Of a stretch of 64,000 bases of DNA, positions 1 to 64,000 are shown in pieces. Below the pieces are notes generated by a model. It ran no database searches, was not told the origin of the DNA, and saw nothing but the letters and a program-made list of their open reading frames with translations. A program made the position numbers and the translations under genes. Source of the stretch: an uncultured Chroococcidiopsis sp. (GTDB lineage: Bacteria > Cyanobacteriota > Cyanobacteriia > Cyanobacteriales > Chroococcidiopsidaceae); the NCBI GenBank assembly GCA_964248365.1, contig CAXTYC010000025.1, positions 11,640-75,639 on the forward strand, written 5' to 3'. Positions within the stretch are counted from its first letter, which is position 1; the number at the start of each line of letters is the position of its first letter.

Positions 1-718
1 AGTACCAGGAAAAGCGGGGGCGGTTTTTTTCTTTAATTAGGAAGATGGGCGATCGCTGGAATGGTGATAATTTCCATAGTAAAGCCGCATATTTTTCACT
101 TAAGTAATTTTTGTGCATTGTCTTAACATAGCCCAAAACGAATTGAGGCGAGTGATAAGACAGTCGCCCATCTCGTATTACTAAGGTATCGGTGTAGTCA
201 GCGGCTTGTTGGGCTATTAGTTGCTCCTCTGCTGCTAGCATGGCGTTTTGCACAATTAATCCTCGTACATCAGGAGAATTACTTTGGCTCGGTTTGAGTG
301 GTTCGTAGACTAATTCTGCTTTGCTTCCCAAAGGACAAGGTATACGAGTTAATTCGGCTTCTTGTGCGCCGCCAAAACCCAATACTCGACGGACTTTAAT
401 TTGAGTGCAGTTCGCTTGGGGAAGGGATCGATCTACAACGACAGCACCTACGGCAATTGTACCGAAAACTCCGTAAAAAACGTTATTTCCATCCCCACCC
501 ACCAAGGGCGCATCTATGCGGCGACAGCCATCGATAAAGATGATGCGCTTGGGTAGCGATCGCAATTCAGGTGAAAAACATTCCCATTCGTCTGTTTCTA
601 CAGTAGCATCAACGTCGCTCACTGAAAGCGAAATTTCCCCAAATTGAATTGGAGGCTCATAGTCAGCCCCCCAAGGCTCCACGCGATAGTTGTATTTTCG
701 CCAGAAATCACTCAACAA
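1..718 (-). CDS. NurA-family nuclease-like protein (3' end runs off the window; absent from the ORF track)
   Basis: Manual translation from TTG 718 (AAGGA upstream) is open to position 1: LSDFWRKYNYRVEPWGADYE...IIFIDGCRRIDA...GVFGTIAVGAV...LVIRDGRL...LGYVKTMHKNYL...QRSPIF...RFSWY. The FxDGxRR, DG, GxVK and RxPxF/SWY motifs resemble bacterial NurA-domain proteins. Confidence 0.7.
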   Translation of the reverse strand, partial: MLSDFWRKYNYRVEPWGADYEPPIQFGEISLSVSDVDATVETDEWECFSPELRSLPKRIIFIDGCRRIDAPLVGGDGNNVFYGVFGTIAVGAVVVDRSLPQANCTQIKVRRVLGFGGAQEAELTRIPCPLGSKAELVYEPLKPSQSNSPDVRGLIVQNAMLAAEEQLIAQQAADYTDTLVIRDGRLSYHSPQFVLGYVKTMHKNYLSEKYAALLWKLSPFQRSPIFLIKEKNRPRFSWY

Positions 719-1082
719 CGCTCTTGTATCCTTACAGTCTATCTTTTTTAATTTCGCTCGAAAATTAAAAAAATTACAACTTTTATAGAATTCTTAAAAT
801 CTCTGAAAGTACTAGGGACAATTCCGAATTCTAAAGGTTCGCGCCTCATGTCTGCACACTGCCCATGTGGAATTTGCCCAGTCCAGTTAGACATTCTCAG
901 TGTAAATACAGGCGATCGCTTTTTGGGTAAGCGGAAATTTACGCAAGTTTTTTCTCGTGGAATGCACGGAAAACTTATTGTGTGCATCTACTGAAGGAAA
1001 TATTTATTTGGTTGGGCATACTAGCTGGTGCAGGTATTTATATATAACTGCGTCATATATTATTTTTTATATAGAACAAGCT

Positions 1083-3797
1083 GTGAAATCTTTATTCAAA
1101 AATTCGAGAGCGATCGCTCCTTCGCGTAACAGTCGAGGTTTACTAGCTAGTAGTCTTGCCCTTTCAATCTGTGCCTTGGGCTATTGGGTGCAGCCTGCTC
1201 AAGCTGAAGGTAGTCGTAGTTTGTATCCTAGCACTGCCAATGCCAATGAATTTAGAGCCAATACAGAGTGGTCTACCAAGGTGTATGGTCCTACTGGTGT
1301 CACTCCTAATAACTCCCTGCTGCGTCGTACATTGTTGAAAGTGTATGCCAAGACTGGGGAATACATTCTCTTAGGGTCTAGTGCGGTAGGGGTGAATAAT
1401 GCCGATATCTTGGTATACAAGCCAGGTCGAGTCACAGGTAGGGTAGGTGCTGAAACTATTCCAGGTACAGCTGACTTTAGCTGTAACGCACAGGTAGCAT
1501 CGACTAGAACCGCGAACCGAGGTAGGATTACCACCCGTGCTATGGAGTTAGCTGGACCCCAAAGTATTACAGGTAACAACAATAACAATGGCTATATCCC
1601 TTGTTACTACCAAGCCCCACAAGATGGGATTTACGATGTGGTTATGCTAGGACCGAGTGGAAATAATAGTAATCAAGATGGAGTGCCTACCGCAGAGATC
1701 GATCTAACTAGCACGACTAACTTTGATGCCAGTCAAAACACTAGCATTGCGGCTTGGGATGTGACGGTACGCAGCAGTACAACAACTTCCACAACTGATA
1801 TTAATGGGCGGCTTTTTACCTACTACTTATCCCTGTTTACAGGAGGTAACAGTAGACCTATTAACCCTTCAATCTATCCGGTGACGACGGATGGTTATCG
1901 ATATCGCACTGATCTGAACGGACTAGATCCGAACGGGTTTCTGGTTTACGGCAACCAGCAGGGCTTTCTAAACAGCGATGGCAAGCCACTCTACCATGAT
2001 GTTTTGGGTGACGGCGCTCAACTGACAAATCTTCAGGGAGGAACTAACTTTTCCCTGCCTACTTTTCCAATTTTCTTCACTCAAGCTGATACTACAGTAC
2101 TAACCGCTCTTGGCATACCCATATCACCCATTATTCCAGCTGTAACCAACGCCACTTTTACAGGTACAAACTCAGCTAATAACAGTAATTACAGTTCAGG
2201 CGGTACTTTTAACTTTACCAGTAATGTAGCTGGTAAATATGATTTAGTTATCAGCAGAGATGGCAGCAATTTTGACCCTACAGCGGCTCAAAACCGATAT
2301 ATAACAGGGACGACCGCTTCTGGTTCACAACCAGTTAGCTGGGATGGTAAAGACAATAGTGGTAATTATTTCCCTGTTGGCACGAATTACAAAGTTCAGA
2401 TCGTAGTCTATAGTGGTGAATATCACTTCCCGCTCATAGATGTAGAAGCAAGTTCGGGCGGTCCAAAGTTTACTCTTTTGAATGCCACAAACTCGCTGGG
2501 AAATACTGTAGGATTCTACGACGATCGCGGTTATACAACAACAAATGGGACTACTGTCGGTACACCAGGTACTATACTCTGCGGTTCTGGTGCGCCCACT
2601 ATTGCCTTTGCTAACCCTATCACTGGCTTTGACACTGGCACTAATCAGCGGGCGTTTGGTCCTGCTAACAATACGAACACTTCCTGCACTGGCTCTTTTG
2701 GAGATGCTAAAGGACTTGACATCTGGACTTATTTTCCTAGTACTTTCCAAACAACCAACTTTAATATCGTAGCGCCCGACCTAACGATCACCAAAACTCA
2801 TACAGGTAATTTCATCAGAGGCTCGACTGGCACTTACACTCTCGCTGCTACCAACTCTGGCACTGCTCCGACAAGCGGACAAGTGACAGTAACTGATACT
2901 TTACCTACTGGGTTGACTCCTACAGCAGCAAGCGGTACAGGTTGGAGTTGTCCAATTTCAGGTCAGACTGTCACCTGTAGCCGCAATGATGTCCTTAACG
3001 CTAATTCCAGTTATCCAGCTATTACCCTTACTGTGAATGTTGCGGCGAATGCTGCTAGTAGCATCACCAACACAGCAAGTGTCTCTGGTGGCGGCGAAAC
3101 TAATACCACTAATGACACTGCTAACGATCCAACAACAATAATATCTGCTTCCCCTCGACTGACGCTAGTGAAACGCATCACAGCCATCAACAACAACAGA
3201 ACTAAAAATCCGAACGACAATACGCCCTTAAATACGTTCGTTGACGATCCAAATTCAACGGCTGATAATGACCCGAATTGGCCTACCCCTAGTACTTATC
3301 TTATAGGGGCGATTAATGGCGGTAAAGTCAAGCCTGGTGATGAGGTGGAATACACCATTTATTTTCTGGACAATCAAGCACCAGCCTCAAATGTCTCTAT
3401 TTGCGATTTAGTGCCAACTTATGAAACTTTGGTATTGACTGGGTATAACACAGCTTCACCTTACCCCACCGAATCTGGTGCAATACCTACTGATACCGGA
3501 ATTGCTTTAGCTAATGATGCAAACACGCTGCCCACTCTACCTACAGTTTATTTGACAAATGTAGGTGATAGCGATCGCGGTCGCTATTACCCACCCAATG
3601 ACCCTGGTACGCCCTCTACCTGCAAAGACACACAGGGTAATGCAACGGCATCTGGTGCAGCTGCCAATACAAATGGCGCGGTTGTGGTTGATGTAGTTAA
3701 GGGTACAGGTGCAGCTAATCAGTTACCCTTCGCAACTGCACCAGGTACTCCACCTAATTCTTACGGATTTATCCGCTTCAAAGCCAAGGTGAACTAA
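1083..3797 (+). CDS. Secreted/surface DUF11-domain protein
   Basis: The ORF opens at 957, but GTG 1083 gives a signal peptide ending AQA|EGS. It has a Thr/Asn/Gly-rich beta body, a FlgD-Ig-like WDGKD motif, a DUF11 repeat (PDLTITKTH...VTDTLPTGLT) and a C-terminal YGFIRF. Confidence 0.75.
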   Translation: MKSLFKNSRAIAPSRNSRGLLASSLALSICALGYWVQPAQAEGSRSLYPSTANANEFRANTEWSTKVYGPTGVTPNNSLLRRTLLKVYAKTGEYILLGSSAVGVNNADILVYKPGRVTGRVGAETIPGTADFSCNAQVASTRTANRGRITTRAMELAGPQSITGNNNNNGYIPCYYQAPQDGIYDVVMLGPSGNNSNQDGVPTAEIDLTSTTNFDASQNTSIAAWDVTVRSSTTTSTTDINGRLFTYYLSLFTGGNSRPINPSIYPVTTDGYRYRTDLNGLDPNGFLVYGNQQGFLNSDGKPLYHDVLGDGAQLTNLQGGTNFSLPTFPIFFTQADTTVLTALGIPISPIIPAVTNATFTGTNSANNSNYSSGGTFNFTSNVAGKYDLVISRDGSNFDPTAAQNRYITGTTASGSQPVSWDGKDNSGNYFPVGTNYKVQIVVYSGEYHFPLIDVEASSGGPKFTLLNATNSLGNTVGFYDDRGYTTTNGTTVGTPGTILCGSGAPTIAFANPITGFDTGTNQRAFGPANNTNTSCTGSFGDAKGLDIWTYFPSTFQTTNFNIVAPDLTITKTHTGNFIRGSTGTYTLAATNSGTAPTSGQVTVTDTLPTGLTPTAASGTGWSCPISGQTVTCSRNDVLNANSSYPAITLTVNVAANAASSITNTASVSGGGETNTTNDTANDPTTIISASPRLTLVKRITAINNNRTKNPNDNTPLNTFVDDPNSTADNDPNWPTPSTYLIGAINGGKVKPGDEVEYTIYFLDNQAPASNVSICDLVPTYETLVLTGYNTASPYPTESGAIPTDTGIALANDANTLPTLPTVYLTNVGDSDRGRYYPPNDPGTPSTCKDTQGNATASGAAANTNGAVVVDVVKGTGAANQLPFATAPGTPPNSYGFIRFKAKVN

Positions 3798-4603
3798 GGT
3801 ATAAAACTATCGGTATCTACGCCCATCTCTCGTAAACGCGCCGCTAGAAGTTCAGCACGTTGACGTTCAACCTCAGCACGTTGACGTTCAACCTCAGCAC
3901 GTTGACGTTCAATCTCAGCACGTTGTTCGGCTATTGTCGCTCGTTCGCTTTCTTGCTGTGCCACTTCTTCTGAGGTGGTTAGCCTTCTGCCTTCCCAGTC
4001 ATACCAGTATAACCATTCCCGCGTCCGTCCCAGATACGTCCCTCGCTCTTTTCCAATTCCTAAGCCAATTTCCGGCATCCATATCGGTTCCCCAGTTTGC
4101 AGCACATACTGCCCTTCAACCAAGCGATAAACCTCAAAAGATTGTCGTTTTCGCCGCTTTCCACGTCCTGGCGCATAAATTACATAGTACAAGATGCCTA
4201 ATTGGGCATAGGCAATCTTTTTCTGTTCGTACTCGCCGCTATAGGTTTTGGAAACTACCTCTAGCGCCCACAAAGGAACTACGTTATCCTCTTCCCATAA
4301 GACATAGCTCAAACGCCCCTCTTCACCGATAAATCGCTCGACACCCAAGCTCAAGAAACCATCTGGTACTAGCGGCGGTTCTCCTGGGGTATGATAAATT
4401 CCCATATCTACCCCGAAAAACCAGTCTGTACGCTCTGACCATACCAAAGCTAAAATCGCTTCCAACAGGTTTGGTATTAAATTTTGCAGTTCGTTATCCA
4501 CAGGGGTATCGTCAGAATCAGGCAATTCGGCTGAGGTAGGCAGACACTCTAAGGGGTTGTAGTGTAGCATGACGCGCTTTACAGGGGACTGACTGTAACT
4601 CAT
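3794..4603 (-). CDS. Uma2 (DUF820) family endonuclease-like protein with C-terminal coiled-coil repeats
   Basis: LPDSDDTPVDNELQ, VPDGFLSLGV, LEVVS and K..YAQLGILYY motifs; (RAEVERQ)n tail. Confidence 0.9.
   Translation of the reverse strand: MSYSQSPVKRVMLHYNPLECLPTSAELPDSDDTPVDNELQNLIPNLLEAILALVWSERTDWFFGVDMGIYHTPGEPPLVPDGFLSLGVERFIGEEGRLSYVLWEEDNVVPLWALEVVSKTYSGEYEQKKIAYAQLGILYYVIYAPGRGKRRKRQSFEVYRLVEGQYVLQTGEPIWMPEIGLGIGKERGTYLGRTREWLYWYDWEGRRLTTSEEVAQQESERATIAEQRAEIERQRAEVERQRAEVERQRAELLAARLREMGVDTDSFIP
3852..3925. repeat. 21-bp tandem repeat (TCAGCACGTTGACGTTCAACC, ~3.5 copies) encoding the RAEVERQ heptad
   Basis: Read directly from the sequence. Confidence 0.9.
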
Positions 4604-4813
4604 TCAGTTAACTGTTAACTGCGAGCGATCAAATTACTACTAATGATACAGGTTTTCGTGCTGTTGATGACAGTATTTTGATTATTGATGTTTTGCTTAT
4701 TATTACAAAAATACTATTGATTTTATTAGAAATCAAATTCAATTAAAATCAAAGCGTCAAGAATTTAAATTGCATTTTTACAAAATTAAATTTATCGGTA
4801 TTCAATTTAGCGA

Positions 4814-5500
4814 ATGGTAAAAATCATGATTAGAAAAGTTAGTTTTTTGTTACTTTGGTTAGGATTTGTTAGTTATGCATTCTTGCTAGCTCCTCCGAAT
4901 CAACCAGACACATTTGAGCTAATTAAAAATCTTTCAACGGGTAAGTGGGAAGGTATTAATCCTCTAGTGGTGTCTCTATTTAATATTATGGGTGTCTGGC
5001 CCATGATCTACAGTTGCTTGCTATTTATTGATGGCAAAGGACAAAAAATACCCGCTTCGCCTTTTGCAACTTTATCTTTTGGAGTGGGAGCGTTTGCGCT
5101 GTTACCTTATTTGGCATTGCGCGAACCAAACCCTAATTTTACAGGAAAAAAGAATTTATTTCTGAAAATACTAGATTCCAGATTGACTGGGATTGTCTTA
5201 AGTATAGGTGCGATCGCTCTTGTTGTCTATGGTTTAAACGGCGATTGGAGCAATTTTGTTGGGCAGTGGCAAACCGATCGTTTCATTCATGTCATGAGTT
5301 TAGATTTCTGTCTACTTTGTCTATTATTTCCAGCACTATTAGGAGATGATATGGCACGGCGGGGAATGAAAAAAGGAGCGATATTTTGGCTGACAGCACT
5401 AATACCGCTTTTTGGTCCTCTAATTTATCTATGTGTGCGATCGCCTCTAGCATCTGCTAGAGGGGAAGTATCTGCTAGTCAACAGCCTGCGACGAATTAA
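4814..5500 (+). CDS. DUF2834-like membrane protein (paralog 1)
   Basis: Multi-TM protein with LLPYLALRE, FIHVMSLDF and LGDDMARRG motifs. Confidence 0.7.
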   Translation: MVKIMIRKVSFLLLWLGFVSYAFLLAPPNQPDTFELIKNLSTGKWEGINPLVVSLFNIMGVWPMIYSCLLFIDGKGQKIPASPFATLSFGVGAFALLPYLALREPNPNFTGKKNLFLKILDSRLTGIVLSIGAIALVVYGLNGDWSNFVGQWQTDRFIHVMSLDFCLLCLLFPALLGDDMARRGMKKGAIFWLTALIPLFGPLIYLCVRSPLASARGEVSASQQPATN

Positions 5501-5638
5501 GAGTAATTCCCCTTTAGTTACCCCCTTATCAGGGGGAAGGGGGATCTAAATCTCTCGTTCCCAAGCGAGAGCAAAAAAAACAAAAAGTGAATAGTATTTA
5601 AACCACAGATAAACACAAACGATTTCAATCAGTTTAAT

Positions 5639-6289
5639 ATGGCTAGAAAAATTGCATTGTGGCTGATATGGGCTGGATTTATTGCTTATGTCGTGTTTTT
5701 TGCTCCGCCACTTCACTTAGCAGAAACATTGACGCTGCTAAGAAAGATTTTGACATTTCAATGGGCAGATATTAACCCAATTATCTTATCTTTATTCTCT
5801 CTAATTGGCGTTTGTATATTCCTCTACAGCAGTGTTTTATTTTTCGATGGCAGAATGCAAAAGATTCCTTTTTATCCTTTTGCTATAGCATCCTTGGGTT
5901 CTGGTGTAATTGGTTTGATTCCATATTTAGCATTGCGAGAAGCAAATCAAGAGTTTACAGGAGAAAAAGATGCCTTTTTAAAACTACTAGATTCTCGCTC
6001 AACTGGTATTTTTGTAACCCTGTTTACCCTTGGGTTACTAGGATATGGCATAATAGCTGGAGATTGGGGAGATTTTATCGCGCAGTTTCAAAGCGATCGC
6101 TTTATTAATGGTATGAGTTTGGCATTTTGCCTGTTCTGCTTATTATTCCCCACAGTCCTAGGCGATGATATGGCGCGTCGTGGTTATCTCAGCAATTCCC
6201 AACTGTTTTGGCTAATAGCAATAGTACCACTGCTAGGACCACTTGTTTATTTGTGCTGGCGACCTGCGTTACGGACAAGTAGCGATTAG
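5639..6289 (+). CDS. DUF2834-like membrane protein (paralog 2)
   Basis: Collinear with 4814..5500 (PYLALRE, LDSR, DRFI, LGDDMARRG). Confidence 0.7.
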   Translation: MARKIALWLIWAGFIAYVVFFAPPLHLAETLTLLRKILTFQWADINPIILSLFSLIGVCIFLYSSVLFFDGRMQKIPFYPFAIASLGSGVIGLIPYLALREANQEFTGEKDAFLKLLDSRSTGIFVTLFTLGLLGYGIIAGDWGDFIAQFQSDRFINGMSLAFCLFCLLFPTVLGDDMARRGYLSNSQLFWLIAIVPLLGPLVYLCWRPALRTSSD

Positions 6290-6491
6290 CTTTTAGCGGT
6301 TGCGAGAACGCGAGAACGCGAGAACGCTGTTGCGAGAACGCTGTTAGAGCAATTCTATCGCAAATGTGAAATTTGATTCTTTGGTGGGCATGGGTGGCAT
6401 ACCAATTACCAATCTAGCTCCACAGTATATTTAGTACCCGTGTACTATGAAAGAAAGGGTTATTGCTATCAAACGTTAGAAAAGAGCGAGG

Positions 6492-8327
6492 ATGCAAAAA
6501 AAACGAAATATTGTGCGGCGGTTGAGGCAAAACCTTAGCCAAGTTTTTGCCGTCTTTCAGTACACTGGTAGGGCTGTAGAATTAGTATGGACAACAAGCC
6601 GCCTTCTAACAATCATCCTTGCGGTTCTGACTTTGGTGGCTGGTTTATTACCAGGTGCGATCGCATACGTTGGGAAGTTGATTGTTGATCAGGTGGTTTC
6701 GGCTTCACACTCAGGGTTAGAACGCGATCGCCTCTATGCTTTGGGCTACCTTGCAATAGAAGCGGTTGCAGTTGCATTACTTGCAGGTAGTCAACGCGGA
6801 CTTACGGTAAGTCAGTCTTTGTTGCGGGTACTGTTAGGACAAAAGGTAAACGTCCTGATTTTGCAAAAGGCTTTGACACTCGATTTAGTTCACTTCGAGG
6901 ATTCGGAATTTTACGACAAGATGACACGGGCGCGGCGAGAAGCATCTAGCCGTCCTTTGTCCCTAGTCAGCCGCACTTTCAGCATAGTACAAAATATTAT
7001 CTCCCTAGTCACCTATGGTTGGCTACTGCTACAGTTTTCATTTTGGACAGTAGCAGTGCTGTTACTGTCAGCTTTGCCTGCATTTATAGCTGAAACACGG
7101 TTTGCAGGGGAAGCTTTTCGTTTATTCCGCTGGCGTACTCCAGAAACACGAGAGCAGAATTATTTAGAATTCCTGCTGGCTAACGAATCCCCAGCAATGG
7201 AGGTGCAGCTATATCAATTGGGCTCAAAGTTGCTAGAACGCTACCATTCGATCTTTAATCGGCTGTTTGGTGAAGACAGAGATTTGACGATCAAGCGGGG
7301 AGTATGGGGATATCTGCTAAGTTTGCTAAGTACGGCTGCATTTTATATTGCCTATGCTTGGATTGTAGTCGAAGCGATCGCAGGAAGGATCTCCTTGGGA
7401 GACATGACAATGTATCTGACGGTTTTCCGACAGGGACAAACTACGTTCTCAAATACTCTCACATCCATTGGGGGAATGTATGAAGACAACTTGTATTTGT
7501 CTAACCTTTATGAGTTTCTCGAACAGGAAATTCCCAAACCAACAGGTAAAGCAACTAAGGGTTTAGTTTTTGGGGATGGAATTCGATTTGAAAATGTGTC
7601 GTTTAGATATCCAGGTAATCTGCAACCAGCCTTAAAAAATGTCTCGCTGCATTTGCAACCTGGAGAAAAACTGGCGATTGTAGGGGAAAATGGTTCTGGG
7701 AAAACTACTCTGATTAAACTGTTAACCAGACTCTATACACCAGATGAAGGGCGCATCTTACTCGATGGGTTAGATTTGCAAGAATGGAATATTGAAGTAT
7801 TGCACAAACGAATTGGTGTGATCTTTCAAGACTTCGTGCGCTACCAATTCAGCGTAGGCGAAAATATCGGTGTGGGAGATGTGGAACACCTGGAAAATAA
7901 AGCCAAATGGCAGACATCAGCAGAAAAAGGCATGGCGCAACCTTTCGTTGAGCTTCTTCCTGAAGGCTTTCAGACGCAGCTAGGACGATGGTTTAAAGGC
8001 GGACAGGAACTATCTGGGGGACAGTGGCAGAAAATTGCTCTTTCCCGTGCTTTTATGCGTACCAAAGCTGATATTTTGGTGCTGGATGAACCAACAGCAG
8101 CGATGGATGCAGAGGCTGAGTACCAAATTTTTGATCGTTTGCGATCGCTTACTCAAAAACAGATGGTGATCCTAATTTCTCATCGCTTTTCGACTGTCAG
8201 GATGGCAGATAAGATTGCGGTTCTAGCAGCCGGAGAACTGGTAGAACAGGGTACTCATCAGGAATTATTGCAGGCTGGGGGGCGCTATGCTAGACTTTTC
8301 CAACTGCAAGCGGCGGGATATCGTTAA
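6492..8327 (+). CDS. ABC transporter, fused permease/ATP-binding protein
   Basis: N-terminal TM domain; Walker A GENGSGKT, LSGGQ signature, Walker B ILVLDE. Confidence 0.95.
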   Translation: MQKKRNIVRRLRQNLSQVFAVFQYTGRAVELVWTTSRLLTIILAVLTLVAGLLPGAIAYVGKLIVDQVVSASHSGLERDRLYALGYLAIEAVAVALLAGSQRGLTVSQSLLRVLLGQKVNVLILQKALTLDLVHFEDSEFYDKMTRARREASSRPLSLVSRTFSIVQNIISLVTYGWLLLQFSFWTVAVLLLSALPAFIAETRFAGEAFRLFRWRTPETREQNYLEFLLANESPAMEVQLYQLGSKLLERYHSIFNRLFGEDRDLTIKRGVWGYLLSLLSTAAFYIAYAWIVVEAIAGRISLGDMTMYLTVFRQGQTTFSNTLTSIGGMYEDNLYLSNLYEFLEQEIPKPTGKATKGLVFGDGIRFENVSFRYPGNLQPALKNVSLHLQPGEKLAIVGENGSGKTTLIKLLTRLYTPDEGRILLDGLDLQEWNIEVLHKRIGVIFQDFVRYQFSVGENIGVGDVEHLENKAKWQTSAEKGMAQPFVELLPEGFQTQLGRWFKGGQELSGGQWQKIALSRAFMRTKADILVLDEPTAAMDAEAEYQIFDRLRSLTQKQMVILISHRFSTVRMADKIAVLAAGELVEQGTHQELLQAGGRYARLFQLQAAGYR

Positions 8328-8455
8328 GGTTATGTGTCGAGTGCTTCGGGCGACCGCGCACAGGCGCGAAGTGTAGGGGCGGGTTCACCTATATATTTGT
8401 AGACAAAGGAAATATCTCGTTAACCCGCCCTTACAAAGTGAGGAGTGAGGAATGA

Positions 8456-9223
8456 TTGAAACATCTCACCTTTGTAATTCAAACCATTGAAGAGATTTCC
8501 CTAAATGCATGGTCATCTTTACAACAAATATTGTACGATGGCTGGATTTTAAGGTTTGCTAACGGTTATACCAAAAGAGCTAATTCTGTCAATCCAGTCT
8601 ACATAGGTACTAAAGATGTTTATGAAAAAATTGCCAGATGTGAACAAATTTTTTCTGATAAAAACCTCAAGCTTATTTTCAGGATAACGCCTCTTGCTCA
8701 TCCAGAAAATCTAGATGTAATTCTGGCAGACGCTGGATTTGAAAAAAAAGATGTCGTAAGTGTTCAAGTCTTAAATTTGGTGTCATTTACACCTCAGACA
8801 ACAGGTGAAATCAAAATCTGGGAAGAATTTTCACACGATTGGCTGGCTAGCTTGATTAGCTTGGGTGGTGTAACGCTTGAGGCACAAGATTCACTTGCAG
8901 GCATTTTACATAACATTGCCGTAAAAAAGTGTTTTGCAGTTTTACTGCATGAAAATCAAGTTGTCTCCTGTGGGTTGGGAGTTTTGGAAAACGATTACAT
9001 TGGACTATTTGAGATTATCACTGCTAAAAATGAACGCCGGAAAGGATTTGCAAAAAAACTAATATTGCAGATTTTAGATTGGGGTAAACACAATTGTGCT
9101 AAACAAGCATATTTACAAGTAGAAATAAATAATGAGCCTGCATTAAATCTTTATTCAAAACTATGCTTTAAGGAAGCTTACCAATATTTTTATAGAATTA
9201 AAGTTACAGGCAAAGGCGGTTGA
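8456..9223 (+). CDS. GNAT family N-acetyltransferase
   Basis: GYTKRANSV, RRKGFA and AYLQV..NN.PA..LY motifs. Confidence 0.85.
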   Translation: MKHLTFVIQTIEEISLNAWSSLQQILYDGWILRFANGYTKRANSVNPVYIGTKDVYEKIARCEQIFSDKNLKLIFRITPLAHPENLDVILADAGFEKKDVVSVQVLNLVSFTPQTTGEIKIWEEFSHDWLASLISLGGVTLEAQDSLAGILHNIAVKKCFAVLLHENQVVSCGLGVLENDYIGLFEIITAKNERRKGFAKKLILQILDWGKHNCAKQAYLQVEINNEPALNLYSKLCFKEAYQYFYRIKVTGKGG

Positions 9224-9441
9224 ATTAAATATTTTATAAGTATGCCACCCATGCCCACCATCCAAATAATTTGTGCCTGATTGAAATAAAGTTTTAGTTA
9301 TGCCTGATTGAAATAAAGTTTTAGTATGCCACCCATGCCCACCTTACAAAGAATTTGTACCAGATGGAAATAAAAAATTAAGAATTATTAAAACTGTAAA
9401 CGAGTTAACTGCTAGAGCCTCACAATCATTAGAAACTATGA

Positions 9442-9672
9442 ATGGTGAAAGAGAAAAAAAACATGATATCACCTTCTCAAGATTCCACAAACAAACCCAA
9501 CAGACTCCGCACAACATTAACAGAGCAAGAGATTATCCACCAAACTCAAGCGGAGCTAGTAGCATTAATCCGAGTTACAGCCTATGAGACGATTGAAAAT
9601 TGGCAGCAACCAGTCCGTCTTGGTAATTGGAGCGGTACTTTAGAAAGCGAAATTTATCACCTTTTGTGGTAA
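9442..9672 (+). CDS. Small hypothetical protein
   Basis: 76-aa ORF in an intergenic gap; no recognisable motif. Confidence 0.3.
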   Translation: MVKEKKNMISPSQDSTNKPNRLRTTLTEQEIIHQTQAELVALIRVTAYETIENWQQPVRLGNWSGTLESEIYHLLW

Positions 9673-9812
9673 AATAGTTTGACTTGTGGAATTATTAATT
9701 TTGTCACTAAGGAATAGTGCTAAAAAACTTGGGTTAAATCTGTAGCAAGAAGCCAAAGCCATCCCAGCAAGCTAGTTTGAAATAAGATTCACTAGCGATT
9801 AGGGAGACACTC

Positions 9813-10595
9813 ATGCTACATCGCGGGGATCCAGCAGGACTAATTGTGATTACGCCGACTCATGCTTGGGTTGCTGGCTGTTTGGCACGAGCGTGGGGAA
9901 ATGACACCTTTGGTTCGTTTGCACCCAAAGAAGTTTGTCTGGGAGCAGAACAGCACGATATCGGCTGGCTGGTGTGGGAAAATATGCCCACTTTAAACCC
10001 AAATACAGGCTATCCCCATAGCTTTATGGAAGTTCCGACAGAAGTACACGTAGGCATTTGGTCTGGTGCTAAACAGTTCATTCTACCCTTTGGTAGGTAT
10101 GCGGCGCTGCTAGTCTCGCTTCATGGTACTGGGTTATATGAGCGCTTCAGACGATGGCAGAATTCGCCTAAATCAACTCAGGAGGAGGTGCAAGAATTTC
10201 TCGCGCAAGAGAAAGTTTTTCAGCAACAGCTCACTACCAATCTTCTAGAATAACCCTACTATGCACCGTATGCAACATCGGAAACAGTAGAGCGCAACCG
10301 CTCTCTAGTGGCTGTTTGGGACAGTCTCTCGCTAGCTTTGTGTATGGGGTTGCGTAAGGAGCAGCATTTCGATCGCGTACCTACAGCTGACAGTGAAACC
10401 ACACTTACCATAACTCCAGCCAATGATGACATGACGCACATAAAAGTTTATCCCTGGTGTTTTCAAGACAGCCAGGTAAAACTTGTGTATGAGGGGCGGT
10501 TACTGCGAGAGCAGTTTAGAGATGAAACAACGATGCGTACTGCGCTTGCAAGTGCAAAGTAGGTGACGATTACCACGATCCTTAGTCCATCTTGA
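9813..10595 (+). pseudogene. DUF3891-family gene with two in-frame nonsense codons
   Basis: HA...G.LARAWGN, HDIGW, P.SF and ALLVSLH motifs. TAA at 10251-10253 is followed in frame by PYYAPY...VAVWDSLSLALC. TAG at 10560-10562 is followed by VTITTILSPS*. Confidence 0.75.
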
Positions 10596-10742
10596 TAGCT
10601 TGTTAAGAGGGGCTAGAGGAACTAGGGGCTAGGGGCTAGAAGGGAGCAAAGGGGAGATGGGGAGGCTGGGGGATCTGAGGAATTAACTATTCACAACTTC
10701 ACAACTTCACAACTCCTATTTCCTATCTCCAGCAATTGTGCA

Positions 10743-10925
10743 TTAGCCTTTTTCACTGGTTTGATTAACGTCACCGCTAATCAAGGTTCGCACTAAAGTC
10801 CAGGTTGTCCATAAAAATGCTGAACCCAAAAGGACAATCATTAATAAGGCTAAGCCAGAAAAAGGCGCTATTAATGAAATTAGTATCAAGCCCAACAGCA
10901 AAATCATCAGTAATGGATTTCTCAT
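10743..10925 (-). CDS. Small two-TM membrane protein
   Basis: ATG 10925 gives a 60-aa hydrophobic hairpin (MRNPLLMILLLG...). Confidence 0.55.
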   Translation of the reverse strand: MRNPLLMILLLGLILISLIAPFSGLALLMIVLLGSAFLWTTWTLVRTLISGDVNQTSEKG

Positions 10926-11216
10926 CTGGGAATCCTTGCGCTCAATAAAATTGAAACGTAATATATCCACCTCTCTACATAGGTTATATGGTGGGGCAGC
11001 GAGTTGACCTCTAGCTAAAGTGAGTAGTCAGGAGGTGAGGAGTCAGGAGCCTGGAGACCCACGACAGGAGACAGAAAACAGAAGTTGTGAAGTCAGGAGT
11101 TGTGAAGTCAGCAGGTGAGGAGTCAGGAGATAGAAGTCGTGAAGTTGTGAATATTTAATTCTTTCATCTCACCCTGCTGCCCTGCTAAAGTGCTCCCCCT
11201 GCTCTGTTTTGACTCC

Positions 11217-12980
11217 TTAACGCACAGATTCAGTCAGTTGTTTTATGGGTAGGGATTGCACAAGGCTAAGGTTTAATGGGGCTTGACTAATAGCTTGGGC
11301 GTAGGCGGAGCTAAGGTAGAAGCGGTATTGGGTATTTTTAGCAATATAAGTTTGGAAGAAAGCTACACTTAAGGCATTGACGTAACGACGTGCGATCGCA
11401 GGAGTAGGACCAATTGCTTTATCAGGTACAGCGATCGCTTGAGTGTCCCGCTCTGTCTCACCAATGGTAGAAAAATGAGTTGCACGTTCAATTAAGACAA
11501 AATATTTTTCTAAGGTAGTTAACCAAGAAAAGGGCAGTATTTGTTCTGGTAAGGCTGGTGCAATCGTATCAGAGCTACCGCTGACAATCATGACTGGAAT
11601 TTGAATTTGTCGCAGTCCAGTTTGACCAAAGATGCTGCTAGCGATTGGGTTAATTGCAATTACTGCCTTAACTCTTCGATCTTGTAAATTATATTCGGTA
11701 GAAGGTAGGCTAGTCGCTCGACACTGGAGCAGGAGAGATACATTCCAAATATCATGGCTATTTTTGCAGTCTGTTTGCAATTGATTAAAGTTTAGCCTAG
11801 CACCAGCTAAAGCTAATGCTGTGTAGCCGCCCAAAGATTGACCAACTACGCCAACCTGTTGCAGATTGAGCCGAAAGTTGGAGTTAGAAGCGTCCAAACG
11901 CTGCAATTGGTCGAGCAAATATTTCACATCCAAAGGACGGTTGATAAATTCGTTTGGTTCTGCTACTTCGTTGGCTCGCCCAGAAAATAGCGATCGCAAT
12001 TGTTCAGCGTTACTACCTGGATGCTCTGGAACTGCAACTGCAAAGCCATAACTTGCTAGTTGCTCAGCTAAATAGATAAAGCTATTGCGATCAGAACCTA
12101 AACCATGAGAAATGACAATGACAGGGAAGGAAGGCGAGGGGCGAGAGGCGAGAGGCGAGAGGCTGGATTGTATGTTAGTTTCAGAGTTTTTACTACCACT
12201 AGGCAATTTCTCCTCGTACCTCGTGCCTCGTGCCTCTCGTCTTAGTTGTTGGGGAATATAGATATCGGCAAAAAAAGTGCGATGCCTTGTGGCATCATAT
12301 AGCTTTAATGTTTGCTTGTTCCAGCTAAAAACACCTCGCCCTCGCAAGTCTAATACTTGGGAAAAATCAACTGGTGGCTGGTTAGTTGTGGCGGCGGTTG
12401 ATTGTCTAGATATAAGAGCGATCGCTTGACGGGTTTGGTTAACTAGTGATTCTAGCTGATCGGCTATCTGGAGGCTACGTCCTAAATTAATTCGTATACT
12501 GCGGGTTGGAAACTTCTCCAGCACATTGAGCAGTGTTAAACCGTCTTGATCGGCTGCTGCTAAAATCAGTGCTGCGCGTAGGGCATAGAAACCAGGTTGA
12601 CGGGCTTCGGTTTGAACTACTTCTCCCAGCCGTTCCAACAATGTCTCACCAATTGGCGTGTAGAGAAACTGCGATACTGCAACTTGATTTAATTCAACCC
12701 GTGACAACAACACCCGCCGCAATTGTGCTAACCGTTGCGGGCTAACATATTCTGCGTAGGTAGCTAAGTCGTCATCAAGTTTGCCCTCTTTAGCATAGGT
12801 TTCGAGCGACGCAACAGAAATTGTTCGCTCTATAGCGCCGTAGGAAAAATAAATTTTTTCGGCTGCCAAAGTAGAATTAGTCATCACTGCATTTGGCAGC
12901 AGCCAAAAGCCCAAAGCACCTAGCAATACTCCTTGCCAATTCATCCCAAGTTTTATTTTGTGGCGAGTGGCTAGGAGCAT
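11217..12980 (-). CDS. DUF1400-domain alpha/beta hydrolase
   Basis: Signal peptide; AEKIYFSYG and ALRAALILAA (DUF1400); SHGLGS, GQSLGG nucleophile elbow and THFS. Confidence 0.9.
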   Translation of the reverse strand: MLLATRHKIKLGMNWQGVLLGALGFWLLPNAVMTNSTLAAEKIYFSYGAIERTISVASLETYAKEGKLDDDLATYAEYVSPQRLAQLRRVLLSRVELNQVAVSQFLYTPIGETLLERLGEVVQTEARQPGFYALRAALILAAADQDGLTLLNVLEKFPTRSIRINLGRSLQIADQLESLVNQTRQAIALISRQSTAATTNQPPVDFSQVLDLRGRGVFSWNKQTLKLYDATRHRTFFADIYIPQQLRREARGTRYEEKLPSGSKNSETNIQSSLSPLASRPSPSFPVIVISHGLGSDRNSFIYLAEQLASYGFAVAVPEHPGSNAEQLRSLFSGRANEVAEPNEFINRPLDVKYLLDQLQRLDASNSNFRLNLQQVGVVGQSLGGYTALALAGARLNFNQLQTDCKNSHDIWNVSLLLQCRATSLPSTEYNLQDRRVKAVIAINPIASSIFGQTGLRQIQIPVMIVSGSSDTIAPALPEQILPFSWLTTLEKYFVLIERATHFSTIGETERDTQAIAVPDKAIGPTPAIARRYVNALSVAFFQTYIAKNTQYRFYLSSAYAQAISQAPLNLSLVQSLPIKQLTESVR

Positions 12981-13261
12981 TGTAAAACAATGCCCCGACT
13001 GGCGATTTGTTGTTTACAAGGTTCACAATTTCGGATCAGATGCTTTGGGCGATCGCACATAGCAAGAAAAAAATGAGTAAGTGCTTTCTACAGTCTAGAG
13101 CGATCGCACAAAAATGAGTGATTCCGACTTTGCTAGCCACAACTGGCTGACAGCATTTTAGATTTTAGATATTTAACTGTAGCAGGCGTAAATTAAAACG
13201 GTATAACAACTACAAATCCAAAAATGATACCCTTGACAAATTCCTTTATTTATAGTACATA

Positions 13262-13293
13262 AACTCCTCTAGCAGCTTAAGACTAGAGGAGTT
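13262..13293 (-). terminator. Hairpin downstream of atpC (probable terminator)
   Basis: AACTCCTCTAG...CTAGAGGAGTT 11-bp stem about 30 nt after the atpC stop. Confidence 0.5.
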
Positions 13294-13323
13294 ATTACTG
13301 ATCGCAAATACCTGCTTTTAGAC

Positions 13324-13737
13324 TTAGACCATACCACCAGCGGCTTGAAACCTAGCTCTCGCCCGTTTAAAAGCGCTATTGGCTTGAATTTGCTCTTGAC
13401 GAGTAGCATTTTGAGTTTGATTCAACTTAGCTTGTGCTTCGTTGTAAGCAGCGCGGGCAGCTTCTAAATCAATTGCGTCGCCGCGTTCAGCGCCGTTGAC
13501 GAGAATCGTCACTTCGTTATTTTCCACTTCGACAAATCCACCCATAAGAGCGATCGCTACCCAGCTAGAGTTTCTACTGGGGCGAACTCGCATTACAGCG
13601 GTATCAAGAGCAGACAACAGAGGCGCGTGTCCACTTAGAATACCTAGCTGACCAGTTGTACTGGGTAGAATCACTTCTTCAGCTGTAGCATCCCAAACAG
13701 TCTTGTCTGGTGAAATTACACGAACAGTCAATGTCAT
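13324..13737 (-). CDS. atpC: ATP synthase F1 subunit epsilon
   Basis: [16 protein letters not shown]...[13 protein letters not shown]; start placed at ATG 13737; lies downstream of the beta subunit gene. Confidence 0.97.
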
Positions 13738-13846
13738 ATCTAGTGAGTAGAAAAGTAGTGAGTAGTAAGTAGTGAAGGGTATAAAGTAAGTCACTAGTGA
13801 CTAGTTTTTTCTAGCCACTAGTTCCACGAGCTTCCACGAGCTTCCA

Positions 13847-15310
<1,464 letters not shown>

Positions 15311-15354
15311 TTAATTTAGCTATGTTTGTGATCTGGCGGACAGTTTTTCATGAT

Positions 15355-15541
15355 GTGAAGTACCTTGCCCACAAGAGGTATCGGCTTCCCAGACTCAGCT
15401 GCCCGAAGGGGTCTTACTACTGATAATCCTAGTCTTGCAATATGCTGATGGGGCGTTAATTCCGACACTTCCTGCCCTCCTGGGGCATATTTTACTACTG
15501 ACGTGATTGTTACTTCACCCTTGAGGATGAGGTATTCCCGC
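15355..15541 (-). mobile_element. Non-autonomous IS200/IS605-like miniature element in the atpD 5' leader
   Basis: On the minus strand it starts after TTTAG with a hairpin (TACCTCATCC-TCAA-GGGTGAAGTA) and ends GGGAAGCC...GGTACTTCAC, like IS605/IS1341-type right ends. No TIR, TSD or ORF. Confidence 0.6.
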
Positions 15542-15567
15542 CTAAAGGATAAAAATTGCCCTTTTCC

Positions 15568-15576
15568 AGATTACCA
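15568..15576 (-). promoter_or_regulatory. Candidate extended -10 box (TGGTAATCT) for atpD-atpC
   Basis: Matches the TGn-TAnnnT consensus and points toward atpD. Confidence 0.4.
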
Positions 15577-15754
15577 CCGATAGGCTTCACACAGTCATAA
15601 GTCGCGTTTGTGAGGAAGTCGTTTGGTAAGGAAGTTAGAAGTCGCGCATTCGGAATTCTCCCCATCTTGTCCATCTTCCTCTTTCCCCCTCTCTTTCTTG
15701 AGGTAAGTAAGAGCGCCCACAGTGGGCAGCTTGTTTTAAGCTAACAGCTAATCG

Positions 15755-16033
15755 CTAATCGCTAATCGCTTTTATTCGCCGAATGGGTAGGTTAGCAATT
15801 AAAGCCGTTGTCCGTTGATTATTCTCTAGGGCAAATTCCAATCCTTCGCTGTCCAATTCTACGTAGCGACAGACGACTTCTATAATTTCCTGCCGCATTT
15901 TATCGATCATCTGCGGGCTAAGGTCAGTCCGGTCGTGGGAAATTACTAATTGCAGTCGTTGTTTAACTTGAGAGCGACTGCTGTCTTCCTTGGAAGAACC
16001 GGGGAAAAGTCGGTCTAGAAATTCGCTAATCAT
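15755..16033 (-). CDS. minE: Cell division topological specificity factor MinE
   Basis: [13 protein letters not shown]...[10 protein letters not shown]; last gene of minCDE. Confidence 0.97.
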
Positions 16034-16070
16034 GGTATTGGATGCAGGTTTGTTAATTGCTTAAATCTGC

Positions 16071-16877
16071 TTAAATCATCTTTGGCCACAACAACTTACG
16101 CAGGCGAGATAAAAAGCTTTCGTGGACAGGATGCAGATCCAAAAATTCTACTTTTTCTCCTTCTAATCTACGAGCAATGTTGTCAAACGCTTTACCTGCC
16201 ATAGAAGGATCTTCGGCTAATACTAAGGGTTCGCCTCGATTGGTTGAGACGATCACGCGCTCGTCTTCCGGTACTACTCCTATTAGCCCAATTGCCAGCA
16301 GTTCTTGCACGTCCTGTACTGACATCATGTCATTAGCCTGCACCATTACGGGACGTAGGCGATTTACAATTAGTTGAATTTGCTTGATTCCTTGCGCTTC
16401 TAGCAAACCGACTACTCGGTCAGCGTCCCGTACTGCTGCAATTTCTGGTGTAGTGACAATTAAAGCTTCAGAGGCTGGGGCGATCGCATTTTTAAACCCC
16501 ATTTCTATCCCCGCCGGACTGTCTATTATAATATATTCATAACTTTTTGTCAAGGCTTCGATCAGTTGTTTCATCTGATCTGGACTCATTGCCTCTTTAT
16601 TGCGATTTTGGGCAGCTGGTAGTAGCACCAATTTCGGTTCCCGCTTATCTTTTACCAAGGCTTGTTCTAAGCGGCATTCTCCGGTGACTACTTCGATCGC
16701 GGTATAAACTACTCGGTTTTCCAGTCCTAGCAGCAGATCCAAATTTCTGAGTCCAAAATCTGCATCTACTAGGGCAACAGATCGCCCCAGGCGGGCTAGT
16801 GCCATACCCAAATTGGCAGTAACGGTAGTTTTACCCACCCCTCCTTTGCCGGACGTAGTGACAATAATGCGAGTCAT
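16071..16877 (-). CDS. minD: Septum site-determining ATPase MinD
   Basis: SGKGGVGKTT, DADFGLRNLD and VRDADR motifs. Confidence 0.98.
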   Translation of the reverse strand: MTRIIVTTSGKGGVGKTTVTANLGMALARLGRSVALVDADFGLRNLDLLLGLENRVVYTAIEVVTGECRLEQALVKDKREPKLVLLPAAQNRNKEAMSPDQMKQLIEALTKSYEYIIIDSPAGIEMGFKNAIAPASEALIVTTPEIAAVRDADRVVGLLEAQGIKQIQLIVNRLRPVMVQANDMMSVQDVQELLAIGLIGVVPEDERVIVSTNRGEPLVLAEDPSMAGKAFDNIARRLEGEKVEFLDLHPVHESFLSRLRKLLWPKMI

Positions 16878-17668
16878 GATTTTGATAAAAACTGGGATTT
16901 AGAAAAATCAGCCGCTTTGGTAATGCGGATTCCTTCAGGTGTCACGTAGGCTATTTCAGGATAAAACTGAGTTGGCATAGTTGTTGGCGCTCTTGCTACA
17001 AAATCAGCAATTCGTAATTGCGTTGGTTCCATTTGGAGTGCCATGATTAGACACTTGGAATTACCGCTAGCACCTGCATGGGCAACTCCTCGCAGTCGTC
17101 CCCAGACTAAAATATCTCCATCTGCTATCACAATACCACCTGGGTTGAGATCCCCCAATACTACTACGATACCCGCATGGCGAATTTCTACGCCGGAACG
17201 TATGGTCATTTGGAGATACAAGGGTTCGCTCAGGGGTATAGGGGTGAGAACGGGCGAATTGATCGCATTTACCGAATTAGCTTGTTGTTCAACGCAATAG
17301 CCAGCCGTAGCAGCTGCTACAGCTGTTTGACGACGGTTAGTGTAAACACGCTTAAGCTGAAGTTGGACTTCAGATAAAGCGTCTGCTAAAGCATGAAGTT
17401 GTCGTCCATCCAACAGCCGATCCGCCGCCATCAATTCTACTGTTGTATTTGGTTGCCAAAAGCGATCGCCACCCTGTAACCGTTGCTTCAACTGTAGCCA
17501 AATGTCAGACCAACTACTACCAGCAGCAGTCGATTCCGCTTCTGGTGGCAAAGTTAATATTAGCCGTCCCTCCTCACTTTTCAAGCGAACTTGCAGATTA
17601 CCATTTACCTCAGATGGGGGCGAGGCAAATGTTGAAACAATTTCTGGGAGGACAGAATCAGAAGTCAT
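16874..17668 (-). CDS. minC: Septum site-determining protein MinC
   Basis: IRSG, GDLNPGG and WGRLRGVAHAGA motifs. Confidence 0.96.
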   Translation of the reverse strand: MTSDSVLPEIVSTFASPPSEVNGNLQVRLKSEEGRLILTLPPEAESTAAGSSWSDIWLQLKQRLQGGDRFWQPNTTVELMAADRLLDGRQLHALADALSEVQLQLKRVYTNRRQTAVAAATAGYCVEQQANSVNAINSPVLTPIPLSEPLYLQMTIRSGVEIRHAGIVVVLGDLNPGGIVIADGDILVWGRLRGVAHAGASGNSKCLIMALQMEPTQLRIADFVARAPTTMPTQFYPEIAYVTPEGIRITKAADFSKSQFLSKS

Positions 17669-17768
17669 GCACTGGGGGCAGCTACAAGTAAGTACGACTA
17701 ATTTAACTGCATACCATATTTACACTAGCTATAACTCAAAACTTCTACATTAAGTTACCAATGATCTT

Positions 17769-17990
17769 AGGGGAACTAGGGGAACCAGGGGAACCAGGGG
17801 CTAGAGGAACTAGAGGAACCAGAGGAACCAGAGGAACTAGAGGCTAGAAGAGGATGGGGGGCAGGGGGTGACAACCAAAAGGGGGAAAGAGGGGGATTTG
17901 AATACTTCCCCTTGTCCCCTTGTCCCCTTGTCTCCCTGCTCCCTTTGCTCCACGAGGCGATCGCGTGGCTCCAGAGGCTCCCCCTGCTCT
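17769..17990. repeat. STRR-like short tandem repeat cluster (AGAGGAACC/T, CCCCTTGT units)
   Basis: Read directly. Similar clusters occur at about 10610-10700, 11020-11150, 25090-25125, 25270-25310, 33490-33668, 43597-43765, 45480-45740, 47940-48000, 59047-59130 and 60425-60712. Confidence 0.85.
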
Positions 17991-18087
17991 CTTCCTAAGG
18001 AGGAAGACACTGTAAAGTTGAACAGATTAAAGTTTGAGCATAAGCGCTTGAAATAGGCAAAAATAGCCAAAAGATGGAGGCAGCGTT

Positions 18088-19152
18088 GTGCGTTTAGGGC
18101 AATGGCTCGGTTTACTCGCCCTGGTTATCTCTCTTTACATTCTGTGGCAAATCCAGCAAATTGTTTTACTGGTTTTTGCCGCTGTAGTTTTGGCAACAAT
18201 ATTAAACCGAGTCGTGCGATTTTTGCAGCGATACCGAATTAAACGCGGTATTGCGATCGCTATTACAGTTTTGCTTTTACTAGCCTTAATCGTTGGCTTT
18301 TTCGCTGGAATCGTACCAAGTTTTCTCGATCAATTACAACAATTAATCAAGATCTTGCCGACGCTAACAGATAGAGTGCGATCGTGGATTGACTGGGTAC
18401 AAAGTCGAATCCCAGGAGGAATAGCCGAGAACTTCCAAGGAATTAATTCTCTGACTCAAAACCTACAAACTTGGATAGGTAGGCTACTTGGCAACTTTCT
18501 TGTCATCATCAATAACTCGCTTGCCGCTGTCGTTAACTTTTTGCTATTTTTAGTTTTAACCATAATGACATTGGTCAATCCCACCCCATACCGCCGCGTT
18601 TTTATCCTTGCCTTTCCTGCTTTCTATCGGCGACGAGTTGAGGAAATATTAGATGAGTGCGAAACATCTTTGGTAGGTTGGATCAAAGGTACTCTGATTG
18701 ATATGCTCGTCATCGCTGTCTTGAGCTATATTGGTCTGCTGCTTTTGCAAGTGCCACTGCCGTTAGTCAATGCTGCTTTAGCAGGATTATTAGAATTTAT
18801 TCCTAACGTTGGACCCACTCTTAGTGTAATTCCACCCGCACTGCTTGCTTTGACAGATGAGCCGTGGAAAGCAATAGCAGTGATAGTTTTATATGTTGTG
18901 ATTCAGCAGTTTGAAAGCCTGATTTTAGTGCCTTTAGTTATGGCACAACAAGTGTCTTTACTCCCAGTCTTTACCATTTTGGCAGTGGTAGTTTTCGCTA
19001 GTTTGTTTGGATTTTTAGGTTTATTTCTCGCCATTCCCTTGCTAATTGTCACTCAGATTTGGTTAAAAGAAGTTTTAGTGAAGGATGTTTTGAATAAGTG
19101 GCAAAGGAAGGAGGATAAGGAGGACAAGCATACAAGAGGAAATGAAGTATGA
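18088..19152 (+). CDS. AI-2E family transporter
   Basis: Multi-TM protein with LEFIPNVGP and GFLGLFLAIP motifs. Confidence 0.92.
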   Translation: MRLGQWLGLLALVISLYILWQIQQIVLLVFAAVVLATILNRVVRFLQRYRIKRGIAIAITVLLLLALIVGFFAGIVPSFLDQLQQLIKILPTLTDRVRSWIDWVQSRIPGGIAENFQGINSLTQNLQTWIGRLLGNFLVIINNSLAAVVNFLLFLVLTIMTLVNPTPYRRVFILAFPAFYRRRVEEILDECETSLVGWIKGTLIDMLVIAVLSYIGLLLLQVPLPLVNAALAGLLEFIPNVGPTLSVIPPALLALTDEPWKAIAVIVLYVVIQQFESLILVPLVMAQQVSLLPVFTILAVVVFASLFGFLGLFLAIPLLIVTQIWLKEVLVKDVLNKWQRKEDKEDKHTRGNEV

Positions 19153-19400
19153 GTGGTAAAACTTAAAAAATTTATTTTTATGGGGGGCAGGCGAGCGCTC
19201 CAAAAAATGTAGTAATTGAGCTTTGTTGATAGAGTAAATTTATTTATTTTTAAAACAATTCATACTTGCTAAAAAAAGTGTATGCTACCTATCTATATAT
19301 TTTTTTAGATGCTATTTTATAGAAATGATATAGAGAAAATTTCTGAATAATGCACTGATATGGAACGCTCTTTAAAAATATTTTGGGTATCACCAAAAAA

Positions 19401-19473
19401 TATACGGAAAAATTCTAGATCATGTGCCAGATAGGATATATACGGGAAATTTCCGTATAATAGCGAGTTAGAT
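19401..19473 (+). other. attI-like recombination site
   Basis: GTATAAT, 5-bp spacer, then GTTAGAT (a GTTRRRY core at 19467-19473). It is preceded by direct repeats TATACGG(A/G)AAA at 19401 and 19439, the second part of the near-palindrome TATACGGGAAATTTCCGTATA. Confidence 0.55.
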
Positions 19474-19528
19474 GGTTAGCCGTAACTGTTTGGCTTCACG
19501 TTCCATGAGAGGCAGTGATGTGATTACT

Positions 19529-20587
19529 TCAGGCTTGCAAAAGAAAATCTCGAACAACTTCTGCAACAACTTGTGCTAGGTTGCAGGGGACAGCATTGCC
19601 TATTTGCCTGTAGATCGAGCTTTGTGTGCCGATAAACTGGTAATCATGTGGAAAGGTTTGTATTCTTAGTGCTTCGTCAACTGTCAATCGTCTAAGTCTT
19701 TTAGGTGCAGCTTCTATTGGTAGTGGTTTTCCCCCTTTCATCAAGTAAGAGTGATACCATTCAACCCAGCTATCTTGGTCAAAATAGCAATGGTCTTCAT
19801 CAATAATTGGTGTTTTATTCCCACCCATAGAAGCATGGAGAGCGCATGAGTATCCATCAGGATTTAATGGTCTTCCTTGACCATTGAACAACATTCCTGC
19901 ATAGGGAGATCGTCGCATTACAGGCTTTGCGGCGATAGTAACTTTTGCATTGCATATCCGCTGATTGTTCTGGGAACCTGCCACACCTAGAGGTGAAACG
20001 ATATCTCTAACTGTTGGAGCTTGCTTCTTATATCGCTCGAACTGTGCCTCTAAATCACTAATGTCTACAATATCCCGAAACCCAATCAGAAACATTCGTT
20101 CTCTGGATTGTGGTACGCCGAAATCAGATGAATTGAGTATCACTAACTTGTACGTATATCCCAATTGACTGGCAAAACGAAAAAGTTGTTGGCGAACCTC
20201 AGCCCACTTGTCAAGAACTGCTAGTGCCTTGACATTCTCACAGATAAAAACCCGAGGCTTTGTGAACTCCACAGCCTTCATGAATACCCATAACAATTTG
20301 CTACGCGGATCATCAGGGTTCATCTTGCCAGCCACAGAAAAACCCTGGCAGGGTGGACCACCAAAAACAAGATCGATCCCCTCGAATCGACGTATATCAA
20401 TCAACTTTTCACTTATGTCGCCGCACTTGATAATCCCTCCAGGGTGGTTTGCCTCATATGTGAGACAAGCATCTTTGTCAATGTCATTAGCACCAACAAC
20501 CTCGACTCCTGCGCGGATGAATCCAACATCCATACCTCCTGCGCCTGAGAAAAGTGAGAGTCCTGATAAAACCAGTTTGTTCTTCAT
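19529..20587 (-). CDS. DNA (cytosine-5) methyltransferase of a type II R-M system
   Basis: Motifs I (LFSGAGG), IV (GGPPCQGFS), VI (ENV), VIII (PQSRER), IX/X (RLTVDEA..IQTFP, QIGNAVP); probable start ATG 20587. Confidence 0.95.
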   Translation of the reverse strand: MKNKLVLSGLSLFSGAGGMDVGFIRAGVEVVGANDIDKDACLTYEANHPGGIIKCGDISEKLIDIRRFEGIDLVFGGPPCQGFSVAGKMNPDDPRSKLLWVFMKAVEFTKPRVFICENVKALAVLDKWAEVRQQLFRFASQLGYTYKLVILNSSDFGVPQSRERMFLIGFRDIVDISDLEAQFERYKKQAPTVRDIVSPLGVAGSQNNQRICNAKVTIAAKPVMRRSPYAGMLFNGQGRPLNPDGYSCALHASMGGNKTPIIDEDHCYFDQDSWVEWYHSYLMKGGKPLPIEAAPKRLRRLTVDEALRIQTFPHDYQFIGTQSSIYRQIGNAVPCNLAQVVAEVVRDFLLQA

Positions 20588-20588
20588 G

Positions 20589-20611
20589 TATGCGATTTTG
20601 GCATATTTGCC
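20589..20611. promoter_or_regulatory. Candidate controller-protein operator between the divergent M and C genes
   Basis: Inverted repeats TATGC-N7-GCATA and overlapping GGCA-N4-TGCC within a 47-bp intergenic gap. Confidence 0.4.
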
Positions 20612-20634
20612 TTTCCAAATCAATATCAAAAATT

Positions 20635-20895
20635 ATGGAAAGTCAAAAGCAATCTATCTCTAGTATTCATGATCCCGAATACCACAGGATCGTTGATGCG
20701 CTTATTTCCTTAAGAGAAAAAGCGAAACTCTCTCAGAAAGCAATTGCCCAGGAGATTGGCTTGACGCAACCTGACGTTTCCAAAATAGAACGTCGGGAAC
20801 GTCGAATCGACATCCTAGAAACATTACGATGGGTGCGGGCTACAGGTGCTGACCCTAGTGAGTTCTTCGCACAGTTTGCTAATTCAAAAAGTTGA
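20635..20895 (+). CDS. Xre/HTH_3 transcriptional regulator (putative R-M controller)
   Basis: LREKAKLSQKAIAQEIGLTQPDVSKIERRERRID HTH; ATG 20635; its stop overlaps the endonuclease ORF start. Confidence 0.85.
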   Translation: MESQKQSISSIHDPEYHRIVDALISLREKAKLSQKAIAQEIGLTQPDVSKIERRERRIDILETLRWVRATGADPSEFFAQFANSKS

Positions 20896-22040
20896 GCATG
20901 ACCCTTTCCAAACCAACCGTAGATCACACACTAGCCGAGCAACTTCTTTGGGAAGCAATAGAAATCGCACAAGATGACTCCAGACAAATTCCTGCGACAC
21001 AATGGGATGCCGAGATCAGAACAATCATTCAAGGAAAACATCTGACTTTCAGATACATTCTCGTGACTGCTCTTTTAGGAAAAGCAACTAACCCGAGCAT
21101 CAATGCCCTTGCTCTTCAAGCAGGTGCTGATCTTGAAGGAGCTTATGATGCCCGCAGCTTGTGTCATGGGATTGTTGTGCCGCTTGAGCGTCAATTGCTG
21201 AACCGTTCGCTGGGAGGTTCAAATGAGCCATTTCTCAATAAGCCCGCCCGCTTTCCAACGATATCCCCATCAAATGCTGTGAGGGCTGGTAGGGATAGAG
21301 AGCTTTTGCTTATACTGCACAAGGTGCTGTCCGAGATAGAAACGTCTGAGCAAGCTTTCAATAGTCTCTGTATTGCCGTGCATTATACCATTGAAAGACA
21401 AACTGCTCGAAATGGGCTTCTTCCTCAACTTTCAGAATCGGCAGACTCCCACTTAAAAATCATTGAATTTGTTGATGCATTTGTCACAAGATCGATTGAG
21501 GGTCAGGTTGCTGCAATCGTAGCAGGAACTATCCTATCCACATATTTTGACCAGTTTGAAGGCTTTGAGGTCATTGTCCATCCGGTTAATCAAAGTGGCG
21601 CTTCCTCCAATGAAGTGGCAGATATAGACATCAAGAAGAATGGTAAAATCTTTGTGGCAATTGAGGTTAAGGATAAACAGTTCAGTGAGCAGGATGTTGA
21701 TCATGCTGCTTTCAAAGCGAGTCAATATAGCTTAAAGTCAATCACGTTCGTCATTGGAGTAAGTGGAACGTGTATCGGTTCATCTCTTGAGCAGGTTGCA
21801 AAAACTGTTTTGCTCACGAGAAACGTTAATGTCATTTTTGTTGATATTGTCTCCTTTATTAGATCGGTAATTGCATTATGTCCAGAGCTTCCCTTTGCCA
21901 CATTTTTTGCAAAGCTCCAGTATTATGCAATCAGCGCTCGGGTCAAGGATGAAGTCTTTGAGCATATTGAACGTGTTTTCCAATCCATACAAGTTCCGTC
22001 CAACCCCCCATCTCACACTTCGCAGGAGCGGACGGAATAG
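20892..22040 (+). CDS. Type II restriction endonuclease, SacI-like family
   Basis: YILVTALLGKA, GAYDARSLCH and GGSNEPFLNKPAR motifs plus a PD-(D/E)xK-type core (ADID...EVKD); adjacent to an m5C methyltransferase. Confidence 0.8.
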   Translation: MSMTLSKPTVDHTLAEQLLWEAIEIAQDDSRQIPATQWDAEIRTIIQGKHLTFRYILVTALLGKATNPSINALALQAGADLEGAYDARSLCHGIVVPLERQLLNRSLGGSNEPFLNKPARFPTISPSNAVRAGRDRELLLILHKVLSEIETSEQAFNSLCIAVHYTIERQTARNGLLPQLSESADSHLKIIEFVDAFVTRSIEGQVAAIVAGTILSTYFDQFEGFEVIVHPVNQSGASSNEVADIDIKKNGKIFVAIEVKDKQFSEQDVDHAAFKASQYSLKSITFVIGVSGTCIGSSLEQVAKTVLLTRNVNVIFVDIVSFIRSVIALCPELPFATFFAKLQYYAISARVKDEVFEHIERVFQSIQVPSNPPSHTSQERTE

Positions 22041-22096
22041 AGATGGTTGGTGAGGATGCGGAGGTTACTTGCTGCGGCTTATCTCAACCGTTAGAC
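22010..22096 (+). other. attC-like site (integron cassette recombination site) with a mutated R'' box
   Basis: ATCTCAC (R'', expected ATCTAAC), 5 bp, GCAGGAGC(GGACGG) ... GCGGCTTATC, 6 bp, GTTAGAC (R'). CCATCTCAC matches the reverse complement of the left-end GTTAGATGG at 8 of 9 positions. Confidence 0.65.
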
Positions 22097-22156
22097 GAGC
22101 TTTCACAAATGGCAGAAAACCAGCGATTTTTATAGGTAGATGTGCTAGATAAAAAT

Positions 22157-23500
22157 TTATTTCCCCACTAAGCGACGGTAAACTGTAGCTAGAGCAGGGT
22201 CATCGCCGACATTGCCTGGAAACAATACTACAGGTAGATTGGGAAACTGAGGGTGATCTGCCCCAGTGCGTACCATTGAACATCCTGCTAAAATTTGACC
22301 GAGTAGCCGTGCTGAAGTCAAAGCAAGTCCCTTACTCAAGACATCGTTGGAAGTAATACCACCTTTGCTGATTAAAAATCCAATATCTGCGGGTAAACCG
22401 TGTACTATATCCATTAATAAGGCAGAAACATCTGCGCCAAACTGCAAGCGTGTCTGCATATCTGCAAACACTAATTCCTTACGACTGGTATAAACCACTG
22501 GTGTTTTGCCAGCATTATGTGCCGCATGAACTTTTTCTAAAGTAGAGTTAAGTAACTTTCCTGGTTGCTCTAATGAATCATCCAGTAATTGAGCTACATC
22601 GACTTCAATGCCGACTATATTCTTTTCTTGTAACAACACATCCAACTGCTGGCTAGTTTTCTTGACGTGGGAACCGACAATGATCGCACCTGGTTTACTA
22701 CCTCGCACATATTGCGACATTTCCTCGGCTGGAACTGGTTGAGGCGGTAATCCAGCTAAGGCGGTTAACAGGCTAGCAGCACTGCGAAATAAAAAGCGTT
22801 TACCCTCGCTTGCTGCTGTGAGAATATCCTTAGCAAAAGAGTTGAGATCGTCTATAGTTTCGGCATCAACAGCTACACATTTGTTACCTGTGAGACTTTT
22901 TAACCGTTCCAATGTAGAGATTTTACCTGTAACGTCTTTACCGCTGCGAATATCTGTTAATAAAAATCTTTCTACTGCTTTGGCTGGGATACGCCCTTTA
23001 GTCTTTTCTTCAACGTAATCAGGTAAGTAACTATAGGTGTAACCAAAAACTGAATCACGGGCAAACTCAGTTTCATGGACGGGAGTAGGAACACCGTCAA
23101 TAATTAGATAGTGTACGCTGTCGCGGGTGACTCTTCCGCCTTCAAAGAAAGCTGGAACGAGGAAATGGGCATCAAAAGGACCAAGTTCAGAGGCAATTAC
23201 ATCAGTTTCAATCGGGTAATGCCCCCGTAAGGTAGAATCAGAACGACTGACAATCAGGAAATCTTGAATATTTTCAGCTTTCAATGCTGGTTTGAGGTTG
23301 CGGCAGACTTCTTGGGTAACAGATGCTGCTTGATCTGGGGGAAGCGATCGCGTATTTGTCAGTATAAAGAAAATTGGCGACTCATCCCGCAATCCCAGCC
23401 TTAAAGTGTCCACATCCCACCGCATCAGCAATAGGCAACTGTGAACGGTTTGAGAACCAGTAGGATCGTCATCGAGAACAATAATTTTAGGAGTTGCCAT
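22157..23500 (-). CDS. Four-carbon acid sugar kinase family protein (DUF1537)
   Basis: VLDDDPTGSQ, SRSDSTLRGH, KGGITS and FPGNVG motifs. Confidence 0.92.
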   Translation of the reverse strand: MATPKIIVLDDDPTGSQTVHSCLLLMRWDVDTLRLGLRDESPIFFILTNTRSLPPDQAASVTQEVCRNLKPALKAENIQDFLIVSRSDSTLRGHYPIETDVIASELGPFDAHFLVPAFFEGGRVTRDSVHYLIIDGVPTPVHETEFARDSVFGYTYSYLPDYVEEKTKGRIPAKAVERFLLTDIRSGKDVTGKISTLERLKSLTGNKCVAVDAETIDDLNSFAKDILTAASEGKRFLFRSAASLLTALAGLPPQPVPAEEMSQYVRGSKPGAIIVGSHVKKTSQQLDVLLQEKNIVGIEVDVAQLLDDSLEQPGKLLNSTLEKVHAAHNAGKTPVVYTSRKELVFADMQTRLQFGADVSALLMDIVHGLPADIGFLISKGGITSNDVLSKGLALTSARLLGQILAGCSMVRTGADHPQFPNLPVVLFPGNVGDDPALATVYRRLVGK

Positions 23501-23536
23501 TTGAACCTATGAGCGCTTCCCTTGTTATTTTCTCAT

Positions 23537-24130
23537 CTACAGTCGTATTCCGTTAATAAATTCTGTTCTTGCTTCAAGGATTGAAGGCAATAGTACACAA
23601 CGCGCCAGCAATTCTATATTTAATTCGGGAAGCAAGCTACTACGGGAAATCGGCTGATAATTATCTTCTTCCAATCTATAGAGAGACAACTGGTTATTTT
23701 CCCAAAACCATACTTCAGTTATTTTGAATCGCTTGTATTTTTCTAGCTTACCTGTACCACCGCTAGTAATAACTACTTCAATAGCTAAGTCAGGATGCTC
23801 TTTCTTTTCCCCTATATAATAAGATTCATCTGGTTCAAATAAAACATCTTTAGTTTTATCTTCCCTCGTGGTATTGCCTACAGGGATAAAATTAATCCCC
23901 TTTTCAAAAAAGTAGAGTGCTAGCAATATAGCCAAGACACTTTTGATATTTTCATGCTGTTCACTAACTGTCATAAACTCCACACACCCATCAAGGTAAG
24001 ATATTCGTACACCTGGGAATTCTTCCATCCCCGCTTGTAGCTTCTTGAATTGTTGCCAAGTGTACCGCCCTGGTAGAATAAATCGCTGTTCTTTAACCGA
24101 GGTAATTTTTTTAACGAGTTCTGTAGTCAT
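23537..24130 (-). CDS. Uma2 (DUF820) family protein
   Basis: RISYLDG, EPDESY, PDLAIEVV and EVWFWE motifs. Confidence 0.9.
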   Translation of the reverse strand: MTTELVKKITSVKEQRFILPGRYTWQQFKKLQAGMEEFPGVRISYLDGCVEFMTVSEQHENIKSVLAILLALYFFEKGINFIPVGNTTREDKTKDVLFEPDESYYIGEKKEHPDLAIEVVITSGGTGKLEKYKRFKITEVWFWENNQLSLYRLEEDNYQPISRSSLLPELNIELLARCVLLPSILEARTEFINGIRL

Positions 24131-24442
24131 GGCGCTCTTTCTCCTATCCGATTAACCTTATGTTAGTTTGAATGCATATTTTGTAGCTTTTTCATGAATC
24201 AATTCCTATCAGTACAGATAGTAAATCACCAAGGGTGATGGCTTCTTACTAGCTCGGTTAATTTAATAATTAATGTCCTATCTAGCAAGTAGTAGCCAAC
24301 CTCGCCGAAGCCTCTATACTCGTTCAGCCTGGGAACAAAATCAGGGAGGTTATACCTCACAAGATATGAGTAAGAAGATTTTGAAATTAATTTTTACCTA
24401 ACTTCTACCTAAACAAAGATGCAAAAATTCGTATTTCTACAA

Positions 24443-25087
24443 TTAGATAGAAGACAATATCTCTGCGCGTAATTTTGCAATTAAATCGTCAAGACCATCC
24501 ATATTGAGCCGATAACTTAAAGGATGGGCAATAAGTCTTGCTGTACTTTCAAACAGTGTTTCAATCTCAATTAAGCCATTTTCTTGCAGTGTTCGCCCCG
24601 TCGAAACCAAATCGACGATTGCCTCAGACATCCCTGTAATTGGTCCGAGTTCGACTGAACCAGACAGCGGTACAATTTCCACAGGTAGATCTAGACTTTG
24701 GAAATATTCAAAGGCACAATTAACAAACTTAGATGCAACCCTACCATGAGGCGGTAATTCCAAAGCTGACCGATAAGAACTAGATGCTTTCACTGCTACT
24801 GACAACCGACAGCGACCAAACTGCAAGTCAACTAAATGTGCTACTTTGGGCTTTTTTTCTCGCAGTACATCATAACCAACAATGCCTAGCTGTGCTTGAC
24901 CATATTCCACGTAAACAGGCACATCTTGCGCCCTGACCAAAAGTGCTTTAGCAATGTTATTAGGATCTTGAATTTGTAGTTGTCGATTGGCTGAATCAAG
25001 AAAAGCGCTGAAATCCAACCCCACCGATTGCAACAAACGAATACTATCCTTTAACAGTGCGCCTTTGGGTAATGCAACAGTAATCAT
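24443..25087 (-). CDS. hisG: ATP phosphoribosyltransferase, short form
   Basis: ALPKG, RAQDVP and GSVELGP...[12 protein letters not shown] motifs; 214 aa. Confidence 0.97.
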
Positions 25088-25311
25088 AGCGATTTTAGAT
25101 TTTAGATTTTAGATTTTAGATTGGGGGATTACAAGTTACAAGCAAGTCGAATCTCAGTTTAACAAGTACTATTGCTAATCCAAAATCCAAAATATCTAAT
25201 TCTTCTTCTCCCCCCGCTTTCTTCTTCTCCCTCCGCTCAAAGTGCATCCCCTGCTCAAGAACGCTCTTTTCTAGCCCCTAGCCCCTAGCCCCTAACCCCT
25301 AGCCCCTAGTT

Positions 25312-25998
25312 ATGCGGATACTCCTAGTTGATGATGAAGCTGAACTAACTGATCCACTCAGCCGAGTGCTAACTCGTGAAGGTTATCAAGTTGATGTAGC
25401 TTATGATGGGGAAGCAGGTAGCTTTCTAGCAGAACAAGGAAGCTATGACCTGCTGATTCTCGATTGGATGCTACCAGTTAAAACTGGGTTAGAGATTTGT
25501 CAACAAGTGCGACAGGCAAAGAAAACTACACCTGTCCTCTTCCTTACAGCCAAAGATACCATAGACGATCGCGTACAAGGTTTAGATGCTGGTGCTGACG
25601 ATTATCTAGTTAAGCCTTTTGAACTGCGAGAGTTACTAGCGCGAGTCCGCGCCTTGTTAAGGCGTTCGGCTAGTGATATCCACCCCGCCACAACCCAACG
25701 CCTACAAGTAGCAGATTTGGAACTAGATTGCGAAAATCAGCTAGCCTACCGCACTGGGCGCATAATTGAACTATCAGAAAAAGAATCTCAGTTATTAGAA
25801 TATTTCATGCGCCATAAGAGTCAATTATTAACTCACACACAAATTTATCAACATTTGTGGAAAGAAGACGAACAACCGAGTAGTAACGTTTTGGCTGCTT
25901 TAATTCGGTTGCTACGCCGCAAAATTGAAGCACCTGGTGAAATACCTTTGGTTCACACTGTTTACGGCAAAGGTTATCGCTTTGGCGAAAGTAGTTAA
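25312..25998 (+). CDS. OmpR-family response regulator (RppA-like)
   Basis: REC domain (LVDDE, ILDWMLP, GADDYLVKPF) plus winged helix (LRRKI, TVYGKGYRF). Confidence 0.92.
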   Translation: MRILLVDDEAELTDPLSRVLTREGYQVDVAYDGEAGSFLAEQGSYDLLILDWMLPVKTGLEICQQVRQAKKTTPVLFLTAKDTIDDRVQGLDAGADDYLVKPFELRELLARVRALLRRSASDIHPATTQRLQVADLELDCENQLAYRTGRIIELSEKESQLLEYFMRHKSQLLTHTQIYQHLWKEDEQPSSNVLAALIRLLRRKIEAPGEIPLVHTVYGKGYRFGESS

Positions 25999-26057
25999 TT
26001 TAGTTTTTTTTCCCTTTCTCGTTCCCAGGCTGAGTCTGGGAAGGAGGGGTTTGATTT

Positions 26058-26591
26058 TTAATTATTTCTATTTTTATAAATTCTGTATTCTACCATGTGT
26101 AGAATATTTCCACTCATATTTGTTTTGTCGTATTCCTTAACAATTTCTCCGCCTAATGCTTCTGGGATTTTTCGACTAGCAATGTTTGCTCGGTCAACAT
26201 GATAACAAAGATACTTATAATCTAAGTTTTCATCAGCCCAATGTTTAATAGCTGTAATTGCCTCTAGCCCGTATTTATTGCCGTGTGCTGCCTTTTTGAG
26301 CCAAATTCCTAATTCTGGATCTTTCTGAGTAATATTATGAATACCCGCGCAACCTAAAAATTATTGAGATTCTTTTTTTAAGATAACGAGTCCCAAATTG
26401 CTACTATTTTTTATCCCTGCAATTGATTCGTTGAGAAATGCTTCTGTTTCCGAAATCTTTTTTGGCGATCGCGGTATCATATAGGTGGTAATTTCATCAG
26501 TAAATTCCGAAAAAATTTCTTCTTGATATTGCATTGATATAGGTTTCAACAACAAACGATTTGTTGATATTTCCACACCCAATAAATTCAT
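26058..26591 (-). pseudogene. RimJ/RimL-type GNAT acetyltransferase interrupted by one in-frame TAA
   Basis: After TAA at 26361-26363 the frame continues FLGCAGIH...PELGIWLKKAAHGNKYGLEA...NIASRKIPEALGG...YRIYKNRNN* to 26058 (178 codons in total). Confidence 0.8.
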
Positions 26592-26601
26592 ATTTTACTC
26601 T

Positions 26602-27639
26602 CTACAAACTTGTTGATGATCGCAAGGTATCTATTGCATTTTGCAACTTTTCTCTTAATGCCTGTGCTTGTCGGTAAGCAGATGATCTATCCCCTTTGGA
26701 GGATGTATTTTGAGATTGAATTTGCCCTGGTTGTGAATCGATTTGATATAAAGGTTGAATAAAATAACGCAGATCAGTTTTCATTGCCCAAACTCCCATC
26801 GAGGGAAAGAGAACAAAGACGGGCATCAAAATAGAAAGAGGCAAGAAAGGTAGACTGAATCTTTTAGCTAATTTTTTCAGATTTATTGCCCAAGGATGCA
26901 AAAATTCGTTCCCAATGCAAACAACTGGGAGAATTGGAATCGAAGTGCGATCGCTTAATCTAATAAAGCTTATATCAAAAGTTTGCAGCTGGTAGCGGTG
27001 TTGCCAACCCTTCCCTGGACCCCTTAACCCTTCGGGAGCATAGAGTAAAATGGTATTTTGGGTTAGTGCCGCTTCAAATTCATCTATCTGTGCCCTCACA
27101 CCACCCAGCACCTTAGACCATCCAGCAGGTAGCCACCAAATCACCCAAGGATGGTCAAACAAAGCAACACCAGCCAACGGTTGCACACTCCAACCGCGTG
27201 TTTTACTTAAAAGATAACCCAGTGCCAAGAAATCCCAAGGAAAAGACATTCCAGCATGATTCATTGCCACAATCAAAGGTTCAGTCTGAGGCAAATTCTC
27301 AACTTGTCTGAGTTGGGCGCGAAAATGATATTTCACAATTGGCGCTAAAATTTCATCTCGAAAAGCTTGCTGATAAATAGGATCAAAGTGCGTTTCTTGA
27401 CTATTAGGTAAACGGCAGCCCAAGCGTAACCAACGCAGTAGCAGGGCTAAATAAAATCCCCCTGGAAGCAAAAATAAGCCGTATTCCAACCAATTCCAAC
27501 CATCAGGATCAGCATGATAATGTTGCCAATGACGGTTAAAGAGAATCAGCCAGCCTGGAGGATACCACAGGCAAAACCAATCGAACCAGGTAAAACTATA
27601 GCCACTCACATTCGGTAAATTGCAACTAACCAACCTCAT
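26602..27639 (-). CDS. PlsC/LPLAT-superfamily acyltransferase
   Basis: NHAGMSFPWD, YAPEG and PILPV motifs; N-terminal Trp-rich membrane segment; the start may be the GTG near 27609. Confidence 0.8.
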   Translation of the reverse strand: MRLVSCNLPNVSGYSFTWFDWFCLWYPPGWLILFNRHWQHYHADPDGWNWLEYGLFLLPGGFYLALLLRWLRLGCRLPNSQETHFDPIYQQAFRDEILAPIVKYHFRAQLRQVENLPQTEPLIVAMNHAGMSFPWDFLALGYLLSKTRGWSVQPLAGVALFDHPWVIWWLPAGWSKVLGGVRAQIDEFEAALTQNTILLYAPEGLRGPGKGWQHRYQLQTFDISFIRLSDRTSIPILPVVCIGNEFLHPWAINLKKLAKRFSLPFLPLSILMPVFVLFPSMGVWAMKTDLRYFIQPLYQIDSQPGQIQSQNTSSKGDRSSAYRQAQALREKLQNAIDTLRSSTSL

Positions 27640-27859
27640 CGTGACGTTCTCCTAGCACAAAATCGAAGATTTGGTGTAGGCTTGTCTATTTCACATTAGA
27701 GCATTCCTACGTTGCACTTGGCTAGAACTTTCGTTCCTCGCTAGTACGCAATCACTAGGCAGTTTCCGTTCCGCTCCGTCCGAGCGTAATAAAATACCCA
27801 CAAGTGGGTAACTCTACTTTGTAGCACAATCAAAACAAATTGGTATGAGTATTGATATA

Positions 27860-27955
27860 TAGAGCAATCCTAAATGATTTATCAGGTGTGCCGGAAATTC
27901 CGCCGCAGGCAGGAGGTTCCAGCTCCACATTCATAATTAAAATATGATTGCTATA
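27860..27955. mobile_element. TA-bounded MITE-like repeat (TAnAGCAATCCTA...GATTGCTATA)
   Basis: Terminal inverted repeats; related copies at 58301-58450 and a half copy at 42370-42396. Confidence 0.55.
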
Positions 27956-28042
27956 TAATAGTTTTTGTATTCCTTTTTTTTTAATACTTATTTTATAAAT
28001 CAAAAGCTAAAGGCTAAAAGCTAATCACTAGGAGTCTGAAAA

Positions 28043-28783
28043 ATGATAGGCGAAATCAAAGCAGATCTAAGCCATTTAACTACAGAAGAACTTAAACAGC
28101 AACTTTTAGCTCTTACTGGGGATAGAGATACAGATCCTTTCAGCACAAAAGTACAGTTTTATAAAAATGAATTGGAGCCATTTTTTACCGAGTTGAGTCG
28201 GCGCAATCCATTTCCCAATGCTGACGATCAAGTGCCGCTGGTAATTGGTGTTTGGACACCAATTTGGACAACTATACCTTTTCAAGAAACTTTGCCTGGG
28301 CGTATTCGTGAGCAGTCTTATCAAATTTTTCATGACAATGGTTATTATGCCAATATTGCTCGATACGCCCCAGGAAGTAAGCTATCTTTTTTACAAAATA
28401 TTTCATCAATTCTGTTAGCTTTCGACTTGATGGTGCTGCAAAAGTTTGAGGTACACAATGGTCAATGGTATATTCAAAACGTCAGAATAGAACAAGCTTT
28501 GCGAATGAGAGGAATTCCTTTGAGTATCGACAAAGCAGAAGATTGGTTTGATAATGTAGTTAAATCAAAATTAAAGGAATCTTCTAAAAATATAAATATA
28601 GAAGTTCCGTCTCCACCCGAATTCAAAAATTTAAATAAAACGACTTCCAAAAAATTTGAAAAAATCTTCTTAGCCACTCCTCAGCTTGAGCATTTATATA
28701 TAGATCGGGATTTTCGCCTAGTTAAAACTCAACGCGAAGCCAAACAACGACCTTCTTATACAATTGCCATACGTAGACAGTAG
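28043..28783 (+). CDS. Hypothetical protein, possibly PAP/fibrillin (lipocalin)-like
   Basis: IGVWTPIWTT and HLYIDRDFRLV resemble fibrillin GxWxLxYTT and YLDxxLRI motifs. Confidence 0.5.
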   Translation: MIGEIKADLSHLTTEELKQQLLALTGDRDTDPFSTKVQFYKNELEPFFTELSRRNPFPNADDQVPLVIGVWTPIWTTIPFQETLPGRIREQSYQIFHDNGYYANIARYAPGSKLSFLQNISSILLAFDLMVLQKFEVHNGQWYIQNVRIEQALRMRGIPLSIDKAEDWFDNVVKSKLKESSKNINIEVPSPPEFKNLNKTTSKKFEKIFLATPQLEHLYIDRDFRLVKTQREAKQRPSYTIAIRRQ

Positions 28784-28935
28784 CCTTTGAAAGGGAAAAG
28801 GGTAAAGAGGTATTGCGGAAAAGGGAAAGGAGACCCACGAAGATCGACCCACGACAGAATATTTAATTCTTTCATCTCCCCTGAAGCTCCTTGCGCCCCT
28901 GAAGCCCCTTTGCCCCTTTGCTCTCACGCCCGCCC

Positions 28936-29322
28936 CTACTCTCCTGAGTGTCCATCCCGCCGCCCTAATTCGTAGACTCCACAGCCCACACAAGCTAGCA
29001 TACCTACACTAATTGCCCAGCTACTGCCCAAGCCTCTTTCAATGCCATAGTTGCACAAGCCACCGATGATTAAAAACGGCACTATGCTCAACAGGGAGGC
29101 ATAAAAAGCGTTTTGGGATTCTCTGCCTTTACGAGTTCTTTCAAATTCAGCTTCACTGGTGTAGAGCGATCGCTCGGCAAAGTTAAACCAGCGCTGTAGT
29201 TGGTGCATGAGCCATTCGCCCACAGCAGGAAAGCTCAAGTATAGAGCCAAAGACCATAGACTTGCTCCGGCGATCGCAGTCGCATTCAGATCAAACCTAA
29301 ACGGAAGCATTTCACTGTGCAT
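28936..29322 (-). CDS. Membrane protein of unknown function
   Basis: Three hydrophobic segments; ends YELGRRD. Confidence 0.75.
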   Translation of the reverse strand: MHSEMLPFRFDLNATAIAGASLWSLALYLSFPAVGEWLMHQLQRWFNFAERSLYTSEAEFERTRKGRESQNAFYASLLSIVPFLIIGGLCNYGIERGLGSSWAISVGMLACVGCGVYELGRRDGHSGE

Positions 29323-29748
29323 GGGACGCTCGTTGCTTGAATACTTAACTTTAATTAAGGGCTTTTAAAAATTTTAACGATAAAGTTAAACATTTACACA
29401 AACTTTACAAAAATTCTAGTGTTCTTACCGAGGAAACTGCCAAGGGCAAATTGTTCTAAATGGTTCTAATGCGTATATTCGCCCAATAATTGCAGCAATT
29501 CACCAAGCGGGGCTTGCGCGATCAGTAAAATTACGCTTGCCCTAGAAGTATAAACAGTGTTAAGTTTTTGCTGGCTTTTTGTAGATCCTATCCCAAGCAA
29601 ACTGTCAATCCTACTTAAGTAAGTTTATGTAACCTACCTCATGCCCAGTGCTAACGAGTCTAAGGATATCAACTAGGTGGCATACATTTGCTGCAAGTGA
29701 TCGCAAGACAAGTTCTAGTCGTCTTTTAAAGCTTCATAAATCTGTAAT

Positions 29749-30396
29749 ATGACTCATCTCGCAAATCCCAGACAAAAAAGCTTTGCTCACAAGAGAAAAA
29801 TCCTTCTTCTGGTCGCCCTGAGTCTTGTAATACCACTAATGGGCTTGCCGCAAAAAACGGTCAAGGCAGTGGAAGCAAAGCCAAACGCGATCGCATCTAA
29901 CAACACCTGGCGTGGAGCCTCGTTTCCAGTTGAAAATTTTCAATACTACAGCTCACCTTTTGGCTACCGTCGCTCTGCCACTGGTGGTTCTGGCATAGAA
30001 TTTCATAGCGGCTTAGATTTAGTCGCTCCCCAAGGAAGTTACGTCCGCAGTTGGTGGGCTGGTAGAGTAGAAACGGTTGCTGATGGTGATGCTTGCGGCA
30101 CTCATGTTGTGATTCAATCAGGACCTTGGGAACATATCTATTGTCATATGCAAGGGCAGGTTGGTACACAAGGCAACAACCGCTATCTAATTGATCGTGA
30201 AGGTGGAATTCTGATTTGGCAAGGTCAGATGGTGAATGCTGGCGCAAGAATTGGTCGCGTAGGAATGACCGGACGCACAACAGGTCCCCATCTCCACTGG
30301 GGGCTAAAGTATGCCAAAAACTATATAGACCCTGCCTTGGTTCTGCGAGCCATGTACGGGCAGCAACAAGCAAGTATAGCAGGGAGTAGGGAGTAG
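29749..30396 (+). CDS. M23 family metallopeptidase
   Basis: Signal peptide; SSPFGYR, HSGLD, YCHM and GRTTGPHLH motifs. Confidence 0.93.
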   Translation: MTHLANPRQKSFAHKRKILLLVALSLVIPLMGLPQKTVKAVEAKPNAIASNNTWRGASFPVENFQYYSSPFGYRRSATGGSGIEFHSGLDLVAPQGSYVRSWWAGRVETVADGDACGTHVVIQSGPWEHIYCHMQGQVGTQGNNRYLIDREGGILIWQGQMVNAGARIGRVGMTGRTTGPHLHWGLKYAKNYIDPALVLRAMYGQQQASIAGSRE

Positions 30397-30474
30397 GGTT
30401 GGGGGAGAGGGGGAGAATTGTTAATTTATACTTGCTGCTTTACCCTTTACCCTTTTCCCTTTCACCAACTACCT

Positions 30475-30503
30475 GTAAAGACGTAGCATTGCTACGTCTT
30501 TAC
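30475..30503. repeat. REP/SDR-like GTA(G)-flanked palindrome
   Basis: GTAAAGACGTAGCA-T-TGCTACGTCTTTAC; related elements at 8373-8434, 42290-42313, 53867-53894 and 59648-59704. Confidence 0.7.
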
Positions 30504-30523
30504 CAATTACCAATTACCCATAG

Positions 30524-32446
30524 TTAGACAACAGACAGCTTTTGCTTTTGGGTGCGCCCAGTATATTCAGCAACAAGTTTTCGGAATTCGTCTCCTTCGA
30601 TTGTCTCTTGTTCTACCAACAAATCTACTATGCGATCGATTAAAGCACGGTTTTCGCGGATGATGGTACGGGCTTGTTGATAGCAACGCGCTGCGATCGC
30701 TCTGACAGTGCGATCGATTTCATTTCCCTTTTCTAGAGAGTACTCCGCTCGCTCTCCCCAGTCTCGACCGAGAAATACTTCGTTTCCAGGGCTTTCTAGC
30801 GCCACTGGTCCTAAATCAGACATTCCATAGAGCGTTACCATCTCCCTGGCTAAGTTAGCCACCATTTTCAAGTCGCCTGATGCTCCCGTAGTAACTTCGG
30901 CATCGCCAAACACCTCAGCTTCTGCTGCTAAGCCACCCAAGGCAATAGTAATCCGATCCAACATCCAAGCGCGACTACGCAAATAACTACTATCGACGTT
31001 TTCTTCGTCTGGTAAGCTTTGAGCAAAACCACCAATTCCACCAGAACGGGGAATAATCGTGACTTTGTTTAATGGATCGGCATTTTTCAGCATAGTGATC
31101 AACAAAGCGTGTCCAGCTTCATGATATGCCAGTAGTCGCTTTTTCTTGCTGTCCAATAACGGAGTTAGGGAGAAACCAATAGTAATACGATCAATTGCAT
31201 CACTAATTTCCAAAGGTGTAATTGCCTCTTTGCGTCTACGCGCGGTCAAAATTGCTGCTTCGTTGAGTAAGTTAGCTAAATCTGCACCCGAAAACCCTGG
31301 AGTACGCTGTGCAACTCCTTCGAGTGAGACTTCTTCTGACAATTTCTTATTACGGGCGTGGACTTGCAAAATTCCCAAACGACCTTTGTAACTCGGCAAA
31401 TCAACTATTACCTGTCGGTCAAATCTACCTGGACGCAACAGTGCAGCATCTAACACATCTGGACGGTTGGTAGCAGCAATAATGATGATGCCTGTATTGC
31501 CTTCAAACCCGTCCATTTCTGTCAGCAACTGGTTAAGGGTTTGTTCTCTTTCATCATTACCCCCACCAATTCCGGCTCCTCGTTGTCTACCTACCGCGTC
31601 AATTTCATCGATGAAGATCAGACAAGGTGCATTTTCTTTGGCTTTTTTAAATAAGTCGCGGACACGGCTTGCACCTACACCCACGAACATCTCGACAAAT
31701 TCACTACCAGAGATACTAAAAAATGGTACACCAGCTTCACCTGCGATCGCTTTTGCCAGCAAAGTTTTACCTGTTCCTGGTGGTCCTACTAGTAGCACAC
31801 CTTTGGGAATTCGCGCCCCTACAGCCGTAAATTTTTCTGGCTGTTTCAGGAAAGTTACTACTTCAGATAGTTCTTCTTTAGCTTCGTTGATCCCCGCTAC
31901 ATCGTCAAATTTTACGCCTGTTTTGGCTTCCATTTGGAATCTAGCGCGCGATTTTCCGAAGTTTAGGGCTTGATTAGAAGAATTAGTTGAGCGCCGTAGC
32001 ATTAACAACATTAAAGCCATCAAAGGCACAATCCACAGTAAATTAGCCAACAGCCCCATAGCAGCTCTACTGTCTGCTGAAGAATTTATCTCTAGCTCGA
32101 CTTTGCTAGCACGAGCTTTTTCAATTAGCTCTGGGTTTTGCTGCAACAATGGCACTGTTTTTGCTGGCTCAGTCGGCTTTTGTCCCTTTAGTTGCACTTT
32201 TGCTATGTTTTCCGCTGGATCAAGCTCAATTTTGGTTACTTTGCCATTCTCAATACTGCGTAACAATTCACCATAATTTAACGAATTAGGATCTTCTTTT
32301 TGCGCTAGTGCCGGGGTAGCTACAACCATTGACTGAAATATCAGGCAACTAGCTGCCAAATTCCACAGCCATCCCTTTGCCTTGCTAGTTACATTGCTAC
32401 TTGCTGGTTGCTGACCAATTGATGCTAGTTTGCGCGAACCTCTCAT
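30524..32446 (-). CDS. ftsH: ATP-dependent zinc metalloprotease FtsH
   Basis: [25 protein letters not shown] and HEAGH motifs; start tentatively ATG 32446 (the ORF opens at 32575). Confidence 0.96.
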
Positions 32447-32791
32447 ATTTAATCGCCCTCTGTCTGCTACCTTGAGCCGAACACTATTTTGGAAATTCAA
32501 AACGACAGGTAGCGCCCTACCTTCGCTTTGCCCCAGTAGAGACGCAATATATCGCGTCTTGTACAAATCTTCCAAAATCTAGTGTAACTTCCTTGACCTA
32601 GCCACCGTTGGTTATGTTTCTCCAAATAGTTCCTCAATCTCTGGATAGAAGATTCTCTTAATTGGCATGGACTTCAATTGGACAAGCGGAAGATACAAAT
32701 TGCTATAATTAAATCATACTCATAATGACTACACTTTGCAACAAATTCAAATTGATGAACCTCACACCTTGCACCAAAACAGGTAGAACCT

Positions 32792-32834
32792 CTCGGCTCT
32801 CGTTCCCTGGCTGATCAAGGGAACGAGAGCCGAG
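32792..32834. repeat. 17-bp-arm palindrome of the CTCGTTCCC...GGGAACGAG dispersed repeat family
   Basis: CTCGGCTCTCGTTCCCT/AGGGAACGAGAGCCGAG; degenerate copies near 5552, 24319 and 26017. Confidence 0.7.
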
Positions 32835-32944
32835 GGTGGGGCGCATATAGCTAATGGTGAGATTTCACAAAAGGGGCAGCGGATTGCTATAGAACGTTTC
32901 AACAAAAGACAATAATTCTCAACACTATCAAAAGGATCAAAGTA

Positions 32945-33490
32945 ATGGTCAAAATTGTTGGTATTGGCGGTAGCTTACGACAAAACTCCTACAGCCAACT
33001 AGCTCTCAATGTAGCTGCTAGCAGAGTGGAAGCTCTAGGGGCGCAAATGGAAATTCTGGATTTAAGGCAAATGCAGCTACCATTTTGTAATGGAGAAGAA
33101 GAATATGCAGGCTATCCTGATCTAGAGCGGTTGCGAAATACAGTCAAACAAGCAGATGGTTTAATTCTATCGACACCAGAGTATCACGGCAGCATTAGCG
33201 GTGTCTTGAAAAATGCCCTAGATTTAATGGACTTTGAACAACTCGACGGCAAAGTCGCCGGATTAATTAGTGTTTTGGGTGGTCAACCTAACAGCAATGC
33301 ACTCAATGACCTAAGATTAATTATGCGCTGGGTACACGCTTGGGTAATTCCTGAACAAATTGCGATTGGACAATCTTGGAAAGCCTTCGATCCAGCAGGT
33401 AAGCTGCTCGATGAAAAACTCTCCCAGCGTTTCGATGCTTTTGCTCAAAGTTTAGTTGAAAATACCCGCAAACTTCGAGGGATCAATTGA
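32945..33490 (+). CDS. NADPH-dependent FMN reductase
   Basis: GGSLRQNS and TPEYHGSISGVLKNALD motifs. Confidence 0.93.
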   Translation: MVKIVGIGGSLRQNSYSQLALNVAASRVEALGAQMEILDLRQMQLPFCNGEEEYAGYPDLERLRNTVKQADGLILSTPEYHGSISGVLKNALDLMDFEQLDGKVAGLISVLGGQPNSNALNDLRLIMRWVHAWVIPEQIAIGQSWKAFDPAGKLLDEKLSQRFDAFAQSLVENTRKLRGIN

Positions 33491-33668
33491 AGGGGCGAGG
33501 GGCGAGGGTAAAGGGTAAAGGATAAAGGTTGAAGGTTGAAGGATAAAGGGTAAAGGGGTAAGGGAAAAGGAAATTCGACATTCGAAATTGATAATTTTCC
33601 CCTTGTCCCCTTGTCCCCTTGTCCCCTCTCCCTACTCCCTACTCCCTACTCCCTACTCCCTACTCCCT

Positions 33669-34811
33669 TTAATGATGATGATGCCCGTCGTGGTGATGAT
33701 GATGGTGATGGTGTGGAGCTACAGCTAGCCCCAGATTAACTGAAACCGCTTGCTCGGATAATAGCTCGGCAATATGGGAATCTGCCCACTGTGCCGCCAT
33801 TTGGAGAAAATCAGGGTGATCATTCACACAAGCCATTTGCACGTAGTTTACTTTCGGGTACTTGCGTTGTAGATTGTGTATGATGTGGTCTACATCTAAT
33901 AGGGTTTCGTGATTTTCTGTGGCAAAACCGATTGGCATAAACACAACTGCTTTTGCACCCAAATCAATCAAGTTCTTTGCCGCTAAGAAAGCATTGGGCT
34001 GCGTCCATTCAATTAGGGGTGTATCATGGTTGAGCCAGCCAACTGAAATTAGAGGATAGCGGTTGATCAGCTTGTCTCGTACCAAATCGTAGAGAGCCTG
34101 ACTTTCGGTAATGCCAGAAGTGAATCCCTTGGCTTTGTGAGGACAGCCGTGATTCATCAGCACTATACCAATTTGAGAAGGTAGGTAAGCTGCTGCTAAA
34201 TCAGAGGCAATTTTTTCTTCAACTAAATCTGCCATTAAATCGATGTATTTTGGTTCGTTGTAAAACGAAGGGATATAGCGCTGTCCTTTAACCCAATGTT
34301 CCTCACCATCAGCTAGCTTTGCTAAGGCATTGTTGACTTGCTCAACAGCGATACCACTGGTGAAGATGGAATCTACAACTAATAGAGGATAGATTAGCAG
34401 CTTGTCAAATCCTTGTTCCTTGATTTCTGTCAGCACCTGTTCTGGTAGGAAGGGAGCGCAGAAGTTGAAGGCTTTGAATACCTTAACTTGCTCTCCCCAC
34501 TTTGCCTGCAAGTTTTTCTCAATTCCTGCCCGTTGCTGTTCAAAAATAGCATTATGAGGTGAAACAAATTTGTTATGTTGATGACTCCACTCATGTAAGT
34601 CAAACATTGCCAAAAGCTTTGCCAAAGGTGGATAAATCCACGTTGGCACTGGTGCAAACTTAGCTGTAAGTAGATTCAATGCCTGTTCATTGTAGTTAGC
34701 GAAGTCTTCATAACTCTCAACTTCTCCATAACCCATGAGCAGGACTGCAATTCGGTCTTTGGCAGAATTTTGTGTGAATGTCGGTTGTTGCTTTTCAGGA
34801 ATGGCTACCAA
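33669..34811 (-). CDS. Ferrochelatase-family protein with a poly-His C-terminus
   Basis: AVLLMGYG, SP, NHGCP and PIGFATENHETLLDVD motifs. Start placed at TTG 34811, after GGTGAGG. No C-terminal CAB helix. Confidence 0.85.
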   Translation of the reverse strand: MVAIPEKQQPTFTQNSAKDRIAVLLMGYGEVESYEDFANYNEQALNLLTAKFAPVPTWIYPPLAKLLAMFDLHEWSHQHNKFVSPHNAIFEQQRAGIEKNLQAKWGEQVKVFKAFNFCAPFLPEQVLTEIKEQGFDKLLIYPLLVVDSIFTSGIAVEQVNNALAKLADGEEHWVKGQRYIPSFYNEPKYIDLMADLVEEKIASDLAAAYLPSQIGIVLMNHGCPHKAKGFTSGITESQALYDLVRDKLINRYPLISVGWLNHDTPLIEWTQPNAFLAAKNLIDLGAKAVVFMPIGFATENHETLLDVDHIIHNLQRKYPKVNYVQMACVNDHPDFLQMAAQWADSHIAELLSEQAVSVNLGLAVAPHHHHHHHHDGHHHH

Positions 34812-35094
34812 TTTAATTTCCTCACCTGGATAGATGTTGTAAGTCAAAGCTTTAGGTACTGTGAGGTAAAAATTTGATACTTCGCTACTGCTTCCAGTAC
34901 CCATACACTGACTAGCTTAACATCCCCTACAGGGGGACTAGTATATACTTCAGGCAAAAATAAAATTTTCTTTGTGAAAGCACAGGGGCAGGGGAGCAGG
35001 GAGATCAGGCGTTGCTGGGGGAGCAGGGGGAGAAATTTCAATCTAAAATCCAAAATTCCCCTAGCCCTAGCCCCTAGCCCTAGCGCCCTTAAGT

Positions 35095-38000
35095 TCAAGT
35101 GGCAGCGATCGCGCGATCGCGTCCTTGTTGCTTTGCCTGATACAATGCCGTATCAGCAGCTTTTAAGATTGTTTCTGGCTCCCGTCCATGATCGGGGAAG
35201 CAAGCAACTCCCATAGACACAGCCAAAGCACCTAGTAAGTTACCGGAACATTCTATATTCAGTTGCTTAACTGCGGCTCGAATTTGCTCAGCACGTCGTA
35301 GAGTCACACTTAAAGACGCTTCCGGTAGAATCAACGTAAATTCTTCACCGCCATAGCGACAAGCAATATCTGAACCGCGCACATATCTTTGTAATAACCT
35401 CCCTATCTCGCGCAGTACAGCATCTCCAGCATCGTGACCAAAAGTGTCATTAATGCGTTTAAAGTGATCGACATCCAGCATGATGATCGAGAGTGGTTGC
35501 CCCTTGCGATCGGATCTTCGTATTTCCCTTGCTAGGGATTCTTCCATGTAACGCCGATTGAATAGCCCAGTCAAGCCATCACGCACACTCTGATGGTGTA
35601 GCGTTTCGCGCAGTTTTAAGTTTGCCAAAGCCAACGCAATATGTTCCGCCACCGTCGTAGCTAGCTGCTGTTTAGCTGGTGTTAAGCTGCCACTTTCTAA
35701 AGAACTTAGGTAAAGCACACCCAGCGCTTCTCCTTGTGCCATCATCGGCACGCAGAGAGATTCAGCAGGCAAAGCGTGGTGTAAATGTTTGCACAGCAAA
35801 CCGTTGTCAGTATCATCTACCCAATGAGGTTTACCCCGCCGCAGTCCCCAACAATCAGTCGGTGTAAATGACTTGAGATCTTCCACTAGGGGTACACCCC
35901 AGCTTGCAACTGGTTCTACCAAGTTTTTTCCAGCACCAATCAAAAAAATTCCTCCAGATGCCGCCGGAAAGAGCGGCTGCACAAGCTGAGCTAGTGTAGT
36001 GCAAGCTTCTTCTACCGTCAGACAAGCTTGCAAGAAATCACTCATTTCGCTGAGTAAGGTGATCTCGCGGTTACGCTGTTTGAGTTCGTTCACCCAGCCG
36101 CTAAGTTGCTGATTGGCATGCACAGAGGCAGCCTCTGCTTGCTTGCGTTCAGTCACATCAATTCCAGAGGCAATTAGATGGCTGACTTTGCCTGTCGAGT
36201 CAAACATCGGGGTAAGGGCAAAGTCAATCATGATAAACTTATTTTCACCGATTCGCCCTTTCACCTCATAGCGCACCCTTTTACCCCCGCTCACCTGCTC
36301 AATCGCTGTTTGCATTTGAGCTTGCACGGCACTTGAGTAAGACCACCAGTATGTCTCGGTTAGCCTCAGTCCTAACACATCTTGAGGTTGTACAGAGGCT
36401 GCCTCCAAAAGTGCCTGATTCGCCTCAATCAGAGTGCCATCCTTGGTGAGAACAGCCACGAAAGTAAATAAGCTGTTGATCACATTTCGCAAATGCTGTT
36501 CACTGCTACGCAGGGCTTCAGAGGCAAAGGAGTGTTCTGTAATGTCGATACCACTAGCGATCGCATATTCAACTGCACCATTGCGATCGCGTAAAGTAGT
36601 ATTAGACCAAGCAATGCGACGGCGACTGCCATCTGCCGTTAGTAAGAAATTTTCATACTCGTTTGCAGCTTCACTGGTTAGCAGCTTTGACCAATGATTT
36701 TTGGCTATTTGTGCTTCGGTTGGAAGTGAGAATAACTCCCAGAAGTACTTGCCCTTCACCTGTGCCAAAGAGTAACCTGTTGTTTGCTCACAAGCGCGGT
36801 TAAAACGGATAATTCTGCCTTGCGGATCAAGCACTACAACCAAAGCGCCTACGGTATGTAGAATAGCGTCAGTGAAATCGCGCTCTTGCTCTAAAGCTGT
36901 TTCCGACTGCTTGCGATCGCATATCTCCTGATAGGTTAAATAGTACACACTGGCAAGAATCAAAAAATTCAGGCAGATCCCCGCCGAAAAAGACAAAACT
37001 GAGTTATGGGTTTTTGCTAATTCGTCTTGGGATCGCTTTTGCAGCAGCGCATTTTCAGTTTTCTCTAGATCACCCAGTATCACGTCAATTTCTTGGCTGA
37101 CGTTTTTTGCCTTTTGCTTCTCTAGTACCTGCGATGCAACCTTAACTAAGTTAATCTTGCTTTTAGGTGTCTGCTCAATTTCAATAAATCTCTTAATTAG
37201 AGGTTTCAAAGTAGCTAGTCGGCGATACTGCTGAGAATTATTAATAGTTTCTTGCTTTAACAATGCAATTTTTAAATCAATCTCTTTTTCTAGCTCATCA
37301 TAATAAGGTTCTAGATAGCTAGCTTGTCCAGCCGTCGCAACATAGCGAGCTTGAGCAATTGTTGCCTTTTGGATGAGAGCATGAAGATCTTTTATATTGT
37401 CTAGCACTTGATAGTGTTGAATTTGCCAGTTATCGTTCTGAACTAAATTAGTCAAACTGCGATACGAAACCAAACCAACGCCAATCAAAATTGCTGACGC
37501 TAAACCCAACCCAGCAGCCATGCGGGTGAAAAAATACTTGCTTTTTCGCCTGCATGGCTGCTTAATCTCAATAGATTCTACTTTACTTGCTGACTGCCTC
37601 AACTCCAGTAGCTTGACAACCTGACGACTTAATGTACGCAGCGCCTCTACTTGCTGGAAATTGATTTCTCGTGGTACATAGTCAATTACACAGAGCGTTC
37701 CTAGGGCTTGATTATCAGATGTAATTAGAGGTACACCAGCATAAAACTGAATATGAGGTTGAGAAATCACCAGCGGATTTGTAGCGAACCTTTCATCGGT
37801 TAAAGTATTGGGAATAATCAAAATATCTTTTTGCCCAATCGTATGAGCGCATAAGGCTAAATCACGCTCTATTGAAGTTTTCTCCCAACCCACCTTTGCC
37901 TTGAACCACTGGCGGTTAGAGTCAATTAAACTAATTAAGGCAATGGGAGTGCCACAAATCAAGGCGGCTAACTGCGCGATCTCGTCAAATTCTTTTTCTG

Positions 38001-38142
38001 CTGGGGTGTCGAGAATATTACACTGGTAGAGGGCTGCCAGACGAGCTACTTCCTGGGGCTGGGAAACATTGCTGCAAATTTTTTTGGTTTTTGATAAAAG
38101 ATACTTTGGGGCATAGAGCCGTTGGGATGCGGCAGTAATCAT
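35095..38142 (-). CDS. Diguanylate cyclase (GAF-TM-CHASE3-like-TM-PAS-PAS-GAF-GGDEF)
   Basis: DGLTGLFNRR, DVDHFKRINDTFGH, I-site RGSD and RYGGEEF motifs. Confidence 0.93.
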   Translation of the reverse strand: MITAASQRLYAPKYLLSKTKKICSNVSQPQEVARLAALYQCNILDTPAEKEFDEIAQLAALICGTPIALISLIDSNRQWFKAKVGWEKTSIERDLALCAHTIGQKDILIIPNTLTDERFATNPLVISQPHIQFYAGVPLITSDNQALGTLCVIDYVPREINFQQVEALRTLSRQVVKLLELRQSASKVESIEIKQPCRRKSKYFFTRMAAGLGLASAILIGVGLVSYRSLTNLVQNDNWQIQHYQVLDNIKDLHALIQKATIAQARYVATAGQASYLEPYYDELEKEIDLKIALLKQETINNSQQYRRLATLKPLIKRFIEIEQTPKSKINLVKVASQVLEKQKAKNVSQEIDVILGDLEKTENALLQKRSQDELAKTHNSVLSFSAGICLNFLILASVYYLTYQEICDRKQSETALEQERDFTDAILHTVGALVVVLDPQGRIIRFNRACEQTTGYSLAQVKGKYFWELFSLPTEAQIAKNHWSKLLTSEAANEYENFLLTADGSRRRIAWSNTTLRDRNGAVEYAIASGIDITEHSFASEALRSSEQHLRNVINSLFTFVAVLTKDGTLIEANQALLEAASVQPQDVLGLRLTETYWWSYSSAVQAQMQTAIEQVSGGKRVRYEVKGRIGENKFIMIDFALTPMFDSTGKVSHLIASGIDVTERKQAEAASVHANQQLSGWVNELKQRNREITLLSEMSDFLQACLTVEEACTTLAQLVQPLFPAASGGIFLIGAGKNLVEPVASWGVPLVEDLKSFTPTDCWGLRRGKPHWVDDTDNGLLCKHLHHALPAESLCVPMMAQGEALGVLYLSSLESGSLTPAKQQLATTVAEHIALALANLKLRETLHHQSVRDGLTGLFNRRYMEESLAREIRRSDRKGQPLSIIMLDVDHFKRINDTFGHDAGDAVLREIGRLLQRYVRGSDIACRYGGEEFTLILPEASLSVTLRRAEQIRAAVKQLNIECSGNLLGALAVSMGVACFPDHGREPETILKAADTALYQAKQQGRDRAIAAT

Positions 38143-38258
38143 CTAGACTCTAGATACTTGAAAAACAAGGTTTGTATTCTTTAAAGTTTCGTAGCGTAGG
38201 GCAAAAGTTACTACAGTAGGAACACTGAAAGACTATTAAAACTTTCTTAATTAGACTG

Positions 38259-38828
38259 ATGAAAGTGCTGATTTGTCCGGGAATTCACGCTCCCGCTTTA
38301 ACTGAGGAACTTTTGGCAAGTTTAAAGTCAAGTTTTCCTGCCGACTCAAACTGGCGTAAGCCAGAAAATATACTGGTTTTTTCCGCTCAAAACACTTACT
38401 TGTCTTTATCCACATTTCATATCTTGCAGTTTATGCAAGAAAGTCTAGGTAGTCCAACTGCTACATCACCAGTGGTATTTATCGGCTTTAGTGCAGGTGT
38501 GGTAGGCGCAGTAGGCGCTGCTTGGGGTTGGCAGCTGATGGGAGGCAAGGTTAAAGCTTTGATTGCTCTAGATGGCTGGCTTGTACCGCTTGGAGGCAAT
38601 TTTCCTCTTCATCGTCTCAGTCATGATTTTTTTACTCATTGGAGTTCATCAATGCTGGGTAGTGGAACGGATAGTTTTTATGCCGAGCCACCTGTAGAGC
38701 ATTTGACACTGTGGCGATCGCCCGCAAAAGTTACAGGCTGGTGGATAAAATCAGATGGAATACAACCCCCAAGGCGCATGACTGCTGCCGAGTTTTTGAT
38801 TATGCTTTTAAATCGTTATGAAGAATGA
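38259..38828 (+). CDS. Hypothetical alpha/beta-hydrolase-like protein
   Basis: GFSAG nucleophile-elbow-like motif, IALDGW, SHDFFTHWS. Confidence 0.7.
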   Translation: MKVLICPGIHAPALTEELLASLKSSFPADSNWRKPENILVFSAQNTYLSLSTFHILQFMQESLGSPTATSPVVFIGFSAGVVGAVGAAWGWQLMGGKVKALIALDGWLVPLGGNFPLHRLSHDFFTHWSSSMLGSGTDSFYAEPPVEHLTLWRSPAKVTGWWIKSDGIQPPRRMTAAEFLIMLLNRYEE

Positions 38829-38993
38829 ATTGGGGAAAGGGAAATCAGTTATCAGTTACCAGTTACCAGTTACCAGTTAAAAGAAAAGGTAAAAGGTAAT
38901 TTCTCCCTTGCCCCCTTGCCCCCCTCTTCCCCCCAACCCCACTTGGTGGGGACTCCGAGTCCCCCCTGCTCCCCTGCCCTCTTCTAGCCCCTA

Positions 38994-40259
38994 ATGCCTG
39001 CGATGTTGCCTACTGAACCACCATCTACTAATAACGGATTCCGAGCGTTACTAAAAAATCGTCCTTTCCTGATCCTGTGGATTGGGCAACTTTTGTCGCA
39101 AATTGCAGATAAAATCTTTTTCATTTTGCTGATTGCTTTGCTCGATAAGTACCACACACCTTCGAGTATGGCAAACTCCATGCGCTCAATCCTGATGGTG
39201 GTATTTACAATCCCAGCCATTTTATTTGGCTCAGCTGGTGGCATCTTTGTAGATCGCTTCAGTAAAAAACAAGTGCTAGTTGTCTCTGATGTGATTCGAG
39301 GCTTATTGACACTAGCAATTCCTTGGCTACCTAGAGAATTCATAATTTTACTAGTCTTGACATTTGTGATATCTACTGTTACGCAGTTTTTCGCTCCAGC
39401 TGAGCAAGCTGCTATCCCTCTTTTAGTCAGAAAAGAGAATTTAATGGCAGCTAATGCCTTATTTACTACCACAATGATGGGAGCGTTAATTGTAGGCTTT
39501 ATCGTTGGGGAGCCAATGTTAAGCCTAGCTAGCCTGTGGAGTGAAAATTATGGAGAAGAAACAGTAGTTGGCGGCTTGTACTTGTTAGCGGCGGCGATCA
39601 TGCAGCTAATTCCCATTAAAGAAGCCCGTCTGGATGCGGATCAAATAGCGAAAATTAATCCTTTGAGTGACCTAAAAGCAGGATTGCGTTATCTCAGGAA
39701 AAATCGTCTAATTTGGAATGCGATGTTACAGATTACAATTCTCTACTCGGTCTTTGCTGCCTTAACTGTGTTAACAATTGACTTGGCAGCAGAAATAGGT
39801 CTGAAATCTACCCAATTTGGCTTTTTATTAGCAGCTGCTGGGGTGGGTATGGTATTTGGGGCAGCAATTTTGGGACACGCAGGCGAAAGATTCCACCACA
39901 AACCTTTACCCTTAATTGGGTTTTTGAGTATGGCATTTGTCCTAGGTGTTTTCACTTTTGTCAACAACCTATGGCTAGGATTTGGACTGTGTGCTTTATT
40001 GGGGATGGGAGCATCACTAATCGGAGTGCCAATGCAAACCCTGATTCAGCAGCAAACCCCACCCGATATGCATGGCAAAGTATTTGGGTTTCAAAACAAT
40101 GCTGTGAATATTGCTTTGAGTGCGCCATTGGCGATCGCAGGACCCCTCACCGATGCGATCGGCTTACGTAGTGTTTTAATCGGAATGAGCGCTTTAGTTA
40201 CCCTAGTAGGTGTTTGGGCTTGGCAAAATACACGCCGCGTTCTACGGGATGTGATTTAA
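38994..40259 (+). CDS. MFS transporter
   Basis: About 12 TM segments; GIFVDRFSKK motif A; QFFAPAEQAAIP. Confidence 0.93.
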   Translation: MPAMLPTEPPSTNNGFRALLKNRPFLILWIGQLLSQIADKIFFILLIALLDKYHTPSSMANSMRSILMVVFTIPAILFGSAGGIFVDRFSKKQVLVVSDVIRGLLTLAIPWLPREFIILLVLTFVISTVTQFFAPAEQAAIPLLVRKENLMAANALFTTTMMGALIVGFIVGEPMLSLASLWSENYGEETVVGGLYLLAAAIMQLIPIKEARLDADQIAKINPLSDLKAGLRYLRKNRLIWNAMLQITILYSVFAALTVLTIDLAAEIGLKSTQFGFLLAAAGVGMVFGAAILGHAGERFHHKPLPLIGFLSMAFVLGVFTFVNNLWLGFGLCALLGMGASLIGVPMQTLIQQQTPPDMHGKVFGFQNNAVNIALSAPLAIAGPLTDAIGLRSVLIGMSALVTLVGVWAWQNTRRVLRDVI

Positions 40260-40379
40260 GAGGTGAGAGCCTCTAGCCTAAGCGCCCCTCAGATATGACC
40301 AAACAATAACAATAAAATAAAAAATATAATTAAAAAGCATCTTAAAATACAGATATTCCACTAATAAACTAGCCACTGC

Positions 40380-42284
40380 GTGAGGTTTCCTGTGCGAGCA
40401 TCGCGGTTCCAAAATGCTTCCCTAAAACACCAACGTCAAACACTTTCAGAAGTTTCTGGTTCGCCAATAGTAGCGCCAAGACGTGCAACCGGAGCTTTCG
40501 CTCTGATTGACAGTCTGCGGCGACACGGAGTTGAGCATATTTTTGGCTATCCCGGTGGGACGATTTTACCGATTTACGATGAACTGTATCGCGCCGAAGC
40601 AGCAGGCGGGATTGCGCATATTCTGGTAAGACACGAACAAGGTGCAGCTCATGCGGCTGACGGTTATGCCCGTGCCACAGGTAAGGTAGGTGTGTGCTTC
40701 GCTACTTCTGGTCCTGGGGCAACTAACTTGGTAACGGGAATCGCTACAGCTCACATGGACTCGATCCCAATGGTGGTCGTCACAGGGCAGGTTTCGCGTG
40801 CAGTAATTGGTACTGATGCATTTCAGGAAACAGATATCTATGGCATCACACTGCCAATTGTCAAGCATTCCTATGTTGTACGCGATGCCAAAGATATGGC
40901 GCGGATAGTGGCGGAAGCGTTCTACATCGCTAGCACGGGGCGACCTGGACCAGTTTTAATTGATGTACCGAAAGATGTAGGCTTAGAGGAATTTGATTAT
41001 ATACCAGTCGAACCAGGATCGGTGAAGTTACCTGGGTATCGTCCCACAGTGAAAGGAAATCCGCGTCAAATTGCCCAAGCTGTGCAGCTACTGCGGGAAA
41101 GCCGCCGCCCTTTGCTGTATGTGGGTGGAGGAGCGATCGCATCTAATTCCCATGCAGAAATTGGGCAATTGGCAGAGTTATTCAACATCCCTGTCACCAC
41201 AACTCTAATGGGCAAGGGTGTGTTTGATGAAAATCATCCCTTAGCTTTAGGAATGTTGGGGATGCACGGCACGGCTTATGCTAACTTTGCCGTGAGTGAG
41301 TGTGACTTGCTAATTGCCGTCGGTGCAAGATTTGATGACCGCGTAACGGGTAAGTTAGATGAATTTGCTTCCCGCGCCAAAGTCATTCACATTGATATCG
41401 ATCCAGCTGAGGTTGGGAAAAACCGTGCGCCAGAAGTGCCAATCGTAGGCGATGTGCGTAAAGTATTGATTGACTTACTACATCGATGTCAAGATATCTC
41501 GGTTGCTCCTAACCAAACTCAAGAATGGCTAAATCGAATTAACCGTTGGCGTGAAGATTATCCCCTAGTTGTACCCCATCATGCCGATAGTTTGTCACCG
41601 CAAGAGGTGATTGTAGAACTGAGTCGCCAAGCACCCCAGGCTTACTACACCACAGACGTAGGTCAGCATCAAATGTGGTCGGCGCAATTCCTCAAAAATG
41701 GTCCCCGTCGCTGGATTTCCAGTGCAGGATTAGGCACAATGGGTTACGGCTTGCCAGCTGCAATGGGCGCTAAGATGGCGTTGCCCCATGAAGAAGTCAT
41801 CTGTGTCAGTGGTGATTCTAGTTTCCAAATGAATTTGCAGGAGCTAGGTACATTAGCACAATATGGCATTAATGTCAAGACTGTAATTATCAACAACGGC
41901 TGGCAGGGAATGGTGCGCCAGTGGCAACAAGCGTTCTACGAGGAGCGTTACTCATCCTCGAATATGCAAGCAGCAATGCCAGATTTTGAGTTACTGGCAA
42001 AAGCGTATGGCATTAAGGCTATAACGATCCGCAGTCGGGATGAATTAAAGGATGCGATCGCCCAAATGCTAGCTCATAATGGTCCAGTCTTGGTAGATGC
42101 TCACGTTACCAAAGACGAAAACTGTTACCCAATGGTAGCCCCAGGCAAAAACAACTCGCAAATGATCGGTTTACCAAAACAGCCCAAAGAAGAAAAAGCA
42201 CAAGAAACGATTCATTGCAACAACTGCGGTGCTAAAAACACCTCCACTCACAACTTCTGCCCCGAATGTGGCACAAAGCTGTAG
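40380..42284 (+). CDS. ilvB: Acetolactate synthase large subunit with a C-terminal zinc ribbon
   Basis: [29 protein letters not shown] and GDSSF...NNG TPP motifs; tail CNNC...CPEC. Confidence 0.96.
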
Positions 42285-42705
42285 AAAAGGTAGGGTGGGC
42301 AATGCCCACCTATCTTATTAATTTCTCGCTTCTATGCGCTGCTAAATAAAAATTTAGCTTGGGTTGATATATAGTAATCCTATTTGAGTTGTGAAAACAA
42401 TTATCAATAAACAATTAGCTTTTAGCTTTTAGCGATTAGCTTTGACGAGTGAAAATCAAAAACTTTAATACAAATAAACAAACAAAAAAAGCTAGCAGCT
42501 AACCGCTATTAGTAGTAAAAATAGAATGAAAGGGGAAAGGAGAAATAAAATGTTTTTACCTTTTACCTTTGCCTTTTTTGGTAATTGAAGAGAGTAATTT
42601 AATACATATAATTCTAATTAAAATTAATAAGAGCAGATACCTGTATGGCAGATGTAGATTTAAAATAGTCAGAAAACCTTTCTTATCAGGTTCAGTCAAA
42701 CTGCC

Positions 42706-43272
42706 GTGACTCAAAATTGGGCAATGCCAAACAGCAGCGATCGCCCCGATCTAAACTCTACAACTCATTACGCTCTGCTAGGGTTACATCCTTCTGCATC
42801 GGCGATAGAAATTCGCCGCGCATATCGGCAACTGAGCAAATGCTATCATCCAGATACAACAGATTTACCAGCCGCGAGCGCCACTGCCAAGTTCCAGCAA
42901 TTAAACGAAGCTTACGCCACACTCAGTAATCCAGAGCGGCGAATGCAATACGACATCAAAATAGGGTATTCGCGGCTTTACGTGGTACAAGCACCACCGA
43001 ACTATAACCGTCAGGTTGCCAAAGGGGTACGGCAATCTTCATCCGCCTATCTCGATCCGACCGATCGCCCCCTCTCAGGTGGAGAAATATTTGTCCTGTT
43101 CATTTTGGGGTTGACGTTTGTAGGCTGTATATTATTAGCGATCGCCATTGGCTTAACCAGGGGTGACACAGCTTTCTCACCCACAGCACTACAACCACCC
43201 ACACCTGTACAAGAACAACTCACCTTCATAAATCCAGAATCGAGAATTCAGAATTCAGGAGAAAGAAGGTAA
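42706..43272 (+). CDS. J-domain (DnaJ-like) membrane protein
   Basis: HYALLG, YHPD and LNEAYATL motifs; C-terminal TM segment. Confidence 0.9.
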   Translation: MTQNWAMPNSSDRPDLNSTTHYALLGLHPSASAIEIRRAYRQLSKCYHPDTTDLPAASATAKFQQLNEAYATLSNPERRMQYDIKIGYSRLYVVQAPPNYNRQVAKGVRQSSSAYLDPTDRPLSGGEIFVLFILGLTFVGCILLAIAIGLTRGDTAFSPTALQPPTPVQEQLTFINPESRIQNSGERR

Positions 43273-43322
43273 TATTAGTTATTCTGCCTTCCGACTTGCA
43301 ACTTGCAACTTCTAACTTAATT

Positions 43323-43595
43323 ATGTCTCTTCCTGCCTCTGATACTCCGCTTTATAACCATCCGCTGCCCCAAATTGAGCAGTGGTTGAAAAGTCACGGT
43401 TGCCAACAAGATCAAGAGCAGCTTCATTGCTGGCATCTTGATCGACTTGGTTGGGAAGCAGAATTATGGCTCGATGTCGATCAACTGACAGTGCGATATA
43501 TCGGGGCTGGAGAAGAAGGACAAGATATTCAACGCTCTTTTAAGTATTCTCTCACTCGCAAAGATATAGAACAAGCGGTTTTTGCAGGACCCTAA
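43323..43595 (+). CDS. DUF3143 family protein
   Basis: TPLYNHPLPQIEQWL...FKYSLTRKDIEQAVFAGP. Confidence 0.85.
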   Translation: MSLPASDTPLYNHPLPQIEQWLKSHGCQQDQEQLHCWHLDRLGWEAELWLDVDQLTVRYIGAGEEGQDIQRSFKYSLTRKDIEQAVFAGP

Positions 43596-43765
43596 TTAGT
43601 GGCTAGTGGAACCAGTGGCTAGTGACTAGAGAAAACCAAGCTTTATACTAAGAGTGAGAATTCTAGAATCGCGTCGCCACTAACCACTTTTCTGGTTCCA
43701 CTAGCCACGAGTTCCACTAGCCACTTTTCTAGTCACTAGTCACCAGTTTTCTGGTTCCACTAGCT

Positions 43766-44518
43766 TTACACTTTACCAAAACGGCGATCGCGCTGTTGGT
43801 AGGCAACTAAAGCTCGATGAAACTCGGTGCGGTCAAAATCAGGCCAAAGAGATTGGGTAATATAAATTTCTGCATAAGCCATTTGCCACAAGAGGAAATT
43901 ACTAATTCGCATTTCCCCACTGGTACGTATTAATAAATCGGGATCGCTAATGCCTGCGGTATAAAGGTGAGTTTCAAATAACTTTTCATCAATTTGCTCT
44001 GGTTGGATCAGACCTTGCTGTACCTTATTTGCGATCGCCTGTGTAGCGTGTAAAATCTCCTGCCGTCCCCCATAATTAGTCGCTACAGTAAACTGAATGC
44101 CTCGATTGTGCTGAGTATCTACCATTGAGCGCGAAATCTCAGCTTGGAGACTTCGGGGCAAAGCCTGTAAATTTCCCACAAACCGAATTTGCACATTTTC
44201 CTGCATCATCTCTCGCAGTTCTTTACGCAAAACCCGCTCAAACAAAGTCATTAAAAATTCCACTTCTTCTAGTGGTCTACCCCAGTTTTCCGTTGAAAAA
44301 GCATATGCAGTTAGGGCTTGAATACCCCAATCCCTACAACAGCGCAGTAAATCTTTGAGTGTATCAACACCAACTTTATGACCCATGATTCGCGGTAGTC
44401 CTTGCCTTTTTGCCCACCTACCATTGCCATCCATAATTACTGCTACGTGTTTTGGCAGTTTTTCTCGTTCTAAATCAGCAGGTAAATCTTGTGACACAAT
44501 AATTGGCTTTGCAGTCAT
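43766..44518 (-). CDS. uppS: Isoprenyl transferase (undecaprenyl diphosphate synthase)
   Basis: [16 protein letters not shown] and [12 protein letters not shown] motifs. Confidence 0.97.
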
Positions 44519-45447
44519 TTTTTATTTCGGGGAGACGCTGGTAAATGTAGACCAATTAAATCAAATAACCGAGAAATCAGCACCCAACCCCTAGTAGTAA
44601 TTTGGCGAATCAAACCTCTTAGACTGGGAGCGACAGCTTCGCGCTCCACAGATGGGGAGAATCGAGCCTCCAACAATTCTTTAAGTTTACTGCTGGTCAG
44701 TGGTCTATTTAATATTCCTCTTTCTGCTAAGGAAATAGATCCAGTTTCTTCTGACACAATCACACAAATACAATTGTCAGGGATGCGCTCGGTAATTCCC
44801 ATTGCTGCCCGATGGCGTGTACCTAGTTGACGGGATGCTGTACGTTCAGCCAGGGGCAAAATTATTCCAGATGCTATAATCCGAGAACCCCGAATTAAGG
44901 TTGCCCCATCGTGTAAAAGCGTTTTCGGCTGAAATATAGTCTGCAACAGTTCCTTAGAAATCTCAGCATTTAGCTTGACTCCTGGCACTAAAAAATCGCG
45001 CTCATCTATCGGACTATCTATTTCTAAAATTAACAAAGCTCCGATCCGGTTTTGCGAGAGTTCTTTTACCGCATCGACTATTTCATCAATCACACTATCA
45101 GACTGAGGTATGGTACGACGGGACGGTTGCAGAAGCTGCTTAATTTCACCCCGCCCCAATTGTTCCAAAAAGCGGCGAAACTCTGAATGGTAGACAACTG
45201 CCATTGCTACGGCAGAACCCACTACCAACTTGTCAAGTACAAAACTCAACAGGGGCAAACCTAATCTGGCACTCACCGCTGATGCCAGCAACAAGACAAT
45301 AAACCCCCTGACTACCCAAAGGGTACGACGCTCGCCAACGACAACAAGCATCATATACGTGAGCGCCAGAACCAAGCCCAAATCGATGTAAAACAACAAA
45401 GACTGGGTCCAGCCAAGGTTTGTCAGCCATTGCTTCCACCAATCCAT
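44515..45447 (-). CDS. cdaA: Diadenylate cyclase
   Basis: Three TM segments, LHDGA and GTRHRAA motifs; start ATG 45447 (the upstream extension is repeat DNA); lysA-cdaA-uppS synteny. Confidence 0.95.
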
Positions 45448-45740
45448 GAGCGAACTATGAAGTGTGAATGATAAAGTGTGTAGGATGAAGGGTAGGGGTA
45501 GGGGGTAAGGGTAGGGGGTAAGGGTAGGGGGAACAAGGGGACAAGGGGACAAGGGGACAAGGGGACAAGGGGACAAGGGGGAAAAGAAAAATTACGCAGC
45601 GCGGAATTACGAATTATCCTTTACCGCAATACCTCTTTACCGCAATACCTCTTTACCGCAATACCTCTTTATCCTTCATCCTTTACCCTTTAACCTTCAT
45701 CCGCGATCGCCTTTACCCTTCAACCTTTGAACTTTAGCCT

Positions 45741-47216
45741 TTACTTTTTTTTGCTAGTTAATCTTTCTGGTAGGCAATCTTGATGAATCAAGTCTTGATA
45801 GGTTTCGCGCCGCAAGATCAAATTAGCTTCACAGTTTCCTACTACTACTGCTGCCGGACGGGGCAAGCGGTTGTAGTTGGAAGCCATACTGTAATTGTAA
45901 GCACCAGTTCCCATTACTACTAGGATATCCCCTGGTCCCGTTTGAGGCAAAGTTGCCTGTTTAATTAAAATATCTCCAGATTCACAGTGTTTTCCTGCAA
46001 TTGTGACCGTTTCGGTCAGTGGTGCTGACATTCGGTTAGCTACCACTGCTCGATAAACTGACTGATAAGTGATCGGGCGGGGATTATCAGACATACCTCC
46101 ATCGATCGCTACATAAGTGCGAACTTCTGGCACAACTTTAGATGAGCCAATGGTGTAAGCAGTAACACAAGCAGATCCAATTAGCGATCGCCCAGGTTCA
46201 CACAATAACTTAGGCAAAGGTATTTGTTGTGAAGCGCAAGCATTCTTAACCGCTTCACAAATCGCCTTAACCCACTCTTCAATACTAGGGGGATCGTCGG
46301 ATTGGGTATACCGAATTCCTAAACCACCACCCACATTTAATTCTTTTACTGGTAAACCATAGCTAGACGCTTTATCCAACCACTGCACCATCACTGCGGC
46401 TAGATCTTGATGCGGTTGGCGTTCAAAAATTTGTGAGCCAATATGAGCGTGCAAACCTACACAATTCAAATTTGATTGCTGGCTAATAAACTTAAAAACC
46501 TCTTCTATTTGATTTGGGTCAAAGCCAAATTTGCTATCGAGATGTCCTGTGCGTATGTATTCATGGGTATGACACTCAATCCCAGGAGTCAGCCGCAACA
46601 TGATTTTAATCGGCGAGAGGTGAGATTCTTCGTTGGCTTTCAAATCTGGACGAAGAGCAGACAAGTCTTCCTCTTGCCTCGTACCTTGGGCAACTTGCCT
46701 TGCTTGCGCCAGCATATGCAATTCATGCCAGTTGTCTACCACAATTGTGCAACCATACTCAATAGCTAGAGTTAGTTCTTCCAAGGATTTATTATTACCG
46801 TGCAGGTAAATTAATTCTGGACTTAAACCACCTTGGAGGGCAGTGTAAAGTTCTCCTCCAGACATTACATCAATTCCCAAACCTTCGGAATTGACAATCG
46901 CACAAACAGCTAGACAATTCCAAGCTTTTGAGGCGTAAAGTACCTGAGATTCACCTGGGTAGTAACGCTTAAACCCATCTCGATACTGTCGGCAAGCTGT
47001 ACGCAAAGTTTCTTCATCTAAAATATATAGAGGTGAGCCAAACTGCTGCACTAGTGTTGTAACATCACAACCACCGATTTCTAAGCAGTCTTGCTCATTG
47101 ATCCGCGCTCCACCTGGTAAAAGCTGCTGGTTGGGTGAATTCGCGGCGGCAAGATTTGAATTGGATATATACTGACGACCAGAATTTTGAACTCCAGTGG
47201 GAGGGATCGATAACAT
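45741..47216 (-). CDS. lysA: Diaminopimelate decarboxylase
   Basis: YASKA, HIGSQ, EPGRS, HCESGD and GAYNYSMASNYN motifs. Confidence 0.97.
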   Translation of the reverse strand: MLSIPPTGVQNSGRQYISNSNLAAANSPNQQLLPGGARINEQDCLEIGGCDVTTLVQQFGSPLYILDEETLRTACRQYRDGFKRYYPGESQVLYASKAWNCLAVCAIVNSEGLGIDVMSGGELYTALQGGLSPELIYLHGNNKSLEELTLAIEYGCTIVVDNWHELHMLAQARQVAQGTRQEEDLSALRPDLKANEESHLSPIKIMLRLTPGIECHTHEYIRTGHLDSKFGFDPNQIEEVFKFISQQSNLNCVGLHAHIGSQIFERQPHQDLAAVMVQWLDKASSYGLPVKELNVGGGLGIRYTQSDDPPSIEEWVKAICEAVKNACASQQIPLPKLLCEPGRSLIGSACVTAYTIGSSKVVPEVRTYVAIDGGMSDNPRPITYQSVYRAVVANRMSAPLTETVTIAGKHCESGDILIKQATLPQTGPGDILVVMGTGAYNYSMASNYNRLPRPAAVVVGNCEANLILRRETYQDLIHQDCLPERLTSKKK

Positions 47217-47287
47217 AATTGTGGAAATTGGCTTTTGCCAAGTGAGTAAGTCTCGTTACTAAGTTTACAAGTTTACAATTATCAACT

Positions 47288-47926
47288 GTGAGTTTGTTAG
47301 AACTAAAACCAATTGCAGCAGAAATGCTCAGTGCAGTACTGGAACTCGATGATTTGTGTTTTGGTGGTCTGTGGACACTAGAAGGGTATCAGCGAGAATT
47401 AGACAGCCCTAATGGTGTGTTGCTCGGTTTGTTTTTAGGGGACACTAGAGGAGCAGAGGGGCAGAGGGGCAGGGGGGCACAGGAGAATGTAAATTTAAAT
47501 TCCCCCCTGCGCCCCTGCACCCCTGCACCCCTGCTCAGTATGGGTTGTTTTTGGGTAATTTTGGACGAGGCACACATTACTCTGTTAGCAGTTCATCCCC
47601 ATTATCAGCATCAAGGTTTAGGACAGGCGATGCTATTAGCTTTAATGGCAGAAGCTTGCGATCGCGGTTTAGAACGAGCCACACTCGAAGTTCGAGCCTC
47701 TAATGTACCAGCTCTGTCCCTATACAAAAAATTTGGCTTCAAAATTGCTGGGCGGCGGCGGGACTACTACAAAGATACCGATGAAGATGCCTTGATTCTT
47801 TGGTGCGGCGATCTCCAGCATCCTGAATTTCAAACAACTTTAGCCTCTTGGTATCAGAGGGTAAGCGATCGCCTACAACTATCTGGATGGAACTTCCATC
47901 TACCCCAAATAATTTGTAATTGGTAA
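47288..47926 (+). CDS. rimI: Ribosomal-protein-alanine N-acetyltransferase
   Basis: LDEAHITLLAV, LEVRASN and RRDYY...EDA motifs; contains a repeat-derived insertion. Confidence 0.88.
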   Translation: MSLLELKPIAAEMLSAVLELDDLCFGGLWTLEGYQRELDSPNGVLLGLFLGDTRGAEGQRGRGAQENVNLNSPLRPCTPAPLLSMGCFWVILDEAHITLLAVHPHYQHQGLGQAMLLALMAEACDRGLERATLEVRASNVPALSLYKKFGFKIAGRRRDYYKDTDEDALILWCGDLQHPEFQTTLASWYQRVSDRLQLSGWNFHLPQIICNW

Positions 47927-48422
47927 AAGGGAAAAGGGGCAAGGGGCTAGAGGGTCTCTAGCCTCTAGCCTCGTGCCTCTAGCCCCTTGCCTCTCCCCTT
48001 TTCCCTGTCATATTCGTCCCCTCTATACTTGACAATTCATGTGATTTTTGATATTAATTCTTATTTGGTGAAGAATCAGTCGAAAAACCGATGAATAAGA
48101 TAAAACAACAAAGGAGCAGCAATAGTTTGCTCTTGAATGTTGCCAAGGAATCAGAACGCTCGATTAGATAATAATTCGGCGATCGCAACAGCGCAATCAT
48201 TGTGGAATCAACTTGAAATAACAATCAAGTTACACTCGCCTACTGACAAATGAAAATAAACTGCTTGAGGAGCAAAAAATAAAAACTTCTTAATTTTCGA
48301 CAACAAATACACCCGTGATAGGGGAAAATCTGACTGGTTGTTTGTATCATCAAGAAACAGCCAGTTAGTTGGCTTATGCTAAAATCAGCGTACCGACACG
48401 ACTCAGGTGATGGAAAACAGCC

Positions 48423-50897
48423 ATGTTTGAACGCTTCACAGAAAAAGCAATTAAGGTGATCATGCTGGCCCAGGAAGAAGCTCGCCGCCTGGGTCACAAT
48501 TTCGTAGGCACAGAGCAGATCCTCCTGGGTCTGATCGGAGAAGGAACAGGCGTAGCAGCCAAAGTACTAAAAACAATGGGTGTCAACCTTAAAGATGCCC
48601 GTATAGAAGTAGAAAAAATTATCGGTCGGGGTTCAGGCTTTGTAGCGGTAGAAATTCCTTTTACACCCCGCGCAAAGCGAGTTCTGGAGCTATCCCTAGA
48701 AGAAGCTCGTCAACTAGGGCATAACTACATCGGCACTGAACATCTGCTGTTGGGTCTGATCCGAGAAGGAGAAGGTGTTGCGGCAAGGGTGCTGGAGAAC
48801 TTGGGCGTTGACTTAACGAAGGTACGCACCCAAGTAATCCGAATGTTGGGAGAAACGGCTGAGGTTTCAGCAGGTTCTCAGTCAGGGCGCACCAAAACGC
48901 CAACCCTGGATGAGTTTGGTTCTAATCTGACTCAAATGGCAGCAGAAGGCAAACTCGATCCTGTAGTCGGTCGCGCAAAGGAAATTGAACGAGTAATTCA
49001 AATTCTAGGTCGCCGTACGAAGAATAACCCAGTCTTGATCGGGGAACCAGGGGTAGGTAAAACAGCGATCGCAGAAGGTTTAGCTTCTCGGATTGCTAAC
49101 AAAGATATCCCAGACATTCTGGAAGACAAGCGCGTAGTCACTCTCGACATTGGTTTATTAGTGGCGGGCACTAAATACCGAGGTGAGTTTGAAGAGCGCC
49201 TGAAGAAAATCATGGATGAAATTCGTTCCGCAGGGAACGTAATTTTAGTGATTGACGAGGTGCATACCCTGATTGGTGCAGGTGCAGCAGAAGGGGCAAT
49301 TGATGCCGCAAATATCCTCAAACCAGCCTTGGCGCGGGGTGAATTGCAGTGTATTGGTGCTACTACCCTGGATGAATACCGCAAGCATATCGAGCGGGAT
49401 GCAGCTTTAGAGCGACGCTTCCAACCAGTAATGGTGGGTGAACCAAGTGTAGATGAAACAATCGAGATTTTATATGGTCTGCGCGATCGCTATGAGCAGC
49501 ACCACAAACTGAAAATCTCCGATGCGGCTTTAGAAGCAGCGGCTAAACTATCTGACCGTTACATTTCAGACCGCTACTTACCAGACAAGGCAATCGACTT
49601 GATTGATGAAGCTGGTTCGCGGGTAAGATTGCTTAATTCAGCATTGCCGCCAGCAGCCAAAGAACTGGATAAGGAACTGCGTCAAGTATTGAAAGAAAAA
49701 GACGACGCAGTACGTACCCAAGACTTTGACCGTGCTGGAGAATTACGGGATCGCGAAATGGAACTGCGTGCAGAAATCAGGGCGATCGCACAAAACAAAG
49801 CCACTGGTTCCCGCAGTGAAAATGAAGATTCCCCAGTCGTCACCGAAGAAGACATTGCTCACATTGTCGCTTCTTGGACTGGAGTGCCAGTAAACAAGCT
49901 GACCGAATCCGAATCCGAAAAGCTGTTGCACATGGAAGATACCCTGCACCAGCGGCTAATTGGTCAAGAAGAAGCAGTTAAAGCGGTTTCCAAAGCAATT
50001 CGTCGCGCCAGGGTTGGCTTGAAGAATCCCAATCGTCCCATCGCTAGCTTTATCTTCTCAGGTCCTACTGGTGTAGGTAAAACCGAGTTGACCAAAGCCT
50101 TGGCAGCCTATTTCTTTGGCTCCGAAGATGCGATGATCCGTCTGGATATGTCGGAATACATGGAACGCCACACCGTCAGCAAACTGATTGGTTCGCCTCC
50201 TGGTTACGTGGGTTACAACGAAGGCGGTCAGCTGACAGAAGCAGTACGTCGTCGTCCTTACACCGTAGTGCTGTTTGACGAAATTGAAAAGGCACACCCC
50301 GATGTCTTTAATATGCTGCTGCAAATTTTAGAAGATGGTCGGCTGACGGATGCTAAGGGACGCACTGTAGACTTCAAGAACACACTGATCATCCTCACCT
50401 CTAACATTGGTTCCAAGGTGATTGAAAAAGGCGGCGGCGGTATCGGATTTGAATTTTCTGACGAAAATGCAGCCGAAAACCAATACAACCGTATTCGCTC
50501 CTTAGTCAACGAAGAACTGAAGTCAGTCTTCCGTCCAGAGTTCCTCAACCGCTTGGATGAAATTATCGTCTTCCGTCAATTGAGCAAGGACGAGGTAAAA
50601 GAAATTGCCGACATCATGCTCAAAGAAGTGTTTGGTCGCTTGACAGAAAAGGGAATCACCCTAGAAGTAACCGAACGGTTCAAAGATCGCTTGGTAGACG
50701 AGGGTTACAACCCCAGTTACGGTGCAAGACCCTTGCGTCGAGCAATCATGCGCTTACTGGAAGATAGCTTGGCAGAAGAGATTCTGTCCGGTCGCATCAA
50801 AGATGGTGACACAGCCGTCGTAGATGTGGATGATACTGGCAATGTCAAAGTGCTGGCGGAACAGCGCAAAGAATTGCTACCCCAAGTAGCTGAGTAA
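48423..50897 (+). CDS. clpC: ATP-dependent Clp protease ATP-binding subunit ClpC
   Basis: [25 protein letters not shown]; two AAA+ modules ([16 protein letters not shown]). Confidence 0.98.
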
Positions 50898-50920
50898 TTA
50901 GTATTTTATAAATTAATCAG

Positions 50921-50953
50921 CGGTAGAGAGGGTTAATTCTCTACCGTTTTTTT
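50921..50953 (+). terminator. Rho-independent terminator after clpC
   Basis: CGGTAGAGA...TCTCTACCG stem followed by a 7-T run. Confidence 0.85.
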
Positions 50954-51051
50954 GTTGGAAAAAATATCTGCTCTATAAAGGTAGCTCAAAATGGAGTGCG
51001 ATCGCTTATGAACTTATATCTCCCTAATGACGGGAGGACAAAAGTGCAACC

Positions 51052-52713
51052 TCAAATAGGATGCAACAGGGAAATTTGACCCGCAGCGCCACCGTCAATC
51101 AGTTCAGCTACGTAGAGGTTGCCCAGGTTCTTTTGGGTGTCCTCTATCAGATCCACGGGATCTGTCAAGCCGAAAGCAACTTGGATAACATTGTCATGAG
51201 CAATGTTGCCCTTAGAATCGGGTGTAAGGGCTAGTATATCATCCCCGCCACTGTATTCGACTACCAGTAACTTGTTCTTGAGAGCGCCATCGAAGGTATC
51301 ACTCTTGTATTCGATGATGCCATTGGGTGAGCGATTCCGACCAAAATCAAAAGCCGCACCTTGATAATTGCAGTCAGGCATAGTACCTATAGAATACCCT
51401 GAATACCCATCTTTTGTTACCACTTCAGTCATGTCCACTTCACTAGTAGGATTACCACCGTTGAGTATATATTCGTGACGTGTCGGGTTCGGGTGTCCAT
51501 AGTAGCCGCCCCCAACTGGTTCAATTTTGAACAGATAATCGTCCTGAGTCCCTACATTAGTCAGCGCCTCGTTTGTTGTGGTTGTAGGATCGTCTGGGGT
51601 ATTACCGCCAGCAGCAGTACCGTTCGTGGGAACATAAAGGTTGCCGTTACTATGCCAGACTAGATCGTAGGCATTGCGTACACCAGTTGCAAACAGCTTG
51701 ACAGGAGCATCGGCAGCGTCGGGATTGTAGTTACCAATCGTTGTTATACCTTTGCTGTTTGTGTAATTCTCCGTTTGGACATTGAAGCCTTCAGGCGGCG
51801 GTGTCTGCGTTGGATCAATTTGGAGTACAGCCGCACTTAGTAATCGCTCAGGACGATTGTACCAGGTAGAATCGGGAGCGCCTGAAGCAGTATTAGAACC
51901 TTGGGTTAGATAAAGCTTGTCATCAGAACCAAAAGCCAGACTGTTGCTCAGATGATCTTTGGCGGAACGGGGCAAGCCAGTGATATAATCCTGAACGCTG
52001 GCGTTAAAATCTGAACCACTTTCGATAGTTATCTTTGAGATTTTGCCAGTAAAATCGTTTGCAGGTTGGGAATAAAGTGGATCGTTGTTTGAAATCCACA
52101 AATTCAACTGATCGGAAGTATTAGGTTCAAACGTAGCACCAATGATAGCCCGATTTTTAAGTTCTGCGGGCGCATAGGTTTGTAGATTTTCTAAATCGCC
52201 TGAGCTATCTATATCCCAGCGAAGGATCTTGCCATCTAAAGTAGTGGCGTAAAGCCTGCTATCAGGAGCGATCGCCAGACTAGAAATAGGAGAACCCTGG
52301 TAAACTGTGCTTTTAGTAAATTCTACACTCGAATCACTACTACCTATTGTATTAGTTCCAGTATTGAAGAAAGCTAAGTAGGGGATAAAGCTAGCACCCG
52401 ATTCGTCTAATACTTTGTTGGTGATTATAAAAGTGTAGTTGGTGTTCGGTTCTAACTGTACGCTTGGTTGGTAGACAATAGCATCACCGCCCCCTGTAGT
52501 ATTTACTGTCCCTGGAACTAGGGCATGATCTTTTGTGCGATAAAGCCCAACGCTAGTAGTATTGAGCGTGTTTGCTTCTACACCAGCACCCATATTTGGC
52601 AAAGAAACATCGACATTGATTGCAGTGTTGAGATACACGCCTGTCTCGTCACTTGCAAGCGCAATATTCGTAACAGTGGGGGATTCACCTAGAGTCTCGT
52701 TAGGGTATTCCAT
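51052..52713 (-). CDS. Ig-like (Big_5-type) domain plus glucose/sorbosone-dehydrogenase-like beta-propeller protein
   Basis: N-terminal V.G.VNT..GGDAI.YQP...LEPNT.Y; propeller motifs LAFGSDDKLY, FATGVRNAYDLVWH and GYYGHP. Confidence 0.7.
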   Translation of the reverse strand: MEYPNETLGESPTVTNIALASDETGVYLNTAINVDVSLPNMGAGVEANTLNTTSVGLYRTKDHALVPGTVNTTGGGDAIVYQPSVQLEPNTNYTFIITNKVLDESGASFIPYLAFFNTGTNTIGSSDSSVEFTKSTVYQGSPISSLAIAPDSRLYATTLDGKILRWDIDSSGDLENLQTYAPAELKNRAIIGATFEPNTSDQLNLWISNNDPLYSQPANDFTGKISKITIESGSDFNASVQDYITGLPRSAKDHLSNSLAFGSDDKLYLTQGSNTASGAPDSTWYNRPERLLSAAVLQIDPTQTPPPEGFNVQTENYTNSKGITTIGNYNPDAADAPVKLFATGVRNAYDLVWHSNGNLYVPTNGTAAGGNTPDDPTTTTNEALTNVGTQDDYLFKIEPVGGGYYGHPNPTRHEYILNGGNPTSEVDMTEVVTKDGYSGYSIGTMPDCNYQGAAFDFGRNRSPNGIIEYKSDTFDGALKNKLLVVEYSGGDDILALTPDSKGNIAHDNVIQVAFGLTDPVDLIEDTQKNLGNLYVAELIDGGAAGQISLLHPI

Positions 52714-53311
52714 TCTTAACTGTTTCTATCGGTATATTTTTTGACACACTAAAATGGAACGCAGATAGTATCTGCGTACGCAGTTACAGTTATTGATTGT
52801 TCAAAATCAATTGAAGTGACGGTAGGATTGCAGTTAGCGGCTGCCTGAAGCTAGTCTTGGCTAAAAGTTTCACCCCTGTGGTTCTTATGTAGATGATTGT
52901 ATCAAGTAGGACTTGTATTTTTTTGGTAAAGGTGAAGAAAACTATATATTTGTATAGTATATTACTATATAGTTATATTTATATATATTTTAGTTAACAA
53001 ATGTGGTACAGAGGACGACGCAGAAATTACAGGCTTGGGAGGTAAGGAACCTGGAAATTAGCCAAGTATCAATTAACGCGCTATCTCCAAAAGACAACTA
53101 GAGAGGATAGTGTGCTATAGCTAATTTTTAACCGCCATATTCCTCGCCATCAGACTCTTTAATCCAAGGGATATTGCTATAAGGCGAACCCTCAAGTCAC
53201 AAGCGAGGGGAGTAATTATATAACTAGAGAGATAATAAAGATTCGCCTATTTTTGGCATCGGTTCCCGTTGATGCACAATCCTTGCGCCTTTTGCACAGA
53301 GTATCGACTTG

Positions 53312-53454
53312 TATCATCTCCGGTTGAATAACCGGAAAATATTTTATGTTTGTTAATGGTTAATAGTTAATGGTTGAATGCTGTTAACTATTAACCTTTG
53401 ACCATTAGCTATTAGCAAAAAACATTGTATTATTAAAATTAACCGGATTTAATA
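53312..53454. mobile_element. TA-bounded MITE with TIRs TATCATCTCCGGTT/AACCGGATTTAATA
   Basis: Imperfect terminal inverted repeats with internal heptamer repeats; abuts the end of the IS630 remnant. Confidence 0.55.
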
Positions 53455-53788
53455 TTATTTGAAGCTTTGGTAACACTCTGCACAAAGTACTTTTGCTGAC
53501 GCTCATGTGGGTTTATTGATATATTCTTTTCCTTAATTGTGCCAAAGTTATATCATTATATTGCTCAACAAATTGTGACACTAAATTGTAGTGTTGAAAT
53601 ATTTTTTTAGCAAAACCTTTGCCTCCAGGTATTCGAGCAATAGCTTTTTGTGCTCGATATCGATGAGGTAGTTTTTGCACAAAGCTTAGACTAACTTTAA
53701 ACCGTTTGGCTAATTGTCTTTAAGAGTTTTCCTGATTGTTGTAAGCCTCAAGAATTTTTTAACTGAGGTCGAGTGAATAAGCTTTCAT
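53455..53788 (-). pseudogene. IS630-family transposase N-terminal (HTH) remnant
   Basis: MKAYSLDLS*KILEAYNNQENS*RQLAKRFKVSLSFVQKL...NDITLAQL...SVSKSTLCRVL, with three in-frame stops. Confidence 0.8.
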
Positions 53789-54205
53789 TAAATTTTACTT
53801 CCCTTTTTGACGCTTGCACTAGTGTATTTTCCCATGTTGCAAACTGCTGCCTTTGCTTTTATAGCAGTAGAGACACGAAATTTCGCGTTTATACAAAATA
53901 TGAACTTATCCGTATTTTGCTGTAGGCGATTTGGGATCTAGTCTGTATTAATCGTAAATAAGTGCATTTTAGGGCAATATTTCATCGGCTCTGGTTATGC
54001 AGTTTTTTAGATTTATGAGACTAAAAAGTTTAAACACAACTTTGTATTCAGCAGCTTTTTAGCAATAATTGCTGGCAATTAAAACATTTTTTGATATTTC
54101 TAATTGGAGCACTTTTTGGTGCAGGTCGTAACTGTAGGGGTTTGCCATCAGAAACGTGACTAGGATTTTAGCGGTCTGCTTTTACTGTATGTGTTAACTA
54201 CCTTG

Positions 54206-54309
54206 GCTGTTGCTATATCTCCTAGGGTTACTCCCCAGTTGGAGGAGATGTAAAAACAATTCTAGTTTATGACTTTGGTGGCGGTACTTTTGATGCCTGC
54301 TTAATTATA
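54206..54309 (+). pseudogene. Hsp70/DnaK-like gene fragment
   Basis: The frame from 54226 reads GYSPVGGDVKTILVYDFGGGTFDACLI (Hsp70 phosphate-2 motif). Confidence 0.75.
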
Positions 54310-54335
54310 GCCGCTGGAACTTCATTCTTACATTC

Positions 54336-54514
54336 TTACTCAAGAGTTGCGCAACTTGCTCATGCAAGAAATCGGCACTCTGAAAAAGCAAAATAGACCT
54401 CTTGCAAAAGTTCCTTTTGCAAGAGGTCTAATTACTAAAATTGTACGTCGGGGCTTTCATCTAGGTGAGAAAATCCTGCGCCCAACCGAAGTAATTACAT
54501 CTAAACCAGAGTAA
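54336..54514 (+). pseudogene. GrpE-like gene fragments separated by a palindrome
   Basis: LTQELRNLLMQEIGTLKKQN, then the palindrome, then ITKIVRR(frameshift)GFHLGEKILRPTEVITSKPE*, resembling the GrpE C-terminal GY/F...LRP..V motif. Confidence 0.55.
54394..54430. repeat. Perfect 17-bp-arm palindrome resembling abutted IS/MITE ends
   Basis: TAGACCTCTTGCAAAAG-TTC-CTTTTGCAAGAGGTCTA; a third partial end (TGCAAGAGGTCTA) lies near 54536-54548. Confidence 0.75.
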
Positions 54515-54644
54515 TAAAGAATTCCAAAATATTCGTGCAAGAGGTCTATTCTTTGTTTTTCTTAGCGCCTACTCGTACGAGTTGCCTTAGCGTCTATGCG
54601 TCGAGGCGCGACACTATTATACAAACTTTATGCAACTTGTGAAT

Positions 54645-57600
54645 TTAATTTGTCTTCAACAACTGGTGAATACTTTTGAGTAACTCCGCAGTTGTGTAGG
54701 GTTTGGACAAAAGTGTTTTGACACCATTACTTATATTTGCTGCTAGTTGAGCGTTTGAGGTAAGTCCGCTCGTAGCAATAATCTTGACTTGAGGGTTAAG
54801 TTTTTGCACCGTGCGAATGGTAAGAAATCCATCGAGCGATGGCATCATCAAATCAATTAACACCAAACTAATTTGAGCGCGATGCTGCACGTAAACTGCG
54901 ATCGCTTCAATTCCATCACTAGCTGTCAAAACTCTATAATTGTATGTTTCCAATGATATTTTGGTAGTTTCTCTAATTGCTGCTTCGTCATCTACCACTA
55001 AAATTAATTCTCCCTGTCCAGCGGGAAGTTCTAAAAGAGGCGATCGCTGTTTTTCTATTGTCTCTACGGCTGGCAAATACACCTTAAATTTTGTGCCTCT
55101 CCCTACCTGGCTGTAGACATTGACAAAGCCGCCGTGACCTTTGACAATGCCCATCACCGTAGACAATCCTAGCCCTGTGCCTTGACCTAACTCTTTAGTA
55201 GTGAAAAATGGCTCAAAAATTCTTTCGACAATTTCTGGCGGCATTCCCACGCCACTATCTGCTACTGTAATCGCAATGTATGAACCTACTTTCGCCTCTA
55301 GATGCATCCGAGCGTAGTGAGTATCAATGAAAAGATTCTCGGCTGTTATCTTCAATGCGCCGCCTTTGGGCATAGCATCACGAGCATTGACTACTAGGTT
55401 CATCAGTACCTGATGCAATTGGGTAGGATCTCCACAGACAGTCCAAAGATCAGCTGGTACATCCGTGTAAACAGTAATCGATTTGGGGAATGTCTGATCA
55501 GCAATCTGCTTAAGTTCGGCAATCAAATGCCCCATTTGCAAAATTGTGTGCTTCCCTTCGACTCCTCGCGCAAACGATAGCACTTGCTTAATTAAAGCTG
55601 CTCCCCGTTTGGCATTGTTTTCCATCGTTTTTAGCAGCTGCATACTTCGCTCGTCAGAAGTTTTCAACTGCAAAAGTTGAGCCGAAATCAAAATTGGTGC
55701 TAGTACATTATTCAAGTCGTGGGCGATCCCGCTGGCGAGAGTGCCGATACTCTCTAGCCGTTGAGCGCGAAGGAATTGCGCCTCAAGTTGTTTTTTCTCT
55801 GTAATATCAGTATCGACGCAAAGTATTGATTTTGGCTGCCCCCGCTGATCGCGCATTAGCGTCCAACGGCTTTCAACAGTGATTTGCTTGCCCTGTTTTG
55901 TCACTTTATTTAATTCACCAGACCACTCGCCTGCTAGAATAACTGTTTTTATAGCTTGTTCGATATGAGGTACGCCCAAAAGATCGATCGCATTAGAAGC
56001 GATCGCATCAATTGCCGCATAGCCATACAAACGTTCCGCACCAGAATTCCAAAATAAGATTTGGTGGTTTAAATCTCGCACCAAAATAGCGTCTGTTGTG
56101 ATATCCAGCAGTGCTGCTTGTTCGCGGATTTTCTCTTGCGCCTGCTTGGCTTCAGTAATATCAATGCATGAACCGATATAACCTGCAAAACTACCATCAT
56201 AATTGAATCTTGGACTACCTGTATCTAATATCCAGCGGTATTCACCATCAAAGCGCCGCCGACGGTATTCCATATTGAAAGCTTCGTGAGCATCAAACGC
56301 ACTGCTATAAGTGTCCCAACAAACTTGCATATCATCGGGATGGACACTTTCAGTCCACCCTTTGCCTAGCTCTTGTTCCAGCTTGCACCCCGTAAATTCC
56401 AGCCAGCCTTGATTGACATAATTACACAGTTTGTCAGTACCTGCCATCCAAATCATGACCGGAGCTGTGTCTGCCATAGTACGAAATCGTTGTTCGCTTT
56501 CTCGTATCGCCTTTTCGGCTGATTTTCGCGCAGTAATATCTTCAAACAGATAAAGCCGTCCGAAATAACGATCAAGTTCATCACGAACTTGAGTTGAAAA
56601 GAGGCGAATAGTCCGACCATCAACAAATCTAATTTCGTCTTCAACTACGCAACGGTTTGACTCGCTTTGCAAAGGTTCACAAGAAGAGGCATATGCTGGT
56701 ATATCTGCTATTAATGGCAAGCAGTGAGCAATAATGTCTTGATTTTTCAGTATTTTTCGCTGCATTTGCTCTTCTAGATGTTCGATGCCCCAAATTTCAC
56801 AAAAGCGCCGATTGAAATAAAGAATGGCATCGGTGCGGTTATCTACTACATAAAACGCTAACGGTGAAGCACTTGTCATTGAGCGCAGTAGAGCTTCTTG
56901 CCAACGTAACTCGGCTTCTGCTAATACGCGATCGCTAATATCAGTCTGAACACCGACAAAATATAGTAATTCACCTACATCTGAGAATACAGGCGTTATC
57001 TGAAGTTCGTTCCAGAACGGTTGACCGTCTTTACGATAATTGACTAGCCTAGCTTTCGGTGGTTGTTTGGTGTCAATATTGTCGTTTGCTGGGGGAAGGG
57101 CAAGTGCATTCTCAATTCCCTGCAAAAAGCGACCATTTTTGCCAATTACCTCTTCTGGTTGATACCCAGTCATGCGGCTGAAAGCTGGATTTGTATAAAC
57201 TATTGGATTATGCGGCTGGTTTGGATCGGTAATTAAAACTCCTTCCGAGACTGAAGCCACAACTTGAGCCATTAGTTTGTTTTCAACCGATGCTTTTTTT
57301 AGCGCTGCTTGCGATCTTTGATACTGGGTGTTAGTACTTGTCAAAGCAGTTAAGTTACGCTTTAGCTCTAATTGCGTAATCACCTGGCGACTTAAAACTT
57401 CTAGGGCAAATATCTGTTGCTCGTTTAAATTTCGTGCAACGTAGTCAATTACACACAAACTACCAATTGACAAGCCTTCTGGAGTGACTAGAGGTGCGCC
57501 AGCATAAAACCGAATATTTGGTGTAGATGTTACTAGGGGATTGGTGGCAAATCTTTCATCAGCCAAGGCGTTTGGAACAATCAATAACCCCTGAGTTAAC

Positions 57601-57842
57601 AAAATTGTGTAGCTACAGAAAGCTATATCGCGCTCGGTTTCCTCCACGCTCAGACCTACTTTTGACTTAAACCATTGTCGATTTGCATCAACTAAACTGA
57701 TTAAGGCAATGGGAGTGCCACAAATCTGTGCTGCTAAGCGCGTGATCTCGTCCAGCGCCTGTTCGGGTTGGGTATCGAGAATTGCGTATTGGTGGAGGGC
57801 TGCCAGACGAACTGCTTCATTTTTAGGCAGTACAGCTTTCAT
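54645..57842 (-). CDS. Hybrid sensor histidine kinase (GAF, LOV-like PAS, three further PAS, HisKA, HATPase, REC)
   Basis: [23 protein letters not shown] and GTGLGL motifs; REC domain VVDDE...KPY. Confidence 0.95.
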
Positions 57843-58300
57843 AAATGGTTCCTGTTATGCGGTGACGAACCTTACTAGTACTTTTCAAGCTAAATAAATT
57901 GTTTGTGTTAAAAACTTTATGCTTAGTCGGTAGTTTTTTCGACAAATTATCTCATTTTTATCTAATTACTTCTAACTTAGTAAAAAATTTACTTGTCTGT
58001 AGCTTCTCCTCCTGTCTAATTAAAGTTATATAAATTTTTTACCTGAATTATTCAAGGCGATCGCGCATCAAGAAATATTTCCTCACACCTGGGCGGTATT
58101 TTTCAGATTTCTTTATTATACAATAATTCTTATAAGTATAAAAAATGAAATTTTAGTTAATAAATCGTAGTAATACAATAAGTATTTACACTGGAAAAAT
58201 TGTAGAGATGTGAGCAAAAAACCGTAAATATTATATAAGTTTAGTTAAAAATTAGGTATTGTATGGTAAAAAAATAAGATTCAAACTAAATACAGCACCT

Positions 58301-58450
58301 TATAACAATCCTATTTGAGTTATGAAATACTGCGCGAGGATTGTCATTAGTATTAGTCATTAGTCATTTGCCTTTGAACAAAGGACACTCGTACTAATGA
58401 CACTCGTACAGCCACGATGAAAGATTTCACAAATCCCAAGGGTTGCTATA
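58301..58450. mobile_element. TA-bounded MITE-like repeat
   Basis: TATAACAATCCTATTTGAGTTATGAAA...TTTCACAAATCCCAAGGGTTGCTATA imperfect TIRs with internal heptamer repeats. Confidence 0.6.
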
Positions 58451-58550
58451 GATTCTTTGCGTCAGATAGTGATGGTTGCTACAAGCGGCTAACTTACTAC
58501 CTTTGATCGAGGCACAATAGATTTAGTCCTTCTTAACACTGATCGAAACC

Positions 58551-59045
58551 GTGATCAATTCTGGAATTACCACCCAGCCAGCTTTTGGAGTTAAAGCCAG
58601 AGCAGAAGATAGCTTTGCGATCGCTTTTGCAAGCTTATCTCTAGAGGAAGTTTACGCCCTAGCAGATGAAAGAGGCAATGGGGCTGTAGTAGTTATGAGT
58701 GGCATGGTTCGCAATCAAACCGATGGTAAACCAGTGGTAGCGCTGGAGTATCAAGCATACGAACCGATGGCTTTACAAGTATTTCGTCAAATTGCCGCAG
58801 ATATTCGCCATAATTGGTCTGATGTGAATCGGGTAGTAATTCATCATCGCATCGGGCGCTTGCAAATCGGAGAAATCAGCGTTTTAGTAGCAGTAGGTTC
58901 TCCCCATCGTTCCGAGGCATTTGCAGCTTGCAAGTATGCCATTGACACACTCAAGCACAACGCCCCTATCTGGAAAAAAGAGCATTGGGCAGATGGTTCT
59001 AGCAGCTGGGTGAGTATTGGAGCTTGCGAAACCCCATGTGAGTGA
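58551..59045 (+). CDS. moaE: Molybdopterin synthase catalytic subunit
   Basis: GMVRN, LEYQAYEPMA, HRIGRL, SPHR and PIWKKE motifs. Confidence 0.95.
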   Translation: MINSGITTQPAFGVKARAEDSFAIAFASLSLEEVYALADERGNGAVVVMSGMVRNQTDGKPVVALEYQAYEPMALQVFRQIAADIRHNWSDVNRVVIHHRIGRLQIGEISVLVAVGSPHRSEAFAACKYAIDTLKHNAPIWKKEHWADGSSSWVSIGACETPCE

Positions 59046-59310
59046 TTAGAGGCTGGAGGCTAGGGGCTAGGGGCGAAAGGCGAGAGGCTAGAGGCTAGGG
59101 GCTAGGGGCGAAAGGCGAGAGGCTAGAGGAACCAGAAATTTATCTCCCACTCTCCCCCTCTCCCCATCACCCCCTCCTCTTCAAGCCCCTTATTTTTGCA
59201 ATTGTTTACAATCTTCGCTGTACTCTATTGCAGTTTGTAACTATTTTTGTATATCAAAACACAAATCCTTTAGACTAATTTCCAAGGAAAAATTTGGGAT
59301 ATATGTTGTT

Positions 59311-59634
59311 ATGCAGATGCCAAATATAGCGTGGCACGATACTATAGTGCTTATTTCCTTTTTTGCTTGTATTGCAGGTATTTTGTTGCTAGGTGATACT
59401 AAACAAAATCAAGCGAATGAATTGGAAGAAACAGAGCAAATCTTGTTTAGGATGAGCTTTAGTTACTGGCTGGTACACTGCCTTGCTATTGGCATCCAAA
59501 AAATTGCTTTACCTGATTGGGAAATCCTGCTGCTGAGTTTAAAGATAACTGCTGCACTGTCTTACTTTTTGACTTTTGCTTGTGTTGTTTGTTTGCCTCT
59601 GCATAGGTTGGCTGTGCGTCAAGTAGAAGAATAG
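59311..59634 (+). CDS. Small membrane protein, hypothetical
   Basis: Three hydrophobic segments. Confidence 0.6.
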   Translation: MQMPNIAWHDTIVLISFFACIAGILLLGDTKQNQANELEETEQILFRMSFSYWLVHCLAIGIQKIALPDWEILLLSLKITAALSYFLTFACVVCLPLHRLAVRQVEE

Positions 59635-59752
59635 GAAGATCTTTCTATAGGGGCGGGTTCAATAAACATATCTATAGGAAAAGCAACCTTAAAAAACGCG
59701 CCCCAACTTCCAAGTTATCACCCCTTTGCAGGGGCTTGACTGGCAAAAATGA

Positions 59753-60049
59753 TTAATGATTTTTCAAGACATGGGTGATCGCCTGCTCTAATTCATTCTG
59801 ATTTCGAGTAGTCAAGATAAATACCTCTTGAACAGTTTTACCAAGTCTAGCTATAACTTTAAACCCGCCGCGAATTGGTACAGAAACTCTCAGTTGCAGT
59901 TTCGGTGTATGACCTTTAACCCGCCCAATTACTCCAGGTGTAATGGTTTGAATATCGTCTAGCTTAGCCAGACGTTCTAAGACTTGGATCAAACCAGGAA
60001 TGTGGGTAGAGTGATTGAGAACCAATCTACCAGTGGCGGGATTTCTCAT
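59753..60049 (-). CDS. DUF2103 family protein
   Basis: GRLVLNHSTHIPGL, TITPG and GFKVIAR.G..VQEVF motifs. Confidence 0.85.
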   Translation of the reverse strand: MRNPATGRLVLNHSTHIPGLIQVLERLAKLDDIQTITPGVIGRVKGHTPKLQLRVSVPIRGGFKVIARLGKTVQEVFILTTRNQNELEQAITHVLKNH

Positions 60050-60056
60050 AATAAAT

Positions 60057-60383
60057 TCAAGCAGCCTCCAGAGGAGCCATTGTTAAACCTGCACGTCTGA
60101 GTTGCTGGTGGTAAAGTTCCGCTTGCTCTTGAGGACCGACCCAAACAATGGCTTGACCTTCATAGTGTACTTGATTAGTGAGATCCCAAGCGCGATCGCC
60201 CGTCATCCCTGGAATATATTTCATCAAGCACTCAGCTACGTGTTCAAATGTGTTGAAATCGTCGTTCAACACGATAACTTTGTAGTTAGGATATGGCTTC
60301 TGGGTAACTTGAATTGAGCGTTCAGGAGCTACCCTTGGAGAGGCTGCCATTGCGTAAACACCTGCTGAAAGTACCCTAGTCAT
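60057..60383 (-). CDS. clpS: Clp protease adaptor ClpS
   Basis: YKVIVLNDDFNTFEHV...VHYEG...AELY. Confidence 0.95.
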   Translation of the reverse strand: MTRVLSAGVYAMAASPRVAPERSIQVTQKPYPNYKVIVLNDDFNTFEHVAECLMKYIPGMTGDRAWDLTNQVHYEGQAIVWVGPQEQAELYHQQLRRAGLTMAPLEAA

Positions 60384-60715
60384 AACACAATTATATAAAT
60401 AGAACTTAACAAAAATACATTCTACTAGGGACTAGGGGCTAGGGGCTAGGGGCTAGAAAGAGGGCTGGGGGAGCAAAGGGGATCTGGGGGGCAGAGGAGA
60501 GAACCCAATCCAAGGCTCCAAAATCCAAGGCTCTAAAATTCCCCAGCCTCTAGCCCCTAGTTCCTCTGGTTCCTCTGGTTCCTCTGGTTCCTCTGGTTCC
60601 TCTGGTTCCTCTCGCCCCCAGCCTCTAGCCCCTAGCCTCTCGCCTCTAGCCTCTCGCCTCTAGCCTCTAGTTCCTCTCGCCCCCAGCCTCTAGCCCCTAG
60701 CCCCTAGCCCCTCAT

Positions 60716-62758
60716 TTAGCGCCAACTATCCCAGTTTTGGTTGAAAATTGAGGTATCAGGAAAGGCTGTGGGGTTGCCATGTTCTTCTAAGCGGCGTTTC
60801 AATACTTCTAGCAAAGGTTCTGCTAGAGGTAATTGATCTACTAGTTGGTAAGGTGCGATCGCTTTTTCCAAAGCAAATGCAGCCGTCGTTCCTGCTGCTG
60901 CACCGGATGACCATTCAAATGAATGCACTCGATAAGCAGCTGCGGCAATATGACTAGTAGCAATACTCTTACCAGCAACCAGCATATTATCTATTTTTTG
61001 AGGAATCATCGCCCGTAGGGGGATTTGAAAAGGATAAGCCATCCCTGCTCCTCGGCGTTCACCTTCTCGTTCGGTGTTACCTGGAAGTTCTGGAGGGCTA
61101 TAGGTCATGCAGGGGTGAAAGTCGATCGCATAATGACCAATCCCAACAGAATCAGGAAAGACGGTAGAGCGTTTGCGCCGCATTACTTGCTCTGGAGACT
61201 TAGTACCTGCAATTACTGCTGTTGCTTCCAGTCCCGCTAGTGCTGCTTTCAAACGGCGATACTCATCTGGTGGTAAAGTCTGGAGGTAGTAATCGTCTTT
61301 GTAGTTGCGGCGAGAAATATCGATTTCCCATAAAGTAAAGCCTTCGGGATGACCCCAACTCGGTCTACCGATGATGCGCCGTCCTTCCCGCATATAAGGA
61401 TACTTGGATAACCCGTGTACTGTCCCCATTGGGGAATCAAGCCCAGCTAGAAATCGATTATTCGGTTGTGGTTGTTTGACTCCATTGCCCAATTGAGAAT
61501 CTGTAGTTCCAGCTACGAGCCAATAGAAAAAGCCCAGAGCGTTTTCTTCTGCCTTGCGTAGACTTTCCACCCGCAGTCCACCCATCCAACCGCCTGGTTG
61601 TAGTTGACCCCCCTGTTGCAGCTGATTACGAGTGTAAATTAGGTTATCTGCGGCAGTACCTGGGCGATAATCGTTGCCCCAAGTCCAGTTTTGCATTGAG
61701 ATATCGCCAGCTAAAGGCGCATCATATTTAAAATTACCGAATGTGCTTGGTTCGCCTTTTTTTCGACTCCAGATCCGGCGGTAGGTGAAAATTAAGGGAA
61801 AGCTTGCCAACCGCGGCGCTTCAAAGCTATAATATGGAGCATAGTGGTTATAAAATGGAGGAATGGTGTGTCTTATAGGTTCCTCTAGCGCCTCCATAGC
61901 AAAAGTATAAGTAAAGCCTTGAGTGCAATAAGGGTCATTAGTGGCACTAGAGGAAGAAGGTTCTAAGTAAGAACGAGCATCAATTCCTAGTCGATAGGGA
62001 ACATCGGCTAAAGCAATTAGCTCTCCTGTTTCCGAAGCATCGACAACATACCATTTTGGGGCATTTCCTCGCGTCTCCAGGCTGCCTTGGGGAACGAAAC
62101 GTAGAACGGTTTTTTCAAATCGAGGCGAGTTTTCGTAGCGATATGAATCTTCGATGGTTTGAGACAATGGGTATGTATTCAGAGGTGGTGCGCCTTTAGC
62201 TGGTCGATGTTGGATAGCGATCGCACTTTGAATGAGTTGTCCACCTGCCGTTTTATCCCTTCCTTGCGAAGGGGGAGTGATTTCTAGTTCTTTTATTACA
62301 GTCGAAGGAAACCATTTCAACTTGCCTTTACCCTTTTTGGCAGCGTCTTGGAGCATATCAGACAGGATTTTGTCACCATCGCCTGGAATAAAACAAGAAT
62401 CGCTTACCCAACAGTCACCAGGATTTAACTTGCCATACTTGCGTTCGATTCGTTTTCGTAATTCTAGGTAGCCGCGCGAGTAAAACAGCAGCGATCTCTG
62501 AGTGGCTCGCTCATCCAGTGCGGATGTTCCTTGAGCAGAAATTTGTCCTCCCACCCAATCGGTAATTTCAGTTAAGCAAACAGTTCGCCCTGCTAGTAAA
62601 CCCTCGTATGCTGTGGCGACACCTGCAAGCCCGCCGCCCACGACTAAGATTTCACAATCTACTGTTTGGTTTGGGGTTGGTGGTGCAGATAGGGCGTTAG
62701 GGGTGAAAGATGAAAGGAAATACGAAACTAGAGTCAGACTAATAAGCGATCGCTTCAT
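60716..62758 (-). CDS. FAD-dependent oxidoreductase with a signal peptide
   Basis: VVGGGLAG, WVGGQ, YMREGRRI and PFQIPLRAMIP motifs. Confidence 0.9.
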   Translation of the reverse strand: MKRSLISLTLVSYFLSSFTPNALSAPPTPNQTVDCEILVVGGGLAGVATAYEGLLAGRTVCLTEITDWVGGQISAQGTSALDERATQRSLLFYSRGYLELRKRIERKYGKLNPGDCWVSDSCFIPGDGDKILSDMLQDAAKKGKGKLKWFPSTVIKELEITPPSQGRDKTAGGQLIQSAIAIQHRPAKGAPPLNTYPLSQTIEDSYRYENSPRFEKTVLRFVPQGSLETRGNAPKWYVVDASETGELIALADVPYRLGIDARSYLEPSSSSATNDPYCTQGFTYTFAMEALEEPIRHTIPPFYNHYAPYYSFEAPRLASFPLIFTYRRIWSRKKGEPSTFGNFKYDAPLAGDISMQNWTWGNDYRPGTAADNLIYTRNQLQQGGQLQPGGWMGGLRVESLRKAEENALGFFYWLVAGTTDSQLGNGVKQPQPNNRFLAGLDSPMGTVHGLSKYPYMREGRRIIGRPSWGHPEGFTLWEIDISRRNYKDDYYLQTLPPDEYRRLKAALAGLEATAVIAGTKSPEQVMRRKRSTVFPDSVGIGHYAIDFHPCMTYSPPELPGNTEREGERRGAGMAYPFQIPLRAMIPQKIDNMLVAGKSIATSHIAAAAYRVHSFEWSSGAAAGTTAAFALEKAIAPYQLVDQLPLAEPLLEVLKRRLEEHGNPTAFPDTSIFNQNWDSWR

Positions 62759-63167
62759 AGATTGACAGATGTTTAAATCCTACGGCTAGTGAGCTACTAG
62801 ACGTTAACATCAGCAAAATGTCCATGCCAAGCTTTTTTGTAGTTAGTTATCAGATGGTAAGCGATCGCTTCATCTATTGTTACTTACCAGTTACTCGACT
62901 TACTCTTTATCTCATTTAATAACTTTTGTGTTGTTCTTTGCTTTTAGATCCCAGCATTTGGGCGTAGCTAGTATTGGCGGCGTTGGCTCCACATATGACA
63001 AGAAGTGGGCAACATCAATCCTTACTTCAATCATTTCCCGAAGTGTTGACTACTTGACGGGCAGAGGCAGTGTTAGTGGGAACAGTAAGTAGCGGGGTAC
63101 TGAGTAGGGTTTGTGTAGCAAGCTAATTGGAAGGGATAGAAAGATCGTCGGGTAGGGGTTGCGTAGA

Positions 63168-63353
63168 ACGACGAATTATTTGATCGGAACGGCAGATTGT
63201 TTGTCATCCATCCAAATCCTTCTGCATTGTCCCATCAAGCAATTTCTACAACTTCATGTCAGAAACCCTAAAAATTAAATGCCCTTCCAGTGAAGCTTGC
63301 AGGCATGAAAAACTCGACTTCTAATTTGTCGCTGCGGTCAAATAATTCGTCGT
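63168..63353. mobile_element. Internally deleted IS/MITE with 19-bp TIRs
   Basis: ACGACGAATTATTTGATCG (63168-63186) and CGGTCAAATAATTCGTCGT (63335-63353) form an 18/19 inverted match. Confidence 0.65.
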
Positions 63354-63378
63354 ACAGCTTACCCCCATCTAGAATCTA

Positions 63379-63918
63379 TTAGCATGAGGGCGGTTGAGCA
63401 GCTGGGGGAGCCGGAGCCAAACCTAACTGTACCAGGATTGCATTATTGTCGTAGTAATCAGAACTGCGCTCAATCTTATTCCCCTTTAAATCAAAAACCG
63501 TTACTGTGCGGACTGTGAAGGACTTGCCAAATGTAGAAGGTACTGGAACCAGACCAGTATTTGTTGCAGTTAACAAGTATTCAGCTACTGCCTTATTTTC
63601 ACCAGTAAAAGTGGATAGTATTTCAACTTTAAAGTTACCAAAAAGCTTTAAAGTACCTTGAACAAAGCATTTAATATTATTCGGTCCTTGAATTCTAAAT
63701 CCGTTAGGAACATCTTCAAAAACACCATTATCGGTATAGAGTGCAGCCAAAGCGGCTGGATCTTGGGCAGTATAAAAAGCATCAAGCCATGCATCAACAA
63801 TTTTTGGCGTATTTTTAGCCTTAGCTTTGGTTTGAGTGCCAACTAGGAAAGCTGTGGCTAACCCACTAGCTCCAAGCCAACTTAGTGCATTGCGTCGTGA
63901 GAATTCTTTCACTAGCAT
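63379..63918 (-). CDS. Tat-exported SnoaL/NTF2-like protein
   Basis: From ATG 63918: SRRNAL twin-arginine signal with an AKA cleavage site; LAALYTDNGVFED and GNKIERSSDYYD motifs. Confidence 0.8.
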   Translation of the reverse strand: MLVKEFSRRNALSWLGASGLATAFLVGTQTKAKAKNTPKIVDAWLDAFYTAQDPAALAALYTDNGVFEDVPNGFRIQGPNNIKCFVQGTLKLFGNFKVEILSTFTGENKAVAEYLLTATNTGLVPVPSTFGKSFTVRTVTVFDLKGNKIERSSDYYDNNAILVQLGLAPAPPAAQPPSC

Positions 63919-64000
63919 TTGATACCTCTTTTTTTGGCGTTGCAAAATAGACAAATGATTTAGCTTGGAACAGGAACAATTCTATACTTTAGGTAATGCA

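Follow-up and report, generated by a model that had tools for sequence, protein, structure and literature searches.

Cassettes that end in an attC site and have no integrase gene (intI) beside them raise the question of whether they are relics of integrons or off-target insertions. Testing this has so far been blocked, in part because attI is unrecognized for most integrons. Loss of intI, with service by an integrase encoded elsewhere, is among the origins listed for such CALINs and SALINs in the portions of two reports used here (PMC4889954; 10.1101/2022.09.11.507474), and the tools that detect them, as described in part of the former, cannot search for attI sites outside classes 1 to 3. The 64-kb stretch of DNA analyzed here (the window) poses this question for a three-gene restriction-modification (R-M) module; with one attC site and no intI nearby, the locus is a SALIN by definition. 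The best explanation, which we regard as probably correct, is a relic chromosomal integron that holds a single cassette, the R-M module, and has lost intI and kept attI.

A three-gene R-M module lies between integron cassette cores

The left core (GTTAGAT) starts at 19467 and the right core (GTTAGAC) at 22090, the latter within an 87-bp element at 22010 to 22096; the initial annotation had given these positions correctly. The gene cassette thus delimited occupies 19468 to 22090 on the plus strand (2,623 bp) and is packed edge to edge. BLAST matches of homologous modules begin at 19465 to 19468. Homologous cassettes begin at the same left core in 13 of 17 loci, nine of them with the G, their flanks being unrelated; in three homologs, the left junction has no G.

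Profile searches confirmed the proposed set of methyltransferase (MTase), controller, and SacI-like restriction endonuclease (REase). More specifically, a C5 cytosine methyltransferase of 352 aa is encoded at 19529 to 20587 on the minus strand (PF00145, E 8.7e-70; TIGR00675; PADLOC MTase_II), an 86-aa XRE/HTH protein, probably a controller (C) protein, at 20635 to 20895 on the plus strand (HTH_3; PADLOC Control_protein, E 1.3e-7), and a 380-aa type II REase of the SacI/EcoT38I family at 20898 to 22040 on the plus strand (RE_SacI, PF09566, E 8.5e-109). The MTase gene is transcribed leftward and the other two rightward from one short intergenic region, the controller gene lying directly upstream of the REase gene with 2 bp between them. 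Relative to five homologs, the MTase gene shows more synonymous than non-synonymous changes; one inserted nucleotide near 19539-19540 has shifted the ancestral tail of ~23 residues, after motif X, out of frame. In seven of eight homologs, the MTase gene ends with a stop codon within the left core, and at the other end the REase reading frame runs ~10 codons into the attC site. The REase motif D242/D244..E256-x-K258 is intact, its four residues being invariant in all 17 aligned homologs. A separate REase with a catalytic motif and a cognate MTase make the module a type II R-M system by gene content.

The REase matches EcoT38I both by sequence (E 8.5e-63) and by fold (7edb; TM 0.79/0.85). The fold was predicted from an alignment, in place of a single-sequence fold that proved useless (pLDDT 37.6). 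The presence of a C5 MTase is a further likeness to the EcoT38I/SacI family. EcoT38I recognizes GRGCYC and SacI GAGCTC; the REase is only 36% identical to EcoT38I, and the target here is probably GAGCTC or GRGCYC. EcoT38I is reported to reside on a P2 prophage, whereas the present module travels as an integron cassette. PDB matches of the controller were 3f6w, 2ef8, and 3eus, of which 2ef8, described as a putative transcription factor, is presumably C.EcoT38I. The portion of PMC2632904 used here lists C.EcoT38I as a C protein.

Directly before the MTase start codon, at 20589 to 20605 (no strand assigned), lies a 5-bp inverted repeat with a 7-bp spacer that is unchanged in all 13 aligned cassettes, the adjacent non-coding bases varying. 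We regard it as a candidate C box (controller operator), defined by its conservation rather than by a match to published C-box motifs. The controller would probably bind this repeat and thereby postpone production of the nuclease to a time when the DNA carries methylation.

Neither R-M cassettes nor CALINs nor intI loss is new, and each of the module's components is known individually. R-M systems occur in integron cassettes, e.g., XbaI (PMC10661359), and type II systems in sedentary integrons (10.1101/2024.07.02.601686); as far as the portions of these sources used here go, they share with the present module a type II system in one attC cassette, a defense cargo, and an own promoter. The present cassette differs from them in having three genes including a controller, in its divergent layout, in its 2.6-kb length, and in that both outer genes end inside att sites. 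One or two ORFs per cassette are mentioned in the part of the review literature used here (PMC8618304), and no three-gene controlled R-M cassette was found in the literature searched, in which XbaI is represented by PMC10661359. The present locus shows that a complete controller-regulated R-M system can travel as a single cassette.

The right end is an eroded attC site

We compared the window with a covariance model, R1, built only from 17 intI-linked attC sites and independent of the R-M cassette, whose covariation exceeds that in 500 of 500 shuffles and in every slid control. The element at 22010 to 22096 (plus strand) matched at 44 bits (E 2.8e-11 in the 64-kb window), the next match reaching 16 bits, and so passed the covariance-model check proposed for it. 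This match and the 13 homologous left ends at the core bear out the earlier reading of the module as an integron cassette moved by IntI-type recombination at G|TT. The site belongs to a cyanobacterial ~87-bp attC family whose members are ~70% alike; orthologous attC sites score up to 79 bits with R1. A heuristic attC scan recovered only 1 site in 24 loci and, being too strict, gave way to the profile and covariance model; an alternative R'' at 21998 was dropped, as the model and the homologs place R'' at 22010. Rfam gave no match in the window. The host genome holds four attC sites by covariance model, and BLAST of this attC against its own genome found only itself.

The site is eroded: its AAC triplet is changed and several L-box pairs are broken. 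The 8/9 complementarity between R'' and the left end, pointed out previously, is real, and its single mismatch, C22014, sits in the AAC triplet, in a column invariant in 17/17 intI-linked attC sites. Folding of the bottom strand, a further check that had been suggested, yielded no recombinogenic hairpin (z -0.64 and +0.82); orthologous attC sites in two loci (L034 and L035) do fold (z -1.66 and -2.78). We conclude that the module is a cassette by descent and, because its attC is eroded, is probably immobilized now; no joint skipping the cassette was found in four runs. After attC decay, the R-M cassette would persist as a fixed anti-phage and addiction module.

The left flank is an attI site without an adjoining integrase gene

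The initial annotation had assigned the cassette to a stand-alone chromosomal site. We found instead an attI site at 19325 to 19473 (plus strand), made of four ~36-bp imperfect-palindrome units that end in the core, with crossover after G19467. Within the core we label, by assumed analogy with attI1, an L box (19455-19461) and an R box (19467-19473) separated by a 5-bp spacer. As in class 1 attI1, an L box, a 5-bp spacer, and a G|TT R box are preceded by upstream repeats, and sites of this kind border the 5' end of intI; attI1 consists of the core with DR1 and DR2, whereas here there are four units, each an imperfect palindrome at a ~36-bp period, with a putative accessory role.

All 13 intI loci read have, upstream of intI, an array of repeats with a GTT core at its end, the longest intI-linked arrays having ~7 units. 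The present attI is collinear with the first four units beside an intact intI (L261) at a score of 98, reached in none of 300 shuffles and none of 600 AT-rich genome windows. It is also collinear with arrays beside four broken intI genes (L132, L133, L136, and L142), and the comparison gives 0/300 shuffles in 7 of the 13 intI loci. With a 12-site attI profile, the site was the best match in the window, at an E value of only 0.038, and was missed genome-wide; Tandem Repeats Finder did not see the units. Being collinear with attI beside intI, the site reads as the attI of a decayed integron. With a recognizable cyanobacterial attI, relic and off-target origins become testable.

No intI gene adjoins this attI, so that the locus, which does have an attI, is not a complete integron. 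That no integrase lies nearby had been stated correctly: no intact intI was found near the site or anywhere in the assembly, and neither the host genome (G000) nor a same-genus genome (G005) yielded an IntI over the cut-off. The recommended search for intI elsewhere in the host genome revealed only an N-terminal pseudogene, on C10. In intact loci, the intI start codon occupies the position at which the attI array begins. Next to it, a stretch at 19243 to 19322 (minus strand) aligns with intI stubs beside related attI sites and may be a heavily eroded intI 5' end: L117 and one L118 copy gave alignments that 1 of 500 shuffles equaled, against 17, 61, and 71 of 500 for three others, and the alignment with L117 keeps the register of the attI match. 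No remnant was detected in the window with a profile of intact intI 5' ends. An intI remnant in this stretch is only suggested.

A same-genus genome carries a different cassette at the same site

G005 has the same flanks and attI, and a different cassette, exchanged at G|TT. G005 and the window share their left flank as far as the G and their right flank beginning with the last core. The intI-less spacer is identical at 131 of 169 positions, and the shared right junction at 22091 to 22156 (plus strand), the rest of the site before the convergent sugar-kinase gene, at 56 of 66. The G005 cassette is a 1,668-bp HNH cassette with its own attC (45.7 bits). G005 is the only assembled sister genome to show a swap at this locus. 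The exchange is old, because the attC sites of both genomes are eroded.

In six genomes of two outgroup genera, an AI-2E gene and the kinase gene lie ~95 to 180 bp apart, and the three loci inspected have no att site; the outgroup AI-2E gene is only ~68% identical and has paralogs. The empty junction predicted earlier was right in its positions, as the G005 flanks show, but none of the genomes and contigs searched contained the exact empty site. In one related contig (X1), the R-M cassette is present at this locus and a 195-bp deletion has taken away the attI core, in line with domestication of the cassette.

We infer that an integron at one time inserted between the AI-2E gene and the sugar-kinase gene, which are convergent, and that intI was then deleted, leaving at most an eroded 5' end together with the attI. 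Some IntI would have put the circular 2.6-kb R-M cassette at G|TT through attC × attI recombination. At least one exchange was probably later than the loss of intI and mediated by an IntI encoded elsewhere, because G005 has the same intI loss and another cassette at the same G; the host genome has the intI pseudogene on C10.

Orphan attI sites and homologous cassettes in other cyanobacteria

Of 46 further cyanobacterial attI-core sites examined, 34 have no intI beside them and 11 have a broken one; a single site is next to an intact intI. The intI-less sites are scattered, a genome holding as many as four, and first cassettes differ between orthologous sites. The 23 attC matches in 40 loci all have the orientation that the attI predicts, and 21 lie downstream of it; at 21 of 30 intI-free sites, no downstream attC is detectable with R1. 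We dropped three loci (L250, L252, and L260) as evidence of swapping, each consisting of nothing more than a core next to a host gene, without an evident cassette. A pattern scan of metagenomes gave nine loci, none orthologous to the R-M locus and none with an R1 match, and one of them (L203), which falls within a coding sequence, appears to be a chance match.

The R-M cassette itself circulates among cyanobacteria. Homologs lie behind attI-like sites at L034, L035, and L042 (by profile) and behind another attC at L051; an attC is present at 10 of 22 homologous 3' ends, the other 12 having none detectable.

Alternative origins of the locus

A possible but doubtful course of events would involve no activity in trans: several cassettes stood in the array at the time of intI loss, and homologous or microhomology deletion between att sites later removed different ones from the two lineages, or the losses of intI were independent. 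Unlike trimming of an ancestral array of two cassettes would fit the host and G005 too, the similarity within the attC family makes attC-attC deletion possible, both attC sites are eroded, and arrays in Xanthomonas tend to freeze once intI is inactivated, according to the part of 10.1101/2025.06.18.660453 used here. Such trimming, however, requires of one lineage, whichever cassette was the earlier, a loss running exactly from the attI G|TT to an attC G|TT, which share only ~5 bases; the intI-less spacer is, moreover, common to both genomes, and among G169, G173, and G223, too, an orthologous intI-less attI is followed by different sequence immediately past G|TT. The same source describes lineage-wide intI erosion that leaves cassette arrays, a likeness to the present case; the Xanthomonas arrays are mostly frozen at one or two fixed loci, whereas cyanobacterial intI-less attI sites are scattered and their first cassettes differ.

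Insertion at an attG or other secondary site by an off-target IntI, the course closest to the earlier reading, is very improbable for this locus. A single attC, no intI nearby, and ordinary host genes on both sides agree with it; IntI1 inserts cassettes at attG and SALINs are common, as stated in the part of 10.1101/2022.09.11.507474 used here; and three homologous cassettes (L036, L044, and L116) sit at sites without an att-like left flank. An attG target is neither attI nor attC, whereas here the target is an attI: the 150 bp on the left form an array that is collinear with the attI of an intact integron, a finding by which this course is already largely refuted, and the array is absent from the three outgroup loci inspected and holds another cassette in G005. 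The locus thus shares with CALINs and SALINs, as partially described in the literature used, an attC cassette without a neighboring intI, and differs from them in that its attI is identifiable, its origin would be intI loss rather than attG insertion, and an orthologous site shows exchange. It is scarcely credible that the repeats serve as a promoter or bind a regulator, the cassette-like borders being incidental, and that the R-M island moved by another route, since, even though the attI L box contains TATAAT and doubles as a -10 hexamer, three attI-core sites are bare, and most intI-free sites have no detectable attC, an array precedes intI in every intI locus read, attC matches fall on the expected strand and mostly downstream, and the module borders match to the base in many genomes. 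The TATAAT might belong to a Pc promoter driving the array; a consensus scan found no sigma-70 site there, and the number of promoters it predicted did not exceed chance (3 sites versus 6.4 expected).

The different cassette at the same spot in G005 suggests that orphan docking sites without an integrase may keep swapping cargo. As a tentative generalization, which we hold to be rather less than an even bet, most integron platforms in cyanobacteria and at least one unrelated high-GC lineage would be scattered orphan attI sites without a cis integrase, reloaded in trans by rare or passing IntI; large self-regulated defense cassettes, such as the R-M module, would tour such sites across cyanobacterial lineages and then be locked by attC/attI decay, and many SALINs and CALINs of unexplained origin would be attI-headed and still active. 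R-M systems are the main barrier to transforming cyanobacteria, and R-M cassettes suggest a route by which these bacteria gather and fix many such systems.

Sequence composition of the module

The module lacks HIP1 sites, as had been noticed (0 versus 2.6 expected), but as an argument for foreign origin this fails, because the cassette is in circulation among cyanobacteria and HIP1 sites, 1 to 4 per cassette, occur in 9 of 12 homologs; in the genome, 150 of 2,070 tiles of the same size are HIP1-free. The proposed count of GAGCTC showed depletion in the genome (O/E 0.03; GAGCCC, 0.05), but ~20 palindromes are as depleted, so that R-M activity is not indicated, and we dropped GAGCTC avoidance as a sign of activity or specificity. 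Searches of phage and plasmid collections returned no close relatives (two records at 36% and three at ~30%, respectively). The GC content of the cassette is 44%, like that of its flanks.

Structure and borders of the restriction-modification cassette

The restriction-modification (R-M) module comprises three genes, assigned by domain and profile matches: a C5 methyltransferase (MTase; 19529-20587, minus strand), an 86-aa HTH protein with HTH and PADLOC matches (20635-20895), and a SacI-family nuclease (REase; 20898-22040). It lies between an AI-2E transporter gene and a sugar-kinase-family gene, which converge on each other. The borders proposed in the initial annotation, GTTAGAT starting at 19467 and GTTAGAC starting at 22090, were borne out. 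Packing is tight at both ends, with the MTase stop codon inside the left core in 7/8 homologs and the REase reading frame entering the right-end attC by ~10 codons. The reported absence of HIP1 from the module was also correct, but it does not serve as a sign of foreign origin: among genome tiles of module size (n = 2070), 150 are likewise HIP1-free, and HIP1 occurs in 9 of 12 homologous cassettes. As module GC also equals that of its flanks, composition is no mark of an origin foreign to cyanobacteria.

We conclude that the module is a genuine cassette, housed in a relic integron, and a variant of known elements. R-M systems in cassettes are known, e.g., XbaI (PMC10661359), and sedentary integrons frequently carry type II systems (10.1101/2024.07.02.601686). 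Published work also describes or proposes CALINs/SALINs, the loss of intI, and in-trans use (PMC4889954, 10.1101/2022.09.11.507474, 10.1101/2025.06.18.660453, PMC8618304). A search covering only a minority of subscription papers found no publication on attI arrays in cyanobacteria, on orphan attI sites, or on a controlled R-M cassette with three genes.

The right end is an eroded attC

We built a covariance model (R1) from 17 attC sites near intact or broken intI in related genomes, none of them from this R-M cassette family. The canonical bottom-strand structure covaries across these sites, with 89.6% of cells paired (26-45% in slid controls) and a covariation score reached by 0/500 shuffles, a test inflated by the relatedness of the sites. 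Consistent with the proposed attC, R1 matched 22010-22096 (44 bits, E = 2.8e-11), the second-best match in the window reaching 16 bits only, and there were 4 matches in the whole 5.6-Mb assembly. Many pairs are broken in the alignment to the model, the AAC triplet is altered at 22014, and the bottom strand of 22010-22096, whose fold had been suggested as a check, did not form a hairpin. In other copies of the cassette, the orthologous attC sites reach scores of up to 79 bits, and two of these sites fold canonically. Thus, the right end of the module is an attC, now eroded. The 16-bit match (53365-53438) is AT-rich with many broken pairs, and probably reflects chance.

An attI at the left end and no intact integrase gene

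Four imperfect-palindrome units, repeating every ~36 bp, precede G19467, and the core has attI geometry (L box at 19455-19461, a 5-bp spacer, and an R box). Each of the 13 intI loci read has a repeat array with a terminal GTT core upstream of intI. The initial annotation had placed the module in a stand-alone chromosomal site, which was not borne out: the 150 bp of this flank are collinear with the first four attI units beside the intact intI of the related locus L261 (score 98, equalled by 0/300 shuffles and 0/600 AT-rich genome windows). Across the 13 intI loci, the alignment was equalled by 0/300 shuffles in 7 and by 2-41 of 300 in the other 6. A profile of 12 diverse attI sites was weaker; the window attI was its best match in the window (E = 0.038) but was missed in a genome-wide search. 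On these alignments, we take the left end to be an attI rather than a secondary site.

The 80 bp upstream of the array may be the eroded 5' end of intI. They gave no significant match with an intI 5'-end profile; against intI stubs, their alignment was equalled by 1/500 shuffles for two stubs and by 17-71 of 500 for three others. The absence of an integrase extends to the whole assembly (99.97% complete, 102 contigs), in which no IntI exceeded the cut-off; traces of intI remain as an N-terminal pseudogene on contig C10 and a second relic on contig C9.

The C10 trace belongs to a second relic integron (65227-68000; L001, L002, L166), which comprises an intI pseudogene (N-terminal ~130 codons, interrupted by stops) and an array holding one intact attC (65.7 bits), along with an attI-like site. 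A third relic (C9, 92900-93100) retains a few start codons of intI and an attI array, and an ORF of higher GC follows its G|TT. Contig C20 carries a lone attC (10534-10621, L167; 47 bits), preceded by an ORF for a 155-aa membrane protein and by a pair of small genes, toxin-antitoxin-like by eye; no attI was seen there.

The locus and the cassette in other genomes

A search for the empty junction found a different cassette between the same flanks in the same-genus genome G005, but not the exact empty site. G005 resembles the window in the AI-2E gene (86%), spacer (78%), attI (81%), right junction (85%), and kinase gene (86%). Between its cores lies a 1668-bp cassette encoding an HNH protein, with its own eroded attC (45.7 bits); no IntI match was found in G005 at E 1e-30. 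In six outgroup genomes of two genera, an AI-2E gene and the kinase gene are about 95-180 bp apart, with no att site in the three inspected; the adjacency is absent in the other five same-genus genomes. Contigs from 4 public sequencing runs gave single-contig hints, at 88% likeness. X1 has the same cassette at the same locus with 19292-19486 deleted, removing attI; in X7, the right junction is shared but joined to another attC-like end. X6 and X7 also include cassette contigs in which the match begins inside the attI core, and another attI-like flank is visible in X7.

A scan of genome contigs yielded 156 stretches encoding REase relatives, and among the 80 kept the closest are cyanobacterial (61-88% identity). 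At the left, 13/17 inspected cassettes start at the same core behind unrelated sequence, 9 with the G; at the right, attC was detectable in 10/22 and not detectable in 12/22. The left neighbor is attI-like in three loci (L034, L035, L042), another attC in L051, and without att likeness in three more (L036, L044, L116). By tblastn, no IntI was found in any of the loci; many of them are short stretches. The module is an integron cassette touring cyanobacteria.

R-M function and specificity

Both sequence and predicted fold relate the REase to EcoT38I, and its acidic and lysine positions, taken to be catalytic as in PD-(D/E)xK enzymes, are invariant among aligned homologs. Synonymous differences exceed non-synonymous ones in all three genes (versus five homologs). 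A 1-nt insertion cuts off the MTase tail downstream of motif X, and X1 does not differ from the window at this spot; the tail-less enzyme has likely kept its function. The HTH protein matches PADLOC control proteins, and a 5-7-5 inverted repeat just ahead of the MTase start is unchanged in 13/13 cassettes. C-protein systems delay REase expression (PMC2632904), and on their model the repeat is the predicted binding site of this controller. Self-regulation of this kind would suit a cassette entering unmethylated hosts. A count of GAGCTC, suggested earlier, revealed strong avoidance in the genome, as for GAGCCC, but does not fix the specificity, since about 20 other sites are avoided too. Genome-wide, about 20 palindromic hexamers occur at less than 0.2 of the expected frequency, and there are at least 5 further C5 MTase loci; thus, the lineage is R-M rich.

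Orphan attI sites

A 24-base core pattern matched 48 places in 34/301 phylum genomes, versus 4 control matches; designed from the window and relatives, it may favor this subtype of attI, and related genomes are not independent cases. For 46 of the 47 other core sites, we examined 1.2-3 kb upstream and found intact intI at 1, broken intI or a stub at 11, and none at 34; IntI exceeded the cut-off in only 3/33 genomes with these sites. The 40 loci that were widened gave 23 attC matches, every one on the expected strand and 21 of them downstream. A downstream match accompanied only 9/30 intI-free sites within widened loci; either the model misses divergent attC, or the sites are dead. Orthologous intI-free sites differ in sequence directly after G|TT among G169, G173, and G223, and between metagenome loci L204 and L205. 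In this cyanobacterial group, orphan attI sites are common. L250, L252, and L260, considered as a further exchange set, were dropped as they show the bare core only.

High-GC metagenome contigs (L200-L202, L204-L208) carry near-identical attI cores and upstream repeat units behind ordinary host genes, with no intI within the stretches examined; in two, the repeats are preceded by a consensus sigma-70 promoter, and L205 and L208 extend into arrays of repeat-spaced ORFs. These contigs suggest orphan attI platforms beyond cyanobacteria. Downstream of attI in L242-L244, a ~79-bp dispersed and tandem repeat, not an attC by R1, stands behind the first ORFs, with four tandem copies in L242. The relic integrons L122 (6264-7476) and L123 (6484-9403) are orthologous and share an intI stub of ~100 bp; their contents differ, and the attI core is deleted in L122. 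L118 (8988-10326) holds two tandem platforms of intI stub and attI ~1.1 kb apart, with an attC match after each.
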